IMG/VR virus record: IMGVR_UViG_3300021255_002076
Span: 7,148-71,147 of that record
Direction: 5' to 3' (one strand)
Length of the DNA stretch: 64,000 nt
Source of the DNA: a virus
Taxonomy: Duplodnaviria; Caudoviricetes
The position numbers and the translations under genes are program-made. Every line of letters begins with the position of its first letter. The first letter of the stretch is position 1. Below are positions 1-64,000 of this stretch, piece by piece. The notes under the pieces were generated by a model. It was given only the letters and a program-made list of their open reading frames with translations, searched no databases and had not been told where the DNA came from.

Positions 1-1
1 T

Positions 2-514
2 AAGCGTAAAGGCGACTACTACCTGCGGGCGAGTTTTAATAAGCACCTGGACTTTCCGCAGACGATACAGATGCTGCGGACGGTAAAGGCAATGTATCCA
101 CAGGCTAAGACGATCCTGATGGAAGATAAGGCGAACGGTCCTGCTATTGTAAGCACCTTGCAGCATGAGCCGGACATGTTCGTAATACCGGTGAATCCAG
201 CCGGTGGTAAAGTCGCACGAGTGAATGCAGTAAGTGCGGCCATAGAATCTGGGCATGTGTTCTTACCTACACCAGAAAAAGCGGTATGGGTGAATGAATT
301 CATTGACCAGTTTACATCATTCCCGAATGCGGCGCACGACGATATGGTCGATGCAGCGTCCCAGGCTTTACATAGAATGATATATTTCCGTGGCGAGTAC
401 GAGGAATATAAACCGACAGAGCAGGAGTTGTTTGAGAAGAAAGAAGTATCTGACTTCAACAATCCTGATGTCCTGTTTAATCCTTACGGTAGCACGGATC
501 AATTCTTTAGTTGA
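2..514 (+). CDS. terL: Terminase large subunit, C-terminal nuclease domain (5'-truncated by window edge)
   Basis: Frame is open from nt 2. Motifs EDKANGPAI, GGKVARVNAVS and FPNAAHDDMVDAASQAL are typical of the terminase RNase H-like domain; it lies upstream of the portal. Confidence 0.85.
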   Translation, partial: KRKGDYYLRASFNKHLDFPQTIQMLRTVKAMYPQAKTILMEDKANGPAIVSTLQHEPDMFVIPVNPAGGKVARVNAVSAAIESGHVFLPTPEKAVWVNEFIDQFTSFPNAAHDDMVDAASQALHRMIYFRGEYEEYKPTEQELFEKKEVSDFNNPDVLFNPYGSTDQFFS

Positions 515-528
515 GGAGTAGATTAATT

Positions 529-1113
529 ATGGATGAAGAGAATAAGGGATTTCCTATCCCAGCGAATAGAGAGATGTTTGGCGACGAGGGTGATACTGCT
601 GAGGTTACTCCTGTCCCGAATAGTGACTACTTTTTGGCCTTTGCTAATGACGCCGGTGATAAGGCCGTTATCGTAACGCCTATCGAGACTATCGGCGGTG
701 AGATCGTGGAGCGGCATGGTCTTACGGAGATGGAAGAGTATGCCAAGACCCTGATGGACACCGGCGACGATCCGATGGAACTTCAGATCGGAAGCACCTT
801 CGAGGGTGAGACTGCGGAAGCTGATGCCAACGCAGAGGCTATGAGACTGGATGAAGAATATGCTCCCGGAGAAGGCGCAGCGGATGAGGATATTATTGCA
901 GCACTGGATGACGCGAGAGCGAATACAGGCGCGAATATCGGTCCTGCCGAGGAACCGGAGGACGACATTCCCTTTCCACTTAATGGGCCTCTGGGCGTGG
1001 ACGAAGCTGGAGATGAACCGGCAGAAGATACTGATGAAGAAAATACAGATGAGGAATCAGAGGATATTGAGAACGAGCCGATGCTCGACCAACTGAAGAA
1101 AGCGAAGAAGTAA
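529..1113 (+). CDS. Acidic hypothetical protein
   Basis: Very D/E-rich ORF; GAGGAG lies upstream of ATG 529. Confidence 0.6.
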   Translation: MDEENKGFPIPANREMFGDEGDTAEVTPVPNSDYFLAFANDAGDKAVIVTPIETIGGEIVERHGLTEMEEYAKTLMDTGDDPMELQIGSTFEGETAEADANAEAMRLDEEYAPGEGAADEDIIAALDDARANTGANIGPAEEPEDDIPFPLNGPLGVDEAGDEPAEDTDEENTDEESEDIENEPMLDQLKKAKK

Positions 1114-1368
1114 ATGGGCGCGATTATGGGTATGCTCGGTGCTTTGATTGGCATCGGGCTTTTTGTATCTGGTTTCCTTCTTGGAACAAAGCTGACTGCT
1201 CCGAAGCCCGTCACTGCACCGGAACTTACGCCGGAGGAAGTGCAGGCTATTAAACTGGAGCGAGAACGTCTTACCAAGGAGAACGAGGCCTTTAAGCAGC
1301 TGATGAGTTACGGCGTTGAGCAGGCCTACAGCGGTGGCCCATCGAAGGAGCAGGTGATGGATGATTGA
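1114..1368 (+). CDS. Small membrane-anchored hypothetical protein
   Basis: N-terminal hydrophobic helix; abuts the flanking genes. Confidence 0.6.
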   Translation: MGAIMGMLGALIGIGLFVSGFLLGTKLTAPKPVTAPELTPEEVQAIKLERERLTKENEAFKQLMSYGVEQAYSGGPSKEQVMDD

Positions 1369-3473
1369 GAGACGAGAAGAATAATAAAACTTCGGTATGG
1401 CGTTACTACGAAGTAGGTCGTGCATACAATAACAGGCTAGTACCGAATCAGTACAATCTGGTAAATACCAATACCGAGTTCTTCGCCGGTAATCAGTGGA
1501 TCCATATAAACGAGACTCCTGCGATGCAGAGACTGATGCGTCCCACATTTAATATTATTAAGCGTGTCACATCTCTGTTCGTTGCATCCCTTACCAGTTC
1601 CAACACGACAATTAATTTCGAGTCCCTTGCATATGCAGACGGGGACAATATGAAAGACCCGGAGTCCAATGCAGCAGTAATTGCTACGGCGGAGGTCCGG
1701 AATCTTTTTGATAAGTTTAAGATGCAGTACCGGATTCGTGAGGCGCTATTCGACGGCGCGGTATCTGGTGACTACTGCGCCCACTTCTATTGGAATCCGG
1801 ACGCCACTCCATATGGCGGGGCTTTCGGCGCATACAAGGGCGAGATCGAGATGGAACTCGTGGACGGCATCAACGTCATGTTTGGTAATCCGAACACGCC
1901 GGATGTCGAGTCCCAGCCCTACATTCTGATCTTAGGCAGGGATACGGTCGAGAATCTGAAGTGGGAAGCAAAGCAGTTTGCAAAGTCCGATCATAAGAAC
2001 GGCGGAACGGCAGAGGACAATCTTATTATTGACAGCATGAATTCTGACTCTGAGTGGCAGTGGCAGATCGGTGTCGGTGGTAAGACGGAAATCTCCAGAA
2101 CTGATGACAAGACAGGTAAGGCGCTGTACGGAATTCTCTATACCAAGGTTACGGAAGAGAAGCCGGTCATTAATGCTGAGACCGGACAACAGGAGCTAAT
2201 CGAAGTACTCGATGATGAAGGCAAGCCTATCCCGGAAACTACGGAGGACGGTAAGCCGGTAATCGATACAAACGGGAATCCCGTATATAAAAAGAAGGGC
2301 GCTACTAGAATGGTAACGTCCGTCCATGTGACAAAGGCTACGAAGACACGGATCATCTATGAGGATGTGGATACTGGCCTTTCCCGTTATCCTGTTGCTT
2401 GGGGTAACTGGGAGAAGCAGAAGAACCAGTACCACGGCAGAGCTCTGGTAACAGGAATTGTTCCGAACCAGATTTTCATTAACAGTATGATGGCCATGAT
2501 CTTTCGGCATCTGCAGTTGCAGAGTTTCCCCAAAACAGTCTACAACGCTGACCTGATTGGTCAGTGGAACAACGAAGTAGGCGAGGCTATCGGTGTTCAC
2601 AACTTGCAGCCTGGGACTTCCTTGCGTGAAGTGGCAACAGTGCTGCAGCCTGCGGACATGTCCAACCAGATCGTGATGTGTATTGACCGGGTTATGCAGT
2701 ATACACGTGACTGCCTTGGTGCGACGGACGCCCAGATGGGTAACGTCCGACCGGACAATACGTCAGCGCTGATGGTTCTTCAGTCATCCGCAGAAGTGCC
2801 TCTGGAGAACACAAGAGCCGGTCTGCATGAGTGGATCGAGGATATCGGGGCAATTCTTCTGGATATGATGGGAACGTACTATGGGAAGAGGCCCATCGTA
2901 CGTGAGCGGTCATTCGAGGATATCTCCATGGGAAGTGGGGAAGTGCCGATGATGGATCCGAACACCGGTATGATGATGACGCAGAAGACAACGAGACGTG
3001 TTATCGAGGACTTCGATTTTACCCAGCTCAAGCATCTGTGGTTCAACATCGTTGCTCAGGTTGGTGCTACTACATACTATTCCGAGATCGCTATGGTCCA
3101 GACTCTGGACAACCTCCGTCGTGATGGTACTCTGGAGATCATTGATTATCTTGAGCGTATACCGGACAAGCTGATCACGAGGAAGCAGGAGCTGATTGAT
3201 AATATCAAAAAGCGTACAGCAGAGGTTGCCCAGCAGACAGCAGCAATGCAGCAGATGAGCATGGCCCAGCAAGGGGAGATGATGCCCGGACAGCAGGGAC
3301 CGCAGATTTCAAAGAAGCCTGTTGAGGAACTACAGCATGCTGGGTTCCCTGCAATGGGTGGGGCGATCTCCGCTGAGAAAGCTATAGGCCAGATGCCAAC
3401 GAGCATACAGGCAAAGTATAACGAACTTCCGAAGTCAGCACAGAAGGCGCTGGTTCAGAAGAGCACCATGTAG
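1365..3473 (+). CDS. Portal protein (podovirus/P22-like)
   Basis: 702 aa between terL and scaffold. The N-terminal FFAGNQW...PTFNIIKR segment and the Q-rich C-terminal tail are typical of these portals. Confidence 0.8.
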   Translation: MRDEKNNKTSVWRYYEVGRAYNNRLVPNQYNLVNTNTEFFAGNQWIHINETPAMQRLMRPTFNIIKRVTSLFVASLTSSNTTINFESLAYADGDNMKDPESNAAVIATAEVRNLFDKFKMQYRIREALFDGAVSGDYCAHFYWNPDATPYGGAFGAYKGEIEMELVDGINVMFGNPNTPDVESQPYILILGRDTVENLKWEAKQFAKSDHKNGGTAEDNLIIDSMNSDSEWQWQIGVGGKTEISRTDDKTGKALYGILYTKVTEEKPVINAETGQQELIEVLDDEGKPIPETTEDGKPVIDTNGNPVYKKKGATRMVTSVHVTKATKTRIIYEDVDTGLSRYPVAWGNWEKQKNQYHGRALVTGIVPNQIFINSMMAMIFRHLQLQSFPKTVYNADLIGQWNNEVGEAIGVHNLQPGTSLREVATVLQPADMSNQIVMCIDRVMQYTRDCLGATDAQMGNVRPDNTSALMVLQSSAEVPLENTRAGLHEWIEDIGAILLDMMGTYYGKRPIVRERSFEDISMGSGEVPMMDPNTGMMMTQKTTRRVIEDFDFTQLKHLWFNIVAQVGATTYYSEIAMVQTLDNLRRDGTLEIIDYLERIPDKLITRKQELIDNIKKRTAEVAQQTAAMQQMSMAQQGEMMPGQQGPQISKKPVEELQHAGFPAMGGAISAEKAIGQMPTSIQAKYNELPKSAQKALVQKSTM

Positions 3474-3485
3474 GAGGAATAGCAA

Positions 3486-3710
3486 ATGCCTAGAAAGAAA
3501 AAGGAAGCAGCAGCACCTGTTGAAGCCGTTGTCGTAGAGGAAGCTGCACCGGTAGATGCAGATGTCGTTGAGGAAGTACAGAACGAATGGACACCGGATC
3601 CTGCAGATGAAGAAATTGAGGTCCTTACACCTGTTGCCGAATCTAACGGCAGGTGGGTGGAAACTCTTGGCCCGAATGGGCGGTACATGATTTTCGTACA
3701 GGATAAATAA
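3486..3710 (+). CDS. Hypothetical protein
   Basis: 74-aa ORF preceded by AGGAGG. Confidence 0.6.
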   Translation: MPRKKKEAAAPVEAVVVEEAAPVDADVVEEVQNEWTPDPADEEIEVLTPVAESNGRWVETLGPNGRYMIFVQDK

Positions 3711-3748
3711 GATCGATTAAGGGGAAGTCCCTCTTTCGATAAATTACA

Positions 3749-3780
3749 AAGGCAGTAAGTGGCAACCAGCTTACTGCCTT
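3749..3780 (+). terminator. Terminator-like hairpin
   Basis: Perfect 11-bp inverted repeat AAGGCAGTAAG/CTTACTGCCTT. Confidence 0.45.
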
Positions 3781-3786
3781 ACTTAT

Positions 3787-3864
3787 TGCGGAATAGAGGA
3801 GTCAGTCAATCTCGCCAGGTTCATACCCTGGAGTGCGCTGGGGCAGAGCCAGCTTCCGCAACCA
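3787..3864 (+). tRNA. tRNA with CAT anticodon (Met or Ile2) and atypical D/T loops
   Basis: Acceptor TGCGGAA/TTCCGCA followed by A-CCA; anticodon arm CCAGG-TTCATAC-CCTGG; T arm GCTGG-GGCAGAG-CCAGC. Confidence 0.75.
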
Positions 3865-3952
3865 AATCGAAACTGAGGCAGGTCAGTTGTAAGAGCCGGT
3901 CTACTCATCTGTAGTGCTGGCTCTAGTTATAACTGCTATTAAAAGCTATATC

Positions 3953-3999
3953 CCGGCTCACCATGCCGGTGAATATAAATATCTTTCTCACCATGAAAG
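3953..3999 (+). promoter_or_regulatory. Two tandem hairpins with identical TCACCAT loops in the scaffold 5' leader
   Basis: CCGGC-TCACCAT-GCCGG and CTTTC-TCACCAT-GAAAG, 30 nt apart; the second stem overlaps the SD. Confidence 0.55.
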
Positions 4000-4011
4000 G
4001 GAAATTCATTT

Positions 4012-4977
4012 ATGGAAAATGAAAACGAACAGGTTCAGTCCACGACTACTCAAGAAGACGTAATCCTTCCTGACGGCTGGGATGGAGAAATGGACTTCTT
4101 CGCCTGGGCGGCTGGAGAACAGGCGGCTGACGAGCCTCTGGAGACACTGCCCAGCACGGAGGAAAGCGGAACGGAAGAATCAGAAGAGGCCCCCACCACG
4201 GGTACAGACGCTGAGGGAGACGGGGAATCTGAAGAGGCTGTAGAGGCTGAACTGCCTACCACGCAGGAGCAACCGGAAGAGCAGCCTGGAAAAATCAGGT
4301 TTGACGCAAACATCAACCACAAGGTGGAGAGCGTTGAGCTGGATCCGTCTGAGTTACCGGGTCTTTATCAGAAAGCCTACGCGGCAGATAAGTACCGCAC
4401 AAAGCTGGACGCAAAGACTAAGGAACTTGAACAGATTGAAGTGTTAGCCAAGATACTTGGGTATGAAACAGTTACCGCTATGGTGGATGCAGCAAAGAAG
4501 AGTTATGAGGACAACGAGATTGCCCAGCTGACTCAGGAGCATGTGCATCCAACAGTAGCCAAAGATATGGTCTCCAGAAAAGTGAAGGAGATCGAGGACG
4601 GTGTACTGAAGAACCGGAAGCAGACAAAACCGGATACTGCGGAAAAGGAAGATGCGCCTACCAAATCTGGTGAGCGTGATTTCAAGCCAGAGGTACAGGC
4701 ACTGCTCCAGGACTACCCTGAACTGAAGGGAAAGACTCTTCCGCAGGAAGTAGTAAATGAGGCTGTTACCAAGGGAATTACTTTAAATGCTGCTTACACA
4801 AAATATGTTCAGAGACAGACGAAAGCCGACTTGGACCGACTCCAGAAGGAGAATAAACAACTTAAACAAAATGCGGAGGCGGCCAAACGCGCACCTGTCA
4901 GAGGCGTCGCGAAAGGCGGCGCTACCGGAGTTGGGGCAGAGGACCCGTTCCTCGCAGGCTTCCACTCTGTGAAGTAA
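4012..4977 (+). CDS. Capsid scaffolding protein
   Basis: Acidic N-terminus and coiled-coil; the C-terminal DPFLAGF motif; directly precedes the MCP. Confidence 0.7.
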   Translation: MENENEQVQSTTTQEDVILPDGWDGEMDFFAWAAGEQAADEPLETLPSTEESGTEESEEAPTTGTDAEGDGESEEAVEAELPTTQEQPEEQPGKIRFDANINHKVESVELDPSELPGLYQKAYAADKYRTKLDAKTKELEQIEVLAKILGYETVTAMVDAAKKSYEDNEIAQLTQEHVHPTVAKDMVSRKVKEIEDGVLKNRKQTKPDTAEKEDAPTKSGERDFKPEVQALLQDYPELKGKTLPQEVVNEAVTKGITLNAAYTKYVQRQTKADLDRLQKENKQLKQNAEAAKRAPVRGVAKGGATGVGAEDPFLAGFHSVK

Positions 4978-5043
4978 ATTGAATCCTGACAGTCGCGTGA
5001 CTGTCGCTGCCGCAAGCCTACAATATAAAGGAGAATTAATAAT

Positions 5044-6195
5044 ATGGCTGGTGGCATTAATCTTGCTCTTAAGTATCAGAGCGAAGTAGATGAAAGATGG
5101 ACGACCGAATCTCAGGCGCAGCTTGCACTCGGCGCTAAATTTGATGTGACGGGCGTTAAGACCGTCAGAATTTACAGCATTCCTGTTGCTGTTATGCACG
5201 ACTACGTTCGTTCCGGCGTGAACCGTTATGGTACTCCCGAAGATCTCGCACGTAACGTACAGGAAGAGACCATGAAGATGGACCGTGGCTTCACCTTCAT
5301 TATCGACGCAGGTGACAAAGCTCAGAGCCAGAATGTATCTGACGCTGGTGCTGCACTTGCACGTCAGATCAAGGAAGTCATCGTGCCCGAATTCGACACC
5401 TATTGCTTCAAAGTGCTGGCCGAGACTGCACAGGCAGCTGGTGGCTATGCAACTACTCCTATCACTAAGGCCAATGCTTACGAAGCTTTCCTGAACGGCC
5501 AGGAGTATCTTGGCGATCATAACGTTCCTGCAGCCGATAGAGTTTGCTTTGCAAGCTATCGTTACTGCAATCTTATTATGCAGGACCCTGCCTTCATGAA
5601 GGCAGGCGATCGTAGCCAGGATATGATTACCAAGGGTGTCATTGGCGAAGTCGATGGCGTTGAAATCTGCAAGGTTGCTTCTAACAAGCTTCCTGCGGGC
5701 TGTGCATTTATCCTTGCAAATAAGGAATGTGCTGGTGGTCCGGAGCAGCTCCAGGAGTTCAAAATCCACGACAATCCTCCGGGAATTTCCGGTTGGCTCG
5801 TGGAAGGACGCACTATCTATGACTGCTTCGTCCTTAATGAGAAGCGTCATGGTATTTACTACCATGGTGGACAGACTGTATTCAAGGTGATGAATGCAAT
5901 GACCGCCGCAACTGGTGTTGGCAAGACCACTCTGCTTGTTAACGGTATGCTGAATGCTGCTACCAACAAGTGGTATTACGTTACCGCTGAAAAGGCAGCA
6001 GACCTGACCGCAATCACCTATGACCAGGCTATCACTGTTGGTAACTGGACCGAGATGAAGGACGCAAATAACAGGCCGATTAACTTCGTTGAGATCACTC
6101 CGACCGCAGGGCACACCATTGCCCGTATCGTCGAAGTTGATTCTGCGAATAAGCCTGTTGCATTTGCAGATGTTCTCCTGAGCATCGGCGAATAA
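5044..6195 (+). CDS. Major capsid protein (N4-gp56-like HK97 fold) with C-terminal extension
   Basis: Follows the scaffold. Motifs VPEFDTY, GVIGEVDGVEI and GWLVEGRTIYDCFVL are typical of this MCP family. Confidence 0.85.
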   Translation: MAGGINLALKYQSEVDERWTTESQAQLALGAKFDVTGVKTVRIYSIPVAVMHDYVRSGVNRYGTPEDLARNVQEETMKMDRGFTFIIDAGDKAQSQNVSDAGAALARQIKEVIVPEFDTYCFKVLAETAQAAGGYATTPITKANAYEAFLNGQEYLGDHNVPAADRVCFASYRYCNLIMQDPAFMKAGDRSQDMITKGVIGEVDGVEICKVASNKLPAGCAFILANKECAGGPEQLQEFKIHDNPPGISGWLVEGRTIYDCFVLNEKRHGIYYHGGQTVFKVMNAMTAATGVGKTTLLVNGMLNAATNKWYYVTAEKAADLTAITYDQAITVGNWTEMKDANNRPINFVEITPTAGHTIARIVEVDSANKPVAFADVLLSIGE

Positions 6196-6205
6196 TCAAA
6201 ACTTT

Positions 6206-6232
6206 GAAGGGAACTCTATTAGAGTTCCCTTC
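6206..6232 (+). terminator. Terminator-like hairpin after MCP
   Basis: 12-bp inverted repeat GAAGGGAACTCT-ATT-AGAGTTCCCTTC. Confidence 0.6.
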
Positions 6233-6257
6233 TATTGTTATGAAGGAGAAGAATTGA

Positions 6258-6896
6258 ATGACTTATGGACAATTTAAAGACAGAGTACTCCAGCTGATCT
6301 TCTCCTACTCTATAGCTGGGGACGAGATAGAACTAAGCTATAACAACCAGGAAGACTACGTGAAGATGATTCCAGGTCTCCTGAATGCGTGTCAGTCCTA
6401 TATCTATCAGATGAAAAAGATAGAGGACTCTATAATGCTAAAGGATCTGGTGATGGAGGATCCGGAGGATAATACGGGTGTTGTTCTGTACCATCTCCCA
6501 GATGATTGTATAAAGCTGAAACCGGGCCTTATCATACCGAGAGGAACAAAATATGGCGCGGTCATGGAGCGTTTTACCGGATACCGTCTTTTTGGCGGGG
6601 ATAAGATTCTTTGTCCGAAGGGCCTTCCGGAAAACACAATTGTAGAGTATCGGAGTCGCGGAGTTCCGCTTCCAGATAATCCGTCGGACAACTATGTACT
6701 TCGGAATCCGGATGAAGTGAATAACATCATGACATTCTATGTGGCAGCATTTCTTGTGGTGTATGATGATGCTTTCAGATATTCGGTTCTCTACAATGAA
6801 TATGAAACAAGGCTTCAGAGACTTCTTCCGACACCGGCATACACCGAATCAAACGAGATTAAGGATGTATACGCTGGTTTTAGTACAGGGGTGTAA
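6258..6896 (+). CDS. Head-tail adaptor-like protein
   Basis: Position after MCP, size (212 aa) and MTYGQFKDRVL N-terminus. Confidence 0.55.
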   Translation: MTYGQFKDRVLQLIFSYSIAGDEIELSYNNQEDYVKMIPGLLNACQSYIYQMKKIEDSIMLKDLVMEDPEDNTGVVLYHLPDDCIKLKPGLIIPRGTKYGAVMERFTGYRLFGGDKILCPKGLPENTIVEYRSRGVPLPDNPSDNYVLRNPDEVNNIMTFYVAAFLVVYDDAFRYSVLYNEYETRLQRLLPTPAYTESNEIKDVYAGFSTGV

Positions 6897-6901
6897 CTAC
6901 C

Positions 6902-9208
6902 ATGGCATATGTAAATCTCGGGAGTATGCCGTCTCCAAAGAAGGAATACATGGTTGACTTTCCGCAGCTGAATGGCGGACTTAATTTACAGGAACTTGAC
7001 TACCGTATTCAGAACGATGAAACGCCGGAAATGAAGAATCTCTTATGGAGAGACGGCATTCTGAGCAGTCGTAGAGGACAGTCGTGGGTGAATGATTCCA
7101 TCGGGGGAGAGTACCATGCTTCTTATGAGTCCCTGTGGAACGGAATGATTTTTGAGCATTCCGGTAATCAGATAGTGATGTTTGATCCGGAAAGCGGCGA
7201 AAGAACGGCCTTATACACCGGTGGGGAAGATATGGTTACCCATGGTACGTTCTTTCCTTATAATGAAAAACTTTATTATAAAACAAAAGGATACTATGTC
7301 GAGATAGAGTACGACGGCACTGATTTTACAGCTGTGGATGTAGAAGGCTACACACCTGTTACGTATATCAGCTGTTCGTATCTGAACGGATCCGGAACTG
7401 TGTATCAGCCGGAGAATAGGCTAAGTCCTAAGAAAACGTTATGGTATAACTCGGCATTTACATTAAATACAATAGTTAACGGCGGCATTACCGCTGTCGT
7501 CGAAGACGCTTACTTCAGAAAATCGATAAGCGAACCCGGGATGTACATCTTTTCCTACAATGGCCAGAAGTGGCTCTTGAACGGAACGGAAGTAAACATC
7601 CTGGATTATGGCGTAACGATAGGCGGGACTCCAGTGAATGGGAACACGGTCACAGTTGTCTTCACTTTCGTCAGTGAGTATCAGCTGCCTGTTCCGGCGA
7701 GCTCACTTACTAACGTAGAAGTAGAGGGAATTGAGTTCTCGCAAGAGACGCTGGACATCACAGCAAGTTCCGGGCGCATAAGTGTGGCTGTGGATAAAGG
7801 CGTATTTCGAAACAAGGTAACGGAAGACGCGGATCTGGAGTTCGTGTATAACTATGACGCTCTCCCAACTGAGGGCTGGGAACTCGATGGTGTTCTGGTC
7901 GATCTGGCAGAATATGGTATGGTGGCGTCAAAAACGGAAGCCTTTGTAACAGGGGACAGCATTCGTGCTCAGTACCATAGAGGCGAATACCATATCGATT
8001 ACGAGACGAACAGGGTTTGCTTCTTTGCGGCGCCAAGAGTTACGTATCCGGAGATTCATAACACAGTTCATATAACATACTCTTCTGAGAACGAACTTGC
8101 GTACAAGAATGTTATGGACTGTGCGATGGTATCGGTTTATGGCGGTACAGGTGCCCTGTGTATTGTCATGGCCGGGAGTGAGACCCAGCCGAATGCTTAC
8201 TTCTGGAACGGCCAGACATCAATAGCAATGGACGCTTCTTACTTCCCTGTGACTCAGTACCAGCTTGCCAGTGACATGGTTGATCCGATCAGGGGCTTTG
8301 GTAAGCAGCAGGGGTATCTGATCATTTTCAAGAATGGATCTGTTGGAAGAACATCCCTCAACACAGAAACGGTTGAAGGGAGAATGACAATCGATTTGCC
8401 GTATACACCTATCAACGCAAAGATAGGGTGCGATCTCCCGTGGACTATACAGCTGATTGAGAATAACCTCACCTGGTGCAATACGGAGTCCGGTGTTCAC
8501 TTCCTCGCGAACACATCTTCTGCATACGAGAACAACGTGATCTGCATCAGCGACAAGGTGAAGTCGTCCAACAGCAGATGGACAACCGGATTACTGGATG
8601 ATGTTCGGTACAAGGATCCGGAGAAGATCTGCTCGCACGATGATGGCTACCGGTACTGGCTGATTGTGGATGGGGAAGTATGGCTCTGGGATTATTACCT
8701 CAGTAACTATAAGAATCCGGCATGGTTTTATTTTGATAATGTCTACGCACGAGGGGTAATTCAGCAGGCAGCAAATATCTGGCATATCGATACAGAGAGC
8801 AGGCTGACCAAATTTGTGGATGTGTTTACAGATTATGGCAGCGCTATAGATAAGGTATACAGGTTCGCGACGCAGTACTTCGGAACGTATGACAACAAGA
8901 AGAATGTAAATTCTGTAATAATAAACATGAGACCGACCACGAACTCCGTGGTCGATATTACTTATCTGACGGATTATGAATCAAGACATGACCTGACGCC
9001 ACTTGCAGCGGTATCGTGGTCTCTGGTTCCGAGAGATCTGTCATACAGAAATCTGGCGGGTTCCGGTTTTGCAAAGGTGTTTAGGAGAAAACCGCATTGC
9101 AGGAGAGTACAGTATTTTACTATGCGGCTTGAAAACAATGAAGCGAACATGGATATGGCGGTTGTATCTGCACAGATTTACTACACTTACCAAGGGAGGC
9201 AGAGATAA
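6902..9208 (+). CDS. Tail nozzle / DNA-stabilisation protein (P22 gp10 / T7 gp12-like)
   Basis: 768 aa, beta-rich, N-terminal LNGGLNL motif, syntenic with the adaptor. Confidence 0.65.
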   Translation: MAYVNLGSMPSPKKEYMVDFPQLNGGLNLQELDYRIQNDETPEMKNLLWRDGILSSRRGQSWVNDSIGGEYHASYESLWNGMIFEHSGNQIVMFDPESGERTALYTGGEDMVTHGTFFPYNEKLYYKTKGYYVEIEYDGTDFTAVDVEGYTPVTYISCSYLNGSGTVYQPENRLSPKKTLWYNSAFTLNTIVNGGITAVVEDAYFRKSISEPGMYIFSYNGQKWLLNGTEVNILDYGVTIGGTPVNGNTVTVVFTFVSEYQLPVPASSLTNVEVEGIEFSQETLDITASSGRISVAVDKGVFRNKVTEDADLEFVYNYDALPTEGWELDGVLVDLAEYGMVASKTEAFVTGDSIRAQYHRGEYHIDYETNRVCFFAAPRVTYPEIHNTVHITYSSENELAYKNVMDCAMVSVYGGTGALCIVMAGSETQPNAYFWNGQTSIAMDASYFPVTQYQLASDMVDPIRGFGKQQGYLIIFKNGSVGRTSLNTETVEGRMTIDLPYTPINAKIGCDLPWTIQLIENNLTWCNTESGVHFLANTSSAYENNVICISDKVKSSNSRWTTGLLDDVRYKDPEKICSHDDGYRYWLIVDGEVWLWDYYLSNYKNPAWFYFDNVYARGVIQQAANIWHIDTESRLTKFVDVFTDYGSAIDKVYRFATQYFGTYDNKKNVNSVIINMRPTTNSVVDITYLTDYESRHDLTPLAAVSWSLVPRDLSYRNLAGSGFAKVFRRKPHCRRVQYFTMRLENNEANMDMAVVSAQIYYTYQGRQR

Positions 9209-10216
9209 ATGGCCCTTACCCAAATGAAATTCGATAAGGTATGGACGAGCGCAACTGACTTTCCTACGTACGAAGTTCATGAAGATCAAGTTCGTAAGGA
9301 TATGCAATACCTCTTTGACAGCATAAAGAACCAGTTCAATAACTTCCTTGCGAACGAGTTCATAGCTGAGAATATGTCGTTCACACCGACCACCGGTGAG
9401 ATAGAAGCTACGAACGTTCAGGATGCTATTGAGGCCATCCATAATGAAATAAAAGATATTTCCCAGGGGTCTGTCGCTGACGGTGCGATCTCTGCATTGA
9501 AGCTAAGCCAGGTCGAAGGGGAAGAAGCTGTTGTAACAGAGGTAATAAGAGACGGGGCAGTAACAACCGCAAAGCTGGCGGATGGTTCTGTCACGCTCGA
9601 AAAACTTGCTCCCGGAGCTTTAGGAACTGAAGCTATCGCGAATGAGTCAGTGACTCAGGAAAAATTAAGTGTCCGTTCTGTTGGCACGAATCAGCTGGTG
9701 CCTAACTGTGTAACAGCAGAGAAGCTGGCTAACCAGGCGGTTATAACACAGAGACTTGCAGATTTAGCAGTCACAACTGCTAAGTTAGCGGATGCGTCAG
9801 TTACTAGTGTTAAGCTCGGGGACATGAGCGTAATTACAGCGAAGCTTGCTGACGGCTCGGTTACAACTGCGAAGATTGCGGATTTGAATGTAACGACAGG
9901 GAAGCTGGCTGATTTGGCGGTAACTACTGCGAAGATAGCAGATGGGGCAGTGACCCACGCAAAGACGACAGGTATTCAAAGTCAGCATAAGACAGCTACA
10001 GTTACACTCGCGTCCGGAAAAACGAGCTGGAGTATCAGCAATGTTGCCGGTGTTACAGCTTCGAATTCTGTGCATTGCAGTCCGGCTCCGGCGTCATTCG
10101 CTCAGTGGGTTGACAATCGTGTTCGTCCGTCTGCACAAGGGAATAATTCTCTCTCCTTTGTTTCAGACACAGCCCCTACAGCTGCAATCACAGTAAGCGT
10201 TCTGATTTTGGATTAA
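9209..10216 (+). CDS. Tail fibre/needle-like protein with VTTAKLAD repeats
   Basis: About ten tandem 10-aa (V/I)TxAK(L/I)AD repeats. Confidence 0.6.
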   Translation: MALTQMKFDKVWTSATDFPTYEVHEDQVRKDMQYLFDSIKNQFNNFLANEFIAENMSFTPTTGEIEATNVQDAIEAIHNEIKDISQGSVADGAISALKLSQVEGEEAVVTEVIRDGAVTTAKLADGSVTLEKLAPGALGTEAIANESVTQEKLSVRSVGTNQLVPNCVTAEKLANQAVITQRLADLAVTTAKLADASVTSVKLGDMSVITAKLADGSVTTAKIADLNVTTGKLADLAVTTAKIADGAVTHAKTTGIQSQHKTATVTLASGKTSWSISNVAGVTASNSVHCSPAPASFAQWVDNRVRPSAQGNNSLSFVSDTAPTAAITVSVLILD

Positions 10217-10224
10217 TCTGGGGG

Positions 10225-10887
10225 GTGGCGCTTAAGATGCTTTTCTATACAACGGGTGGCGGAAAGTTTGCAAAGATAACTGTGTACTGCCCGACAAACA
10301 CTACCGTCGTATGTTCATTGAGCCCGTTTTCCTTCACAAAGAGTAGTGGAAGCGCAACCTCTGTTACGTTCGAAGTACCGGTTAGAGGCACATGGACAAT
10401 AACTGCTACGAAGAATGGCTTATCTGATACAAAGACTGTGAGCGCTACAACGCAGGGTACGACATACACTGTGACGATGTCTATCCGGTATTACATCTTC
10501 AAGTCTGGTGAAGGCGCGAAGGTTGGGATATCCTATTACAATACTAACAACACATATTATAAACCTATTAGAGATGTAAATAGTTTTGATTGTGTATACG
10601 ACGCAGAATATGTAACTAATCATGTCTACACAGACAACACGATAGACCTTGCGCAATTTAGAAAAGTCTATATTGATGCAACCAACCATGGTACTTCTGG
10701 GTCTCTTCACTTTGTGTTGGATACAAATCAGAGCTATTCCGCGAATGATACTGATTTCGATATTATTTGCCCAAGCCGTACAACGTGTGAATTCGATATC
10801 AGTTCTTATAATAGCAGCATGTACCTTGCCATAGTCAACGGCTCTTCTTGGGGTGCAACTTTCTATAACTGGTATCTCGAAGCATAA
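10225..10887 (+). CDS. Putative tail fibre-associated protein
   Basis: Beta-rich, T/Y-rich 220-aa ORF next to the fibre gene. Confidence 0.45.
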   Translation: MALKMLFYTTGGGKFAKITVYCPTNTTVVCSLSPFSFTKSSGSATSVTFEVPVRGTWTITATKNGLSDTKTVSATTQGTTYTVTMSIRYYIFKSGEGAKVGISYYNTNNTYYKPIRDVNSFDCVYDAEYVTNHVYTDNTIDLAQFRKVYIDATNHGTSGSLHFVLDTNQSYSANDTDFDIICPSRTTCEFDISSYNSSMYLAIVNGSSWGATFYNWYLEA

Positions 10888-10900
10888 AGGTGACTGAATT

Positions 10901-12037
10901 ATGAGTATTATTATAAACGGTCCTGCAGAAACTTTAGTCTGTAAGTTCTGCGGGAATTCTTATACCTCCCGTGGTAAAAAAGACTCGGGCTATTGTAAGG
11001 AGTGTGAAGCCAAAATGAAAGGCGATGCAGCTCCGATATCCGGTGGTGATGAAGGTTTTGACATGGTTGAGAACTATGTTAGAGACGCCGAGAATGTAGC
11101 GAACGATAACTCGCATGGCTACTCTCAAGCGAGACGTAACGGCGATCCTGACTATGATTGTTCCAGTCTGGCTAGCAACGTGGTGCAACGAGCAGGTATT
11201 CCTGTGATGGATAAGGGTGCCTCGTATACAGGAAATATGCGAGACGCATTCCTGGCCTGCGGGTTTCAGGACGTGACCAACCAGGTGAACCTCGCTAACT
11301 GTGATGGCATGGTACGAGGGGATATTCTTCTTGAGGACAAAACGCCACAGCATGTCGGAGACCATACCGCAATCTATGTAGGAAATGGACAGATTGTGCA
11401 GGCGGGCGGACCGGATGGGCATCCGGAACCGGGCGATCAAACTGGTAGAGAGATCCGCATTATGCGGTACTACAACTTCCCGTGGAGAGTTGTTCTCCGG
11501 TATCCGCATCGAACCAAGACTACTGACGGCATTAATCCTGTTGTTAATCCTGATCTCCAGCCTTATGAAGATCCTACCCATCAGAACCACGATGATTATC
11601 CTACTTATATAAGATACGGCGACTGGGGGAAAGAGGTTCTTGAAATCCAAAAGAAGCTTAAAGTCCTCGGCTACTATAAAGGTGATCTGGATGGCAAGTT
11701 TGGTGATCAGACCTTTGCAGCGGTTATGCAGTTTCAGGAGAGAAACAGACTGCTCATGGATGGGGAAGTCGGTGAACAAACCAGAGGTAAACTGAACGAG
11801 CGGTATGCTGAAGTGGAAGACAAGACTATCGGCGTACTGGAGCTTGGCCAGATCGTGGAGTTCCTTGGTGGTAAGGCGCGAGTTTCTGCGAATGCTAACT
11901 TCGGAATGAGTTATAACCCGGGTAAGGTTAAGATTACAGCCGTAAGACTAGGTTCCAAACATCCGTATCATGTTGCTCCAATGAAGGACGGTAGCGACGC
12001 ATACGGCTGGGTGGACGGAACACAATTGAAAGTGTGA
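10901..12037 (+). CDS. Endolysin: NlpC/P60 peptidase + peptidoglycan-binding domain
   Basis: Catalytic YDCSS and GDHTA motifs; PG_binding_1-like IQKKLKVLGYY...DGKFG...AVMQFQ...DGEVG. Confidence 0.8.
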   Translation: MSIIINGPAETLVCKFCGNSYTSRGKKDSGYCKECEAKMKGDAAPISGGDEGFDMVENYVRDAENVANDNSHGYSQARRNGDPDYDCSSLASNVVQRAGIPVMDKGASYTGNMRDAFLACGFQDVTNQVNLANCDGMVRGDILLEDKTPQHVGDHTAIYVGNGQIVQAGGPDGHPEPGDQTGREIRIMRYYNFPWRVVLRYPHRTKTTDGINPVVNPDLQPYEDPTHQNHDDYPTYIRYGDWGKEVLEIQKKLKVLGYYKGDLDGKFGDQTFAAVMQFQERNRLLMDGEVGEQTRGKLNERYAEVEDKTIGVLELGQIVEFLGGKARVSANANFGMSYNPGKVKITAVRLGSKHPYHVAPMKDGSDAYGWVDGTQLKV

Positions 12038-12041
12038 TCGA

Positions 12042-15000
12042 ATGGCACAGATAAAATTTGTTGTAATTGGAGATAGGCTTGATCTGATCAAGCCTACTAG
12101 AATTGTGGCGGACTCGCTCAATGCTATATCGATGGCCTTTGACTTTCGAAGCGAAGAGTGGGCCAATGCCGAGAAATGGGTGCACCTGTCGAACCCCGAA
12201 TATAACGATGGCCAGGTGTATGACTTCAATCTCATAGATGATGCGGTAGCCGAAGATAGAGGTCTGTACCTTACTTCAGGTGTTTGGGATTTTTATCTTC
12301 ACGGTATAACGATTGACGAGAACGGTAAAGTTCTTCAGAGGTTTGTTACGGATACGGCATCTCTTATAATAGTTCCATCGGGCGTTCTCGATGGAGAACC
12401 GCTTCCGCCGATTGAGGCAAGTGTCGCAGAACAGATCGATGCAAAAGCTACGCTGGCCCTTAGAGCCGGTGTTACCTCTGTAACGGTTTCCGTTGATGAT
12501 GGAATAGGAGTTCCAAAGGCGGAAGTTGAGCTTACTGACGTTGAAGGCGGAAGAAATCTTGACATCCAGTTCCGCAATCTGAAGGCAAATGGAATATCTG
12601 ATATCAACTTCAGTGACAGTGGGGAACTTACAATAACGCCATTGGTCGGTAACCCAGCTAAGTTTAACGGGATTGCAACTGCAATGGTCAATGAACAGAA
12701 TCGAGTTACCGCAGAGGCCCAGAGACAGACGGCTGAGAATAATAGAAACAGTGCCGAGAATCAAAGGGTAACGGACGAGAATAATAGACAGCAGGCCGAG
12801 ACGGAAAGAGCTTCTGCAGAAACAGCCAGAGCTCAGGCCGAGACGGCGAGAAGTCGAGCAGAAAATGCCAGAGCCGTAGCGGAAACCGAGAGAAATAACA
12901 ACGAAACAAATAGAGAGAATGCAGAGTCTACTCGGAATTCCAATGAAAGAACTCGGCAGGCTAATGAGTCATCTCGTACTTCTGCAGAGACGGCAAGACA
13001 GCAGGATGAGGCAATACGAAGAACGAATGAGTCTGGGCGAGTATCTGCCGAAACAACCAGACAGGCTAATGAGAATATCCGGAAGTCCAACGAGACTACT
13101 AGACAGTCTAACGAGAGTACTCGACAGTCCAATGAAACTACTCGGCAGTCAAACGAGACTACTCGGAATTCTAATGAGAGTACCAGACAGTCTAATGAGA
13201 ACTCAAGAGTGGCTAACGAGCGCACTCGTCAGGACAATGAAGCGGCAAGAGTCCAGGCTGAGAATGCGCGTGTTGCGGAACATGAAGGCCTGATTTCCGA
13301 TTTTACTGTGATTCGTGATGCAGCCCGTTCAGCGCAAACAACTGCTACGAACAAGGCTTCCGAGGCGAGTCAATCTGCGGGCATAGCTTCCGATGCTGCG
13401 GCAGCGGCAGAAGCTGCAAAACGGGAAGCGGCAGAATCTGCAGAAATGCTTATTATTGATGACTCGCTTTCTATAGAAGGAAGAGCAGCGGATGCCAAGA
13501 AAACAGGAGATGCTATTAATGGCCTCAATCTTCTATACGATACAGAGGAGAATCTTCTTTACCTGACGAGTAATGATGAAATCATATCTGATGGAATTCA
13601 TATCATAAGCGGCTCCGGCGGCGGGGGCGGTGGCTCTGATAACGAATATACGGTAAGCCTTGTGAACACCATGGAGAGTCGTAACATCTCTGTGGCTGCC
13701 GGAGTGAACGTGCTGCTTCAGTTTAATTACTCCAGTAAAGATGCAGACGAGAATGACGACGGCGATGGCGTAGGCAGTGTTCTGATAGATAACGTAAGGA
13801 AAGCGACGTTCAATGCTCATCAGGGGGCTAATGCCCTTAATATAACAAATTACCTTACTACCGGAACCAACAGCATCAAGATCCGTGTTGAGAATAGTGA
13901 AGGTACTTACAAGAGTATTTCTTATACAGTCAATGTAATCTCGCTTAGTCTCACCACAACATTCCCGGAGATGTCCATCCAGAATGCCCCAGTGGCATTC
14001 TCCTATACGCCTATCGGTGCTGGAGTCAAGACCATCCATTTCGTTATGGATGGAACTGAGATCGGTACGGCATCTGTTAACGCAAACGGTCGGAGCCAGA
14101 CATTCACGATTCCTGCACAGGCGCATGGTGATCACATATTTGAATGCTATGCCGAACTGACCGTGGATGGCGTTATTATTATTAGTAACATATTAAGATG
14201 CGGTATTGTCTGGGTAGCACAGTCTGCTACGGACGTTATCGTTCTTACGACTTACGAGAATGGAACCGTTGAGCAGGGCGAAACGCTTACGATTCCATAT
14301 ATGGTTTATAATCCGGTGTATGAGACTGCGGATGTAACGCTCTCTGTAATTGCTGACGGCGAGACGTACAGCACGAAAGAACTTACCGGTGTTGACCGTA
14401 CGGAGCAATCCTGGATTGTACAGGACTATCCGGAGGGAACTGTTACATTCAGAATAGCTTCTGGCAATGTCAGCAAAGACATTACGATGACTGTTACGGA
14501 AAGTGGTATTATTATTGAGCCGACTACGGACAGCCTTGTTCTGGTCTTTGATCCTTCGGGAAGAAGTAACGGCGAAGAGAATCCTGCTACATGGTCTTAT
14601 GAGAGTATAGTCGGTTCGTTCACTGGTTTCGGATGGAGTGCGGCTGACGGTTGGCTTCACGATTCTGATGGGGCCTCTGTTCTTAGATTCCTTCCTGGGG
14701 ATACGATGACTATTCCGCTCCAGCCGTTTGCATCCGACGCCCGAGAGACTGGCTATACAATCGAAGTGGAGCTCGCAACGCGAGACGTACGTGACTACGA
14801 GAGTATCGTACTTTCGTGTATGAGTGGAGATCGCGGTATTCAGATCCGTTCACAAGAAGCCAGACTCGCATCTGAACAGTCCGGTGTCTCGATGCTGTTT
14901 AAAGAAGATTCCCGTGTTCGTGTCGCATTCTCAATTGAGGACCGTAACCAGAATCGTCTTATTTATATTTACATTAACGGTGTCATGTGCGGAGTCACAC

Positions 15001-18000
15001 AATACCCGACGAATGATAACTTCAGCCAGACGACTCCTGTTGGCTTTACAATCGGTGCGGAGAGTTGTGGTATCGACCTCTATAAGATTCGTTGCTATAC
15101 GAAAGGACTTACCAGAGCCGAGCAGCTGGATAACTTCATTGCGGACAGATCTACACTTTCTGAGCGTAAGGATGCAGCAGAACGGAACGATGTTCTGAAC
15201 GATAATGATGAAGTATCTCCGGCGAAATTGCCGACAGACCTTCCGTATATTGTTCTAAGATGCGCTCAGCTGCCTCAGTATAAGGGCGATAAGAAGTCGG
15301 GGGTCGAAGCAGAGTTTATCGACAGACAGAATTCTAATCGTAGCTGGATCGCCAACGGTGTAGAGCTTGACGTTCAGGGTACTTCTTCACAGTATTATCC
15401 GATTAAGAACTATAAGATCAAGCTTAAGAAAGGCATTACCTATACCGCTTCGGGTCAGACACTTGGAGGATTTCCGATCCACGACGGCGAGATTCCGACT
15501 AAGACAATTTGCTATAAAGCCGACTTTGCGTCAAGCGAGAACGCGAACAACGTTGTTCTGGCTAAGTTCTATAATGATATTGTTCCTTATGCTACGCCTC
15601 CTCAGGAAGAAGACAGTCGTGTGCGTCAGGGTATAGATGGTATTCCCATTGCTTTGTTCTGGGAAGACACTGCCTCCGGCACGATCAGCTTCCTCGGAAA
15701 AGGCAACTGTAACGTGGATAAGGGTAATGAGAACATATTTGGATTCTCTGAGGACTATCCTAATGCAGAGAGCTGGGAATTTCTGAATAACACTTCAAGC
15801 CGTACTCTGTTTAAGAGCGACGACTTCACATCTATGGGTGTGGACGAAGATGGCAAGCCTATCAAAGCATGGCAGAACGACTTCGAAGCCCGATATCCGG
15901 AGGATTCTCTGGATATTGACAGCTTTGCAAGTCTTGTATCCTGGGTTAAGTCTACTGACCGCGATGCAGTGAACACAGCGGAAGAGAAAGAAGCGAGACT
16001 CCAGAAGTTCGCAAACGAGTTCGAGGATCACTTCATTAAAGATGCGATGATATTCTATTACATCTTTACTGAGACATTCCTAATGGTGGATAACAGAGCG
16101 AAGAACATGTTCATCACCACGTTTGATGGAACGCACTGGTTCCCACTGCCTTACGACTTTGATACTGCAATTGGTATCAACAACGAAGGTGCATTGGTAT
16201 TCGACTACAATCTGGAAGACACTGACCTCGTAAATGGATCTGAGGTATTTAACGGCCAGTCTTCAGTTCTCTGGAATAATGTACGTGACGCATTCCAGAC
16301 AGAGATCGCGGCTATGTATAAGAACCTGCGAAGCCAGAACGATGGTGATCCGTCGCATGAAGCTCCGTTCAGTTACTACAGAGTAGCAAAGCTCTTCACG
16401 GAACATCAGAGCGTATGGCCTGAAGCTATCTGGAATGAAGACGCATTTGTTAAGTATCTCCAGCCCTATCTGCTTGAAGGTAAGGACTATCTCGGTATGC
16501 TCCAGGGTAACAAAGCTTCCCAGCGTGATTGGTGGCTGTTTAATGCATTCTGCTATCGCGACAGTAAGTATCAGTGCGGTTATGCAGCGAACAAGACCAT
16601 TAACCTTCGATGCTATGCTGTTGGAGATATTACAATCACTCCGTACTCTCACATTTACGGACGTGTGAAGTACGGTTCTTACACTGTTTCTAAACGATGC
16701 ACTCGTAACCAGAGCTATGTGATGGAATGCGGTCTTGACAAGATGAACGATACAGAAACGTATGTTTATTCTGCAGACCGAATTGCATCTGTTGGCGATC
16801 TGAGCCATTTGCTTATTGGTCAGGCTGATTTCTCCGCCGCTGTGAAACTCCAGAGTATCAAAATAGGGGATGAGGATTCTTCGTTTGAGAACCTGAATCT
16901 CGGCACTGGCTCTAACCGTCTGAGTGTGGGTAACAACGAGCTGCTCACCAGCGTTAACGTCGCTAACTGTAAGGCGTTTGGAACCGGTGATCAGAAGTCT
17001 CTGGATCTTAGCGGCTGTTCCGGTTTGCGCTATGTGACTGCTATCGGCACTCAGCTTAAGGGCATCGACCTTCCGAACGGCGGTCATCTGGAAACTTTGA
17101 GACTTCCTGCTACGATTACGAACTTTACAATCCTTAACCAGAAAGATCTTACGAATCTGTATTTTGAGGGCCAGGGAAATATTGAAACGTTGCGTGTAGA
17201 GGGGACTCCTAATGTTCCGATTCATACGTTAGTTTCTGAGAATCCCAACCTTAACCGAGTTCGTCTGATCGGAGTTGAGTGGACAGAGGAAAGCGAAGCG
17301 TCACTTACTACCGTTATCCGCAAGCTTGAGAGCTGTATTGGTATGAGCGCCACTGGTGCTAATACAGACCATGCAATTGTGAACGGGCGAGTAAGCGTAC
17401 CGTCCATCAGCGGCGAGCTGCTTGCTGAGATTAGCGATAACTTCCCTGAATTGGTCGTGGTAGCTAATAATGTTCCTCAGTATGTTATCAGGTTTGTTAA
17501 CTACGACAACACGATTCTTTACCGTCAGGTCGTAGCTGAGGGCGGAAATGCTGTTAACCCGGTTACCGCTGGACAGATCAGCGCTCCTACGAGACCTAAT
17601 AATGAGGATACCGGATATCAGTTCCGTGATTTCGGTACTCTACCGACGAATGTGCATGGGAACTTTGTACTGGTTGCACAGTACGATTCCACTTACCGTG
17701 TACTGTTTATGAACGGCGAGACAGTATTCAGTACGAAGTGGGTTCTGCACGGAGGTAATAGTGCAAATCCAGGTACACCGACGAAAGCGCCTTCTCCCCA
17801 GTACACTTATACGTTTGTTGGATGGAGTAGAACTGACGGCGGTACGGTAGATTCGACGGCACTGCAGAATGTAACAGCGCCTCGGATTTTGTATGCGGTT
17901 TATACGAGTGTTGTTCGTACGTTTACGGTTCGGTTCTATAACGGCAGTACTTTGCTTCAGACGTTTACGAATGTAGCATATGGTGACAGTGTAACGTATA

Positions 18001-18917
18001 CTGGCGAAACGCCGACTAATAGTAATCCGGACTTTGTGTTTATTGGATTTAATCCTGATGGTACGAATGTAACGGATGATCTTGATTGTATGGCAGTGTT
18101 TAAGGATACGTCGAGTGTTACAAGAGCAATCATTAAGAGATCTGTTACTTCGGTAGAGAATGACACTGTAGAGTCCATCGGCACCTACGCGTTTCGAGGC
18201 TGCTCCGGACTAACCTCCGTTTCGTTCCCAGCAGCTACGTCCATCGGCACCTACGCGTTTCAGAGCTGCTCCAAACTAACCTCCGTTTCGTTCCCAGTAG
18301 CTACGTCCATCGGCAAAGAGACGTTTTATAGCTGCACCAAACTAACCTCCGTATCGTTCCCGGTAGCCACGAGTATCGGCGTCAGCGCGTTTCGAAGCTG
18401 CACCGGACTAACCGATATCTCATTCCCACTCGTTACGTCCATCGGAGACAATGCGTTTAGGGACTGCCTCAAACTAACCTCCGCATCGTTCCCGGTAGCC
18501 ACGAGTATCGGCGAAAACGCGTTTATTAGCTGCTCCAAACTAACCTCCGTTTCGTTCCCAGTTGTTGAAAGCGTGGTCGGCAGCACGTTTAGGGAATGCA
18601 CCCAACTAACCTCCGTATCGCTCCCGAAACTTACAAGTATCGCCAGCAACATGTTTTTTGGCTGCACCGGACTAACTGATATTTCGTTTCCAGCAGTTAC
18701 GTACATCGGTGGCTCCGCGTTTTATGGCTGCACCGGACTAACTACTTTACGGCTTGAGAACACAGAACAAGTGTGCACCCTATCTTTTGAGACTGCTTTT
18801 ACTAATGCATCTAATTGCATCATTTACGTTCCCGATGCTTTAGTTGACAGTTATAAAGCTGCAAATAACTGGTCCCTTTATGCGGATAGAATACACTCGC
18901 TGAGTGAATTGAATTAA
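12042..18917 (+). CDS. Large tail/receptor-binding protein (coiled coil, LamG-like, CotH-kinase-like, C-terminal BspA LRR)
   Basis: 2291 aa with heptad RQSNETT repeats, DNRAKN/YDFD motifs and a C-terminal IGxxAFxxCxxLTSVSFP array. Confidence 0.7.
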   Translation: MAQIKFVVIGDRLDLIKPTRIVADSLNAISMAFDFRSEEWANAEKWVHLSNPEYNDGQVYDFNLIDDAVAEDRGLYLTSGVWDFYLHGITIDENGKVLQRFVTDTASLIIVPSGVLDGEPLPPIEASVAEQIDAKATLALRAGVTSVTVSVDDGIGVPKAEVELTDVEGGRNLDIQFRNLKANGISDINFSDSGELTITPLVGNPAKFNGIATAMVNEQNRVTAEAQRQTAENNRNSAENQRVTDENNRQQAETERASAETARAQAETARSRAENARAVAETERNNNETNRENAESTRNSNERTRQANESSRTSAETARQQDEAIRRTNESGRVSAETTRQANENIRKSNETTRQSNESTRQSNETTRQSNETTRNSNESTRQSNENSRVANERTRQDNEAARVQAENARVAEHEGLISDFTVIRDAARSAQTTATNKASEASQSAGIASDAAAAAEAAKREAAESAEMLIIDDSLSIEGRAADAKKTGDAINGLNLLYDTEENLLYLTSNDEIISDGIHIISGSGGGGGGSDNEYTVSLVNTMESRNISVAAGVNVLLQFNYSSKDADENDDGDGVGSVLIDNVRKATFNAHQGANALNITNYLTTGTNSIKIRVENSEGTYKSISYTVNVISLSLTTTFPEMSIQNAPVAFSYTPIGAGVKTIHFVMDGTEIGTASVNANGRSQTFTIPAQAHGDHIFECYAELTVDGVIIISNILRCGIVWVAQSATDVIVLTTYENGTVEQGETLTIPYMVYNPVYETADVTLSVIADGETYSTKELTGVDRTEQSWIVQDYPEGTVTFRIASGNVSKDITMTVTESGIIIEPTTDSLVLVFDPSGRSNGEENPATWSYESIVGSFTGFGWSAADGWLHDSDGASVLRFLPGDTMTIPLQPFASDARETGYTIEVELATRDVRDYESIVLSCMSGDRGIQIRSQEARLASEQSGVSMLFKEDSRVRVAFSIEDRNQNRLIYIYINGVMCGVTQYPTNDNFSQTTPVGFTIGAESCGIDLYKIRCYTKGLTRAEQLDNFIADRSTLSERKDAAERNDVLNDNDEVSPAKLPTDLPYIVLRCAQLPQYKGDKKSGVEAEFIDRQNSNRSWIANGVELDVQGTSSQYYPIKNYKIKLKKGITYTASGQTLGGFPIHDGEIPTKTICYKADFASSENANNVVLAKFYNDIVPYATPPQEEDSRVRQGIDGIPIALFWEDTASGTISFLGKGNCNVDKGNENIFGFSEDYPNAESWEFLNNTSSRTLFKSDDFTSMGVDEDGKPIKAWQNDFEARYPEDSLDIDSFASLVSWVKSTDRDAVNTAEEKEARLQKFANEFEDHFIKDAMIFYYIFTETFLMVDNRAKNMFITTFDGTHWFPLPYDFDTAIGINNEGALVFDYNLEDTDLVNGSEVFNGQSSVLWNNVRDAFQTEIAAMYKNLRSQNDGDPSHEAPFSYYRVAKLFTEHQSVWPEAIWNEDAFVKYLQPYLLEGKDYLGMLQGNKASQRDWWLFNAFCYRDSKYQCGYAANKTINLRCYAVGDITITPYSHIYGRVKYGSYTVSKRCTRNQSYVMECGLDKMNDTETYVYSADRIASVGDLSHLLIGQADFSAAVKLQSIKIGDEDSSFENLNLGTGSNRLSVGNNELLTSVNVANCKAFGTGDQKSLDLSGCSGLRYVTAIGTQLKGIDLPNGGHLETLRLPATITNFTILNQKDLTNLYFEGQGNIETLRVEGTPNVPIHTLVSENPNLNRVRLIGVEWTEESEASLTTVIRKLESCIGMSATGANTDHAIVNGRVSVPSISGELLAEISDNFPELVVVANNVPQYVIRFVNYDNTILYRQVVAEGGNAVNPVTAGQISAPTRPNNEDTGYQFRDFGTLPTNVHGNFVLVAQYDSTYRVLFMNGETVFSTKWVLHGGNSANPGTPTKAPSPQYTYTFVGWSRTDGGTVDSTALQNVTAPRILYAVYTSVVRTFTVRFYNGSTLLQTFTNVAYGDSVTYTGETPTNSNPDFVFIGFNPDGTNVTDDLDCMAVFKDTSSVTRAIIKRSVTSVENDTVESIGTYAFRGCSGLTSVSFPAATSIGTYAFQSCSKLTSVSFPVATSIGKETFYSCTKLTSVSFPVATSIGVSAFRSCTGLTDISFPLVTSIGDNAFRDCLKLTSASFPVATSIGENAFISCSKLTSVSFPVVESVVGSTFRECTQLTSVSLPKLTSIASNMFFGCTGLTDISFPAVTYIGGSAFYGCTGLTTLRLENTEQVCTLSFETAFTNASNCIIYVPDALVDSYKAANNWSLYADRIHSLSELN
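12900..13260 (+). repeat. 21-bp / 7-aa coiled-coil repeats (RQSNETT-like)
   Basis: Visible tandem repeats in both protein and DNA. Confidence 0.7.
18177..18770 (+). repeat. Nine 66-bp (22-aa) BspA/LRR_5 repeat units
   Basis: Units start at 18177 with a 66-nt period and share atc ggc ... gcg ttt ... tgc ... cta acc tcc. Confidence 0.85.
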
Positions 18918-18930
18918 GAAGAGGTGAAAC

Positions 18931-19317
18931 ATGCCTACTAATACAATAGACCAACTTGGTGATTCTGTAGCAGCTGCTCAGTTGATAGACAGATCAATAG
19001 ATTCCTTCACCGATGATACCGTTACGTCCATCGGCACCTACGCGTTTTATGGCTGCGCCGAACTAACCTCCGCATCGTTCCCAGCAGCTACATTCATCGG
19101 CGCCAGCGCGTTTTTTAGCTGCTCCAAACTAACTACTTTACGGCTTGAGAACACAGAACAAGTCTGTACTTTATTTAATGTTAATGCTTTTTATAACACG
19201 TCTAGAGACTTGATTGTATATGTTCCCGATGCTTTAGTTGACAGCTACAAAGCTGCAACTAACTGGTCCACTTATGCAAGCAGAATTAATGGGATCAGTG
19301 AATTACCGGCAACCTAA
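18931..19317 (+). CDS. Small BspA-type LRR protein, paralogue of the tail-protein C-terminus
   Basis: Two LRR units plus a cap; shares long identical DNA stretches (e.g. ctaactactttacggcttgagaacacagaacaagt) with 18740-18880. Confidence 0.75.
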   Translation: MPTNTIDQLGDSVAAAQLIDRSIDSFTDDTVTSIGTYAFYGCAELTSASFPAATFIGASAFFSCSKLTTLRLENTEQVCTLFNVNAFYNTSRDLIVYVPDALVDSYKAATNWSTYASRINGISELPAT

Positions 19318-19330
19318 TATCCAAAAAACA

Positions 19331-19364
19331 GGAAGTGAGTATGTCCTACCTCATACTCACTTCC
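19331..19364 (+). terminator. Perfect 13-bp hairpin after the LRR genes
   Basis: GGAAGTGAGTATG-TCCTACCT-CATACTCACTTCC; no U-tract. Confidence 0.4.
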
Positions 19365-19434
19365 ACACTATTTAACGAGGTAACTATTTTTATGCTTGAC
19401 AGAGACGAGCTGGAAATGTTCGTAACGGACATGA

Positions 19435-19680
19435 TTGACAACAAATGGACTACAAGTTCTTCTAAGGAGAATAAATAAAATGATCTCTATTATACTATTA
19501 TCTCTCGCAATTCTCATTCTGGTATTAACAGATGCGATGCTTTTCAAGAAGGTAGTTGATCTTGAAGGCGTCGTCGATTCCCATTGGAAAGCCATTCAAC
19601 GAGAGACGGAAATGCTTCGGTTTGAAATGAAAGGCAAGGATTACTACGATGACCCAAGCTACAGAGAAGATGGAGAATGA
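19435..19680 (+). CDS. Small membrane protein
   Basis: Single hydrophobic segment; the real start may be an internal Met after AAGGAG. Confidence 0.45.
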   Translation: MTTNGLQVLLRRINKMISIILLSLAILILVLTDAMLFKKVVDLEGVVDSHWKAIQRETEMLRFEMKGKDYYDDPSYREDGE

Positions 19681-19831
19681 TCTGCCGAAGTGCAGAAAAT
19701 GCGGACAGCCGGTACCAGCAGGGAAGGATCTCTGCTGGTGCTGCGAACACGAGCCAAAGCTAGGGCTCAATAAAGGTAATCACACCTGCGGGGTTGACAG
19801 TTGTGAAATAGACTTTACTCAGAAAGGGTGA
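19649..19831 (+). CDS. Small Cys-rich (Zn-finger-like) protein
   Basis: CRKC...CWCC motif. Confidence 0.45.
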   Translation: MTQATEKMENDLPKCRKCGQPVPAGKDLCWCCEHEPKLGLNKGNHTCGVDSCEIDFTQKG

Positions 19832-20289
19832 TTCCAATGGACGGGGCAATTCTCGCAAAGGTGGAACTAATTAAAGCCTGGATACCCGCTGTGGTGCAGT
19901 TAATAATTACGGTTGGCGCTATTGCAGTTGCGATTATTGACAACAGGAAAAAAACCGAGGCGAGTCTGGCAGCGATTGGTGAAAAGGTCGAGACTCTGAA
20001 TACGAAACTCGACAAGCACATCAAAGAGAACGAGTTTGACAACGCAAAGCAGGTTCGAGTAAGGATATTGAGATTTTATGATGAACTTTGTCGGGCGATG
20101 TCACGGGGTGAAATACCATGCTCGGAGAGTCACTTCGAGGACATCCTGGACGATGTCAGTTATTATAAGCGATTCGTTATAGAACATCCCGATTTCAAGA
20201 ACAGTCGTGGAGAAGTTGCTATGGAATATATAGAGAAGACATACCACGAGATAAAAACAAACGGCGGCTTTCTGGTACATGCGCCATGA
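19828..20289 (+). CDS. Holin-like membrane protein
   Basis: N-terminal TM helix followed by a coiled coil; RVRILRFYDE...KN pattern commonly seen in Clostridia phage lysis regions. Confidence 0.5.
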   Translation: MIPMDGAILAKVELIKAWIPAVVQLIITVGAIAVAIIDNRKKTEASLAAIGEKVETLNTKLDKHIKENEFDNAKQVRVRILRFYDELCRAMSRGEIPCSESHFEDILDDVSYYKRFVIEHPDFKNSRGEVAMEYIEKTYHEIKTNGGFLVHAP

Positions 20290-20393
20290 TCGAGAACGGA
20301 TTGGTTTTTACGATATTCGCGCTGTTCTGCTTATATGCATGGGCAGTGAGTAACGATGACCATCATCGAAGACCCTAAGGAGGGTGATACAAT

Positions 20394-20699
20394 ATGAGTG
20401 ACGAAATGAAAAAGAGTCTCGCAAAGAAATTTACTTCTCGTAAATTCTGGATGGCTGTAGCCGGTTTCATCGCAAACATCCTCGTACTCGCCGGTGGAAG
20501 CGCCGGAACAACCGAGCGAATCACCGCCATGATTATGGCAGGTGGTATGATTATTGCCTATATCATAGGCGAGGGTTTCGCAGACGGATCTCCTAAAGAA
20601 TACAATTACTATTACCAGGGTAATGGGGAAGTACAGTACGGTGATGCTATGGGGCATGATAATGGAATTGGATACGGAAATGAAATCATACAGCAATAA
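20394..20699 (+). CDS. Holin
   Basis: KFTSRKFW motif and two TM segments. Confidence 0.6.
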   Translation: MSDEMKKSLAKKFTSRKFWMAVAGFIANILVLAGGSAGTTERITAMIMAGGMIIAYIIGEGFADGSPKEYNYYYQGNGEVQYGDAMGHDNGIGYGNEIIQQ

Positions 20700-20707
20700 A
20701 CAACATA

Positions 20708-20738
20708 AGCCCATTCGTTCTTATGAAACGGATGGGCT
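20708..20738 (+). terminator. Terminator-like hairpin
   Basis: AGCCCATTCGTT...AACGGATGGGCT. Confidence 0.45.
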
Positions 20739-20766
20739 CTATTCGTATATAAGGAGATGATGGAAT

Positions 20767-21912
20767 ATGGCAGATACACCGAGTTCGGCGATTAATAAAA
20801 TATATGGCGGAGCAACAGGCGGTGGTTCTGGTAGTTCCGGGAGCACATCTGGTTCTTCGCATGCATTTGCCGGTCCTGTTTCAATCGCTGGGGCGCATGG
20901 AATAAAAAGCGGCGGATTCACTGTCCCGGAAGGACCGAAAGACAGAACTCCTCCAGTAGACGGGGGCGGTGGATACTCCGGCGGCGGTGGATACTCCGGC
21001 GGTGGAGGTTATCTTACCAGCTACATTGGCAAATGGTCCGGTGGCGGGAGCTCCCCATCCCCAATATCCGAAAGCGATATTGTTTCGGACCCAGAGACGG
21101 TAAAAGCAGCCTATAACGGAGACGAAGCAGCGAAAGCAAATCAGGCACTCTTGGAAGCTTCCGGTTTAGAAGCGGGCCCTGCCGAGGTCGGTAGAGTCGC
21201 CAATGTCGATACTGTTCAGGAAGAGCAGATGCTGAAGCAGATCAATGAAGCCGCGCAGCAGCAGGCAGCGCTTCAGGTGGATAACTCTGTGCAGCAAAGC
21301 ACCGTGGACTTGCAGCGAAATATGCAGGACGCTCAGGAGCAATATCAAACATCTAAGGACCAGATCGACATCGATGAAGCGAGAGCAAAAGACAATCAGG
21401 TCTTGTACTCTGAGTCCCGTGGTGATCGCGGTGGTATCGGGCAGGCACAATATGATACGGTCCAGAATACAGCAGCGACGAATAGATTAACTGTCCAGAA
21501 CGAGCAGACAAAACTGGCAACAGAAACTGCGAGACAGATTGCAGACCTACGTTCTCAAGGTGAATTTGAGAAGGCCAATCAACTTCTAAGTATTACACAG
21601 AACTACCTGTCCCAGTTAATGAATCTTTACACCTGGGCAAAAGAAACCAATGTAGGTATTGATGAGTTCAATATCCAGGTAGAGGAATGGGAAGAGAACT
21701 ATAGAATAAATCTGCTCAACGCGAATATCGATATTGCTAATGCCACAGGTGTATTTGCAAATGGCACACCAACTTATAACACTTGGGCTAATACACAGAA
21801 GCTTCTTGCTGCATCCGGACAGGCTCTTTTGGAAAAGGGGATCGCGCCTACTGCAGAGCAGCTTGCAGCGATGGGTATGACAAAGACTCAGGCGGTTAGC
21901 TATGTCGGCTAA
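20767..21912 (+). CDS. Putative internal virion (ejection) protein
   Basis: G/S-rich N-terminus and Q/A-rich coiled coil; precedes the giant ORF. Confidence 0.5.
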   Translation: MADTPSSAINKIYGGATGGGSGSSGSTSGSSHAFAGPVSIAGAHGIKSGGFTVPEGPKDRTPPVDGGGGYSGGGGYSGGGGYLTSYIGKWSGGGSSPSPISESDIVSDPETVKAAYNGDEAAKANQALLEASGLEAGPAEVGRVANVDTVQEEQMLKQINEAAQQQAALQVDNSVQQSTVDLQRNMQDAQEQYQTSKDQIDIDEARAKDNQVLYSESRGDRGGIGQAQYDTVQNTAATNRLTVQNEQTKLATETARQIADLRSQGEFEKANQLLSITQNYLSQLMNLYTWAKETNVGIDEFNIQVEEWEENYRINLLNANIDIANATGVFANGTPTYNTWANTQKLLAASGQALLEKGIAPTAEQLAAMGMTKTQAVSYVG

Positions 21913-21941
21913 CACGTCCGGATAATAACGAGGTAGTAATA

Positions 21942-24900
21942 ATGGCAACAGAACGTAACAAGGATCTAGCTTTTGATCCAGCAGATGTAGCTATTTCACA
22001 AGCGCAAGGTGCTGCAAGAAGCTCTGGTTATAATTTTCAAATGCCGGGACAGAGCAGCGCTGGTACAACATCTGATTCCTCCGGTTCGAAGTCTGGTAAC
22101 TTTGGCTTTAATTTCCAGATGCCAGGGCAGAATAACTCTAGTTCGTCTTCGTCTCGTGGCACAAACACTCCTAGTACAGTATGGCAGGATACCGCCAGCA
22201 GTGGGTCAGCCGGTATACCGGACGTTTCTACTCCTTCCGTAGATACCGAAACTCCGGCCGCACCTGAAAAAGCACATCAGGATACTGTTACAGATGTTAC
22301 ACCTGTCTCGGAGGATAAGAGCGGCAAAGCTGTGTTCGATGGGCAGACTTACACAGAGCAGCAGGAAGCCCAGGCAAAATTACAGGCTGAGCAGGAAAAG
22401 GCGGCCGAGGAACATAGGAAAGCACTTGATGCGAAGGTAGCGCCTCCGCAGAAGTCGTATTCCGGCAGTAATTATGACTATGATAAGTTTCAGGGCAAGA
22501 CACACGAGCTCAGTATAAACGATAAGAACGAGCGTGTTTATGAGAGTATTCAGGCCTGGGCTGACGACGTTGATCCGATCTACGACGACAACGCTAACTG
22601 GTATAATGGACTGATAAAAATGGGCGACGACGGTGAGGGCCGATATGCTACCTATACTTCTCCTGAAGAACGCGAAGCCAGAGCTCATGAGGTGGAGAAT
22701 ATTCTTTTCGATATCAACCATGCTCTGAGTAACTGGGATCATTTCGAGTCTATTGGATATACTGAGACCGATAAGAAAGCTCTTGAAGCCTACCGCCCGA
22801 TTGTGCAGGATACCTTGAGTCGTATTTCTGATTACGATGCCGCAATGCGTGAATATGACGACAGGGATATTACTGAGTTAAGCGAGATCTCGGCAAACGC
22901 ATCCGCTACATACGCAGAGGCTCTCTCAATTGTTGAGGATGCTATTGCAAATTCAAACAGCAAACGCGATCCTAATGAAGACGTGTGGGCGATGGATGCC
23001 ACTGCGATGACTGGTCTTATTGTAGAGACCGAGGAGCAGAAGAGAAGCAGGGCGATCGCCAATGCCGACCTTAGTAAGTTCGCTAAAGAGGGCGAGACAA
23101 ATGAGCAGACTCTTGAGCGACTCCGTAAGGAATCCGAAGTTGCTGCGCAGGATCTGCAAACTATAGAGGACGAGAACAAAAATATCGCTCTCTCCAGAAA
23201 GTACATGGGCAACTCCTCTCTTGCGGATTGGCAGGCGTCGTATAACGATATTTCTTCACAGATATCAGCTTTAGCCGCTGGAGACACTGGAGCTAACTTT
23301 GGCGACGCCGAGAGTAGGCCAGGCGGTGTAGCAAACGGTACGCTTGATCTTAACGAATTTGGCTTAATTCGTAAGCCAGACGGTACTGTGGCTATGACTG
23401 ACACGATTACCATCTGGGACGATGACGGCACAGCGGCAGGCTCTTATGTCGTGATTCCTACTGTGGTTAAAGACCCAGAGACAGGTGATTGGAAGCGCCT
23501 TACAAAAGAAGAAGCAACTGCGCATTATAAGGAGTCCAAGACAAAGGATAATAAAGAAGGCGAGCACTTCGGTCGATTCCATGACCAGAAGCAGGCTAAT
23601 GCCTATGCTCGAGAGATCCGTAAGGAAGAGAGCGCCGCTCACGAAGAAGCCAATGCTCTTTATGAAGAACTCGATTGGCTTGGTACGGTCATAAATTATA
23701 ATACCGCTGCTTCACTTAGCGACGATGAACTCGACAGGGCTATTAAGGATCTGAATAGCGCGTCACAGGGCTATGGTAAAGTATATGGCGACGGCAACAT
23801 TTCTCTTCCAGACCGTCTTTCCGAGGTTGGTGTTAGCCGTGAATTTGGCGACGCCGAGACTACTGACGCTTATGAGTCCTATGTCTACCACGACATAAAG
23901 ACTGGCCAGTATGTTGTTATCCCGGCTATGATCCGGGATGAAGAAGGTAACTGGAACTTCGCGACCGAAGCAGACGCGAGGGCGGCGTACCTTCAAACTG
24001 GTGAGCACTTCGGTAAATACAAGAGCAGTAAGGAAGCGGAAGCCGCTATGGCCGCCCTCGAGAACGAAGCAAGCGACGGAAGACGAATTGCGGCTTACTG
24101 GCAGGGAGAGCTGGATATGCTTGAAACCTCTCTGGCAGAAATCAATTTACAGATTTCCTATGGCAATCTTTCGGACGACGAAGAAGCCGAACTCTGGGAT
24201 GAGGCCGGAAAGATCGAACAGTCTATTCGGGATGCAAAAGCAAATCGAGCAGAAGCCTTGAAGACCGCTGGAATTCCGGATGGTAAGACAGACTTTTTGT
24301 CGTATGCAGAAAGACAGAGACTTAATGCCTATCAGCAGGTACAGGCAAGTCGTGAAGCGAATGCTTTCTATCAGGAAAGAATAAAGCCCGCACTTGAGGT
24401 GGATAAAACCCCCGGAGCTTTGGAAGCGCTGATTGCTACGGCAAAGGGCGAGCTTGGATTTACACAGTCCGAGTACGACTCTGCTTTCAGAAGATATAAA
24501 GAACGCGCACTCGAAGAGGACGAAGAGAGATTCGTAAGAGAAAAGCTCGGCGATAAAGATACTGCTACTATTGACGGTATCGAATACGACGAGCAGGAAC
24601 TCAGAGACTATTATCATAATGTATACGATGGTAAGCTCGACGACCAGAGTATTGAAGAGGCTTTCCTGCGCGAGAATCCTGAGTACAGCGACTTCGGCCT
24701 ACGTGGAGAATTCGAGAAGGCGAAGAAAGAATACGAAGACACGCATATCGGTGTAGTTGCTCCGGCATTCGAGGAAACGGAAGAAGGTAAAAGGCTTCTC
24801 CAAGAGATTGATGAGAAGAGAGAAGAAATTGAAACCTACAAGAGCTTTCGTGACTTCGTATGGAAAGAACAGAGAGATCCAGAAGCGGACGAGAAAGTTG

Positions 24901-27900
24901 CTGCAGGTAAAGAGTTTGTTGATAACATCAAAGCAATGTGGGCGGATGTCTCGGAAAACGGAAACTTCGACTACACAGACTATGCCAATGCGACGATCGA
25001 CAGAGCACTTCTGAATAAGGCTCTTGACAATCTGTCTCCGTATGATAAGGAGAGAGCGCTGCAATATGCAGAAGCTTTTGGTATTAATAATGTAATTCCG
25101 AATCCCACCTGGTCTTTCCAGGAGCTGGAGCTGTTCTCATACTACATGGGTAGCGGGGATATAGACACTGCACTTGAGTACGCAAAAGACCAGAATAAGA
25201 AGTACGCCGGTCTTACAAAGATGGAGCGCCAGCAGGCTGTCCTTGAGTATAACAAAGGCATGGCCGAGAAAGCGGCATACGGAGAAACATTCGGTGAGCG
25301 GGTCATCGGTATCGGTTATACAACGGCGATGCAGGTGCTTACCGGATTGCCGACAGCTCTTGGCGTTTCTTCTGTAGAAGCAATTGCTTATGCGTACAAC
25401 GCAAATAAGACTGGGAAGTTTGGGGACCTTCCTATTTCTGACCGTCTTTCCATTACAGAGTACTCTAACCTTGTCCAGTCCGGTATTGCCGAAGTATTTG
25501 ATGAAGTTGGTAAACTGGATTTAGGCTTCACAGAGATAACATGGGGCGATGTGTATAGAGCGGTAAGCAGTTCCATCCAGAGCGCTGAGACGCTTGCTGT
25601 AGGAAGCGCGGTAGGCGGAGCAATAACATCTCTTCTTCCCGAGGTGGCAGCGGCCTTAGGCGGCGCTGAGAAAGCGGCAGAGCTGTTTACAAGTATGTAT
25701 ACGAACTTCACGTTTGGCGGCGCGGCAATGACGGAGACAATTATTGATACGTATAACCGCACCGGCGATATGGATTCGTCTATTCTGATGGGCGTTATGA
25801 GCGGCGTTGCAGAGGGCTTGTTTGAAACAGTCTCTCTCGACTTGATCTTCAACATGAACCCGAGCACACTCACTGGTTTAATGCTTTCTGTACCTCTCAG
25901 CGGCTTTATTGAAGGCAGCGAGGAATTGAACACTGGCGCATTTAACAATCTTATGGATGACGTTATCTGCGGTCAGAAGAGCAAGTGGAAGACCATGCAA
26001 CAAGAACTGATCGACGATTACGGTCGGACACCTGAAGAGGCTGAGATGATTGTTAAGAGCCGGATGCGTGACGAGCTTGTTAAAGAGGGAGTCATCGGTG
26101 CAATGAGCGGTATGTTCATGTCCGCACCGCGTACAGCTTCTCAGGGTATTCACTACGCAAGTGTTGGTAACAGTCTCATAAGAAATAATGCAGTAGAAGG
26201 AACTCTTAATTCTATTGGCGACCATCTGGAAGATCCTGCGATGCAGCCTCCAGCTGTAGGTCAGAGAAATGAGTCCGGCGAGGCAAGAGCCGAAGAGAAT
26301 GCTCCCAGACCTGTTATCCCTCCGAAAGCACAGACAGAGACGACTGCATCGACTGAGCAGTCTACTGAAACAACACCGGCTCCGGAAGTAACCGAACGGA
26401 ACGAATCCGGAGAAGTACGGGCAGAGGAGAACGGGCCAAAAGCTCCGAAGACTGAAGCCGAGAAACAGGTCGCTGATATCCTTGATTCTGATAAAGACGT
26501 TACCCGTAAGCAGGCCAAGGAGATAGCTCAGGACCAGAGCCTTCGTGACGCGTTCGAGCAGCTTACCGGAACCAAGCTTGTCGGATACATTAGTGACATG
26601 GTTAAGACCATTCGCGAAGCATCCGCAGCAAGAAAGACTCAGGCAGCAGAGACGAAGACCGGGTCTGTAGAAGTAGAAAATAACTTGTCCAGAACCGGTA
26701 CTCCTGCTCCAGAGACCAATACTGGTAGTCCGAGAAGAGTCGTCATTCCTGCAAACGAAGGCCGGACCGGGACAGTTACGGTAGAGAACAGTCTATCCAG
26801 AACCGGTACGCCACAAGCGGAGGCACCGACTGGTAGTCTGAACCTTCCAACTCCAGAGAACGATACACGCACTGGTTCTGTAGAAGTGGAGAATGATCTT
26901 TCAAGAACTCAGAAAGAGCCTGTTGACTTTACTGCGGAGGATCTCGGTGCTGAGATCGAGCATAAGACCGTTACTACCGAAGAACTCGGAGAACGTGCTG
27001 CGGATCTGTACGAGCGTGTCAAAGGTAAATGGGATGCAGCTACGAAGAAAGCTGGAGATGAAGCAGTTAGAATCCAGCAGGAGATTCTCGGAATACTCCA
27101 GAAAGCAGAAAACGGCTCTCTCACGAAAGCCGATGAAAGACGTCTTGAACAACTGAAGAAAGAGCAGAGTAGGGCAACTGCTAATATGACTGGCATTGCT
27201 GTTGAGCTTGGTATGCTCCTTGATAGTATTAAAGCTGCTGACACCGAGCTTTATAATACGATCATCCTTGAGAACATAGATGCTATGTTACGGGCCCGTC
27301 CTGCTGACGCACTTGCAGCACTGGCAGGAGTACAGATGAAAGCAACACAGGATGCAGCGTCTATGGCTTATGCCTATGCAAAGCAGGAGCATCCTGACGC
27401 CCTGGTTCTTTCCGAGATTGGTTCTCAGCTTACAAATACGTATGGCGTACCTGCAGAAACTGCTGAAAAGATCCAGCTGAATCTGGCGAGAATCCTTGCC
27501 GGTGATGCACGTATGAGCATCAAGTCTATTGCTGCCTTTGTCAACAGCAAAGACATGCAGGACGACAAGACGCAGAAGGCAGTGGCTGGTTTCATCAGGA
27601 ACTCTCTGGAGCAGACTACACCAGAGCTGGTTTCCAGATTTGGTAATGCATTCATTAATAATATGACTACAGGAATTCTTACCGAGATCCTGTCCAGTAC
27701 TTGGTCGTTCTTCCGTACAGCGAACTTCAATACCGCGAGAGACGTCGCACGTCAGGTCAGCTTCATGCAGACGAATGAAGCAGAGAGTAGTAACGCTGAA
27801 GCGATACAGACCGAGCAGGTAAAAACACCTATGCCGATTCCGAGTGCCGATGCTGTGGGTATGCGGCAGAGCCTCGACGATATGATGAAGGCTCGGCTCC

Positions 27901-30900
27901 AGAACGCTACCGGTACGAACGAGAAATTCCGCATGCCTATACCGAAAGCAGCAGAGACCAGTACGGAGAGTACTGCTCCGGAGGTAAAAGCAGAACCGCC
28001 TATTGCTAATCCGAACGCCGGTATATCCTTAACGGCAGAAGAGAAGCAGCAGGTGTATGAAGCCACAATACCGGCTTCTGTGCAGAACCTGGCTGGGAAG
28101 CAGATCGTCGTTGGGCGCAAGCCGTACAATATTTTCTCCTATGCCAACATGCGTAGGGCTCAGGACTCTACACTTTCCCTTGATCTGGTTGCTGAAGAGT
28201 TCGAGATGATCATGGATGGCGCAAGTCCTCAGGCGGCAAAGAACACTGTGGCCGAGAACCACGGCCTGAATACAAGAGCTCAGACTAATGCCGAAGCTAC
28301 TACTCAGACTACTGGGACTTCTACGCAGAATACAGCTACTAATACACAGGCTGCTACAAATACGCAGGCTAAAACAAATACTGCATCGAGAACGGCGAGT
28401 GCCGAAGACGCCATCCGAATTAACGCCAACCTTCCGTGGGTAACGAGACAGGAATACATCGGCCAGCAGAGGGCGCTTGGCAAGAGCCCGACACAAGCCA
28501 ATCAGGAATTCAGTCTGATGATGACCCGAATCGAGAATAACGAATTCGGTGTGGGCGAAGTAAGGCATGCTGCTCCTGTTGTTACTGCTGCACCGGCCAC
28601 AAGTAAAAAGGCCAATACCGGTGCAAAGAAAAACGGTACAGCTAAGACCGGCGGAACCAAGGCTAAGCGTGGCGGTCCAAAGAGCGCTTCACAGGCTAAG
28701 TACCAGCAGACTGAGGAGCACCTCGAGTCGGCAATCTCCGACTTGACACAGCAATACGAGGCACTATATAATAATTCCAGTAGAAATGAAACTCAGCTTC
28801 AGGCTGTAGAAACAAGACTTAATACTGCTAGACAGGACCTCGCAATATTACAGGCGAGGAGAAGGAGTTTTAATGGCACAACCAATACATTATCTAACGA
28901 AGCTCCCCAACGGGTCGGTAGTACCAATGACGGAGGAAGCGCTGCGGATGTATCAACGCGGGCAGTGGAATCCGGCGGAACGGGAACTTCCGGACAACTG
29001 GGAGGAAATGCGGGCGTACCTGGAGCAAATGGACGAGGAACCGGAGAACGAGTAAACGTATATAATACGGGTGACGGTGAGTCTCTCTACATAGAGAACG
29101 GCCAGACCGTATTTGACTCTGACACAGACGACAGTACAGTATTAACATCCGAAGAAAGAACCATTCTTGAAGCAGCTAAGAAGGCTGGTGTAGGAAGGGT
29201 TCTTTTTGTTATGTGCGATGAATTCGGCCTTACTATACAGCCTAAAGGCGGTGAGCTTCAGTCGGTTGCGGGAATCTTGGATCCGAACGGCAGCAAGACG
29301 TTGGTGTTCAATTTGAATGAAGACCACCGACATGCGTTCCATGAGATTAATCATGCTATCCTCAGCAGCATGTCCGACACAGAGAAGCGTACTTTCCTGA
29401 AGGGTGCTATGAACAAGATATTCGGAAGGAAAGCCGCACTCAAGGGGAAAGTCCAGGAGTATTATGCATCTTTTAATAAGAACGTATACGCAGCGCTGTT
29501 CAACACTGATAAACCTGCTTTCTACGACGCGATCAACGAGGAGATCTTCTGCGACATTGCAGCTATAGACGGCCTTGATCGTATGGCGCAGGAAGACGGG
29601 CAGAGCTATATCGCTGACATTCTTCCTGACTTGAACAAGAATGCGAAGCAGGCGCTTGAAGACTGGCAGAAGAAAACTGAGAAAGCCAGTGAATCTAAAA
29701 AAGCGGGCAAGTCCAAGAAGGCGAGCAAGGCCAAAGTAGAAGAGACTCTAAACGACCCTGTACCTGATTCGTCCAGAAGGTATACAGCAGCGGACGTACG
29801 GAGTGAGATCGATCTTACCGTATCCGGAACCGTTTCGAAAGACCGTGCGATGCCTATAGAGGACAGAACCTGGGACGACATTATCATAAACGACGACGGG
29901 GATGAGGTAACTCGCGCTCAGTTTGTTGCCCGTATGATGAATGGCTTCCGTGGTACTGATGGCGGATTCCAGCTCCAGGAAAGAGTGAACGGCGGTAAGG
30001 CGATGGATCTGTTCGATGCCACGTTCATGCGGCAGAACCAGAGCGAGACGAAGTTCTCCGTAGTCCGCAATGTTACAGACGTAAGAGGGCGTACCTATGA
30101 TACAGCTCTGAAACTGGAGTATCCTTCCGAGGATGATATCTTTACTGATCCAGAGAAGTTCCTTGAATTCTTCAGGGAGAACCTTGCTGGCCATGAGCTC
30201 ACTGTGTTCAAGGACTACGAGAAGGAAACCGTGTACCTTGGGACAGATGAGGACATCGCCAAGCCGAAAGGAAAGAGACCCTATACAGCACTGGAAGAGC
30301 TCCGGTGGAATACCAACCAGAACACCAGGCTGATCCTCCTGAATGCCGAAGAAGCAGCTGAAGTTTCTTATTACGACCGGCTCAGAGACCCGGATCAGGA
30401 TAAAGGAAAGCATGGCGATCTCGATATAAATGGCTGGGATCGTAGAAAGTTCTATGTAATAACCCGGGATAATATAATTGCCCCGGCGAGACTTTACATC
30501 GCCAAGGGCAAAGACGGGCGTAATCTTGTATATAACGCCGCGGTAAATATGAAAAGAGGACGTGCGATAGACGCCGAAGCCACAGCAAGAAATAATTCTG
30601 CTGAGCACGGCCCCGCGCTAAGCCACGGGCTTAGTCTCGCAAGTCCTGAGGGATACGCAGCGCAGACACCGCTAACAACGGAAGGAAATTCCGTTGCGCG
30701 GCCATACTCGGCGCTTAGTTCCGAGCCCGCTTCCGCGCATCCCGAGGATAATAGAATACCACAGGGCGGCGAAGGCGTCAAGTCGGAGAATGTCAACACG
30801 GCTAGACAGACAAGATACTCAGCTCTCGACGCTCGGCACAACGAATTCGCTCCGGTGTTCTACAGCAAGATGCAGAACGTCATCGAAGACTGGACAGCCA

Positions 30901-33900
30901 ATAGCGGTAAGAAGATGCCTGAACGCATGGGCGCTGGCAGTGTCGTGTCCTGGCTGAAAGGTAAGGGCGTAAAGGACGAAGAGATCAAGTGGTCTGGAAT
31001 CGTACCTTACCTTGAAGGAAAGAAGTCCGTCAGTAGAGACGAGCTACTTCAGGTCATGGCTGAGAACCAGTTCGAGATTGAGACGGTTCTGTTTACCCAG
31101 CATGGCGGAAAGAACGCCCAGTATGTTAATGCCGATACGGGTGAAGTGTATAAATCCTGGGAAGCTCTTTATGACGCAGCAGAAGATATTGCCTCAGACC
31201 TTGGCTACTCCGGATGGTACACGATGGCAAGACCCTATAATGAGACTGGCGTAGAAATCTACTTAATTGATGAAAACGCCGAAGATCTCTCCCTTCTCAG
31301 AGCAGATAATCCAACAGCATCGGCGAGTGGAATTGACCGTATCATACAAGAAACTACCTGGGGCGAATATGTACTTCCTGGTGGCCTGAATTACAGAGAA
31401 ATTCTATTCAGGCACCCTGGCCTTGGCTATTCTAATCGTGCTATGCGTGCGCACTGGAGCGATGTCGGGTCCGAGTCTGATGTTCTTGCGCATGCCAGAA
31501 TTGACGACATGAAGGCGAAAGACGGAAGTTCCGTTCTCTTCGTTGAGGAAATCCAGAGTGATCTGCATAATGCTGGCGGCCAATCCGGATTTAATCAGCC
31601 CCTTACCGCAAAAGAAAAAGCCCAGCTGCAAAGGCATGATGAGCTTGAAAAGAAAGCCAATGATTTGTATAACCGGCTTTATGACGATGAGGAGTTAAAT
31701 GCCCGACTGCGAGGCGTCCGCGATAAGTTAAGAAATCTTCGACTGATCATTAACAGCAGACTTGGAGCGGAAGACCGTGTCGGTTGGAATCTCGATTCCT
31801 GGCTTCACTCTGACGATTGGCCGTTAGCCCGTATTGAAATGTCTAGTGAGGACCAGAATGAAATAATCTATCAGTTCCTAACTGACGAAGAAAAGGATAC
31901 GCTCGCTTCCTTCCGTGGAATCTATGAAGAGTATAAAGCCGCAGAGAGAGAAGCAGATAACGCGCCTATTCCTGTTCAGGCTACTAACGCGCCGCCTGAT
32001 GTTCCCTTCGCCGGGTCCTCTGACACCTACCACGAGTACGTGATGAAGCACCTGCTCCGTATGGCAGCAGAAGGAGACTACAATAAGATTGGTTGGACCA
32101 CAGCACAGCAGCAGTCTGATCGCTGGAGCGATGAGTACGCAGAAGGCTACCGTATTGAATACGATCAGAACCTCCCGAAGTTCATGCGCAAGTATGGCAA
32201 ACAGTGGGGCGCTACGGTCGGATCTACCGTCCTGGAGAATGGCGAGGAAGTCTGGAGTGTAGACATCACGCCGGAGATGAAGGAAGATGTCCTGTATAAA
32301 GGACAGACCAAATTCAGTGCCAGAGGTACAAAACAAGTATCGCTAGACGAACTTCAAACTGCTCGTGAAGAGATGCTTAATCTGCGTGATCAGCTTAGCG
32401 ATCGGAAATCGGATGTCGATGAGTGGAGCCGTAGAATAATGGACGGAGAAGCTGAGATCGATGACTATAATAAGTGGCTGTCCGATAGTGGCTACAACAG
32501 ACTCTATATGCAGGAGCGTGAAGCGACTAGACGGTATACAGATCTCAACCGCGCTTATGACGAGCAGCAGGAGAGAGCGAATGCAGAAGCCGAGCAGAAT
32601 GCAATAGAACAGTCCGGCTTATCCGAAGCGGAGTACTTTGGTAAGGAAGCCGTAAAGGTGTTCGGTTACACGCCGTATTTCTATGACGCCGGATACATTA
32701 CTCCGAACGGAAGGATGCTGAACTTCTCTGGTGAGAAGGGTAAGCACTATGGCTCTCGTGGCCAGGATCATAGAAGCATTGGCCAGATCTTTGCGGTAAC
32801 TTCCGGTACAGAAGCCATGAATAGGTTTATCAACTATGGTAATATTCGCCTTATGGCAGAGGCTCCCGGTCTGGATATCAGCGCGAATATCGAACCGACA
32901 GCAGAGCAGTACTCCAGAATTCGTGACTTTGCAAGAAGCGCTCGTGATGAGGACTACTTCAGTATCGACCTTACAGGAGAAGACGGAAGAATAATTGACA
33001 CGATCGAGTACGAAAGCGTCAATCCCACGAAGATAGTAAATGACCTGAAGACGTTCTATCGTACTGGAGAAGTTCCGCAGCAGTCTGTTACTGAACAGTT
33101 CCATAGTAGATTTAGCGCTCTTGGTACACGGCAAGCCGATGCGGCAGAAATAGCCCAAGGCGAAGTAAGTGATACCAAATTTTCTGCGCATGTCAGTGAC
33201 CAGAAAACGCTGGACTTCCTTAATAGCCAATTAGAGAATAGGGAAGTTACCCACACTTATAAAACTTTCCTTGAGATTGTTGACGAAGACGGGAATGTAA
33301 ATCTCTATCCGCCAATGGCCTCTATGCAGAAGGTCGAAGTAAAAACAAAGAATGGTAAGACTAAGACCCAAAAGCAAATGGCCAATGCGATGCGCGTTGG
33401 TATTTGGGAGGAGTCTACAGGAAACCCAGACTCTAAGAACATTATTCCGGACGTATATACTGATGGGCCAAACAAAGGCGAGCAGAAGGTTGACGAGAAC
33501 GGGAACAAAAAATGGCAATATAAGCTCCAGAAAGAAGATCCCGATCTGTCAGATGTAAACGCAGCTTATGATCCGTACCAACATTCAAGTAACGTCGTCC
33601 TGAACGATCAGTTCGAATCTGCGTGGAAGCGCCCCAGACTGGTAACCTACGAATGTATAATTCCGAACAGCGAATTAACAAGTGGGTATTGGTACGGTGT
33701 GACGGATCCGGATAAAGCAAGACGGGCAGATGGGGAAGTGATAACCGCTGCTCTGCCGGTCGGTATGCATGAGTGGCATAAAGGTGTAATCGCTGGCAAT
33801 CTAACAAATACAGATCGACAGGTTTACATGACGAGATGGCTCATGCCGACTAGGAGAATGTCCAATAGCGAAGTCGCAAGAATGTATAAAGATATTCTCG

Positions 33901-36900
33901 ACGCCGAATCTACACCTATTGCAGTACCGTATAATGTCGTTCCGCCAGGATTACAGGAGGAGCTTGAAAAGATTGGTGTTCCTATCGACTATGAGGGGAC
34001 CGCCGGATTCCGGTCTCTCCGGGATAGATATGGAATCGAAAAGTATCCGATAGGACAAAGAATAGCAGAAGAGGATACTGCTAGCTTTGGAACTACAGAG
34101 AAAGCTAATGGCCAAATAGGCATTGACTTTGATTCCGTCAATACACCGACGGTAAGATACTCCGCCTTATCTATCAACCCTGCTACCGCATACGACGCCT
34201 TCGGTGATGAAGTTGAAATTTCCAACACCAACCCTGAGGTAACTCAGTCCACGCTCTCCGATCAGATCTTCTACTCCGAAGACGGTAATACCGCTTACTA
34301 CCAGCTCGACACTGGTGAGACCGTAGTAATGGAGAATGTCGGCGAGAATTCTCTCGAAGCACAATACATTAATTCTTTGGAGGCAAGGAACAATGCCAAC
34401 AGTTCTAACACTACCGCAGCAAAACCTTATACAATACCTCCTGCAACTCGGAATGCCTCTGATGGATATAATAACGATCAATCGAATGATGGCTTACGAC
34501 GAGGAGCGGAAGAAGTTCCTGCGCAGAATCAAGAAGGAACACTTCGACGTACAGGAGATAATGCAGAACGCAATGAAGAGAGTGGACCGCAGGGTGAGAA
34601 GCCGCAAAGTCTGAGGACTCTGTACTCCGCAATCTTCGGACCGGATACCACAAACAACAAGGGCGACCGTACATTCGGTATCTACGACGCACTCGGTAAT
34701 AAGATCACTTCTCTTGATCAGTATCCCATGGCCTCGTTCGAACAGCTGGTTCTCATCAAAGCCAGAGATGGCGACATGGCAGATATCGAAAACCTGATTA
34801 ACGAATACTTCGAAGAGAACGGCCCGATATCCGGGAAGAGCTTCGATATCGTCCAGTCTTGGGTTGATGCGAAAGACGATCTCACGCCGGAGAGAAAAGC
34901 TGAAATTCACAGGATCATCGAAGAAGGCAGGAGAAAATATGGCTCACTGAAAAAAGGTAAAGACGACAGGAAGCCGGATGTTATTCTTCCTAAGAAGAAA
35001 GTAGGAGCGGATGGAACTGAGAGGAACATCCGTAAATTCGTTCAGACTGCGGCATCTAACGTGGAGAATGAACATCTCACGGAGCGTATGCTGTACGAAG
35101 GAATGACGAACGAGCTGCTCGGTTACCTGCCGCAATCCAATGCGGAGTCCCTGCAAAAGGCGAGATCTATTCTTTCCAACAACTTCAGCGGTAATCTGGA
35201 TAATGCCGCAGCGTTCTTTAAAAATATTGTCGAGTCCGGTAGACTGCCGAAGGCAGAGGAAATCGCTCTTGCAGAAATCCTGATCCAGGAATACGGCGCT
35301 GACCCGAACACCCACAGCAAAGCAACAAGGGTGATGGCAGACCTGGCTATCCTCGGCACAAGCTTAGGACAGGCTACACAGGCATTAGCCATTATTAAGA
35401 AGGCAACACCGCAAGGCCAGCTGTATTACCTCAATGGCGTTGTCCGGCATCTGAACTCTGTATACGAGAAACGAATTCAGAGCGGAAAGATGAAACGGAT
35501 CGAGCTGAAGCAGGCACTAGCCGAGAAACTTCTTGCAGCTGGTAACGGCATGAGTACTGAGGACGCCAGAAAAGAAATCGAAGCCATCATGGAAGAGATC
35601 AAGAATGACCTGGCCTCCCAGATCCCGGCAACACCGTGGGATAAGTGGAATGCATGGAGATACCTTGCAATGCTTGGTAACACCAGAACGCATATACGAA
35701 ATGTGCTCGGTAACGCAATGTTTGCACCCGCCGTATTCATTAAGGATATGGTCGCAAGACAACTTGAGCAAGTCCCCGGCTGGATTGATCCCGAGTATAA
35801 GATGCATATGCCCGGTGCTAATCTCAATGGCTGGCTGCTTAACAATGCGGACAACCCGTATGTACAGTTCGCCTACGACGATTACAAGGATATGCAGGAC
35901 GTCATCGGCGGAAAGAAAGCAGGGAACAAGTTCTCTGATGTAAGCGACATTATATCCAGACGGCGAATCTTCGATAACGACACACTGAATGCTCTGGAAA
36001 AAGGTAACAGTGAATTCCTCTCCAAGGAAGATACTGTGTTCCAGCAAAGGTATTACGTCCGCGCATTGGCCGAAGCACTACAGGCCAAAGGCGTATCTAT
36101 TGATGAGCTGAGTACACTCGGTACTACAGACGCAGGTAGAACGCTCCTTAATCAGGCAAGACAGTATGCAATGCAGCAGGCACAGCGGAATACCTACCAC
36201 GAGCTTAACACCTTTGCAATGGCGCTGAACAAAATGAAGGCGTCCGGTCCTGTACAGAATCTGCTGCTAGAAGGCCTTATGCCGTTCACCAGCACACCGT
36301 CCAACATCTTTGTACTTGGCGCACTCAAGTATTCTCCGATCACTCTGGTACGTTCGATCGTTCAACTGAGGAACGCACTCCAGAATGGAGAAGGGAATAC
36401 CATGCAGATCCTGGACGATATGGCCGCCGGTCTTACTGGTACCGGAGTCATGGTTCTCGGCGCTCTGTTGTCTGCTGCCGGACTGCTCCGTGGTGGCGGA
36501 CCGTCTGACGATGACGAGGATAAGTTCGAGAGACTGCAAGGACATCAGCCTTGGTCGATTGAATTCCCGTGGTTTGAAAGCGGAAAGAAGGCCAGCTTCA
36601 CGATTGACTGGATGGCACCTATGTCTATGCCGTTATTCGTCGGAGCTACATTCTATGAACTGGCTAGCGGAGAGATGGACCTGAGCGATCCCGCAAATCT
36701 GTGGAGAGCTCTGATGGGTCTTGCCGATCCTATGCTGTCCATGTCCATGCTGGATGGCCTTGAGAGCACACTCGGTTCTCTGTCCTACGCCTCTGAGACT
36801 GGCAGGATCTCCACGCTGCTCGCAGCTATGTTCACAAGCTACTTCGCGCAGGGTGTACCTACGTTATTCGGGCAGGTAGCAAGAACGTTTGACCCGGATA

Positions 36901-39038
36901 GAAGAGCGACGTACACTGACCAGAACAGTCCGGTACCCGGAGCTATTCAGAGGTTCGTTCAGAACTCTATTCAGTCCAAGATTCCCGGCTGGGAGAATCA
37001 GAAGATGGCATATGTCGACGCCTGGGGTAGAAAGGATACCAACGACAACATCTTCCTCAGAGCACTAGAGAACTTCCTGTCTCCTGGCTATGCAAACTTC
37101 GTTGACACGACCCCGGTAGATGAAGAACTCGAGAAGTTGTACAAAGCAACCGGAGATAATTCCGTACTGCCCGACATGCTTGCAAAGAAGTTCATGGTCG
37201 ATGGGGAAGTAAAGAATCTCACAGCAGATGAGTACGAACAGCTAATGACGGAGGCAGGCCAGCTTGCCCACAACATTCTTTTCGAACTGTTCACGGATGA
37301 CAGGTATGAAGCACTCGGTGATGACTTCGAAGCCAAGAAGAAACTGGTTGAACAGGCATTTGATTTCGCAGCTAACTTCGGACGATTCACAGTAGACGAC
37401 CACTTTGCACTGTCCTCTACAGAGAAGACGGCGAACCAGGTCGGGGCGGTGGACTACTTCCTTACTAAAGGACAGCTTCCGACAGCGTATTCAAACGATC
37501 AGTTGTTCCAGCTGCTCGTAACTGACCCGTACCTTTCTACCGACCAGATTGCCGACATGGTCGCTGCGGAGTATTCCGCTCCGAGGCAGATCAATAGCGT
37601 TGGTTCCACCGGTTATGTGTACGACATAACGGAGGAAGACAAGGCCGCAATCCGGGATATCTTTACAGAGGAAATCAGGACTGAGGTTCAGAAGCTGGAG
37701 AACGATCCTACATACCAGAAGGCTGATTCGAACGAAAGAGCCTATCTGCTGGATGATGCCTACGACCGCGCAAGAGAAGCTACCAAGACTCGTTACGGCG
37801 AAATACTGGATAGTTCCGGAAGGGCAAAGGATCTCGGCAGAGCTTCCTCCGTCGGTAAAGAGAAGTGGGGAGTAGCGATCAACGCCGATAAGACAATCCC
37901 CGAGCAGGCAAAGTATCTGTCCGATAGCTATACTGGAGACAAAACTCTGGATAATCCTGACAAAGCTGGTTGGGTTATTAACCTCGATGAACAGCAGCAG
38001 AGAGCGCTAAAGGGCAGATTCGCAGAAGCTTGGGAAAAAGACTATGCAGCTTGCCTGAATTCTAGAGCCTATCGTACGGCTGAAACAGAAGAAGATAGGG
38101 AAGCTATTGTAGCCGCCCAGTTTAATAAGACTGCGGATAGAATCGAAGAAGCCTATGCTCGAGAGCTTGGCAAAGATCGGAATGTAAGCCAGTCCCTCGG
38201 TGACATCAAGGCCGGGTATAACTGGAAAGAAGCCTACCAGATCGCTGTAGATAACTTTGACACAATCGAAGAGATGGCGGCATGGATGGCAGGAAAGATG
38301 ACAGGCGCGACAAGCATTGACAACCCGAACCAGGTTGGTCACAAGATGGTACTGGATTCGGCGCAGAAAGCTACCGAAGCAAGACACGAGCAGGAGAGAT
38401 TCTACGACGTGGCTGTGCAGATGATGAGCTCTCCGGAATTCAACGCCTTGTCCTTCGATGAGCAGGCAGGTGCGCTCCATGATCTTGAGAACGCAGTGGC
38501 TAACCTCGAAGAAGGAAAGTACGCGCAGTGGCTGCTGGACAACAACATGAGCTATGAGGATAAGCGGGATGTCTCATCCAGCAGGAATGAAGTATTCTTC
38601 ACCATGCTGTTCAACGACGGGCTCACAAAGCAAGAGCAGTTCGATCTGCTCGAGCAGAGGTACACGAGCAAAGTCGGAACGAGCATAAAGAACAACACTC
38701 TTAGCTACGTTGAACGGGCACACCGAGTCGATGCCTACATGGACTACATGGCCGAGAACTTCGATGCGTTTACGTCCAAGTATCTCACGTCCGAGCAAGA
38801 AGTTGAGCTTATCGAAAAGATGGCGGCAGCTTTCGAGGCAGGTCCGCATAAGAAAGCCATGAGTACATCTGGCAACCAGACCGCTGCTGACTTCGGTATT
38901 ACATCTAAAGTTACTGATGCCCAGGATCGTGCTAATAAGTCCGATCCGAACTGGGGCTTCAGTCGTTGGATGAATACGCCTCTCGACTTCAATAGAAGTC
39001 TGAATAGAGGCTATGTAATACCGCCCAACAGGTCCTGA
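21942..39038 (+). CDS. Giant (5698 aa) polyvalent / internal virion protein
   Basis: Single uninterrupted ORF. HEINH metallopeptidase motif at 29340-29354, several globular modules and an LPD38-like C-terminal region. Confidence 0.75.
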   Translation: MATERNKDLAFDPADVAISQAQGAARSSGYNFQMPGQSSAGTTSDSSGSKSGNFGFNFQMPGQNNSSSSSSRGTNTPSTVWQDTASSGSAGIPDVSTPSVDTETPAAPEKAHQDTVTDVTPVSEDKSGKAVFDGQTYTEQQEAQAKLQAEQEKAAEEHRKALDAKVAPPQKSYSGSNYDYDKFQGKTHELSINDKNERVYESIQAWADDVDPIYDDNANWYNGLIKMGDDGEGRYATYTSPEEREARAHEVENILFDINHALSNWDHFESIGYTETDKKALEAYRPIVQDTLSRISDYDAAMREYDDRDITELSEISANASATYAEALSIVEDAIANSNSKRDPNEDVWAMDATAMTGLIVETEEQKRSRAIANADLSKFAKEGETNEQTLERLRKESEVAAQDLQTIEDENKNIALSRKYMGNSSLADWQASYNDISSQISALAAGDTGANFGDAESRPGGVANGTLDLNEFGLIRKPDGTVAMTDTITIWDDDGTAAGSYVVIPTVVKDPETGDWKRLTKEEATAHYKESKTKDNKEGEHFGRFHDQKQANAYAREIRKEESAAHEEANALYEELDWLGTVINYNTAASLSDDELDRAIKDLNSASQGYGKVYGDGNISLPDRLSEVGVSREFGDAETTDAYESYVYHDIKTGQYVVIPAMIRDEEGNWNFATEADARAAYLQTGEHFGKYKSSKEAEAAMAALENEASDGRRIAAYWQGELDMLETSLAEINLQISYGNLSDDEEAELWDEAGKIEQSIRDAKANRAEALKTAGIPDGKTDFLSYAERQRLNAYQQVQASREANAFYQERIKPALEVDKTPGALEALIATAKGELGFTQSEYDSAFRRYKERALEEDEERFVREKLGDKDTATIDGIEYDEQELRDYYHNVYDGKLDDQSIEEAFLRENPEYSDFGLRGEFEKAKKEYEDTHIGVVAPAFEETEEGKRLLQEIDEKREEIETYKSFRDFVWKEQRDPEADEKVAAGKEFVDNIKAMWADVSENGNFDYTDYANATIDRALLNKALDNLSPYDKERALQYAEAFGINNVIPNPTWSFQELELFSYYMGSGDIDTALEYAKDQNKKYAGLTKMERQQAVLEYNKGMAEKAAYGETFGERVIGIGYTTAMQVLTGLPTALGVSSVEAIAYAYNANKTGKFGDLPISDRLSITEYSNLVQSGIAEVFDEVGKLDLGFTEITWGDVYRAVSSSIQSAETLAVGSAVGGAITSLLPEVAAALGGAEKAAELFTSMYTNFTFGGAAMTETIIDTYNRTGDMDSSILMGVMSGVAEGLFETVSLDLIFNMNPSTLTGLMLSVPLSGFIEGSEELNTGAFNNLMDDVICGQKSKWKTMQQELIDDYGRTPEEAEMIVKSRMRDELVKEGVIGAMSGMFMSAPRTASQGIHYASVGNSLIRNNAVEGTLNSIGDHLEDPAMQPPAVGQRNESGEARAEENAPRPVIPPKAQTETTASTEQSTETTPAPEVTERNESGEVRAEENGPKAPKTEAEKQVADILDSDKDVTRKQAKEIAQDQSLRDAFEQLTGTKLVGYISDMVKTIREASAARKTQAAETKTGSVEVENNLSRTGTPAPETNTGSPRRVVIPANEGRTGTVTVENSLSRTGTPQAEAPTGSLNLPTPENDTRTGSVEVENDLSRTQKEPVDFTAEDLGAEIEHKTVTTEELGERAADLYERVKGKWDAATKKAGDEAVRIQQEILGILQKAENGSLTKADERRLEQLKKEQSRATANMTGIAVELGMLLDSIKAADTELYNTIILENIDAMLRARPADALAALAGVQMKATQDAASMAYAYAKQEHPDALVLSEIGSQLTNTYGVPAETAEKIQLNLARILAGDARMSIKSIAAFVNSKDMQDDKTQKAVAGFIRNSLEQTTPELVSRFGNAFINNMTTGILTEILSSTWSFFRTANFNTARDVARQVSFMQTNEAESSNAEAIQTEQVKTPMPIPSADAVGMRQSLDDMMKARLQNATGTNEKFRMPIPKAAETSTESTAPEVKAEPPIANPNAGISLTAEEKQQVYEATIPASVQNLAGKQIVVGRKPYNIFSYANMRRAQDSTLSLDLVAEEFEMIMDGASPQAAKNTVAENHGLNTRAQTNAEATTQTTGTSTQNTATNTQAATNTQAKTNTASRTASAEDAIRINANLPWVTRQEYIGQQRALGKSPTQANQEFSLMMTRIENNEFGVGEVRHAAPVVTAAPATSKKANTGAKKNGTAKTGGTKAKRGGPKSASQAKYQQTEEHLESAISDLTQQYEALYNNSSRNETQLQAVETRLNTARQDLAILQARRRSFNGTTNTLSNEAPQRVGSTNDGGSAADVSTRAVESGGTGTSGQLGGNAGVPGANGRGTGERVNVYNTGDGESLYIENGQTVFDSDTDDSTVLTSEERTILEAAKKAGVGRVLFVMCDEFGLTIQPKGGELQSVAGILDPNGSKTLVFNLNEDHRHAFHEINHAILSSMSDTEKRTFLKGAMNKIFGRKAALKGKVQEYYASFNKNVYAALFNTDKPAFYDAINEEIFCDIAAIDGLDRMAQEDGQSYIADILPDLNKNAKQALEDWQKKTEKASESKKAGKSKKASKAKVEETLNDPVPDSSRRYTAADVRSEIDLTVSGTVSKDRAMPIEDRTWDDIIINDDGDEVTRAQFVARMMNGFRGTDGGFQLQERVNGGKAMDLFDATFMRQNQSETKFSVVRNVTDVRGRTYDTALKLEYPSEDDIFTDPEKFLEFFRENLAGHELTVFKDYEKETVYLGTDEDIAKPKGKRPYTALEELRWNTNQNTRLILLNAEEAAEVSYYDRLRDPDQDKGKHGDLDINGWDRRKFYVITRDNIIAPARLYIAKGKDGRNLVYNAAVNMKRGRAIDAEATARNNSAEHGPALSHGLSLASPEGYAAQTPLTTEGNSVARPYSALSSEPASAHPEDNRIPQGGEGVKSENVNTARQTRYSALDARHNEFAPVFYSKMQNVIEDWTANSGKKMPERMGAGSVVSWLKGKGVKDEEIKWSGIVPYLEGKKSVSRDELLQVMAENQFEIETVLFTQHGGKNAQYVNADTGEVYKSWEALYDAAEDIASDLGYSGWYTMARPYNETGVEIYLIDENAEDLSLLRADNPTASASGIDRIIQETTWGEYVLPGGLNYREILFRHPGLGYSNRAMRAHWSDVGSESDVLAHARIDDMKAKDGSSVLFVEEIQSDLHNAGGQSGFNQPLTAKEKAQLQRHDELEKKANDLYNRLYDDEELNARLRGVRDKLRNLRLIINSRLGAEDRVGWNLDSWLHSDDWPLARIEMSSEDQNEIIYQFLTDEEKDTLASFRGIYEEYKAAEREADNAPIPVQATNAPPDVPFAGSSDTYHEYVMKHLLRMAAEGDYNKIGWTTAQQQSDRWSDEYAEGYRIEYDQNLPKFMRKYGKQWGATVGSTVLENGEEVWSVDITPEMKEDVLYKGQTKFSARGTKQVSLDELQTAREEMLNLRDQLSDRKSDVDEWSRRIMDGEAEIDDYNKWLSDSGYNRLYMQEREATRRYTDLNRAYDEQQERANAEAEQNAIEQSGLSEAEYFGKEAVKVFGYTPYFYDAGYITPNGRMLNFSGEKGKHYGSRGQDHRSIGQIFAVTSGTEAMNRFINYGNIRLMAEAPGLDISANIEPTAEQYSRIRDFARSARDEDYFSIDLTGEDGRIIDTIEYESVNPTKIVNDLKTFYRTGEVPQQSVTEQFHSRFSALGTRQADAAEIAQGEVSDTKFSAHVSDQKTLDFLNSQLENREVTHTYKTFLEIVDEDGNVNLYPPMASMQKVEVKTKNGKTKTQKQMANAMRVGIWEESTGNPDSKNIIPDVYTDGPNKGEQKVDENGNKKWQYKLQKEDPDLSDVNAAYDPYQHSSNVVLNDQFESAWKRPRLVTYECIIPNSELTSGYWYGVTDPDKARRADGEVITAALPVGMHEWHKGVIAGNLTNTDRQVYMTRWLMPTRRMSNSEVARMYKDILDAESTPIAVPYNVVPPGLQEELEKIGVPIDYEGTAGFRSLRDRYGIEKYPIGQRIAEEDTASFGTTEKANGQIGIDFDSVNTPTVRYSALSINPATAYDAFGDEVEISNTNPEVTQSTLSDQIFYSEDGNTAYYQLDTGETVVMENVGENSLEAQYINSLEARNNANSSNTTAAKPYTIPPATRNASDGYNNDQSNDGLRRGAEEVPAQNQEGTLRRTGDNAERNEESGPQGEKPQSLRTLYSAIFGPDTTNNKGDRTFGIYDALGNKITSLDQYPMASFEQLVLIKARDGDMADIENLINEYFEENGPISGKSFDIVQSWVDAKDDLTPERKAEIHRIIEEGRRKYGSLKKGKDDRKPDVILPKKKVGADGTERNIRKFVQTAASNVENEHLTERMLYEGMTNELLGYLPQSNAESLQKARSILSNNFSGNLDNAAAFFKNIVESGRLPKAEEIALAEILIQEYGADPNTHSKATRVMADLAILGTSLGQATQALAIIKKATPQGQLYYLNGVVRHLNSVYEKRIQSGKMKRIELKQALAEKLLAAGNGMSTEDARKEIEAIMEEIKNDLASQIPATPWDKWNAWRYLAMLGNTRTHIRNVLGNAMFAPAVFIKDMVARQLEQVPGWIDPEYKMHMPGANLNGWLLNNADNPYVQFAYDDYKDMQDVIGGKKAGNKFSDVSDIISRRRIFDNDTLNALEKGNSEFLSKEDTVFQQRYYVRALAEALQAKGVSIDELSTLGTTDAGRTLLNQARQYAMQQAQRNTYHELNTFAMALNKMKASGPVQNLLLEGLMPFTSTPSNIFVLGALKYSPITLVRSIVQLRNALQNGEGNTMQILDDMAAGLTGTGVMVLGALLSAAGLLRGGGPSDDDEDKFERLQGHQPWSIEFPWFESGKKASFTIDWMAPMSMPLFVGATFYELASGEMDLSDPANLWRALMGLADPMLSMSMLDGLESTLGSLSYASETGRISTLLAAMFTSYFAQGVPTLFGQVARTFDPDRRATYTDQNSPVPGAIQRFVQNSIQSKIPGWENQKMAYVDAWGRKDTNDNIFLRALENFLSPGYANFVDTTPVDEELEKLYKATGDNSVLPDMLAKKFMVDGEVKNLTADEYEQLMTEAGQLAHNILFELFTDDRYEALGDDFEAKKKLVEQAFDFAANFGRFTVDDHFALSSTEKTANQVGAVDYFLTKGQLPTAYSNDQLFQLLVTDPYLSTDQIADMVAAEYSAPRQINSVGSTGYVYDITEEDKAAIRDIFTEEIRTEVQKLENDPTYQKADSNERAYLLDDAYDRAREATKTRYGEILDSSGRAKDLGRASSVGKEKWGVAINADKTIPEQAKYLSDSYTGDKTLDNPDKAGWVINLDEQQQRALKGRFAEAWEKDYAACLNSRAYRTAETEEDREAIVAAQFNKTADRIEEAYARELGKDRNVSQSLGDIKAGYNWKEAYQIAVDNFDTIEEMAAWMAGKMTGATSIDNPNQVGHKMVLDSAQKATEARHEQERFYDVAVQMMSSPEFNALSFDEQAGALHDLENAVANLEEGKYAQWLLDNNMSYEDKRDVSSSRNEVFFTMLFNDGLTKQEQFDLLEQRYTSKVGTSIKNNTLSYVERAHRVDAYMDYMAENFDAFTSKYLTSEQEVELIEKMAAAFEAGPHKKAMSTSGNQTAADFGITSKVTDAQDRANKSDPNWGFSRWMNTPLDFNRSLNRGYVIPPNRS

Positions 39039-39048
39039 AACGACAAAA

Positions 39049-39088
39049 CCCCCTACTACATTTCTGTAGTAGGGGGTATCTTTTTTTA
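39049..39088. terminator. Bidirectional terminator between convergent late and early modules
   Basis: CCCCCTACTACA-TTTC-TGTAGTAGGGGG, flanked by AAAA on the left and a T-tract on the right. Confidence 0.75.
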
Positions 39089-39101
39089 GGATAATCGCGC
39101 C

Positions 39102-39302
39102 TTAATTCCATTCGTGATCCAGAAATAAACGAAGTTCATCGTAGGAAAGGTCAGACTCGTCCTGCGCTTGATTAAGCCTTATCTTGTTTTCTTCTGTCTT
39201 ATACTTTTTATATTCTTCATAAGCAGATACAGACGCCATGAACTTCTCGCTCCTGATCTCAGCAAGCTCCTGATATTTTCTTATTATCTGTCTTGAGGTC
39301 AT
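39102..39302 (-). CDS. Hypothetical protein
   Basis: 66-aa ORF overlapping the stop of the upstream gene. Confidence 0.5.
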   Translation of the reverse strand: MTSRQIIRKYQELAEIRSEKFMASVSAYEEYKKYKTEENKIRLNQAQDESDLSYDELRLFLDHEWN

Positions 39303-39868
39303 TCGCTTTTCCCCGTAATGAACTCAGAGTGAGGAAGGGTTTCCATCCATGCACAGAACTTCCGCCATTCTGGCAAACGATGCTTTTTACGCTGCGCATA
39401 AATTGTTTTCAGTTGCCTGTAGTTTGTAGTCATCCGGGCAGTAAGACAGAATCCAGACGGAATGTTATAGATAATCTGAAGGAATAATTCTTCGGATGGA
39501 CATTCGTTGTACTTCTCAATATCATGCTTCAGCTGGCGCTTGGTGCATTCATACACATACTCATTGCACTGCTCGTCCAAATCGAATTTCATAATGCAGT
39601 GCATAGAACTCATGCTGGAAACAAACGATAGCCAGTTGTATCTTTGAGCTTCCGGCCAGGCTTTCTCGGACAGTGTTAAATCAAACTGCACGATAATGCC
39701 ATTTAAAAAAGTATCTTCTCCAGATCCTTTCGGAGCTTGCGCGAGTCGTAGAACAGTCTTGGTGATATCCGAATTACACTGCTCCGTGTCAGTAGCAAAC
39801 GGATACTTAGACGCTTTTATGGATTCGTCCAACCCATACACATTTACATTAGTTACTATATCCTTCAT
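39299..39868 (-). CDS. ThyX-like (divergent flavin-dependent thymidylate synthase fold) protein
   Basis: QRYNWLSFVSSMS resembles a degenerate RHRxxSxxxxSxR motif; also NYRQLKTIYAQRKKHRLPEW. Confidence 0.45.
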   Translation of the reverse strand: MKDIVTNVNVYGLDESIKASKYPFATDTEQCNSDITKTVLRLAQAPKGSGEDTFLNGIIVQFDLTLSEKAWPEAQRYNWLSFVSSMSSMHCIMKFDLDEQCNEYVYECTKRQLKHDIEKYNECPSEELFLQIIYNIPSGFCLTARMTTNYRQLKTIYAQRKKHRLPEWRKFCAWMETLPHSEFITGKSE

Positions 39869-42800
39869 CCGTTATCAGATCCTTCCTATCGCCGCTATAA
39901 AAGAACTCATTTTCCTTCTGATTTAGATATACCGGGAAGATATCTTTAAGAGTATCAACAAGGCCGTTGTACTCCCAGAGATTATCCTCAATATCAATTT
40001 CATCTAATCGATCTACTATGCGTTCGACTTGTTTATAAATTTTGTCACTCAGCATTTCTTATCCTCCAATAAGTACCGCGTCAGAACTGTGGACGAGATA
40101 AGTAGTTCCATCAATTACGATCTGCAACTGGTCGCCTTCATAATCTTTCCACGACTGGACTTTTCCTTCAATCACTTCTCCGTTAGGAAGTTGGATGATA
40201 GCCTTATTGAAAGAATAGGTCAGATCCAGTATCTGTTTGTTGCATCCGCCGAAGAACATACAAACCAGAGCAGTTACAATAATAAGATAAATCCATTTTT
40301 TCATTTTACCAAATCTCCACTTTAATTATTGAATTCGGATGGAAGGGATAGAAAGTGTCTTCCTCATCAGGATGGTTGTAAAGGTATGCCAGGTATCGGT
40401 ACCAATCTATCGTTCCGTCCCGTATTCTCTTCAACCTGGCGAAGTATGTCGCCATATCCTCATCATCAACATGCGTAGTACGCGCAATGTTTTTATTTAG
40501 AATATATGGTTCTTCCATGACTACTTCATAAGGCGATAGAAACCAACAAGTACCAGGACTACGATCAGTGTCGTAATCCAGATGGGGGAGAGTACCCAGA
40601 CCCATGACCAAGTGATTACCTTCATAAGCTTTAATGCAATAAATAAGAGGGTTAGTAGTCCAACGAATCCTATACCACCTGCGCTAGAATTGTTATTTTT
40701 CATTTTCTTTCTCCTTCAGTTCCCATCTGCCGGTTCCTCATATGGCTTGTCCAACCAAGAGTCCGGAATGAAAAAACCGTTGTCTGAGGTATAGCCGTTC
40801 TTGGCAATTTGATAGCTATGCCATAGTCTGGGGAACTGCTCATTAAAGAGTGCTTCAAACTTATCCCGGTTAGTAGGCGCGGGGTTCTTTGATTCTTCGT
40901 AGGACTTTACCTTCTCAATAACTTCCTCTGGCGTATAATCCCGTAGGATGTCTTGGAAGACAGTATATTTTCCAAATATCCTCGGGTTTTCATGCATTGA
41001 AAAACCGCCATTACTAGGATCAAGATACAACTTCTTTATTGCCCACCACAATTCGTAACGTGCATCATCCGCGCCTTTGTCGTAGGCCTCGTCGATTTTT
41101 TCCTTTCCTTCCTCAGCAGTCCAGCCGGAGAGTTCTTTGTATGCCTCGTCCTTGCCCGCATCGTGTCCGTTGGCATAGCCTTTATTGTACTGACGGTGCA
41201 ACTCTTCGGTTACGTCGAACGCACCAAAATCTCGACGCCCATGGATATACCCATTCTCCCAGATGTTCTCAAGCTCCGCCCGGATGGCCTGACCTTCTGG
41301 AGTATGGCGAGTCATGTACCCGTCGACTATTTCGCTTTTAGTTTTCATTCTCTTCTCTTTCTAAAGCATCTAAGGCTTTGTTCAAAAAGTCGATCTGCTC
41401 ATTTAGTAGATAGCCAGTAACTCTACAGTAATAGAGAAACTCACGCATCGATTCAATTGTCCATTCGGATTTATCTTTCATTCTTCCTCCTTAGTTAGAA
41501 TCTCAAAGACTTCTTCCAGCTTGTGCAGGACAATGCAATCATCATAGGCTAGCATCGGCTTACTCTTAATATCAATAATAGAGTCATTGACCAACGCATG
41601 CATCGCTTCAATATCATCCTGGCTAAAGAGTACTACGCGTTTCATTCCTGCTCCATCCCTTCGATTCCAGACATCCCTGCCCCGCAGTGCCAACAGTAAT
41701 CTACTTCCGCCTTTGGACTTATCTCGTCGCTAGCGCCACAGTTGGAACATACTACGTAGATGTTACCGCTATCAGCGCGGCAGATGTATTTCCACTTAGC
41801 TTTCTCCAGCCCTTTCGCTCTCTTCTGATCTATCTTATTAGCCATTTCAGCTATACTCGCTATAGAGCGGACAACCTCAGACGCCACACTGGGGCGCAGG
41901 TCGAAGGCCTCCATTAACAAATCGATTGCTCTTTTCTTAAAAGACTCTTCTGTCATCAGCTTTCCTCCGCTTCGATGATGGTTGGTGCGCTTGCTATTTC
42001 TCCAACCATATTTAACAGTTCATGTCGTCTCGCTTTGTCTTGCAAAGATTTTCTGTAATCATAAGCCTCGATAAACCGCTTGCAATAGTCGATAAGTGGC
42101 TCTGCTTCTATCAGCCTACCATGCGGTGTCGGAACGTCAGCGATAGGACACCATTCAGGTTTTCCTTCCCCGTATTTAACGGATTCTCTTTCTGGATGAC
42201 GTGAGCAGTATGTTCCGCTGTTTCCCCAAAGTTTGGAAAACTCACAGTCAGAACAGTAATTTGGGAAGCGCATATCTTTCACAAGTACGCTCATGTTTCC
42301 TCCTTCGGCGGTTCTGTACGATTGCCCAGAATGGTTTCCGCTCCGTACTTGTTCCAATGGTCAACAACTTTCTTCAGCCTCTCGGCCATTTCGTCGTTGA
42401 TAATAAACGGCTCTCCAACAAGAATGAGCTTAGACGAGCCAGACATCATTTCAGTATTCGATTCAAGTTCTCCTGCATCGAGAGGGTAAAATCCGTTAGA
42501 GTAGACACTCGTTCTCTTTTTTCCAATACGAACAGCCTTAATCTCTGCCTCGATGAGCTTAAATTCTGTCGTTCCGTCTGGGCGCTCTTGGCGGCGTATA
42601 TAACCAATACGGTCTTTCGTAGTAATCATTCTTTTTCCTCCTCCGGAGGTTCTGGTAGCGGCATCCAGTGAGTCGGTTGTTGTTCGAGGAGCGAAACTGT
42701 TGTTTTCCAACCTCCGCCGCACATTACATGCCATCTGCCTACTTTTCGATAAGCCACTGCCATATTTCTTTTAAACGAGATAAGCACATAAGTTTCATCT

Positions 42801-43858
42801 TCTGGCATCTGCTCTGTAATAGGAATCCATTTCGGCTTGCTTAGTTTCTCAAGGATATCAGCGGCTTCACGCATTGGAGCTGAATCGCAGTAATGCTTCT
42901 CCTCTATTGGCGCGAAGCATCCATACTTTTCATGTTTGTAGCAGCAATTTGGACACCATTCATCTGCTTGTGCCCGTAAGCGACATATTAGTTCTTCATA
43001 CATCTTCTGTCCTCCATCGCTTCATAGCAGTCGTGAACTTCTCTCGCATCAACTTCGCAATCCCACTTAGCGCAATAGTCATAGTACCAGTTGTACCATC
43101 TGCAATTATCGCAGTTCATTTTTTATTCACCCACAATCCATTTAAAACGCAAGCAAGTATTACACCGAATCCAATCAGCACTTCAGCTATGAACTTAGAT
43201 ACCCAAAAACCGATCATGTTTCACCTCCCATGTCAGCACCACAGTTCGGACAAAAGTGTGTCCTTTCTAATACACTTTCACCGCATATGCTGCAATCGAA
43301 ATGCGCTATTCCATACGCAAAGAATTCCGCTCGATACTCCCACTTACCCTTTTTCCGTTCGATCGCTTCCGCCGCATCATCCAGCAGCTTCTGCATACAG
43401 ACCGTTTCGCCTTTTTCTCGTCGAAGTTCATCATATTCGCATTCACCGCAGAGACATTCTCTACATATGCCGATCTTCTCAAGAACATTAGCCATACGTC
43501 ACCTCATATCAGCACCGCAATCTTGGCAGAAGTTTGTTGGGTACGGAAGGCCATCATACCCACAATTCGAACATCTGTAAAAGACATCGAAATCTACATC
43601 GAAAGGAATCCATTCGCCCTTCTTCCTCTCGATAACATCGGCAGCTGGAAGATTTCTTATTTCCTTTATGTGCCTGTCACAAGTATCGTTAATAGCTTTA
43701 TAGCAATCTTCCGCAGAATATCCATTTGGCGCTGCAAACATTGCGATTGTTAATAGATTCGGAGTTATTTCAACTTTATCCTCTCGGATAAGTTTTATTA
43801 CCTCATCTTTCTTGACGTACTCATCCATTTTCCACCTCCTCTTCCTGGAGCCATTCAT
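39849..43858 (-). CDS. Run of about 14 small tightly packed hypothetical ORFs (lipoprotein 40059-40304, membrane protein 40521-40703, DUF551-like 42626-43003, several C-terminal CxxC...CxxC proteins)
   Basis: Abutting or overlapping ORFs with SD sites; WIPITEQMPE...HWMPLPEPP is the DUF551 pattern. Confidence 0.55.
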
Positions 43859-43948
43859 CTTTCTCTGGATGATATGTGTAAGGATACATACAGAATTTTG
43901 TCATTTTTTTATTACTCCTACTTACCGACATTAATGTCGGGGACATAA

Positions 43949-44069
43949 TTTCACGAGCGAGGATTTGCACCTCGCATAGTCTGCATTCCTGCGAGCGTCC
44001 TCCGATGTTTCCATCCCGACCACTATCAGACCTTATGATCTAAGCGTCTACCTATTCCGCCACCGTGAA
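43949..44069 (-). ncRNA. tRNA-like RNA (Leu-type D arm) with non-canonical anticodon arm and 49-nt branched variable arm
   Basis: On the minus strand: TTCACGG/TCGTGAA acceptor, TGGCGGAATAGGTAGACGC D arm and GCGAGG-TGCAAAT-CCTCGC T arm. Confidence 0.65.
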
Positions 44070-44080
44070 AGTGTTTTCCA

Positions 44081-44458
44081 TCAGAGCTCAGAATAGATCT
44101 TCTTCAGTTCCTCGATGTCAAGGTCTGCCAGCTTCTGATCTTCTTTCGCAGCGATGAGTTCGGCAATTCTCTTTTTCTTATCTGCTGCGGCTTTCTGCGC
44201 TTTCAGTTCTTCAACGCGCTCCTGCTTCTTCTCGAAGATATACTTTACGATCTCCATCTTATTGATGATGATCGCGTCTTCAGAGGACGGTTTCATAAGA
44301 AGGGATGTCTCATCAGCAGATTTCTTCTGTGCTGACAGGGACTTATATACGCTGTTAAGGTTATCGATAGACAGGTCCCACAGGTCTTCTGTGCTTACGA
44401 GTCCTTTGGAATACGGATAGCGGTACTTGCTTTTACTTGCCTCTTCGAACAGATTCAT
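44081..44458 (-). CDS. Conserved phage hypothetical protein (coiled coil)
   Basis: 125 aa with STEDLWDL motif; directly follows the 679-aa gene. Confidence 0.6.
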   Translation of the reverse strand: MNLFEEASKSKYRYPYSKGLVSTEDLWDLSIDNLNSVYKSLSAQKKSADETSLLMKPSSEDAIIINKMEIVKYIFEKKQERVEELKAQKAAADKKKRIAELIAAKEDQKLADLDIEELKKIYSEL

Positions 44459-44470
44459 TTTCTTTTCTCC

Positions 44471-46510
44471 TCAAAATACAATTTTCATCATACGTTCGGT
44501 AGCGCCTTTGACTTTAACAATGACGCTGTTTCGTTTTGTGGAACTGAAGCCAAGACCGGAAAGCTGATCCGGGACAGTCTCAACTTTCATCTTTGCTCCA
44601 AGAGCTTCAAACACTCGCTTGTGTTCAACAAGTTCCTGCTTCAGAAATTCGTTATAGAATCCATTCGGTTCTTCCGGATTCACGCAGTCCTTCAGCATGA
44701 ACATGTAGTGCTTGTGTCCGATTCCATTCTGTTCGTCCCAGTAATTCGGACTGTACATCATAACGGTCACGGGAACAAAGCTATTTGTCTTCAGACCCCA
44801 TAGATCAATGGAAGACGATTCTTCATTGAGATAAGGCTTGATAGTGAAGGCACCGTTCTTCAGCGTTACGTCAGCTACTTTCACTTTCTCTCCCTGGCGA
44901 AGCTCTTTCCTGTAGTCGAACTTATAGATCTGGCCGTCGAATTCGATCTCGGCCCTGAACCCATCACGGCCACCTCGATTACTGAACTGGTGGACGAAGA
45001 AGCTATACGTTCCTTCCCTCATCCGGCCAAGATTAGGCCATGCGATATTCTCAACAGAAGAGACTCCTTTTATAGGGGAGATAATATCTACATCAAGAAA
45101 TCCACCGGTGTGCGAATGCTTATTACAATAGTATATTTCGTTTCCAGAAGGCTCGAAGCAATGAGCATCAAGGTCATTCCTGCTGTACTCTTCTGTATCG
45201 TTCCACTGAATACTGAACCGGAGAACACCATCGACATTACCGCCAGCGTTCTTAACATTCTGTTTCACATCGCTGTCTGTGATATTACCAGCGTAAGCCC
45301 AGGAGAATGCGTTATCCCACTTGAACATACTCGGAGCATCTTTATTGACAGGAGCAATCACAGAGCACATGTTGGCAGCATGGCGATTCTCGAGATAGAC
45401 CTCAAGATCAGTCGAACCAGGCAGCACATCCGAAACGAATTTATCCACCGGGATCTCTTCAAGCCTATCGAATTTCTTCGGGCTCTGTTTTACATCGGCG
45501 AGCATATCATCGAAGACTGAGCCACCAATTCGCTTCTTCGCATCTCTATTCGAGAAGAGAATGTTGTTTACTGTGATATCGTCAAGCGTTGCGAACCGTC
45601 TCTGGAGGGAATCCATATAGCCGAGTTCTTCGATTTTCTTCTTGGCATCTTCAAGCATCTTCTTTGTGTAGATTGCTTTCGGACGTTTGTAATTGGCCGG
45701 GGCAACAACCTTCTCGTACCGGCTGACAGCCTGGTCTACATCCATTCCTTCAGACAGATCAATCAGAAGTGTTCCGAGGGAAGTGTTACGGATCTTGCTT
45801 ACAGTAACAGGGAGCCCTTTCGCCTTTCTCCATGCGTATAGGTTTACCTGCTCGTCGCTCATCCCTTTGATCTTGTCCTTCTGTTCCTTGAGCTGCCGAA
45901 TGGAACTTTCCCATTCGGGCCCTTTGTACAGCGTGTTTGACTTGATTAGTTCATCGACGATATCTACGGCCTCATCGGTTATTTCAGTGAGAGACCTTTT
46001 GAAAACCTGTACTATTGCTCTGTAGTTTTCTTTATGCTCCGGTATTTTATCCGGGCTATATACGAGGTCCTCCGGAACTTTCACATAGAAGTGGTCATAA
46101 GTAATTGTTTCTCCGAGTTCCTCATCATACTCGAAATTGCTTCCGCCGAATCGTTTATCCCTGCTGAGCCAGATACTTTCAATCGGTTTGCTCTTAATGT
46201 ATTTATCCATCTCGGATGCTACGACATCGTATGCAGGATAGCCGGTTCTTACATCCCAAATAGTTTCGACCTTCAGATCTTCTGTTATGAACACAGCATT
46301 CCCAACATTCCGAATGAAATGTCTACACGTTGCGCAGTCGTGCGCTGTTCGAACTCGATACAGCGGATTGCTCCCATCCGGGAAGCTGTTGAGATAGTGC
46401 TGCCACATCTCATCCTTGTCTACAGCGACGGCAAAAATCTTTCCGTAGTTTTCTTTGTACAGTGCATTGAATCTTTCAGTGACTGCATCCGCGAATTTTT
46501 TAAAGTTCAT
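44471..46510 (-). CDS. 679-aa phage protein with C-terminal YfaP/TerD-like beta-sandwich
   Basis: LRFSIQWN...DLDAHC...FLDVD...VENIAW pattern; N-terminal HDCATCRHF. Confidence 0.5.
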   Translation of the reverse strand: MNFKKFADAVTERFNALYKENYGKIFAVAVDKDEMWQHYLNSFPDGSNPLYRVRTAHDCATCRHFIRNVGNAVFITEDLKVETIWDVRTGYPAYDVVASEMDKYIKSKPIESIWLSRDKRFGGSNFEYDEELGETITYDHFYVKVPEDLVYSPDKIPEHKENYRAIVQVFKRSLTEITDEAVDIVDELIKSNTLYKGPEWESSIRQLKEQKDKIKGMSDEQVNLYAWRKAKGLPVTVSKIRNTSLGTLLIDLSEGMDVDQAVSRYEKVVAPANYKRPKAIYTKKMLEDAKKKIEELGYMDSLQRRFATLDDITVNNILFSNRDAKKRIGGSVFDDMLADVKQSPKKFDRLEEIPVDKFVSDVLPGSTDLEVYLENRHAANMCSVIAPVNKDAPSMFKWDNAFSWAYAGNITDSDVKQNVKNAGGNVDGVLRFSIQWNDTEEYSRNDLDAHCFEPSGNEIYYCNKHSHTGGFLDVDIISPIKGVSSVENIAWPNLGRMREGTYSFFVHQFSNRGGRDGFRAEIEFDGQIYKFDYRKELRQGEKVKVADVTLKNGAFTIKPYLNEESSSIDLWGLKTNSFVPVTVMMYSPNYWDEQNGIGHKHYMFMLKDCVNPEEPNGFYNEFLKQELVEHKRVFEALGAKMKVETVPDQLSGLGFSSTKRNSVIVKVKGATERMMKIVF

Positions 46511-46548
46511 AAGTTCTCCCTCACATAATTAATTAAATGTCTGGTTCT

Positions 46549-46947
46549 TCATGCCACATCCGGTACAAGTTCAAAGGTATATCCTGCAACCGTTCTCCGT
46601 GCTCCATCTTTCTTTTTATTGAACACGGCGTTGCAGATAGAGCTGTTGTAACAAAGCGGAAGACCAAGACCTTCACAGGCCTCTCTGTATCCGTAATATA
46701 TTTCCCCTGTCTCGATTACCCTGATCTTGGTTCTGGCTCTGGTGTAATCCGGATACCCACAGAAGCTCTGCCGATACAGACCGTATACACTCTTGTAAAC
46801 TCTCGTTGCTCTGGTTCCGGAATACAGAGTTACACAGCCGCTTGAATCTGTCTTCAGTATCCTCCCGGTTTTATTGTTCCGGACTTTCCAGGTGTTGCTC
46901 ACAGAGTACATCGGATACTCTTCTATAACACGCCATTCTTCTTGCAT
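46549..46947 (-). CDS. NUMOD4 + NUMOD1 DNA-binding protein lacking the HNH core
   Basis: EEWRVIEEYPMYSVSN...GRILK and IRVIETGEIY...EAC; no HNH motif. Confidence 0.6.
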   Translation of the reverse strand: MQEEWRVIEEYPMYSVSNTWKVRNNKTGRILKTDSSGCVTLYSGTRATRVYKSVYGLYRQSFCGYPDYTRARTKIRVIETGEIYYGYREACEGLGLPLCYNSSICNAVFNKKKDGARRTVAGYTFELVPDVA

Positions 46948-46954
46948 AACTCTA

Positions 46955-48118
46955 TTACCTCGTTTTCTCTACTTCACATGGGGAATAAGATCTGTACTCC
47001 CCGCCATAAGTATCATGTTCGTTACAGTGCGTGATTGCTAGCGTGGGTGTAAATTGCTTCTGGTCTAGAGTCAGGGAAAAGTCTTTCTCGATCTCGCCAA
47101 GAACCTTTGGCATATGAATAAGAGCGTATCGGAGACTACCCTGAAACGGATTAAATACATTCGTCTTATCGAACAGGTCGTCCCCAAGCCGTTCGGAAGA
47201 TACCTCATCTTTCAATGGGCCATCCCCGTGCCTAGTAATATAAGACCTAGTTACGTAGCACACTTCCGCATTGAAGTCCTTGTATGGAGCCAGGAGTTTG
47301 ACTGGATTCTGTATGCCTGTATTGGAAGTCGTTAGCCAGATCCCATCTCGGTCCTTATCAAGGAGCAATCCCTGCGCACCTTCAAAGATGAATGCCTTAT
47401 GGTTTTTCCACAACAGATCGAAAAGGGAGTAGTTAACATTATCAATGAATGCCCGGAGATCATACCAGAAACGCTTCGCCAGACTCTCTGCATACACGGA
47501 ATCTTCAGTAAAGTATTTCTTCCATAATGGTACGCTTTCCAGATCTACTCCGAACTTGGAAAGCCGATATCGCACCCAATCCATCATGCGCCCCGCAACA
47601 ACCATGTAGCGAAACCTGTCCAGATCGCTCAGCTCCGAAATGGTGTAGGCATTATCCGGCCTTTCTTTAATTCTGTCAGTCGTGCTCCAACTTCCGTAAC
47701 AGCAGCTGCCGTACTCACGTGCTCCCGTTTTGGCGGCGATGTAGTCCTCTATAATGAGGTCAGCCATCATATCGAACGGAGTAACAACAACACAATTAGG
47801 ATCACACAGAACAGTAGGGGAGACGCCATGTGCGTGTAGTTCATTAAGCTCTCGACAGAAATCCATGGGATGAACAAGGAAGGAGTCAGCGTAGTAGGTA
47901 ATGGCCCCCTCCTTAGTTCCGGCAGCAAAGTTATGGAAGACGTGTCTGGTTCCATCCTCATAATCTACTGTATGCCCGCGCTGGGCAGTGCCGTTATGGA
48001 ACACAGTGATCGGTCTTTCCCCATCAGAGCGGAATTGCTTGGCGAAGTACCGGGACATCAGACCCTTACCTTCATCGCCGTAGTTCGCGCCTATAACTAT
48101 TTTTACATCATGCTCCAT
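46955..48118 (-). CDS. Divergent adenylosuccinate synthetase-like (PurA-like) protein
   Basis: GANYGDEGKG, AQRGHTV, FEGAQG and RSYITRHGDGPL motifs. Confidence 0.8.
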   Translation of the reverse strand: MEHDVKIVIGANYGDEGKGLMSRYFAKQFRSDGERPITVFHNGTAQRGHTVDYEDGTRHVFHNFAAGTKEGAITYYADSFLVHPMDFCRELNELHAHGVSPTVLCDPNCVVVTPFDMMADLIIEDYIAAKTGAREYGSCCYGSWSTTDRIKERPDNAYTISELSDLDRFRYMVVAGRMMDWVRYRLSKFGVDLESVPLWKKYFTEDSVYAESLAKRFWYDLRAFIDNVNYSLFDLLWKNHKAFIFEGAQGLLLDKDRDGIWLTTSNTGIQNPVKLLAPYKDFNAEVCYVTRSYITRHGDGPLKDEVSSERLGDDLFDKTNVFNPFQGSLRYALIHMPKVLGEIEKDFSLTLDQKQFTPTLAITHCNEHDTYGGEYRSYSPCEVEKTR

Positions 48119-48131
48119 AACGGCAGCTCCT

Positions 48132-48995
48132 TTACCAGCTTATTTCCTGAGTCCCGGGATTACTTACATCCTCGACCTCTCCGGTTACTATGTCAGAGAT
48201 CAACGTACTAAGGTTATCAATAGTAGATACATGGTAGTTCTGACCCAGCAGCTCCCATGACTTATCTACTGCTTCGTCATAATTATTTCTTTCGTAGCAG
48301 GAATGCCTGTCCTTAACTGAGATGTGGTGGATCTCGAACTTCCTCACTGCTTCGGAGAACAGCTCTTCCGTTTCAACATCAGCCTGAAGATTATCTCCGA
48401 TGAATTTTCTTATCTGCTCGCTGCGAAGAACAGGATTCAGTCTCTCATCTCCGAGGGTAATCAGAATTCCTCTTGCGCCTCTTGACCAGCAGTCGAGCTT
48501 GCAGTGATTGATTCCCATATACCAGGCCGCTGTGTAGGACTCATAGTTGTTTCCGCCACCGCCGCCCTCGAAGAATACTTTGTCCAGATGCTCGGCTATC
48601 CGGACATCTGATTCAAATTGAGAGATCTGAACCGGAGCTTCGTCATATACCAGATCTCCGATTGCCATGATGCAGAACTCCACGTCCGGGCATTTCCCGG
48701 AATCATAGACCTGCTCCATAATTTCTCCCAGCTTCTTGGATACTTCAACCGCAGCCGATCCCATAGAGCCAGTGACATCCAGAGCCAGGATTACCGGGCG
48801 CGTATTTGGATGCTCCGCTGTGTCAAGGCATTCACGCATTACTTCATAAGGACTCAAAGCCCTGTCGATTGTTCGTTTCTTATAAACCGTCTGAGTTGAC
48901 AAATCATCGCATGTCGCATAGGCACTCGCGCTCATGAACTTGGTAGAAACTGTATAGTCATTAAACGCGGTGCTTGTCCAAGATCCTCCACCCAT
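48132..48995 (-). CDS. von Willebrand factor A domain protein
   Basis: MIDAS-like LDVTGSMG and GGGGGNNYESY. Confidence 0.75.
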   Translation of the reverse strand: MGGGSWTSTAFNDYTVSTKFMSASAYATCDDLSTQTVYKKRTIDRALSPYEVMRECLDTAEHPNTRPVILALDVTGSMGSAAVEVSKKLGEIMEQVYDSGKCPDVEFCIMAIGDLVYDEAPVQISQFESDVRIAEHLDKVFFEGGGGGNNYESYTAAWYMGINHCKLDCWSRGARGILITLGDERLNPVLRSEQIRKFIGDNLQADVETEELFSEAVRKFEIHHISVKDRHSCYERNNYDEAVDKSWELLGQNYHVSTIDNLSTLISDIVTGEVEDVSNPGTQEISW

Positions 48996-49564
48996 TACTC
49001 TTCCTCCTCCTGCTCTTCCTCATCGAAGTCGAACATTCCGTCAAACATACCGCCGAAGTCTTTACCCATCATCATAAAGGGGATCATCGCACTCATCTGG
49101 TTTCCCATACCGCCAGCGTTGCCCTTCATCATCTCGGACAGCATCATGTACTTCATGATCTTCTCGGTTCCTTTTTCGCCTTTGGTAAAATCAGATCCGA
49201 ACATGGATACGATCTTTCCATAGAAGTATGTGTTGCCCATGAATACGTGGCGCTCCGGCAGCAGGTTCTCAATCGTAGCATCCTCATAATTGATAGCGGT
49301 GATCGTGTCCTTGTCAGCAGACACAACGCACTTGGGTTTACCACCTACCAGGATGATGTCACCCTTCTCTACCTTGTTCGTCGGGATGAGGAAGAAGAAC
49401 TCCTCGCCGACATTGAAAACAAAGTTGTTGCAGTTGGTCAGCTTGTTGGTCTTCGGGTTATAGGTCTTATACCCGGTGGACGTCTTTACCGCAATCCCGC
49501 CAGTCATTGAGAGGCGGCACATACCGTTCGCAATCTTACCGAACATACCATTGAACATTTCCAT
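48995..49564 (-). CDS. Conserved hypothetical protein (Met-rich C-terminus), first gene of the vWA/PurA-like operon
   Basis: AAGGAG SD; stop abuts the vWA start. Confidence 0.6.
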   Translation of the reverse strand: MEMFNGMFGKIANGMCRLSMTGGIAVKTSTGYKTYNPKTNKLTNCNNFVFNVGEEFFFLIPTNKVEKGDIILVGGKPKCVVSADKDTITAINYEDATIENLLPERHVFMGNTYFYGKIVSMFGSDFTKGEKGTEKIMKYMMLSEMMKGNAGGMGNQMSAMIPFMMMGKDFGGMFDGMFDFDEEEQEEEE

Positions 49565-49638
49565 AGTTACTTCTCCTTATAATAATTTAATAGCCTTGCT
49601 GTCTAAAACTGTAGTCAACTGATTGACTTTATGAATGT

Positions 49639-49667
49639 ACTATACTACGAAATGTCTAATCAGTCAA
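49639..49667 (-). promoter_or_regulatory. sigmaA/sigma70-type promoter
   Basis: TTGACT-N17-TATAGT on the minus strand, about 75 nt upstream of ATG 49564. Confidence 0.7.
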
Positions 49668-49687
49668 GTCGTAATATGTCTACATTA

Positions 49688-49918
49688 TTAGACGTTTTCG
49701 GACGAGCTAAAGTACTCATCTTCGAACACGTCTCTGTCCATAAATACCACGTCATTCCGATTCGAATCGTCATGTGACCAGATATAATTAATAATGTAGA
49801 GCTGCTCCTCTCGACTCAGCATGACGACATACCCTTCGCGGAACAGGAGTCGCATCAGAGCGTAGGCGCTATCCTCCGAGTGGCATACGATCTCTTCTTT
49901 AGGAATCAGATGGTTCAT
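49688..49918 (-). CDS. Hypothetical protein
   Basis: 76-aa ORF coupled to the upstream ORF. Confidence 0.5.
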   Translation of the reverse strand: MNHLIPKEEIVCHSEDSAYALMRLLFREGYVVMLSREEQLYIINYIWSHDDSNRNDVVFMDRDVFEDEYFSSSENV

Positions 49919-50142
49919 TCTTCTTCCTCCTTATCAGGCGCGGATTTCCTAGGGAGAAATTCATCCAACATCTCATGAAAGATGTCGGCAATATTCTCGG
50001 GAGTAGGGAAGGGTTTATCAATCCATCCCTGAGATCGAGAGCGAAAGATCGACCCATCCGCGGACCCGATAAAAGCACTGGCATATGTCTCAGGGAGGCC
50101 GATCACCTCGTCATCGATTCTCATCTCAAGTTTATAATACAT
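49915..50142 (-). CDS. Hypothetical protein
   Basis: 75-aa ORF with GAGAGGA SD. Confidence 0.5.
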   Translation of the reverse strand: MYYKLEMRIDDEVIGLPETYASAFIGSADGSIFRSRSQGWIDKPFPTPENIADIFHEMLDEFLPRKSAPDKEEEE

Positions 50143-50340
50143 GTGTTGCGTTCCTCTCTTTTAATGTGTATAATCTCTTGTACTACCATCGAGAGAATAA
50201 AAAAACCAGACGCATCTATAATGATGGTCTGATAAACTTGTCACGTTAAATTTGTGCTGTGACAAACCCGTGACATCTTCGGCAGATTGGCGTTGAAGCC
50301 CCCAGTAATTACTGGGCTGGTGAATGGTTTAGGATTCATC

Positions 50341-50385
50341 TCTCCAAAACCGTAGGCCGAGGGTTCGAAGCCTTCTTCCCCTGCT
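50341..50385 (+). mobile_element. attP core: 3' half of tRNA-Trp(CCA)
   Basis: CTCCAAA anticodon loop, ACCGT, GAGGG-TTCGAAG-CCTTC T arm and TTCCCCTG acceptor strand. No 5' half is present; it lies next to the integrase. Confidence 0.75.
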
Positions 50386-50390
50386 CCTAA

Positions 50391-50435
50391 AAGTTCTCAG
50401 ATCTGCTTGAAACGGTAGGATCTGGGAACTTTTTT
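50391..50435. terminator. Terminator following the tRNA 3' fragment (possibly bidirectional)
   Basis: AAGTTCTCAGATC...GATCTGGGAACTT followed by a T-tract. Confidence 0.65.
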
Positions 50436-50530
50436 CGCTCCTATGGTTACAAATTATTTTTATTTGTTACCATAATTGAAGTGAATTTACAGACCTTTAG
50501 TATCAAATTGTTTCGAATTAGTATAAGTTG

Positions 50531-50577
50531 CGTGCCATTTACGTGCCACTTTTCCTGTCACGTGCCAAAACGTGCCA
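50531..50577 (+). repeat. Integrase arm-type sites (CGTGCCA x4; related CGTGACA/TGTCACG at 50239-50275)
   Basis: Direct repeats at 50531, 50542, 50561 and 50571, with related sites on the other side of the core. Confidence 0.6.
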
Positions 50578-50609
50578 CGTTTTTACCCTTATGGATAAGG
50601 GTAAATTTT

Positions 50610-51707
50610 TTAAACAGACAGTCTCATCTGCGGAGAGCTCAGCTTTATTGCGGTGGACTCCAGCTGCTGGGATGCAATGTAATCTGCATATACATCCATT
50701 GTCATGTCCGAAGTTGCATGGCCCATCAGGTACTGAACTTCTTTCGGAGTTATACCACTGGCCAGACATCTGGTACAGAACGTATGCCGGAGCTGATGGG
50801 GGTGCACGTGGAAATCCAGAGTCTTCTCAATGTAATCGCCTGTAGACGGACCTCCGATTGTACGGTAGTCTATCAGTTTCCACATGCTGCGGAAGGAACC
50901 CTCTGACAAGTAAGATCCGTTATGCATTGCGAACACATAGACGGACTTTGTTTTTCTCTTCAGATCCTTCAGTACTTCAATAACTTCCGGAGACATCGGG
51001 ATCACTCGGCGGGATGCTTCTGTCTTCAGCAGATTATTGATGACGCCGTTCTTATTGGAGTCAAGATAAACCACGCTGCGTTCGATCTTCATCCGCTTAT
51101 TCTCGAAGTCGATGTCCTTCCACATCAGACCAAGGGCTTCGCCTTTTCTCAATCCGCAGAAGAGGAGTACCACCAGAAACGGATATATCCTCGTGCCCTT
51201 CGTTGCCGTAAGAAGTTTTGTGCACTGCTCATCCGTCAGGGCTTTAACCTTTTCTGGCTTATCCGCTGTCGGCTTCTTGTTGTGCGTTGGAGACTTCGGG
51301 ATGATATCGTTCTCAATCGCCTTATCGAAGATCTGGCCAGCATAGGACAGGATCTTCTTCTGGGTGGACACGCTGAGATGGGAATTGTGTCTCAGCAGTT
51401 TATCGATGTGCGCTGGTTTGATCTGGCGGATTTTCATTTGCCCAAGCTCGGGGATCAGATATCTTCTGAAGATGCCTTCTGTTGTTTCCTTTGTACGGTC
51501 ATGCAGCCTACGCTGGGATTTGTAATCTTCGAGATAGGCCTCAGCCATTTCCCGGAAGGTGACATCATTACCGATGTCCCAGCCGCCTGCTATAAGAAGC
51601 CTTGCTTTGTCTCTCTTTTCCTCAGCCTCCTTCAGAGTCTTTCCAGAGAAGTACTGTCGCTTCCCGTTTGGAAGTGTGATAGATACACGGAATCTATCCG
51701 TTGCCAT
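50610..51707 (-). CDS. int: Tyrosine integrase
   Basis: GLRKGEAL, HQLRHT and MGH...MTMDVY catalytic motifs; ATG 51707 has a GAGGA SD. Confidence 0.92.
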   Translation of the reverse strand: MATDRFRVSITLPNGKRQYFSGKTLKEAEEKRDKARLLIAGGWDIGNDVTFREMAEAYLEDYKSQRRLHDRTKETTEGIFRRYLIPELGQMKIRQIKPAHIDKLLRHNSHLSVSTQKKILSYAGQIFDKAIENDIIPKSPTHNKKPTADKPEKVKALTDEQCTKLLTATKGTRIYPFLVVLLFCGLRKGEALGLMWKDIDFENKRMKIERSVVYLDSNKNGVINNLLKTEASRRVIPMSPEVIEVLKDLKRKTKSVYVFAMHNGSYLSEGSFRSMWKLIDYRTIGGPSTGDYIEKTLDFHVHPHQLRHTFCTRCLASGITPKEVQYLMGHATSDMTMDVYADYIASQQLESTAIKLSSPQMRLSV

Positions 51708-51771
51708 TTGTATTATCCTCCTAGTCATATCAGATGTCCTCGAAGGTAATACAAGAGATTTATACGCTCTC

Positions 51772-51800
51772 ATATTACCATAGGACAACGGTCTATTCAA
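51772..51800 (-). promoter_or_regulatory. Putative int promoter
   Basis: TTGAAT-N17-TAATAT on the minus strand. Confidence 0.45.
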
Positions 51801-51816
51801 GTCGGAAAATGTCTAC

Positions 51817-53784
51817 TTATTTTCTCCTCTGACGGGAAAAGACTTGCAGAGTTCCCTTTGATGACCGGGCTGTTGTATGCCTTATTCCATCTATCTTTTC
51901 GAGAAGAGGCTCCATACCAGAGAGCTTCATTCCTATTTTTGTTGCGGTGTCTTCCTCATAATCAAGATAGTTCTCCGCAGAAAAGGACTTAACGAAGGTA
52001 ATCAGATCCGAGGCGGATACTTTCCAAACCACGGGGCCATCCTCCGTCTCTTCTTCAATTTCATCCAGATGGTATTTAATAGTCTTAACGACGGGATCTA
52101 GACGATACGATTCTTCCTCTTTACTTTCCCGGACTTCCTGTTCTCGACCGAGTTTCTCCCAACGATAGGTTACATTGTTGAATGACATCACGTACGTTTG
52201 TGGCTTGACATCACGCCCTGTGATTTCGAGCTTAGCTTCGGCGTCGTCCCATTTTTTCTTGGACATACCAAAGACGTAGTCCGCTGCACCGGCAGTACCA
52301 TTTGTACCGCTCACGTTTCCGATCAGATCATTGGGGTCAATAATTTTTCTAGTGTGGTGAACGAGGAGAATTGAAATGTCGCGCTTCAAAGCAAACTTCT
52401 GTATCCGACCAGTTTCAGAATAGTCGTGCTGATAAGCTCCTTCATTCCGCTTTGCCTGACCTCGGATTTTCTGGAAGGTATCTATCACCACAAGCTTTAT
52501 CTCAGGGTGCTGTTTCATCTGATCGTCGATATCATCAAACAACCCATCATCCAAGCTCGGCGCTTCCTCTGAATGGAAGAAGAGGTCGAGGCCATCACGA
52601 TCTCCCGCAACCTGGTTCATACGCTCCTGGAGTCTTCGGTCATTATCCTCAAGGGCGTAGTACAGAACTCCTGCCTTCATAGTTTTCTTCCCGAAGAACT
52701 CCGTTCCCGTTGCAACAGAAATCGCCAGGTCCAAAGCAAACCAGGACTTACCGAATTTAGGAGGAGCAACTACGAAGCCCATACCGGGGGACACCATGTC
52801 CTCCACCAGATACACAGCAGGTTTTATGTAGCGGTTTCGCAGCTGCTCACCGTTCTCAAGTACGCGCCCTATCTTAACACGGCTAGACCTTACTTCGCCG
52901 AGATCGCCAAAGTCTGTCTCTCCCGTTCTCGCCTCGAACGGAATCGGATCGCCCTTCTTATACCGACTTGCCGAATGAGCGATTGTCTTCAGCTCCTGCT
53001 CCGGAAGAGGAGACTCAAGCCGATCCTCACTAAACACACGGAGCATCTTAAGGATCGTATCCTCGTCCATCCCTTGTTCACGCAGGCTGGAAGCAAAAGA
53101 GAATGTAGCACGGTTTCTGCCGCCTTCCGGAATTCTATTCTCAGAATCAGAATCTTCCGACTTCGTAGGTTCTTTTACTACCGGGGCCACATAGTCTACA
53201 TCGACTTCGACATCCTCCAGAATTGAATCGACGTCAAGCGGCTCAGACCCTCCCTGCCAGTACTGATAATCGGCGTCCATAGAAACTGACGGCCAGAACA
53301 TCAATCGTTCCGGCTGGTCAGTTGTTTCGTCCAGGGTCTCCGCCCCGACATATCCGCTTACATATCTTACGAGGTATGGGTACTCCTCAGGAGTAACAGG
53401 CCTGCTCAGAAGAAACAACCAGCGGAGTCGTGGGGCTTCCACTGTACTCGTGTGCGTAGTATGACAGAAGTAAATCCATGGTTCCCCATAGAAGTTAAAG
53501 TCCTCGATATCATGAGTGGTAGCATCGTCTGCGTCAATGGTCAGCACATATCGATTCTTTAAAAGAATCTTTGCGCGTTTCCCATACTCAAATTCTCCGG
53601 CGACATATCCACCACAGTCTTTCGCCTCCGTGCGATCTTCATTCGACATGGCTTTGTACTCATCAAGAGACTCGTCAGTAATGACAGGAGTCTTAAGTTT
53701 TTCTACAAAGTCATCCCACGCAATTCGACGAACCGAGCCTAATGGATTCCGACGATTTTTGAATTCTGTTATTACAATATCCAT
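51817..53784 (-). CDS. Primase-helicase (prim-pol-like + PriCT + AAA_25/RepA-like helicase)
   Basis: DADD and HTTH motifs, PriCT-like GGRNRATF...LPEQELKTI, Walker A APPKFGKS and Walker B VVIDT. Confidence 0.8.
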   Translation of the reverse strand: MDIVITEFKNRRNPLGSVRRIAWDDFVEKLKTPVITDESLDEYKAMSNEDRTEAKDCGGYVAGEFEYGKRAKILLKNRYVLTIDADDATTHDIEDFNFYGEPWIYFCHTTHTSTVEAPRLRWLFLLSRPVTPEEYPYLVRYVSGYVGAETLDETTDQPERLMFWPSVSMDADYQYWQGGSEPLDVDSILEDVEVDVDYVAPVVKEPTKSEDSDSENRIPEGGRNRATFSFASSLREQGMDEDTILKMLRVFSEDRLESPLPEQELKTIAHSASRYKKGDPIPFEARTGETDFGDLGEVRSSRVKIGRVLENGEQLRNRYIKPAVYLVEDMVSPGMGFVVAPPKFGKSWFALDLAISVATGTEFFGKKTMKAGVLYYALEDNDRRLQERMNQVAGDRDGLDLFFHSEEAPSLDDGLFDDIDDQMKQHPEIKLVVIDTFQKIRGQAKRNEGAYQHDYSETGRIQKFALKRDISILLVHHTRKIIDPNDLIGNVSGTNGTAGAADYVFGMSKKKWDDAEAKLEITGRDVKPQTYVMSFNNVTYRWEKLGREQEVRESKEEESYRLDPVVKTIKYHLDEIEEETEDGPVVWKVSASDLITFVKSFSAENYLDYEEDTATKIGMKLSGMEPLLEKIDGIRHTTARSSKGTLQVFSRQRRK

Positions 53785-53790
53785 CAGGCA

Positions 53791-54958
53791 TCACTCCTGA
53801 TTCATACTAAGATAATCTATTGCTCCTTCTCCGTAGTCCCGCTGTATCCGGTACATAGAGACAAACATATTAAACCCGCAATTCTCACAGTGTCTGGGCC
53901 GTGGGCAGCATACACCAGAGTTGTAATAGCATACGTCCTCGTAATCGAATTCCCCGACCCACGATTCATCGATCGGATACTTTTCCAAATTTTTTAAGTC
54001 CTGTGTATCCATCTATCTCCAACCATTTCTGTAAATTCTTCAGACCCCTGGCGGCCTTCTCCGCTCTCTCATCCGCAGCAGCCACCTTCTTCTCTAACAA
54101 TATTCGCTCCTCATCCATGATCTCCATCATCCGACGCAAGCGAACATTCTCAGAAAGAAGAAGGTATGTATTGTTAAAGTCAACCTGGCGTTCATCGAGT
54201 TCCTTCCGAAGCCGTTTGTTTTCTTTCTGAAGTTCCCGGAGGTCCATCTCCAGCTGGGATGCTACTCCTATTTTTTGTCTAGCCACTATGCGTTCCTCGA
54301 TAGCCACACATTTTCCGGATGCGTCTTCTTCATCCACTTAAGAGCAAGATTACCAGAGACACCTGTCTTCCTGGCAAGTTCCTCACTCGATATGTCCGGA
54401 GTATAGGCCTTCTTAAGCTTATGCATCACTACCATGTTTACTTGCCTTGGTCGATACCCAGCGATGATGGATCGCAGACCGGAAAAATTAGTAGCGAATT
54501 TCTCGCAATCCTCTGTAGCTGCGCATCCTCTCGGGGTCCCCATGATAAGCATATAGTCACAAGTATCCGTGATAGGGGCGTAGAACACACAATCAAAATG
54601 CTTACACATATTTAGGATCCTCCTCTTCTTTTACCCGCCAGTATTCATCCAGCAGTTCTTGTAAATATCTGGCTGCTGTACCGGGGGCATAGGTAACAAT
54701 GTCTGCAAGATAACTCCCTCGGGGTATCCAGTGTATATCGTCCCCATCCTTTGAATAGATGTGTGTGCCAGCAATAAACGGATAGAACATAACCAGATCG
54801 GAGGGCTTCTCAATTCGAACAGGACGATCATCCCCACCATATGAATAAAAGATCTCTGCACCTAAACGCTTATAGCATTCATACGGAGTCTCACTAGGCT
54901 CACAAGCGATCATACCGAACCAATCATACAGATCGCATTTACCGCTGAACTTACTCAT
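53791..54958 (-). CDS. Four small hypothetical ORFs (53791-54012, 53966-54337, 54286-54609, 54602-54958)
   Basis: Overlapping start/stop arrangement; two are Cys-rich. Confidence 0.5.
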
Positions 54959-55101
54959 ATTCTTTCAACACCTCTGCAATCATCTTCGGAACATCCTTTC
55001 GCCGGATGTTCCGTTCAACTACTTTTCCGTCAACTAGGATCTTGAACTTATCACCAGGCTCTGGGAGAAGCTCAAGCTTTCCATACCCCTGATGCTGTCG
55101 T

Positions 55102-55410
55102 TCACTCAACGACTACCACCTCTGCGGATTCCGCTTTCTCCAGTTGGAGCTCTCCACCGCAGGCTGCATACCCGGCGAGATCCACCCAGTTATCGGTTTT
55201 TGCATGGCCGGATGCGATCCTCGCAATCTTTAACAGGGCGAGCATAGCCGCAACATCCTTGCCATCAAGAAGCCACGTACCTTTACGGCCAATGTAGACA
55301 TTCCAGAAATTTGCAATTGCCATGAAGTTCGATTCCGGAGAGCCGTAATCTTCCTCACGATCACCATTAACACAGCTATTTGCTTTGGTGAGAATCTCTT
55401 TTCTTGTCAT
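55102..55410 (-). CDS. DUF6378-like protein
   Basis: DREEDYGSPESNF...LKIAR...DNWVDLAGYAAC pattern. Confidence 0.65.
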   Translation of the reverse strand: MTRKEILTKANSCVNGDREEDYGSPESNFMAIANFWNVYIGRKGTWLLDGKDVAAMLALLKIARIASGHAKTDNWVDLAGYAACGGELQLEKAESAEVVVVE

Positions 55411-55431
55411 ATATCAAGTACCTCTTTCTTA

Positions 55432-55836
55432 TTATCCGTGGTTGTTATCGGTCATCGTAAAGATCGGCAGTGCCTCTGGCATGAATTCGATTTCATATTT
55501 GTAAGGAGATACATCCGCGCCGCTGAGGTCTTCTACTACATAGGCCGTCCAGTTATTATTACGGATGCCGCAGATCATATCCTTCTTATAGGTTCCGTCT
55601 GCAAGCTTGGAAATAATGTTCAGATCTCCGTCTCCATCATAACTAATCGAAGCCATCCCGGTGACTTGTAGCAGTACAGTGTTATCGCGGAGGTTCATAA
55701 CCGTTACTCGTCTCATCACGTTGAAGTTGTCAGCTTCCTTACTCACATTGTACGATACGCGGGCGCTCTCTCTACATCCTGCTAAGCACAGGCACAGTAA
55801 AAATACGGCAACCAAACATATTAATTTTCTTGTCAT
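55432..55836 (-). CDS. Phage lipoprotein (beta-sandwich type)
   Basis: Lipobox LAGC; VSYNVSKEADNFNVMRR. Confidence 0.6.
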   Translation of the reverse strand: MTRKLICLVAVFLLCLCLAGCRESARVSYNVSKEADNFNVMRRVTVMNLRDNTVLLQVTGMASISYDGDGDLNIISKLADGTYKKDMICGIRNNNWTAYVVEDLSGADVSPYKYEIEFMPEALPIFTMTDNNHG

Positions 55837-56300
55837 CTATTCAGTACCTCTTCTTTATATTTTCCAGTTTCATTCACCCAGGTAGCACATGCTTCGAGGG
55901 CTTTGTTGTGGTCATAGTATAACTTCCGTTGGGAGAGTTCTTGCTTATCCCGCAGTAGCAGAAGGATCATATCCCAGCTCGTACCCATGATGTACCTTCT
56001 CCAGAGGATGTCCCTATAATAGTCGTCGATCTCAGCGTCCTTTAGGAACTGCTTGACTACTTTGCGCTTCTCTCTGACAATCTCCTCCCACCGATGCAGA
56101 CTAGTCTCAGCATCCCCGAGATTCGCAAGAGTTGCATCCCGGTCAGAACCTCCGCCACCTGGCATTCCTGTTATTGCCGTCGTAGTCTTCGTTGCTGCTT
56201 CATACAGCGATAGGTATTTGTTTCGCTGATCTTCAGAAAGGGACGAAAAGAGTAGCGCAGATTCTAAGAAGGATCTTACAACTTCTGCACTAACTCCCAT
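55833..56300 (-). CDS. RinA/ArpU-like transcriptional regulator
   Basis: C-terminal RDILWRRYIMGTSW...LYYDHNKALE helix-turn-helix pattern. Confidence 0.5.
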   Translation of the reverse strand: MGVSAEVVRSFLESALLFSSLSEDQRNKYLSLYEAATKTTTAITGMPGGGGSDRDATLANLGDAETSLHRWEEIVREKRKVVKQFLKDAEIDDYYRDILWRRYIMGTSWDMILLLLRDKQELSQRKLYYDHNKALEACATWVNETGKYKEEVLNR

Positions 56301-56767
56301 AAATGTCGTTCTCCTTCTTCACCCCAGAAATGAAATGCGCGGTCATCAATAAACAGATGGGCAATTACCTTGCGAGGATTCTGCCCCGTATTCTGTATAG
56401 TTTCCGGGACATTGTTGTTGATAGCATCGAACTTTAGACCCTGGTTTCCACACCACTCTACCGCCTCATCCAGATAATGACCCTCTCTGGAAGTCCATAG
56501 GATCAGCTTAACTCCCATGGTCTGAGCCAGCTTTAGGAGCTCAATTAGGTTGACATTCGGTTTCCCAATATTCGGCCAAGCCCCTCCAGTAGTAAGCGTC
56601 CCGTCGAAGTCGATCGCCCATATCTGAGTTTTCTTCTCCACCTTTTTTTCCTTTTCTTTTTCGCGCTTTTCTTTTTTCTTCTGTGCCTGAGCCATCAGCT
56701 TCAACCCCTGGATCACCGCAGGGTTCGTCGAGTTGATCACGTAATTCGGCGCTGCTGTCTTTTGCAT
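56276..56767 (-). CDS. HAD-superfamily phosphatase (PNK phosphatase-like)
   Basis: AIDFDGT, ILWTSR and FIDDRA motifs; start uncertain. Confidence 0.7.
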   Translation of the reverse strand: MQKTAAPNYVINSTNPAVIQGLKLMAQAQKKKEKREKEKEKKVEKKTQIWAIDFDGTLTTGGAWPNIGKPNVNLIELLKLAQTMGVKLILWTSREGHYLDEAVEWCGNQGLKFDAINNNVPETIQNTGQNPRKVIAHLFIDDRAFHFWGEEGERHLWELVQKL

Positions 56768-56984
56768 TCTGCTCCTCCATGTATTCTTTATATTCATTGT
56801 GATACCAAGCAAGGACTTCTTCTTCCTTTAAATGCCTAAACCAATAAAGGACTGCCATGTCTTCGGTATAGAACCTGGGGTAGTCATCCATGTACATGGC
56901 CATCGCTACCCACTCCGGACCGAAGCCGTATTCCACCGGATTTGTGCCATTGTGTTTTTCATATAGTTTTATATCCGGATACAT
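56541..56984 (-). CDS. Hypothetical protein
   Basis: Likely start MYPDIK after GGAGG; its C-terminus overlaps the HAD gene. Confidence 0.35.
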   Translation of the reverse strand: MYPDIKLYEKHNGTNPVEYGFGPEWVAMAMYMDDYPRFYTEDMAVLYWFRHLKEEEVLAWYHNEYKEYMEEQNAKDSSAELRDQLDEPCGDPGVEADGSGTEEKRKARKRKGKKGGEENSDMGDRLRRDAYYWRGLAEYWETECQPN

Positions 56985-57558
56985 CCACAAACCTCCAATG
57001 TAGTTTTCCTGCCGTACGTCGTTGCCCGTTACAGCATTTCGATATACTCTTTCTGTTTGTTCCTGTCTGTCTACCTGCCTCGGATATACAGCGGAACACT
57101 TCTCCTGTCTCGACACACTGCACCGGCTTATTAGTAGGCATGTTCTCACTTATCTTTTTTCTTGTAGCTGGAGCGATAGGAGTATGCCGATTGTGCGCCG
57201 CTTCCGATAGTTTCTTCCGTACTTCCTCTGATTGGCTATTCCAGGATAACCCACCATCCGCTATGTTGTATCCACCGTGCGCATGGTCCTGTGTTTCAAG
57301 GGAAGCTATGTAGTACGTCTCCAAGAGATTGGCGGTGTCGATATCCACACCCTCTGCTATGATTTCGGTCTCAATATTATCCCAACCATACTTCTCAATA
57401 GCTGCGGTCATGTACCGATTGTGCGGATACCCTCGTCTGATTCTCTCTACTAACGGTAGGGAAGTGATACCTATATAGGATTTGCCGCTCGGTGCAGTGT
57501 GCTTATAAACTGTGTACGTGTCAGCCAATCTCTTGCAAGGCCTCTTGTACGGAATCAT
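56959..57558 (-). CDS. Free-standing GIY-YIG homing endonuclease with NUMOD C-terminus
   Basis: VYKHT...YIGIT, LETYYI...GYN and KPVQCVETGEVF...SISKCC. Confidence 0.8.
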   Translation of the reverse strand: MIPYKRPCKRLADTYTVYKHTAPSGKSYIGITSLPLVERIRRGYPHNRYMTAAIEKYGWDNIETEIIAEGVDIDTANLLETYYIASLETQDHAHGGYNIADGGLSWNSQSEEVRKKLSEAAHNRHTPIAPATRKKISENMPTNKPVQCVETGEVFRCISEAGRQTGTNRKSISKCCNGQRRTAGKLHWRFVDVSGYKTI

Positions 57559-57910
57559 ACCTGTTCTTCACACGCTGATATTCTTCATCAAGATCTTCCC
57601 AAAGATCCCCGGACCACCCACCATCTACATAGTGATAGGTGTGGCCCTCTTCTATCTCGCTTGGAAGAAAAGAACCGTAGGAGGATTCAACAAAATCAAA
57701 GAGGAGTCTCGCTGCTTGTGCATCAACTATGTGAATATAAGAGGCTTCGTTAAAGACTTCCTCTAAATCATCCATATCGAATAGATCTAAGTCTTCATCG
57801 AATACAAGTACACTATCTGTATTCCTATATACCGCCTCATATGCAAGGCATTCTTCCTCGGTATCAAACTCCGTACCATCATCAGATCTATATGTCGTTA
57901 TTATTTCCAT
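57521..57910 (-). CDS. Hypothetical protein
   Basis: Acidic 129-aa ORF; YRSDDGTEFDTEEECLAYE. Confidence 0.55.
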   Translation of the reverse strand: MEIITTYRSDDGTEFDTEEECLAYEAVYRNTDSVLVFDEDLDLFDMDDLEEVFNEASYIHIVDAQAARLLFDFVESSYGSFLPSEIEEGHTYHYVDGGWSGDLWEDLDEEYQRVKNRYDSVQEALQEIG

Positions 57911-59282
57911 GTTTTATATATCCTTTCAATGCATCCAGTAAGGACTTCTGTGTAGCATCTTTACTTTGTAAAACTCGCAGTACCTTATCATCTAATGTAT
58001 CATCACATATAATATGGTGGACAATCACCGGATGCTCCTGGCCTTGCCTATGAAGCCGTGCAATTGATTGCTGGTAATTCTCAAGAGAAAAAGGGAGACC
58101 GAACCACACCATGATGTGTGATCCTTCCTGTAGATTGATCCCGTACCCGGCTGAGGCTGGATGGCAAAGGAGCATTGGTATCTCACCGTTGTTCCACTGC
58201 TCGATATCCGCGCTGCCTTTCAACACTACTGCCTCCGGATGCCGTTTCAGAATCCGTTCCAGGTCGTGCTTGTAAGAATAGAACACCAGTAGTGGCTGGC
58301 TCTGTGAAGCCTCTACGATTTCGTCAAGTGCATCAAGCTTCTGATCGTGGAGCCAGAACACTCCTCCGCTGTCGTCGTAGACCGCTCCGTTTGCCATCTG
58401 TAACAACTTCCCGGAGAGCGTGGCCGCTGTCTCCCCAATAACTGCGGAGTCCATGGTATCGATTGATCCCAGCTTGCTCTCGAGAAGAGGCAGGACTTTA
58501 TCATTTTTAAACTGCTCATATACTTTTCTTTCTTTAGCTGTCATCCTCACCCTTACCTCATTAAAGGTAATAGGCGGCATGCTCAGCCAATCCGTTTTGC
58601 TCATCGATAAACAGGTAGAGGAGAGACGAGAATCTATATTCGCTTTTGCTCCCGGCTTAAGTAGATACTCGTAAACGATGTGTCCCTTATGCGCACCCAC
58701 ATTAAAATACTTGCTACGATATTGGCCGATCGTTTTACCGAGCGCCTCTCCTCCATCTATTAGAAACATCTCAGCCCAAAGGTCCATGTACCCATTCGCC
58801 GCAGGGGTTCCTGTCAGACCCCAAACGTAATCGGATAACTTAATCACTGTACGAAGCCTCCGAAACCGCTTGGCTTGCGCAGACTTGAAGCTGGACAATT
58901 CATCTATAATCACCAGGTCGAATGGCCATCTACCGGACAGGCTTTCAACAAGCCATTGGACATTCTCCCGGTTTATGACATAGATATCTGCGTCTCGCTT
59001 GAGGGCGGCTGTTCGTTCTTTGGCAGAGCCAAGTACTTTCTCAATCCTTAGGCTTTGAAGATGATCCCACTTAGAACACTCCCGGGTCCACGTATCTTCT
59101 GCAACGCGCTTGGGAGCTATCACTAAAACCTTTTCTACCTTAAAGTCATCGATCAATTCCCTCGCTACGGTCAGAGCTGTTACCGTTTTTCCAAGGCCCA
59201 TATCAAGGAACAATGCGCATCGCTTGTGGGTCCTTAGGAAATCCATTGATATGAGTTGATGTGGCTTAGGCTCGAACTTCAT
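57888..59282 (-). CDS. SNF2-family helicase
   Basis: DMGLGKT, IIDELS, LTGTP, HPASAGYGINLQ and QSIARLHRQGQ. Confidence 0.9.
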   Translation of the reverse strand: MKFEPKPHQLISMDFLRTHKRCALFLDMGLGKTVTALTVARELIDDFKVEKVLVIAPKRVAEDTWTRECSKWDHLQSLRIEKVLGSAKERTAALKRDADIYVINRENVQWLVESLSGRWPFDLVIIDELSSFKSAQAKRFRRLRTVIKLSDYVWGLTGTPAANGYMDLWAEMFLIDGGEALGKTIGQYRSKYFNVGAHKGHIVYEYLLKPGAKANIDSRLSSTCLSMSKTDWLSMPPITFNEVRVRMTAKERKVYEQFKNDKVLPLLESKLGSIDTMDSAVIGETAATLSGKLLQMANGAVYDDSGGVFWLHDQKLDALDEIVEASQSQPLLVFYSYKHDLERILKRHPEAVVLKGSADIEQWNNGEIPMLLCHPASAGYGINLQEGSHIMVWFGLPFSLENYQQSIARLHRQGQEHPVIVHHIICDDTLDDKVLRVLQSKDATQKSLLDALKGYIKHGNNNDI

Positions 59283-59529
59283 TCTTTACAATCTCTCGGT
59301 ATCGTGCCTCGAGCTTTTCCTTTCGTGACTTTCTGTTTTCTTTCCGTTCATCCCGCTTTGCCCATAGCCGATGTTCATCACATCGTTGCAAAGCATCGCA
59401 GTGATATGTCAGACAATGACGTGCTTTCATTTGCTTCGGTGTCAGGTACAGTCTGTGCTTCCAGCAGAAGGCACAGACGTTATTACTTTCTGAACCCCAG
59501 AACGTACGTTTCATATCCTGTTCATCCAT
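59266..59529 (-). CDS. Hypothetical Cys/His protein
   Basis: CAFCWKH...HCLTYHC. Confidence 0.5.
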   Translation of the reverse strand: MDEQDMKRTFWGSESNNVCAFCWKHRLYLTPKQMKARHCLTYHCDALQRCDEHRLWAKRDERKENRKSRKEKLEARYREIVKNEVRA

Positions 59530-59864
59530 GGCTCGACAAGCTCCTTTCGCCTTTCTTTAGACAAGTTCCTCATTGGTGGAAGCCTAAGTTTTTTCCGAGA
59601 CAGAGTTACAGAGTTAGTTGCCTTTCCCAGTATGGCCGCAATGTCTTGATCTTTCTCCGCCGTGGCATAGTAACGAATGACTACCTTGTCACTCTCATTC
59701 AGCGGCGCTTTATAATTAGGGCGGATATTATCCTGCTCCTGTCTTTCCGGAAGGTCATCGTAATAAGCAATACCTTGAAGACAGTTTATGCACTCGGAAT
59801 ACGGGCAGGTCAGACAGTACTGAATCCTATCAATAGAATCGCCATACTGTTCCCGATTCTCAAT
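59511..59864 (-). CDS. ORF missing from the track; paralogue of 59886-60263 with a probable ATT start
   Basis: Hand translation gives CLTCPYSECINC...VIRYYAT...LRLPP. No in-frame ATG/GTG/TTG near the 5' end; AAGGA precedes ATT. Confidence 0.6.
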   Translation of the reverse strand: MENREQYGDSIDRIQYCLTCPYSECINCLQGIAYYDDLPERQEQDNIRPNYKAPLNESDKVVIRYYATAEKDQDIAAILGKATNSVTLSRKKLRLPPMRNLSKERRKELVEPWMNRI

Positions 59865-59885
59865 TGCTTTTCCTTTTACCCCAAC

Positions 59886-60263
59886 TTAACCATCTCCTGT
59901 TCCATACAGCTTGTTCATTCTGTCCTTAACTTCCGTCGCCATCCGTTCTCGAATGTGTGGAGGGTTGCGTCGTAAAGGCGGAAGACCAAGATTCAATCTT
60001 GCTTGAGTCACAGAGCCAACCCTGAATTTTGAATGACTTGCCATGTCCTTATCATCAACCGACGTTGCATAGTACTGAAGTACTAACTGCTCCACTGGGG
60101 ATATGCCCTTCTTCGGTCGGCCACCATGGTTCCGTCTCATCGTCCTCTTACCGCTTGGAGTTCCTTGCTTGCTCCTGACGTCAAGGCAATTAACACATTT
60201 AGGGAGCGGACAGTTCAGACACATGTTGATCATCTCGGTATTATCGCCAACAATAAATGCCAT
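59886..60263 (-). CDS. CxxC-CxxC + HTH-like protein
   Basis: CLNCPLPKCVNC...VLQYYAT...LGLPP. Confidence 0.6.
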   Translation of the reverse strand: MAFIVGDNTEMINMCLNCPLPKCVNCLDVRSKQGTPSGKRTMRRNHGGRPKKGISPVEQLVLQYYATSVDDKDMASHSKFRVGSVTQARLNLGLPPLRRNPPHIRERMATEVKDRMNKLYGTGDG

Positions 60264-60479
60264 TTAACTATCTCCTCTTACCTTATAATCTTTCATCGCA
60301 TACAACAGACAAAGATCGGAGCAATAATAAACATTGTTATCCATCTCATAGCGATCATCGTAGGACCAGATCTCCTGGCCACAAACATCACAATGCCCTA
60401 CCAGATAGGGACCTTCCGGATCTATTGTCATCGCTTTATCAATCTTTCCTATATGAACTACAGTAATAACCATCGGCAT
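60264..60479 (-). CDS. Small Zn-binding hypothetical protein
   Basis: CDVC...CSDLC. Confidence 0.5.
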   Translation of the reverse strand: MPMVITVVHIGKIDKAMTIDPEGPYLVGHCDVCGQEIWSYDDRYEMDNNVYYCSDLCLLYAMKDYKVRGDS

Positions 60480-63333
60480 TGAGGGGAAGGCCTTCCATCC
60501 ACGGAGCGCCTTTGCACATCAGCTGGATAGCTTCTTCCAGAGTGCCATGGTCATACGGATCTGTGATAATAACTTCATCGTGAACCGTGGCCCGGACATC
60601 GTATCCGGCTTTGTCCAAATTGAAAAGTGCTTCTTTGAGGCAGTCTCTTGCGGTTGCCTGGATGAGATTTTCTGTCAGTTTCCCGCCGAATGTCTCTGTA
60701 CGCTCCCACTTACGTGTCGTCTGGTTCATACTCATGTAGGTCATCGACGGACGGCCCCATCTGTCCTGGCCCATAGCCGCGCCCCAATAAGCAATCCGTC
60801 TTCCGGAAGGAAGGGACATCCACATCACTCCATCCTCCAAGTCAAAACGGATATGGCCAACTGTCGAGATCGTAGGCTTACCTCTCTTGATACACCTAAT
60901 AGCTGCATCCTCCAGAGACTTCCACAAAGCTACGATGTGAGGGGAGGCCTCTCTCCACTTAGCTACCAGATCGGACATCTCATCTTCCTTCATGCCCATG
61001 CGGTCTGCTCCAAAATTCTTCATCGCTCCTACGCCACCGCCGTATCCGCAATTGTGGACGAGCTTTCCCGATACGGTGTAACGATGATGTCTTCCGGCAT
61101 TTCGTATGTCATAGACTCTAGCCTTGCCTTTATACCGCGCCAGTTCTTTCTCCTGTCGTATACAGCATCCTGAGCCTGTTGAATAATTTGCTCCCTTGAG
61201 TAGCCCTCTGATAGTTTCCGGATCACTACTGTCTTTGAATATGGCCAGTACTGCTGATCCCATCTTGACAACACACATCGCCTCTGATTTATACAGTTCG
61301 TCTTGTGGGTAGCCCAACGGAGATTCCCCGGAGCATAATCCCCGTTCGTATCTATTCTGTCGATCTCCATACTCCGATCCGGTAAACCCAGATTGTCTAT
61401 CATCCAGACCCCCGCTGTTATCACACTCGGAAATGCGAACTTGATGCCTCTCGCTCCGTAGTTCTTGTATCCCTTGTCCTTCGGATTCTCGCATCTCTGT
61501 TTCGCCGAGGTCAGTCTCCTGTCTAGCCAAAGCGGGATCTTGCGCGGTGCTTCGGAGCAATTCTGACAACCAGCTGATCTGCCACTTGTTATTGCATTCA
61601 GACTCGTCCAACCTATGTATCCACACCCAGTGCATTCCGTAAGAACGTAACAGTGATTCCAGCTCGCGCTCCATCTCTTTTCTGGCCCTATTATTTTCAC
61701 CCAGCCATATTGTGTTCCAACCATCTCCGGTTTGTATGAGATGTGCGCCGCAGGCGGCGGCGACTCCAAAGTGTATTGGCTCCGGTTGCCCCTCGACGAA
61801 GACGAGGTGGTCTGCTGTTGCTGTGAGTCCTTCGTATTCGTAGACATCTTTTACTCCTTTGTATATAACGCCTTCGTGTTCGACCCAGTCTTCACCATCC
61901 CAGACTCTCATCTCGGTAGTAACATCTTGAATAGGAACGAGGCCATGATCGGTAAGAACAAGCTGGTCTTCAGCTATGCAAGCAAGTTCAATGATCTTAC
62001 CCTTTGCTCTGAGCTCTCCGTTGATCCCATGCTTCACGACGGGAACTTTAAATGCTCGACTGGCAGAGGCGCAGTAGATATCCTCGCCATTGGCAAAAGC
62101 TTGGATTCTCCATTCCTCATTTGCAATCCACGCAATCACTCTCGCCTCGATGGCGGAGAAGTCTGCAACGATCAGTCTGCTATTCTCCTCCGGTATGATC
62201 ATGGTCCTAATCAATGCCGACAATGCAGTCTGTACTTTAGGGTAGAAGCACTCAAAGTCTTCTTCGTCTCCGAGTAAAGCCAGGGCCCTGGCATCATCCA
62301 GGTCGGGAAGGGTATCATGCGGAAGATTCTGTAGCTGTACCAACCGGCCAGCCCATCTTCCCGTTGAAGCACCATAAAACTGGAAAGTTCCTCGGACGTG
62401 ATTGTCCTCGCAGCAAGACCGGAGGAAGGCTTCATACTTTTTATTAGAGCTCTTAGAAAACTCTTCCCTTAGTTTAAGAACCTCCTTAGTCTGGTCTTCA
62501 GATAAGGAAGCATACACATCAGCAATGGCTTTCTTATTTAAAGAAAGAACTTCGATACCTTCCTGCTCCTCTAGCCACTGTTTGATCTGGGCTGTAGAGT
62601 TAGGATTCTCCAGCCCCGTGAGTTGTTTACAATGCGCAATCAACTCATCACGGTACTGATCCCCAATCCGAATAGCGTTCTCTGCAAGCTTCGGTTCGAT
62701 GCGGACACCCTTGTCGTTCATCCGCTGATCGAGACACCAGAGCTTTTGTTCTGAGAAGTCCGGCCTCCACTTCAGCAAACGCTGGCGGATCGTGTTCTCC
62801 GTCTCGACATCTCGTCTGTTATATTCAACAAACGTCGCCCACTTCTCTGGAGCATCCTCCGGTCTGTTCCGTGTTCTCCCACCATTAGCTTTAGTAGACT
62901 TGCACGGCTGACAGAAGTACCGGATAAGCTCTTTGCCTTCCTTCATCTTCGCTTTGTCTTCCGGTAACTCCAGTGCTGCACCGACGCCTGCAAGGGAGAG
63001 GGGAAGACCACAGGATGCGGAGAGGATCATTGTACAGGACCACTGTTCCGGTTCACAGTATCTACCGAACCACTTCGACAGACATGTCCGCTCGAAGTTA
63101 GCATTGAAAGCAGTCTTCTCTACCTCCGGATCGTAAAGCCAATCAACTATCTCAGTAGGTACTCCATCGTTCCTAGTCATGTCAATCACAGTTACCGGAC
63201 CATAGTCACAAGAGTAGGCGAAAAGCAGGATCTCGAAGTCGTCGGATTCCACGTACTTGTAAGCGCCACACTTGCCGATGTCTACGGAGGAGTAGGTTTC
63301 GAGATCTATACTGAGTGTCCGTGGCTTATTCAT
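60439..63333 (-). CDS. Family A DNA polymerase containing an intein (654 aa after splicing)
   Basis: Exo IDLET, TGRWAGR..QLQN, motif A DFSAIEARV, motif B KGKIIELA|CGYGG and motif C TVHDE. Confidence 0.92.
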   Translation of the reverse strand: MNKPRTLSIDLETYSSVDIGKCGAYKYVESDDFEILLFAYSCDYGPVTVIDMTRNDGVPTEIVDWLYDPEVEKTAFNANFERTCLSKWFGRYCEPEQWSCTMILSASCGLPLSLAGVGAALELPEDKAKMKEGKELIRYFCQPCKSTKANGGRTRNRPEDAPEKWATFVEYNRRDVETENTIRQRLLKWRPDFSEQKLWCLDQRMNDKGVRIEPKLAENAIRIGDQYRDELIAHCKQLTGLENPNSTAQIKQWLEEQEGIEVLSLNKKAIADVYASLSEDQTKEVLKLREEFSKSSNKKYEAFLRSCCEDNHVRGTFQFYGASTGRWAGRLVQLQNLPHDTLPDLDDARALALLGDEEDFECFYPKVQTALSALIRTMIIPEENSRLIVADFSAIEARVIAWIANEEWRIQAFANGEDIYCASASRAFKVPVVKHGINGELRAKGKIIELACIAEDQLVLTDHGLVPIQDVTTEMRVWDGEDWVEHEGVIYKGVKDVYEYEGLTATADHLVFVEGQPEPIHFGVAAACGAHLIQTGDGWNTIWLGENNRARKEMERELESLLRSYGMHWVWIHRLDESECNNKWQISWLSELLRSTAQDPALARQETDLGETEMRESEGQGIQELRSERHQVRISECDNSGGLDDRQSGFTGSEYGDRQNRYERGLCSGESPLGYPQDELYKSEAMCVVKMGSAVLAIFKDSSDPETIRGLLKGANYSTGSGCCIRQEKELARYKGKARVYDIRNAGRHHRYTVSGKLVHNCGYGGGVGAMKNFGADRMGMKEDEMSDLVAKWREASPHIVALWKSLEDAAIRCIKRGKPTISTVGHIRFDLEDGVMWMSLPSGRRIAYWGAAMGQDRWGRPSMTYMSMNQTTRKWERTETFGGKLTENLIQATARDCLKEALFNLDKAGYDVRATVHDEVIITDPYDHGTLEEAIQLMCKGAPWMEGLPLNADGYYCSSYRKD
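61029..61847 (-). CDS. HNH-type endonuclease nested in the intein in the +1 frame
   Basis: RCENPKDKGYKNYGARGI...IDRIDTNGDYAPGNLRWAT..N..N; AAAGGAG lies 6 nt before ATG 61847. Confidence 0.85.
   Translation of the reverse strand: MSTNTKDSQQQQTTSSSSRGNRSQYTLESPPPAAHISYKPEMVGTQYGWVKIIGPEKRWSASWNHCYVLTECTGCGYIGWTSLNAITSGRSAGCQNCSEAPRKIPLWLDRRLTSAKQRCENPKDKGYKNYGARGIKFAFPSVITAGVWMIDNLGLPDRSMEIDRIDTNGDYAPGNLRWATHKTNCINQRRCVLSRWDQQYWPYSKTVVIRKLSEGYSREQIIQQAQDAVYDRRKNWRGIKARLESMTYEMPEDIIVTPYRESSSTIADTAVA
61051..61980 (-). mobile_element. 310-aa class 1 intein in polymerase motif B
   Basis: C1 block A CIAEDQLV, block B TADH, block F VYDI and block G VHN|C. Confidence 0.9.
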
Positions 63334-63752
63334 ATTGCATCAGCCTTCTCGAAGACTTCCAGCATCTTCGGGAACTGGAGCGCGACCCAATCTATCTCAG
63401 CCTCATCATGCCCGTAGGAAGTATGGTACATACTCTGGGCCAAACCACTCTCATAGAGAAAAGCGTGAATGATTTCATGGCGCTTAACTTCCTTCAGATA
63501 GGAAGCATAGTCTTTCAGATCATCGATCTCGCCGAAGGCGCTATCCGGAATGTAAATAGTCTTTACCGATCTATCAGTGTACCCATCCACCTGCTGGAAC
63601 ATTGGGTCGGACTCCCGTGGAATGATCTTCATCTTCCAGCGGCTCCCCAAAATATTAAGATTGTAAGTCTTCAAGTTCTTCTTCCTCCACGTCGAAACTG
63701 ATATAGTATTCGATCTGCGCACCGCAGTTCGCACAGTGGCAGAAGTGCACAA
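63330..63752 (-). CDS. Hypothetical protein with HExxH motif
   Basis: KRHEIIHAFLYESGL; the real start is probably MKIIPRE. Confidence 0.55.
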   Translation of the reverse strand: MCTSATVRTAVRRSNTISVSTWRKKNLKTYNLNILGSRWKMKIIPRESDPMFQQVDGYTDRSVKTIYIPDSAFGEIDDLKDYASYLKEVKRHEIIHAFLYESGLAQSMYHTSYGHDEAEIDWVALQFPKMLEVFEKADAI

Positions 63753-63840
63753 GACCTTCGCCCTCCATGCCTACATCAGAGAAATCAAAGTCGCTGTCCC
63801 AGATAACTGCGCGAGCTAAGCAATGAAAGCATTCATACAT
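63655..63840 (-). CDS. Small Zn-finger protein
   Basis: CFHC...CANCG. Confidence 0.5.
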   Translation of the reverse strand: MYECFHCLARAVIWDSDFDFSDVGMEGEGLVHFCHCANCGAQIEYYISFDVEEEELEDLQS

Positions 63841-64000
63841 GCCTATATCTTTTCCTCCGGATGAGTTCTGAGATAGTACTCGACAGCTTTGGTTTCATCC
63901 ATCTTCCTAGGAATCATAACGATGTTGAATTTCTTATACTGTTTCTGCCTCCACTCGTTCTTCCGTTGGGCATCACGATCTCTGTACTTCTTTTTCATTT

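Follow-up and report, generated by a model that had tools for sequence, protein, structure and literature searches.

A family-A DNA polymerase gene in a 64,000-nucleotide stretch of DNA from a virus of the Caudoviricetes (IMG/VR record IMGVR_UViG_3300021255_002076; the whole stretch is termed the window) carries what is, with a probability of roughly 80%, a composite selfish element: an intein of class-1 type in polymerase motif B, with a gene for an HNH-like endonuclease overprinted on the center of the intein. Ribosomes in the polymerase frame would synthesize a precursor in which a disordered linker of ~185 residues connects the two halves of a HINT domain (about residues 1-90 and 277-310). 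Splicing would excise the whole insert and ligate ...ELA to CGYGG..., so that the O-helix is restored. Translation would also begin at an internal Shine-Dalgarno (SD) sequence and ATG made of intein codons, and its product would be a separate 272-aa protein with a zinc-binding beta domain, an HNH-like core and a helical tail. This protein most likely cuts or nicks polymerase alleles that do not have the element, and recombinational repair would then copy intein and nuclease gene together into the cut alleles, that is, homing. Splicing, translation of the +1 frame, and the activity and target of the nuclease are what we infer. A preliminary description of the window had proposed a composite of this kind, in which an off-frame linker keeps the polymerase frame intact; frame-specific selection, avoidance of stop codons and allele polymorphism all agree with it.

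The polymerase gene and its intein

The precursor ORF, intein included, is at positions 60439..63333 of the minus strand, as are all the features considered here; it was taken from the ORF list and matches Pfam DNA_pol_A (E 3e-24). Its 964 aa are uninterrupted, and the frame does remain open through a 310-aa intein in motif B, as had been noticed earlier, with Cys1, TADH, and H-N followed by Cys all found. The N-extein (61981..63333, 451 aa) is alignable in sequence to Klenow, Taq and M. smegmatis Pol I, and ends ...R-A-K-G-K-I-I-E-L-A, which is the first part of motif B (the O-helix). The R and K of this ending align with the equivalents of R754 and K758 of Pol I, and so the insertion junction is between positions equivalent to 763 and 764. 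The C-extein (60439..61050, 203 aa and the stop) starts C-G-Y-G-G, the remainder of motif B, and its first residue, the +1 Cys, is also present in intein-free alleles. Searched alone against PDB sequences, the C-extein gave nothing at E<=1e-3.

The intein itself, of class-1 type, extends over 61051..61980 (C452 to N761 of the precursor). Its splicing residues are Cys1, T55-A-D-H58 (the TxxH of block B) and H309-N310, followed by the +1 Cys, and in 56 aligned inteins the C1, H58, H309 and N310 columns are invariant and that of T55 nearly so. An AlphaFold model of frame 0 has pLDDT >90 for residues 1-85 and 277-310. The N-terminal splicing lobe is encoded by intein codons 1-90 (61711..61980; pLDDT 94-97 at residues 1-80) and the C-terminal lobe by codons 277-310 (61051..61152; pLDDT 92-93). 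Between them is a linker, codons 92-276 (61153..61707), that is an off-frame reading of the nuclease gene and is modeled without secondary structure at a pLDDT of ~33. Frame 0 is thus predicted to be a HINT domain with a disordered insert of ~185 residues. The top Foldseek matches of the model are inteins only (Npu DnaE, Ssp DnaB, gp41-1 and others, at probability 1.0), their E value being only ~4e-3 because the linker dilutes the score; in sequence the PDB match is the N part of the Neq Pol split intein (E 0.002). The center of the intein had been described as having no nuclease motif, and it has no recognizable domain in Pfam, NCBIfam or PDB searches, whose matches are confined to the N-terminal end.

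The putative nuclease gene in the +1 frame

The putative homing endonuclease is encoded by an ORF of 819 nt (61029..61847; 272 aa), and as (63333-61847) mod 3 = 1 it is in the +1 frame of the same strand. With its stop codon it extends 22 nt into the C-extein, all of which agrees with the original description. Its product is modeled by AlphaFold at a mean pLDDT of 87, has 454 near-length homologues, with 51,505 representatives matching at E<=1e-3, and matches two PHROG families annotated as HNH endonuclease, phrog_374 (E 9e-23) and phrog_3377 (E 3e-20). A beta domain (residues 35-82 in the model) is N-terminal, with a putative zinc site formed by a CxxC...CxxC pattern (61557..61634) whose C72, C75, C94 and C97 columns are invariant or nearly so. 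It is followed by an HNH-like core, residues 100-192 (61272..61550), with the motif ...D-R-I-D...G-N-L-R...N, in which R164 is invariant and, downstream of it, N175 and N187 are conserved. R164 is at the position of the catalytic general-base His of HNH_3, D-H-I-D there corresponding to D-R-I-D here.

The name HNH needs to be used with care. At the end of the first beta strand, where HNH nucleases have their canonical His, is the invariant Arg, R164. Over residues 100-192 the model resembles PacI only weakly in fold (Z 5.6, rmsd 3.5 A over 81 residues), and as the VIA-align scores are middling, in the range where common arrangements arise, the HNH fold is not claimed as shown. Foldseek gave PacI at E 0.18 and Gme HNH at E 0.39, with no match at E<=1e-3. 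No family of Pfam or NCBIfam is over threshold for the +1 ORF, and HNH_3 is touched by only one of 60 family members (E 0.007); searches of PDB sequences, with the single sequence and with a profile, gave chance-level matches only and matched no solved structure. Longer proteins with the nuclease domain (P0177, P0236, P0250, P0254 and others) have no intein or polymerase domains. What was initially called a Zn-ribbon and HNH-type nuclease keeps its CxxC...CxxC pattern and its PHROG matches to HNH families, but with the canonical His being Arg and the structural match weak, the product is better termed HNH-like.

Alleles and mobility

Both intein-free alleles with the ELA|CGYGG junction and further copies of the element were sought, and both were found. 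With the identical frame offset the element recurs in well over 100 further contigs from phages and prophages, and Streptococcus Javan phages, PhiSdyV1524 and the Gardnerella phage vB_Gva_AB1 have the same architecture and offset. Its detection was at the protein level only, for the polymerase gene had no megablast match in the phage collection; by tblastn of that collection no actinobacteriophage, the Gardnerella phage excepted, is among the best 40 matches listed. Polymerases that are 77-94% identical in the N-extein include empty alleles (L162, L166 and L167), alleles with a 124-aa mini-intein (L163 and L165) and one with the full element (L164), and intein-free alleles read ELA-CGYGG uninterrupted. 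Mini-inteins of 133-157 aa retain both ends of the nuclease ORF and are deletion derivatives, about codons 107-282 being what mini-inteins delete. The closest polymerase allele, L163, has a different mini-intein that shares its first ~90 nt and last ~40 nt with the intein of the window, a pattern that looks like conversion of the intein core between occupied alleles.

L056 and L060/L153 share 90-98% identity in the intein and 85-90% over ~150 nt on either side of it, as against 55-72% in the remainder of the polymerase gene; the reverse asymmetry, with extein identity exceeding that of the intein, is in no pair compared. These identities are from nucleotide alignments with pairwise checks; a protein-guided codon alignment badly understated extein identity, giving 59% for L041 and L043 versus about 85% by direct alignment. 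Dual coding slows intein divergence, so that a general excess of intein over extein identity is on its own no proof of transfer. The L056-L060/L153 island covers the whole intein together with extein flanks, so the nuclease gene was transferred along with its intein. The alleles show what is expected of a homing gene: at a fixed site the element is present in some and absent from others, and its flanks are co-converted. Recent mobility is indicated by the identity islands and the empty alleles, and that intein and nuclease ORF occur together in two or more host genes (PolA and helicase genes of phages) suggests that they spread as a unit.

This evidence bears on the alternative that the +1 protein is made but has another role, such as DNA binding or nicking, or is aimed at mini-intein alleles, the gene then being a parasite of the intein and not of the polymerase. 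Such an arrangement is improbable but is to be taken seriously. The Arg in place of the canonical His, and the weakness of the HNH assignment, are compatible with it, as is the L163 mini-intein with ends shared as if by core conversion between occupied alleles, and in the published model for such elements a free-standing endonuclease gene invades a mini-intein. An island that includes the whole intein with extein flanks, and the presence of the pair in more than one kind of host gene, argue against it, and neither the position of the gene nor its homologues hint at another function.

Selection in the two frames

From IMG/VR and GTDB phage and prophage contigs, 115 full-length inteins were available, 104 of them exactly 309 aa. 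In all 115 frame 0 is without a stop, and the +1 ORF is at least 190 aa in 114. That the polymerase frame, in a gene for replication, stays open through the insert in every copy is an indirect pointer to splicing. For 58 representatives below 90% nucleotide identity, dN/dS in frame 0 and in the +1 frame is 0.12 and 1.3 for codons 1-60, 0.89 and 0.17 for codons 61-95, 1.6 and 0.09 for codons 96-280, and 0.23-0.29 and 0.7-0.9 for codons 286-310. The expectation of purifying selection on the +1 frame centrally and on frame 0 at the ends is thus borne out. Correspondingly, the most variable codon position is the frame-0 wobble at codons 1-60 and 286-310 and the +1 wobble at about 65-285, and 7% of columns in the linker are conserved in frame 0 versus 60% in the +1 frame. 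At the 5′ junction, intein codons 61-95 (61696..61800), entropy is low at all three codon positions and both frames are constrained, with 57% of columns conserved in frame 0 and 77% in the +1 frame; intein residues 61-85 belong to the confident HINT model.

Synonymous codon shuffling of the +1 ORF leads to an expectation of 5-14 polymerase-frame stops across 187 codons, whereas there are none, and in any of 22 sequences zero stops was reached by at most 2 of 2000 shuffles. The openness of both frames is far beyond chance. Dual coding of about 800 nt had been suggested, and that length is indeed open in both frames, but simultaneous constraint is limited to ~35 codons at the 5′ junction (61-95) and ~15 codons at the 3′ junction. 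In frame 0 the linker is kept stop-free and is otherwise unconstrained.

The putative start of the nuclease gene

The SD-like sequence, AAAGGAG (61854..61860), is 6 nt before the +1 ATG (61845..61847) and, as first noticed, is formed by intein codons, K-G-V, the ATG being formed by D-V. In most relatives the ATG is 4 codons further downstream (TAT-GAA, intein Tyr49-Glu50) with GAGG 9 nt upstream, and in 55 of the 58 representatives there is a +1 ATG at intein codon 45 or 49. The SD and ATG coincide with intein residues that are themselves conserved, so constraint on the amino acids accounts for part of the conservation seen, a matter that is addressed by a test at synonymous sites: TAT is used in 53/57 versus a 36% baseline (p about 1e-19) and GAG in 42/51 versus a 30% baseline (p about 1e-14), p values that are inflated by relatedness, as the test ignores phylogenetic non-independence. 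The +1 ATG and its GAGG are maintained by constraint at synonymous sites. In the window the codon-49 ATG has been lost and the codon-45 ATG gained, with a stronger SD. Most copies have a +1-frame stop 1-3 codons ahead of the conserved ATG.

Were the +1 ORF a decaying, untranslated relic in a vertically inherited intein, shortened copies would be expected, and there are such copies (197 aa in L002, 146 aa in L100 and 219 aa in L101) as well as mini-inteins, all of which the homing cycle predicts. However, a +1 dN/dS of 0.09 across 58 representatives, an ATG and SD conserved at synonymous sites, the compensated start and full-length +1 copy of the window, and the recent movement to which empty alleles and identity islands point make decay very improbable. 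Internal initiation is to be preferred, too, to ribosomal frameshifting that would yield the nuclease as a fusion of N-extein, intein and nuclease. Both frames are on one mRNA and natural fusion products are known, and L187 is truly split, with an IntN gene that carries the nuclease in frame, apparently as the normal gene product, and a separate gene for IntC and the C-extein. Yet the stop just ahead of the ATG in most copies, the proper spacing of the SD and the conservation of the ATG at a synonymous site leave frameshifting with only a slender chance. That the two frames are an artifact, an assembly or sequencing frameshift having disrupted an ordinary intein with in-frame HNH domain, can be practically dismissed: five database proteins (P0271-P0275) do fuse the polymerase frame to the nuclease frame, but their join points differ and the C-extein is missing, a frameshift could not leave two frames open over 800 nt or frame 0 free of the expected stops, the same offset is in 115 independent assemblies that include complete genomes and isolate phages, the in-frame fusions found among homologues come to these five scattered frameshift products and one split-intein form, and, a lesser point, no polymerase of ~960 aa with in-frame nuclease was found among database proteins.

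Relation to known elements

Out-of-frame intein endonucleases have already been published, for cyanobacterial dnaX and for actinophages, and the architecture is rare and described before only for other inteins. The cyanobacterial dnaX intein has an out-of-frame endonuclease (bioRxiv 10.64898/2026.09.14.751524), a case whose proposal that preprint credits to Gorbalenya 1998. As in the phage element, the host frame encodes the splicing domain and an overlapping ORF the homing endonuclease, dN/dS is high in the former frame and low in the latter, and empty alleles exist alongside those with a mini-intein; it is proposed to have arisen when a mini-intein was secondarily invaded. In dnaX, though, a LAGLIDADG enzyme is in a '+2ORF' of a cellular gene, whereas the phage PolA and helicase genes have an HNH-like one in the +1 frame, which starts shortly before splicing block B and stops in block G or the C-extein.

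Out-of-frame cases among actinobacteriophage inteins, mentioned in the preliminary description, do exist, non-canonical endonucleases having been reported there by Gosselin, Arsenault and Gogarten (bioRxiv 10.1101/2025.01.02.630785). Those endonucleases are antisense or out of frame, the in-frame center is similarly without recognizable structure, and continuing transfer is indicated. The same-strand case is an endonuclease VII-like ORF in frame 3, in contrast to the HNH-like +1 ORF here, and the hosts are terminase, minor capsid, thymidylate synthase and DNA polymerase genes, with Pol III alpha the sole polymerase family named. The ShiLan insertion of actinophage DNA methylase genes (Arsenault et al. 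2025, PMC11855218) also has an HNH hidden in an alternative frame while the host frame is stop-free; no splicing domain can be detected in it, and it reportedly persists as a loop in the host protein, whereas the HINT domain here is complete with all splicing residues. In fractured genes (Dassa et al. 2009, PMC2677866) a non-LAGLIDADG endonuclease is likewise not an in-frame intein domain, and L187 is, like them, truly split, but theirs is a free-standing gene between split-intein halves, in contrast to the contiguous, overprinted intein of the window. Relatives of the nuclease that are free-standing (Staphylococcus phage phiSA_BS1 gp082 and Acinetobacter phage YMC-13-01-C62 gp40; phrog_374 and phrog_3377) are HNH-annotated, stand alone between genes and are ~215 aa, with 28% identity over +1 residues 39/40 to 224/226. 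The overprinted form has ~40 additional N-terminal and 25-45 additional C-terminal residues, and these are off-frame readings of the intein splicing blocks.

With the start and stop of the +1 gene embedded in splicing blocks, neither parasite might be easily lost without damage to the other, and in this sense the inteins may be 'locked'. It is conceivable, at somewhat less than even odds, that 'locked' inteins constitute a large, old and previously undescribed clade that spans several phyla and at least three sites and gave rise to the split L187. They may be in prophages of Bacillota and Actinomycetota and also in MAGs labelled Synergistaceae and Spirochaetaceae, and their target sites may be PolA motif B, a second PolA site and SF2 helicase motif VI. 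If so, L187 would show how a contiguous intein can turn directly into a split one.

Genes that overlap and are functional in both readings are uncommon in phage and cellular genomes, and annotation usually misses them. With clean selection signatures in more than 100 diverged natural replicates of a single overprinting event, this family is well suited to asking how a splicing domain and a nuclease gene, both of them selfish, come to form one mobile unit, how much disordered insert a HINT domain tolerates, and how internal initiation is maintained within an essential gene. The element lends support to the idea that inteins acquire their endonucleases when mini-inteins are invaded, and may reveal how split inteins come about. 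In the four GenBank phage records examined neither intein nor +1 ORF is annotated and the gene is labelled 'DNA polymerase' only; phage annotation gives polymerases of this kind the wrong size, and databases list the +1 proteins as orphan 'hypothetical proteins' that come from short contigs.

An intein and an overlapping ORF in a polymerase gene

In the window a family-A DNA polymerase precursor of 964 codons, with a Pfam DNA_pol_A match, is encoded on the minus strand at 60439..63333, and its residues 452-761 (61051..61980, minus strand) are a 310-aa intein that has Cys as its first residue, T-A-D-H at positions 55-58 and His-Asn at its end, followed by Cys. The final 75 residues of the N-extein are alignable to Klenow, Taq and M. 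smegmatis Pol I, with the R..K pair as the start of motif B. By Pol I numbering we take the insertion to be between the equivalents of positions 763 and 764, in the O-helix and two residues before the conserved Tyr; ELA-CGYGG is uninterrupted in intein-free relatives. The overlapping ORF (61029..61847, minus strand; 819 nt, 272 aa) is in the +1 frame with respect to the polymerase frame, frame 0, and its stop codon is 22 nt inside the C-extein. The polymerase ORF, the intein, the +1 ORF, its Shine-Dalgarno (SD) sequence and its stop were rechecked, and the coordinates and sequence statements of the preliminary description are all correct. The source IMG/VR record is 71 kb with an estimated completeness of 87%.

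Recurrence and selection by frame

The matches listed by tblastn with the +1 product include five Streptococcus Javan phages, PhiSdyV1524 and Gardnerella phage vB_Gva_AB1 (identity 57-64%), in all of which it sits under one annotated 'DNA polymerase' CDS. The +1 offset is identical in the four phage records inspected (L001-L004; GenBank MK448670, OQ418408, MK448719 and MW387018), where the element is spanned by a single CDS, 'DNA polymerase (I)', 960-967 aa long, and neither an intein nor a +1 ORF is annotated. Scans of IMG/VR and GTDB genomes gave a further 157 loci, the GTDB prophage hosts being Lachnospiraceae, Ruminococcus, Oscillospiraceae, Negativicutes, Erysipelotrichia, Peptoniphilus and Anaerococcus, together with Gardnerella, Actinomycetaceae and MAGs labelled Synergistaceae and Spirochaetaceae. 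Cultivable lysogens bearing the element include Ruminococcus callidus ATCC 27760 (L095), Faecalicatena contorta JCM 6483 (L089), strains of Gardnerella (L133, L134) and, for the Javan phages, Streptococcus constellatus. Of the 30 loci that escaped the first search pattern, most show a CGYQG extein or are truncated at the end of a contig. The loci with both junctions placeable include 115 full-length inteins of 307-312 aa (104 of exactly 309 aa); none has a frame-0 stop, and in all except one the +1 ORF reaches 190 aa or more. Chance openness was assessed by shuffling synonymous codons of the nuclease ORF with its protein and codon usage kept. Such shuffles yield 5-14 frame-0 stops across the central 187 codons, and at most 2 of 2000 have none for any of the 22 sequences, all 22 of which have zero; the openness of frame 0 is therefore actively maintained.

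Selection was analyzed with 58 representatives of less than 90% nucleotide identity (median identity over the full set of 90 unique sequences, 65%). Variability among codon positions peaks at the frame-0 wobble in intein codons 1-60 and 286-310, and at the +1 wobble in codons ~65-285. Columns with at least 70% identical amino acid make up 63% of frame 0 and 15% of the +1 frame at codons 1-60, 57% and 77% at codons 61-95, 7% and 60% at codons 96-285, and 76% and 60% at codons 286-310. Nei-Gojobori dN/dS over 156 pairs is 0.12 in frame 0 and 1.3 in the +1 frame at codons 1-60, 0.89 and 0.17 at codons 61-95, 1.6 and 0.09 at codons 96-280, and 0.23-0.29 and 0.7-0.9 at codons 286-310. Purifying selection on the +1 frame centrally and on frame 0 at the ends, as had been predicted, is what is found, and simultaneous constraint on two frames is confined to the 5′ junction (~35 codons) and the 3′ junction (~15 codons). 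This frame-specific pattern, the stop avoidance and the recurrence support the composite reading of an intein in the polymerase frame and a nuclease in the +1 frame; as judged from sequence the finding is real and that interpretation holds, with splicing, +1 translation and cleavage as its predictions.

Start site of the +1 ORF

In 55 of 58 representatives the +1 ATG is at intein codon 49 or 45. The commoner one is within TAT-GAA (Tyr49-Glu50), with GAGG from Glu45-Val46 9 nt upstream. The Tyr49 codon is TAT in 53/57, where other intein Tyr codons are 36% TAT, and the Glu45 codon is GAG in 42/51 against a baseline of 30%; because the sequences are related, binomial p values of 1e-19 and 1e-14 exaggerate the significance. 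The window's copy is among the few with TAC at codon 49, and has instead an ATG four codons upstream and a stronger SD sequence, AAAGGAG, which is formed by intein codons K-G-V and is 6 nt before the ATG; this reads as compensation for loss of the codon-49 start. In most copies a +1 stop is directly ahead of the ATG, which argues against frameshift fusion as the normal route. Since homologues encoded as stand-alone genes start at about residue 40 of the window's +1 product, a second conserved Met, residue 42, could be an alternative start, but its GGAG directly abuts the ATG.

The two products

An AlphaFold model of the frame-0 product from a 56-sequence alignment has pLDDT 94-97 for residues 1-80 and 92-93 for residues 281-310, with residues 92-276 at ~33 and without secondary structure. 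Its top Foldseek matches are all inteins (Npu DnaE, the Ssp DnaB mini-intein, gp41-1 and a DnaX mini-intein), and the N part has a sequence match to the Nanoarchaeum Pol split intein. The +1 model (60-sequence alignment, mean pLDDT 87) comprises a beta domain with four conserved Cys (residues 35-90), a core (100-192) and a helical tail (196-250). The +1 product matches PHROG families annotated as HNH endonuclease (best E 9e-23, second 3e-20). Searches of Pfam, NCBIfam and PDB sequences with it gave no match, just one of 60 family members touches HNH_3, the best relevant fold match is PacI with Z 5.6, and an invariant Arg occupies the catalytic-His position of HNH_3-type proteins. The protein is therefore termed HNH-like only, and its presumed activity is that of a nuclease.

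Fused and split forms

Homologues indicating that the +1 ORF is an assembly frameshift of an ordinary in-frame HNH intein are absent from a search for longer forms, which, with limited power, found no contiguous in-frame HNH intein of this nuclease family and only five scattered frameshift fusions and one split gene. The fusions (database proteins P0271-P0275, 484-781 aa), each with a different frame-joining point, may reflect frameshift mutation or sequencing error, or possibly represent split forms on the way to the arrangement of the split gene. The latter, L187 (3001-5662 of Logan contig SRR17201898_4073), is a naturally split family-A polymerase with its insertion at a PolA site other than the window's. 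Its first gene, 573 aa, encodes the N-extein of PolA and IntN, joined in frame to an HNH-like domain of the +1 family, and its second, 316 aa and overlapping the first by 11 nt, encodes IntC (...N|CNWQNLP) and the C-extein; it looks like a fractured gene with the nuclease fused to IntN.

Allele states and mobility

Among polymerases whose N-extein is 77-94% identical to the window's there are empty alleles, alleles with mini-inteins and one with a full element (L164). The empty ones (L162, L166 and L167), which read ELA-CGYGG straight through, are the intein-free alleles that the preliminary description had proposed seeking. Two IMG/VR loci, L163 and L165 (3300031867_003805 and 3300021400_000136; N-extein 92-94% identical to the window's), have a different mini-intein of 124 aa that shares 95-97% identity with the window's intein over its first ~90 nt and last ~40 nt but only ~55% over its core, a pattern that suggests recombination between occupied alleles. 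The polymerase gene itself is a nucleotide mosaic, and ~360 nt of the C-extein of L162 are 97-98% identical to the window, yet it has no intein. Mini-inteins of 133-157 aa (L076-L079, L154-L158) have codons ~107-282 deleted and keep both ends of the nuclease ORF, which marks them as deletion derivatives; there is also an intein form of 263 aa, and in a few copies the +1 ORF is truncated. In decayed copies with the polymerase frame open the +1 ORF is 197 aa (L002, Streptococcus phage PhiSdyV1524-fexAoptrA), 146 aa (L100) or 219 aa (L101), and in L031/L032 it is the polymerase frame that ends, 292 residues into the intein.

Comparison of locus L056 with L060 or L153 gives 90-98% identity for the intein, 85-90% for ~150 nt of each flank and 55-72% for the remaining polymerase gene, an island of the form expected of homing with co-conversion. 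In 1083 of 3655 pairs the intein is over 10 points higher in identity than the extein, and the reverse is seen in none, though this excess alone is not proof of transfer because dual coding also slows intein divergence.

Related systems and breadth of the family

Out-of-frame intein endonucleases are already known, and the window's family is an unusually large and well-replicated case of a rare kind. In the cyanobacterial dnaX intein the LAGLIDADG ORF is out of frame, and the frame-specific dN/dS pattern is like that of the window's family (bioRxiv 10.64898/2026.09.14.751524, which credits Gorbalenya 1998 with the out-of-frame proposal). The actinobacteriophage cases mentioned in the preliminary description are borne out by a report of inteins with LAGLIDADG and VSR-like ORFs on the opposite strand and an endonuclease VII-like one in frame 3 of the same strand; its authors propose that free-standing endonuclease genes invaded inteins (bioRxiv 10.1101/2025.01.02.630785). 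The ShiLan element differs in having an out-of-frame HNH without a splicing domain (PMC11855218). The literature search found no paper on inteins of this kind, located in PolA and helicase genes of prophages from Bacillota or Gardnerella and overlapped by an HNH-like ORF in the +1 frame.

An exhaustive profile-free search gave 51,505 representative proteins matching the +1 product at E<=1e-3, 1846 of them at E<=1e-10. All seven distant homologues (31-43% identity) that were traced to contigs are in the +1 frame of a frame that is open over the whole contig and bears intein motifs, and the signatures at their N and C termini correspond to splicing blocks B and F read off-frame. Four (L179, L181, L184, L185) are in motif B of more distant family-A polymerases, that of L184 apparently ~three residues upstream; a fifth, L183, has an extein beginning CFLVLYGG that is not placeable and is possibly PolA motif B. 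In the other two, L180 (1-1105) and L186 (1-1031), the overprinted intein directly follows helicase motif VI (...GR..RL.P..GK.N|C...N|C(I/L)VLDY.GN), an arrangement by which the unit has colonized a second host gene, a helicase. Adjoining the window's polymerase gene, a 464-aa ORF at 57888..59282 (minus strand) is SNF2-type helicase-like by eye, and L185 has an SNF2 gene in the corresponding neighborhood; upstream genes of related phages carry the annotations DUF2800 and DUF2815.
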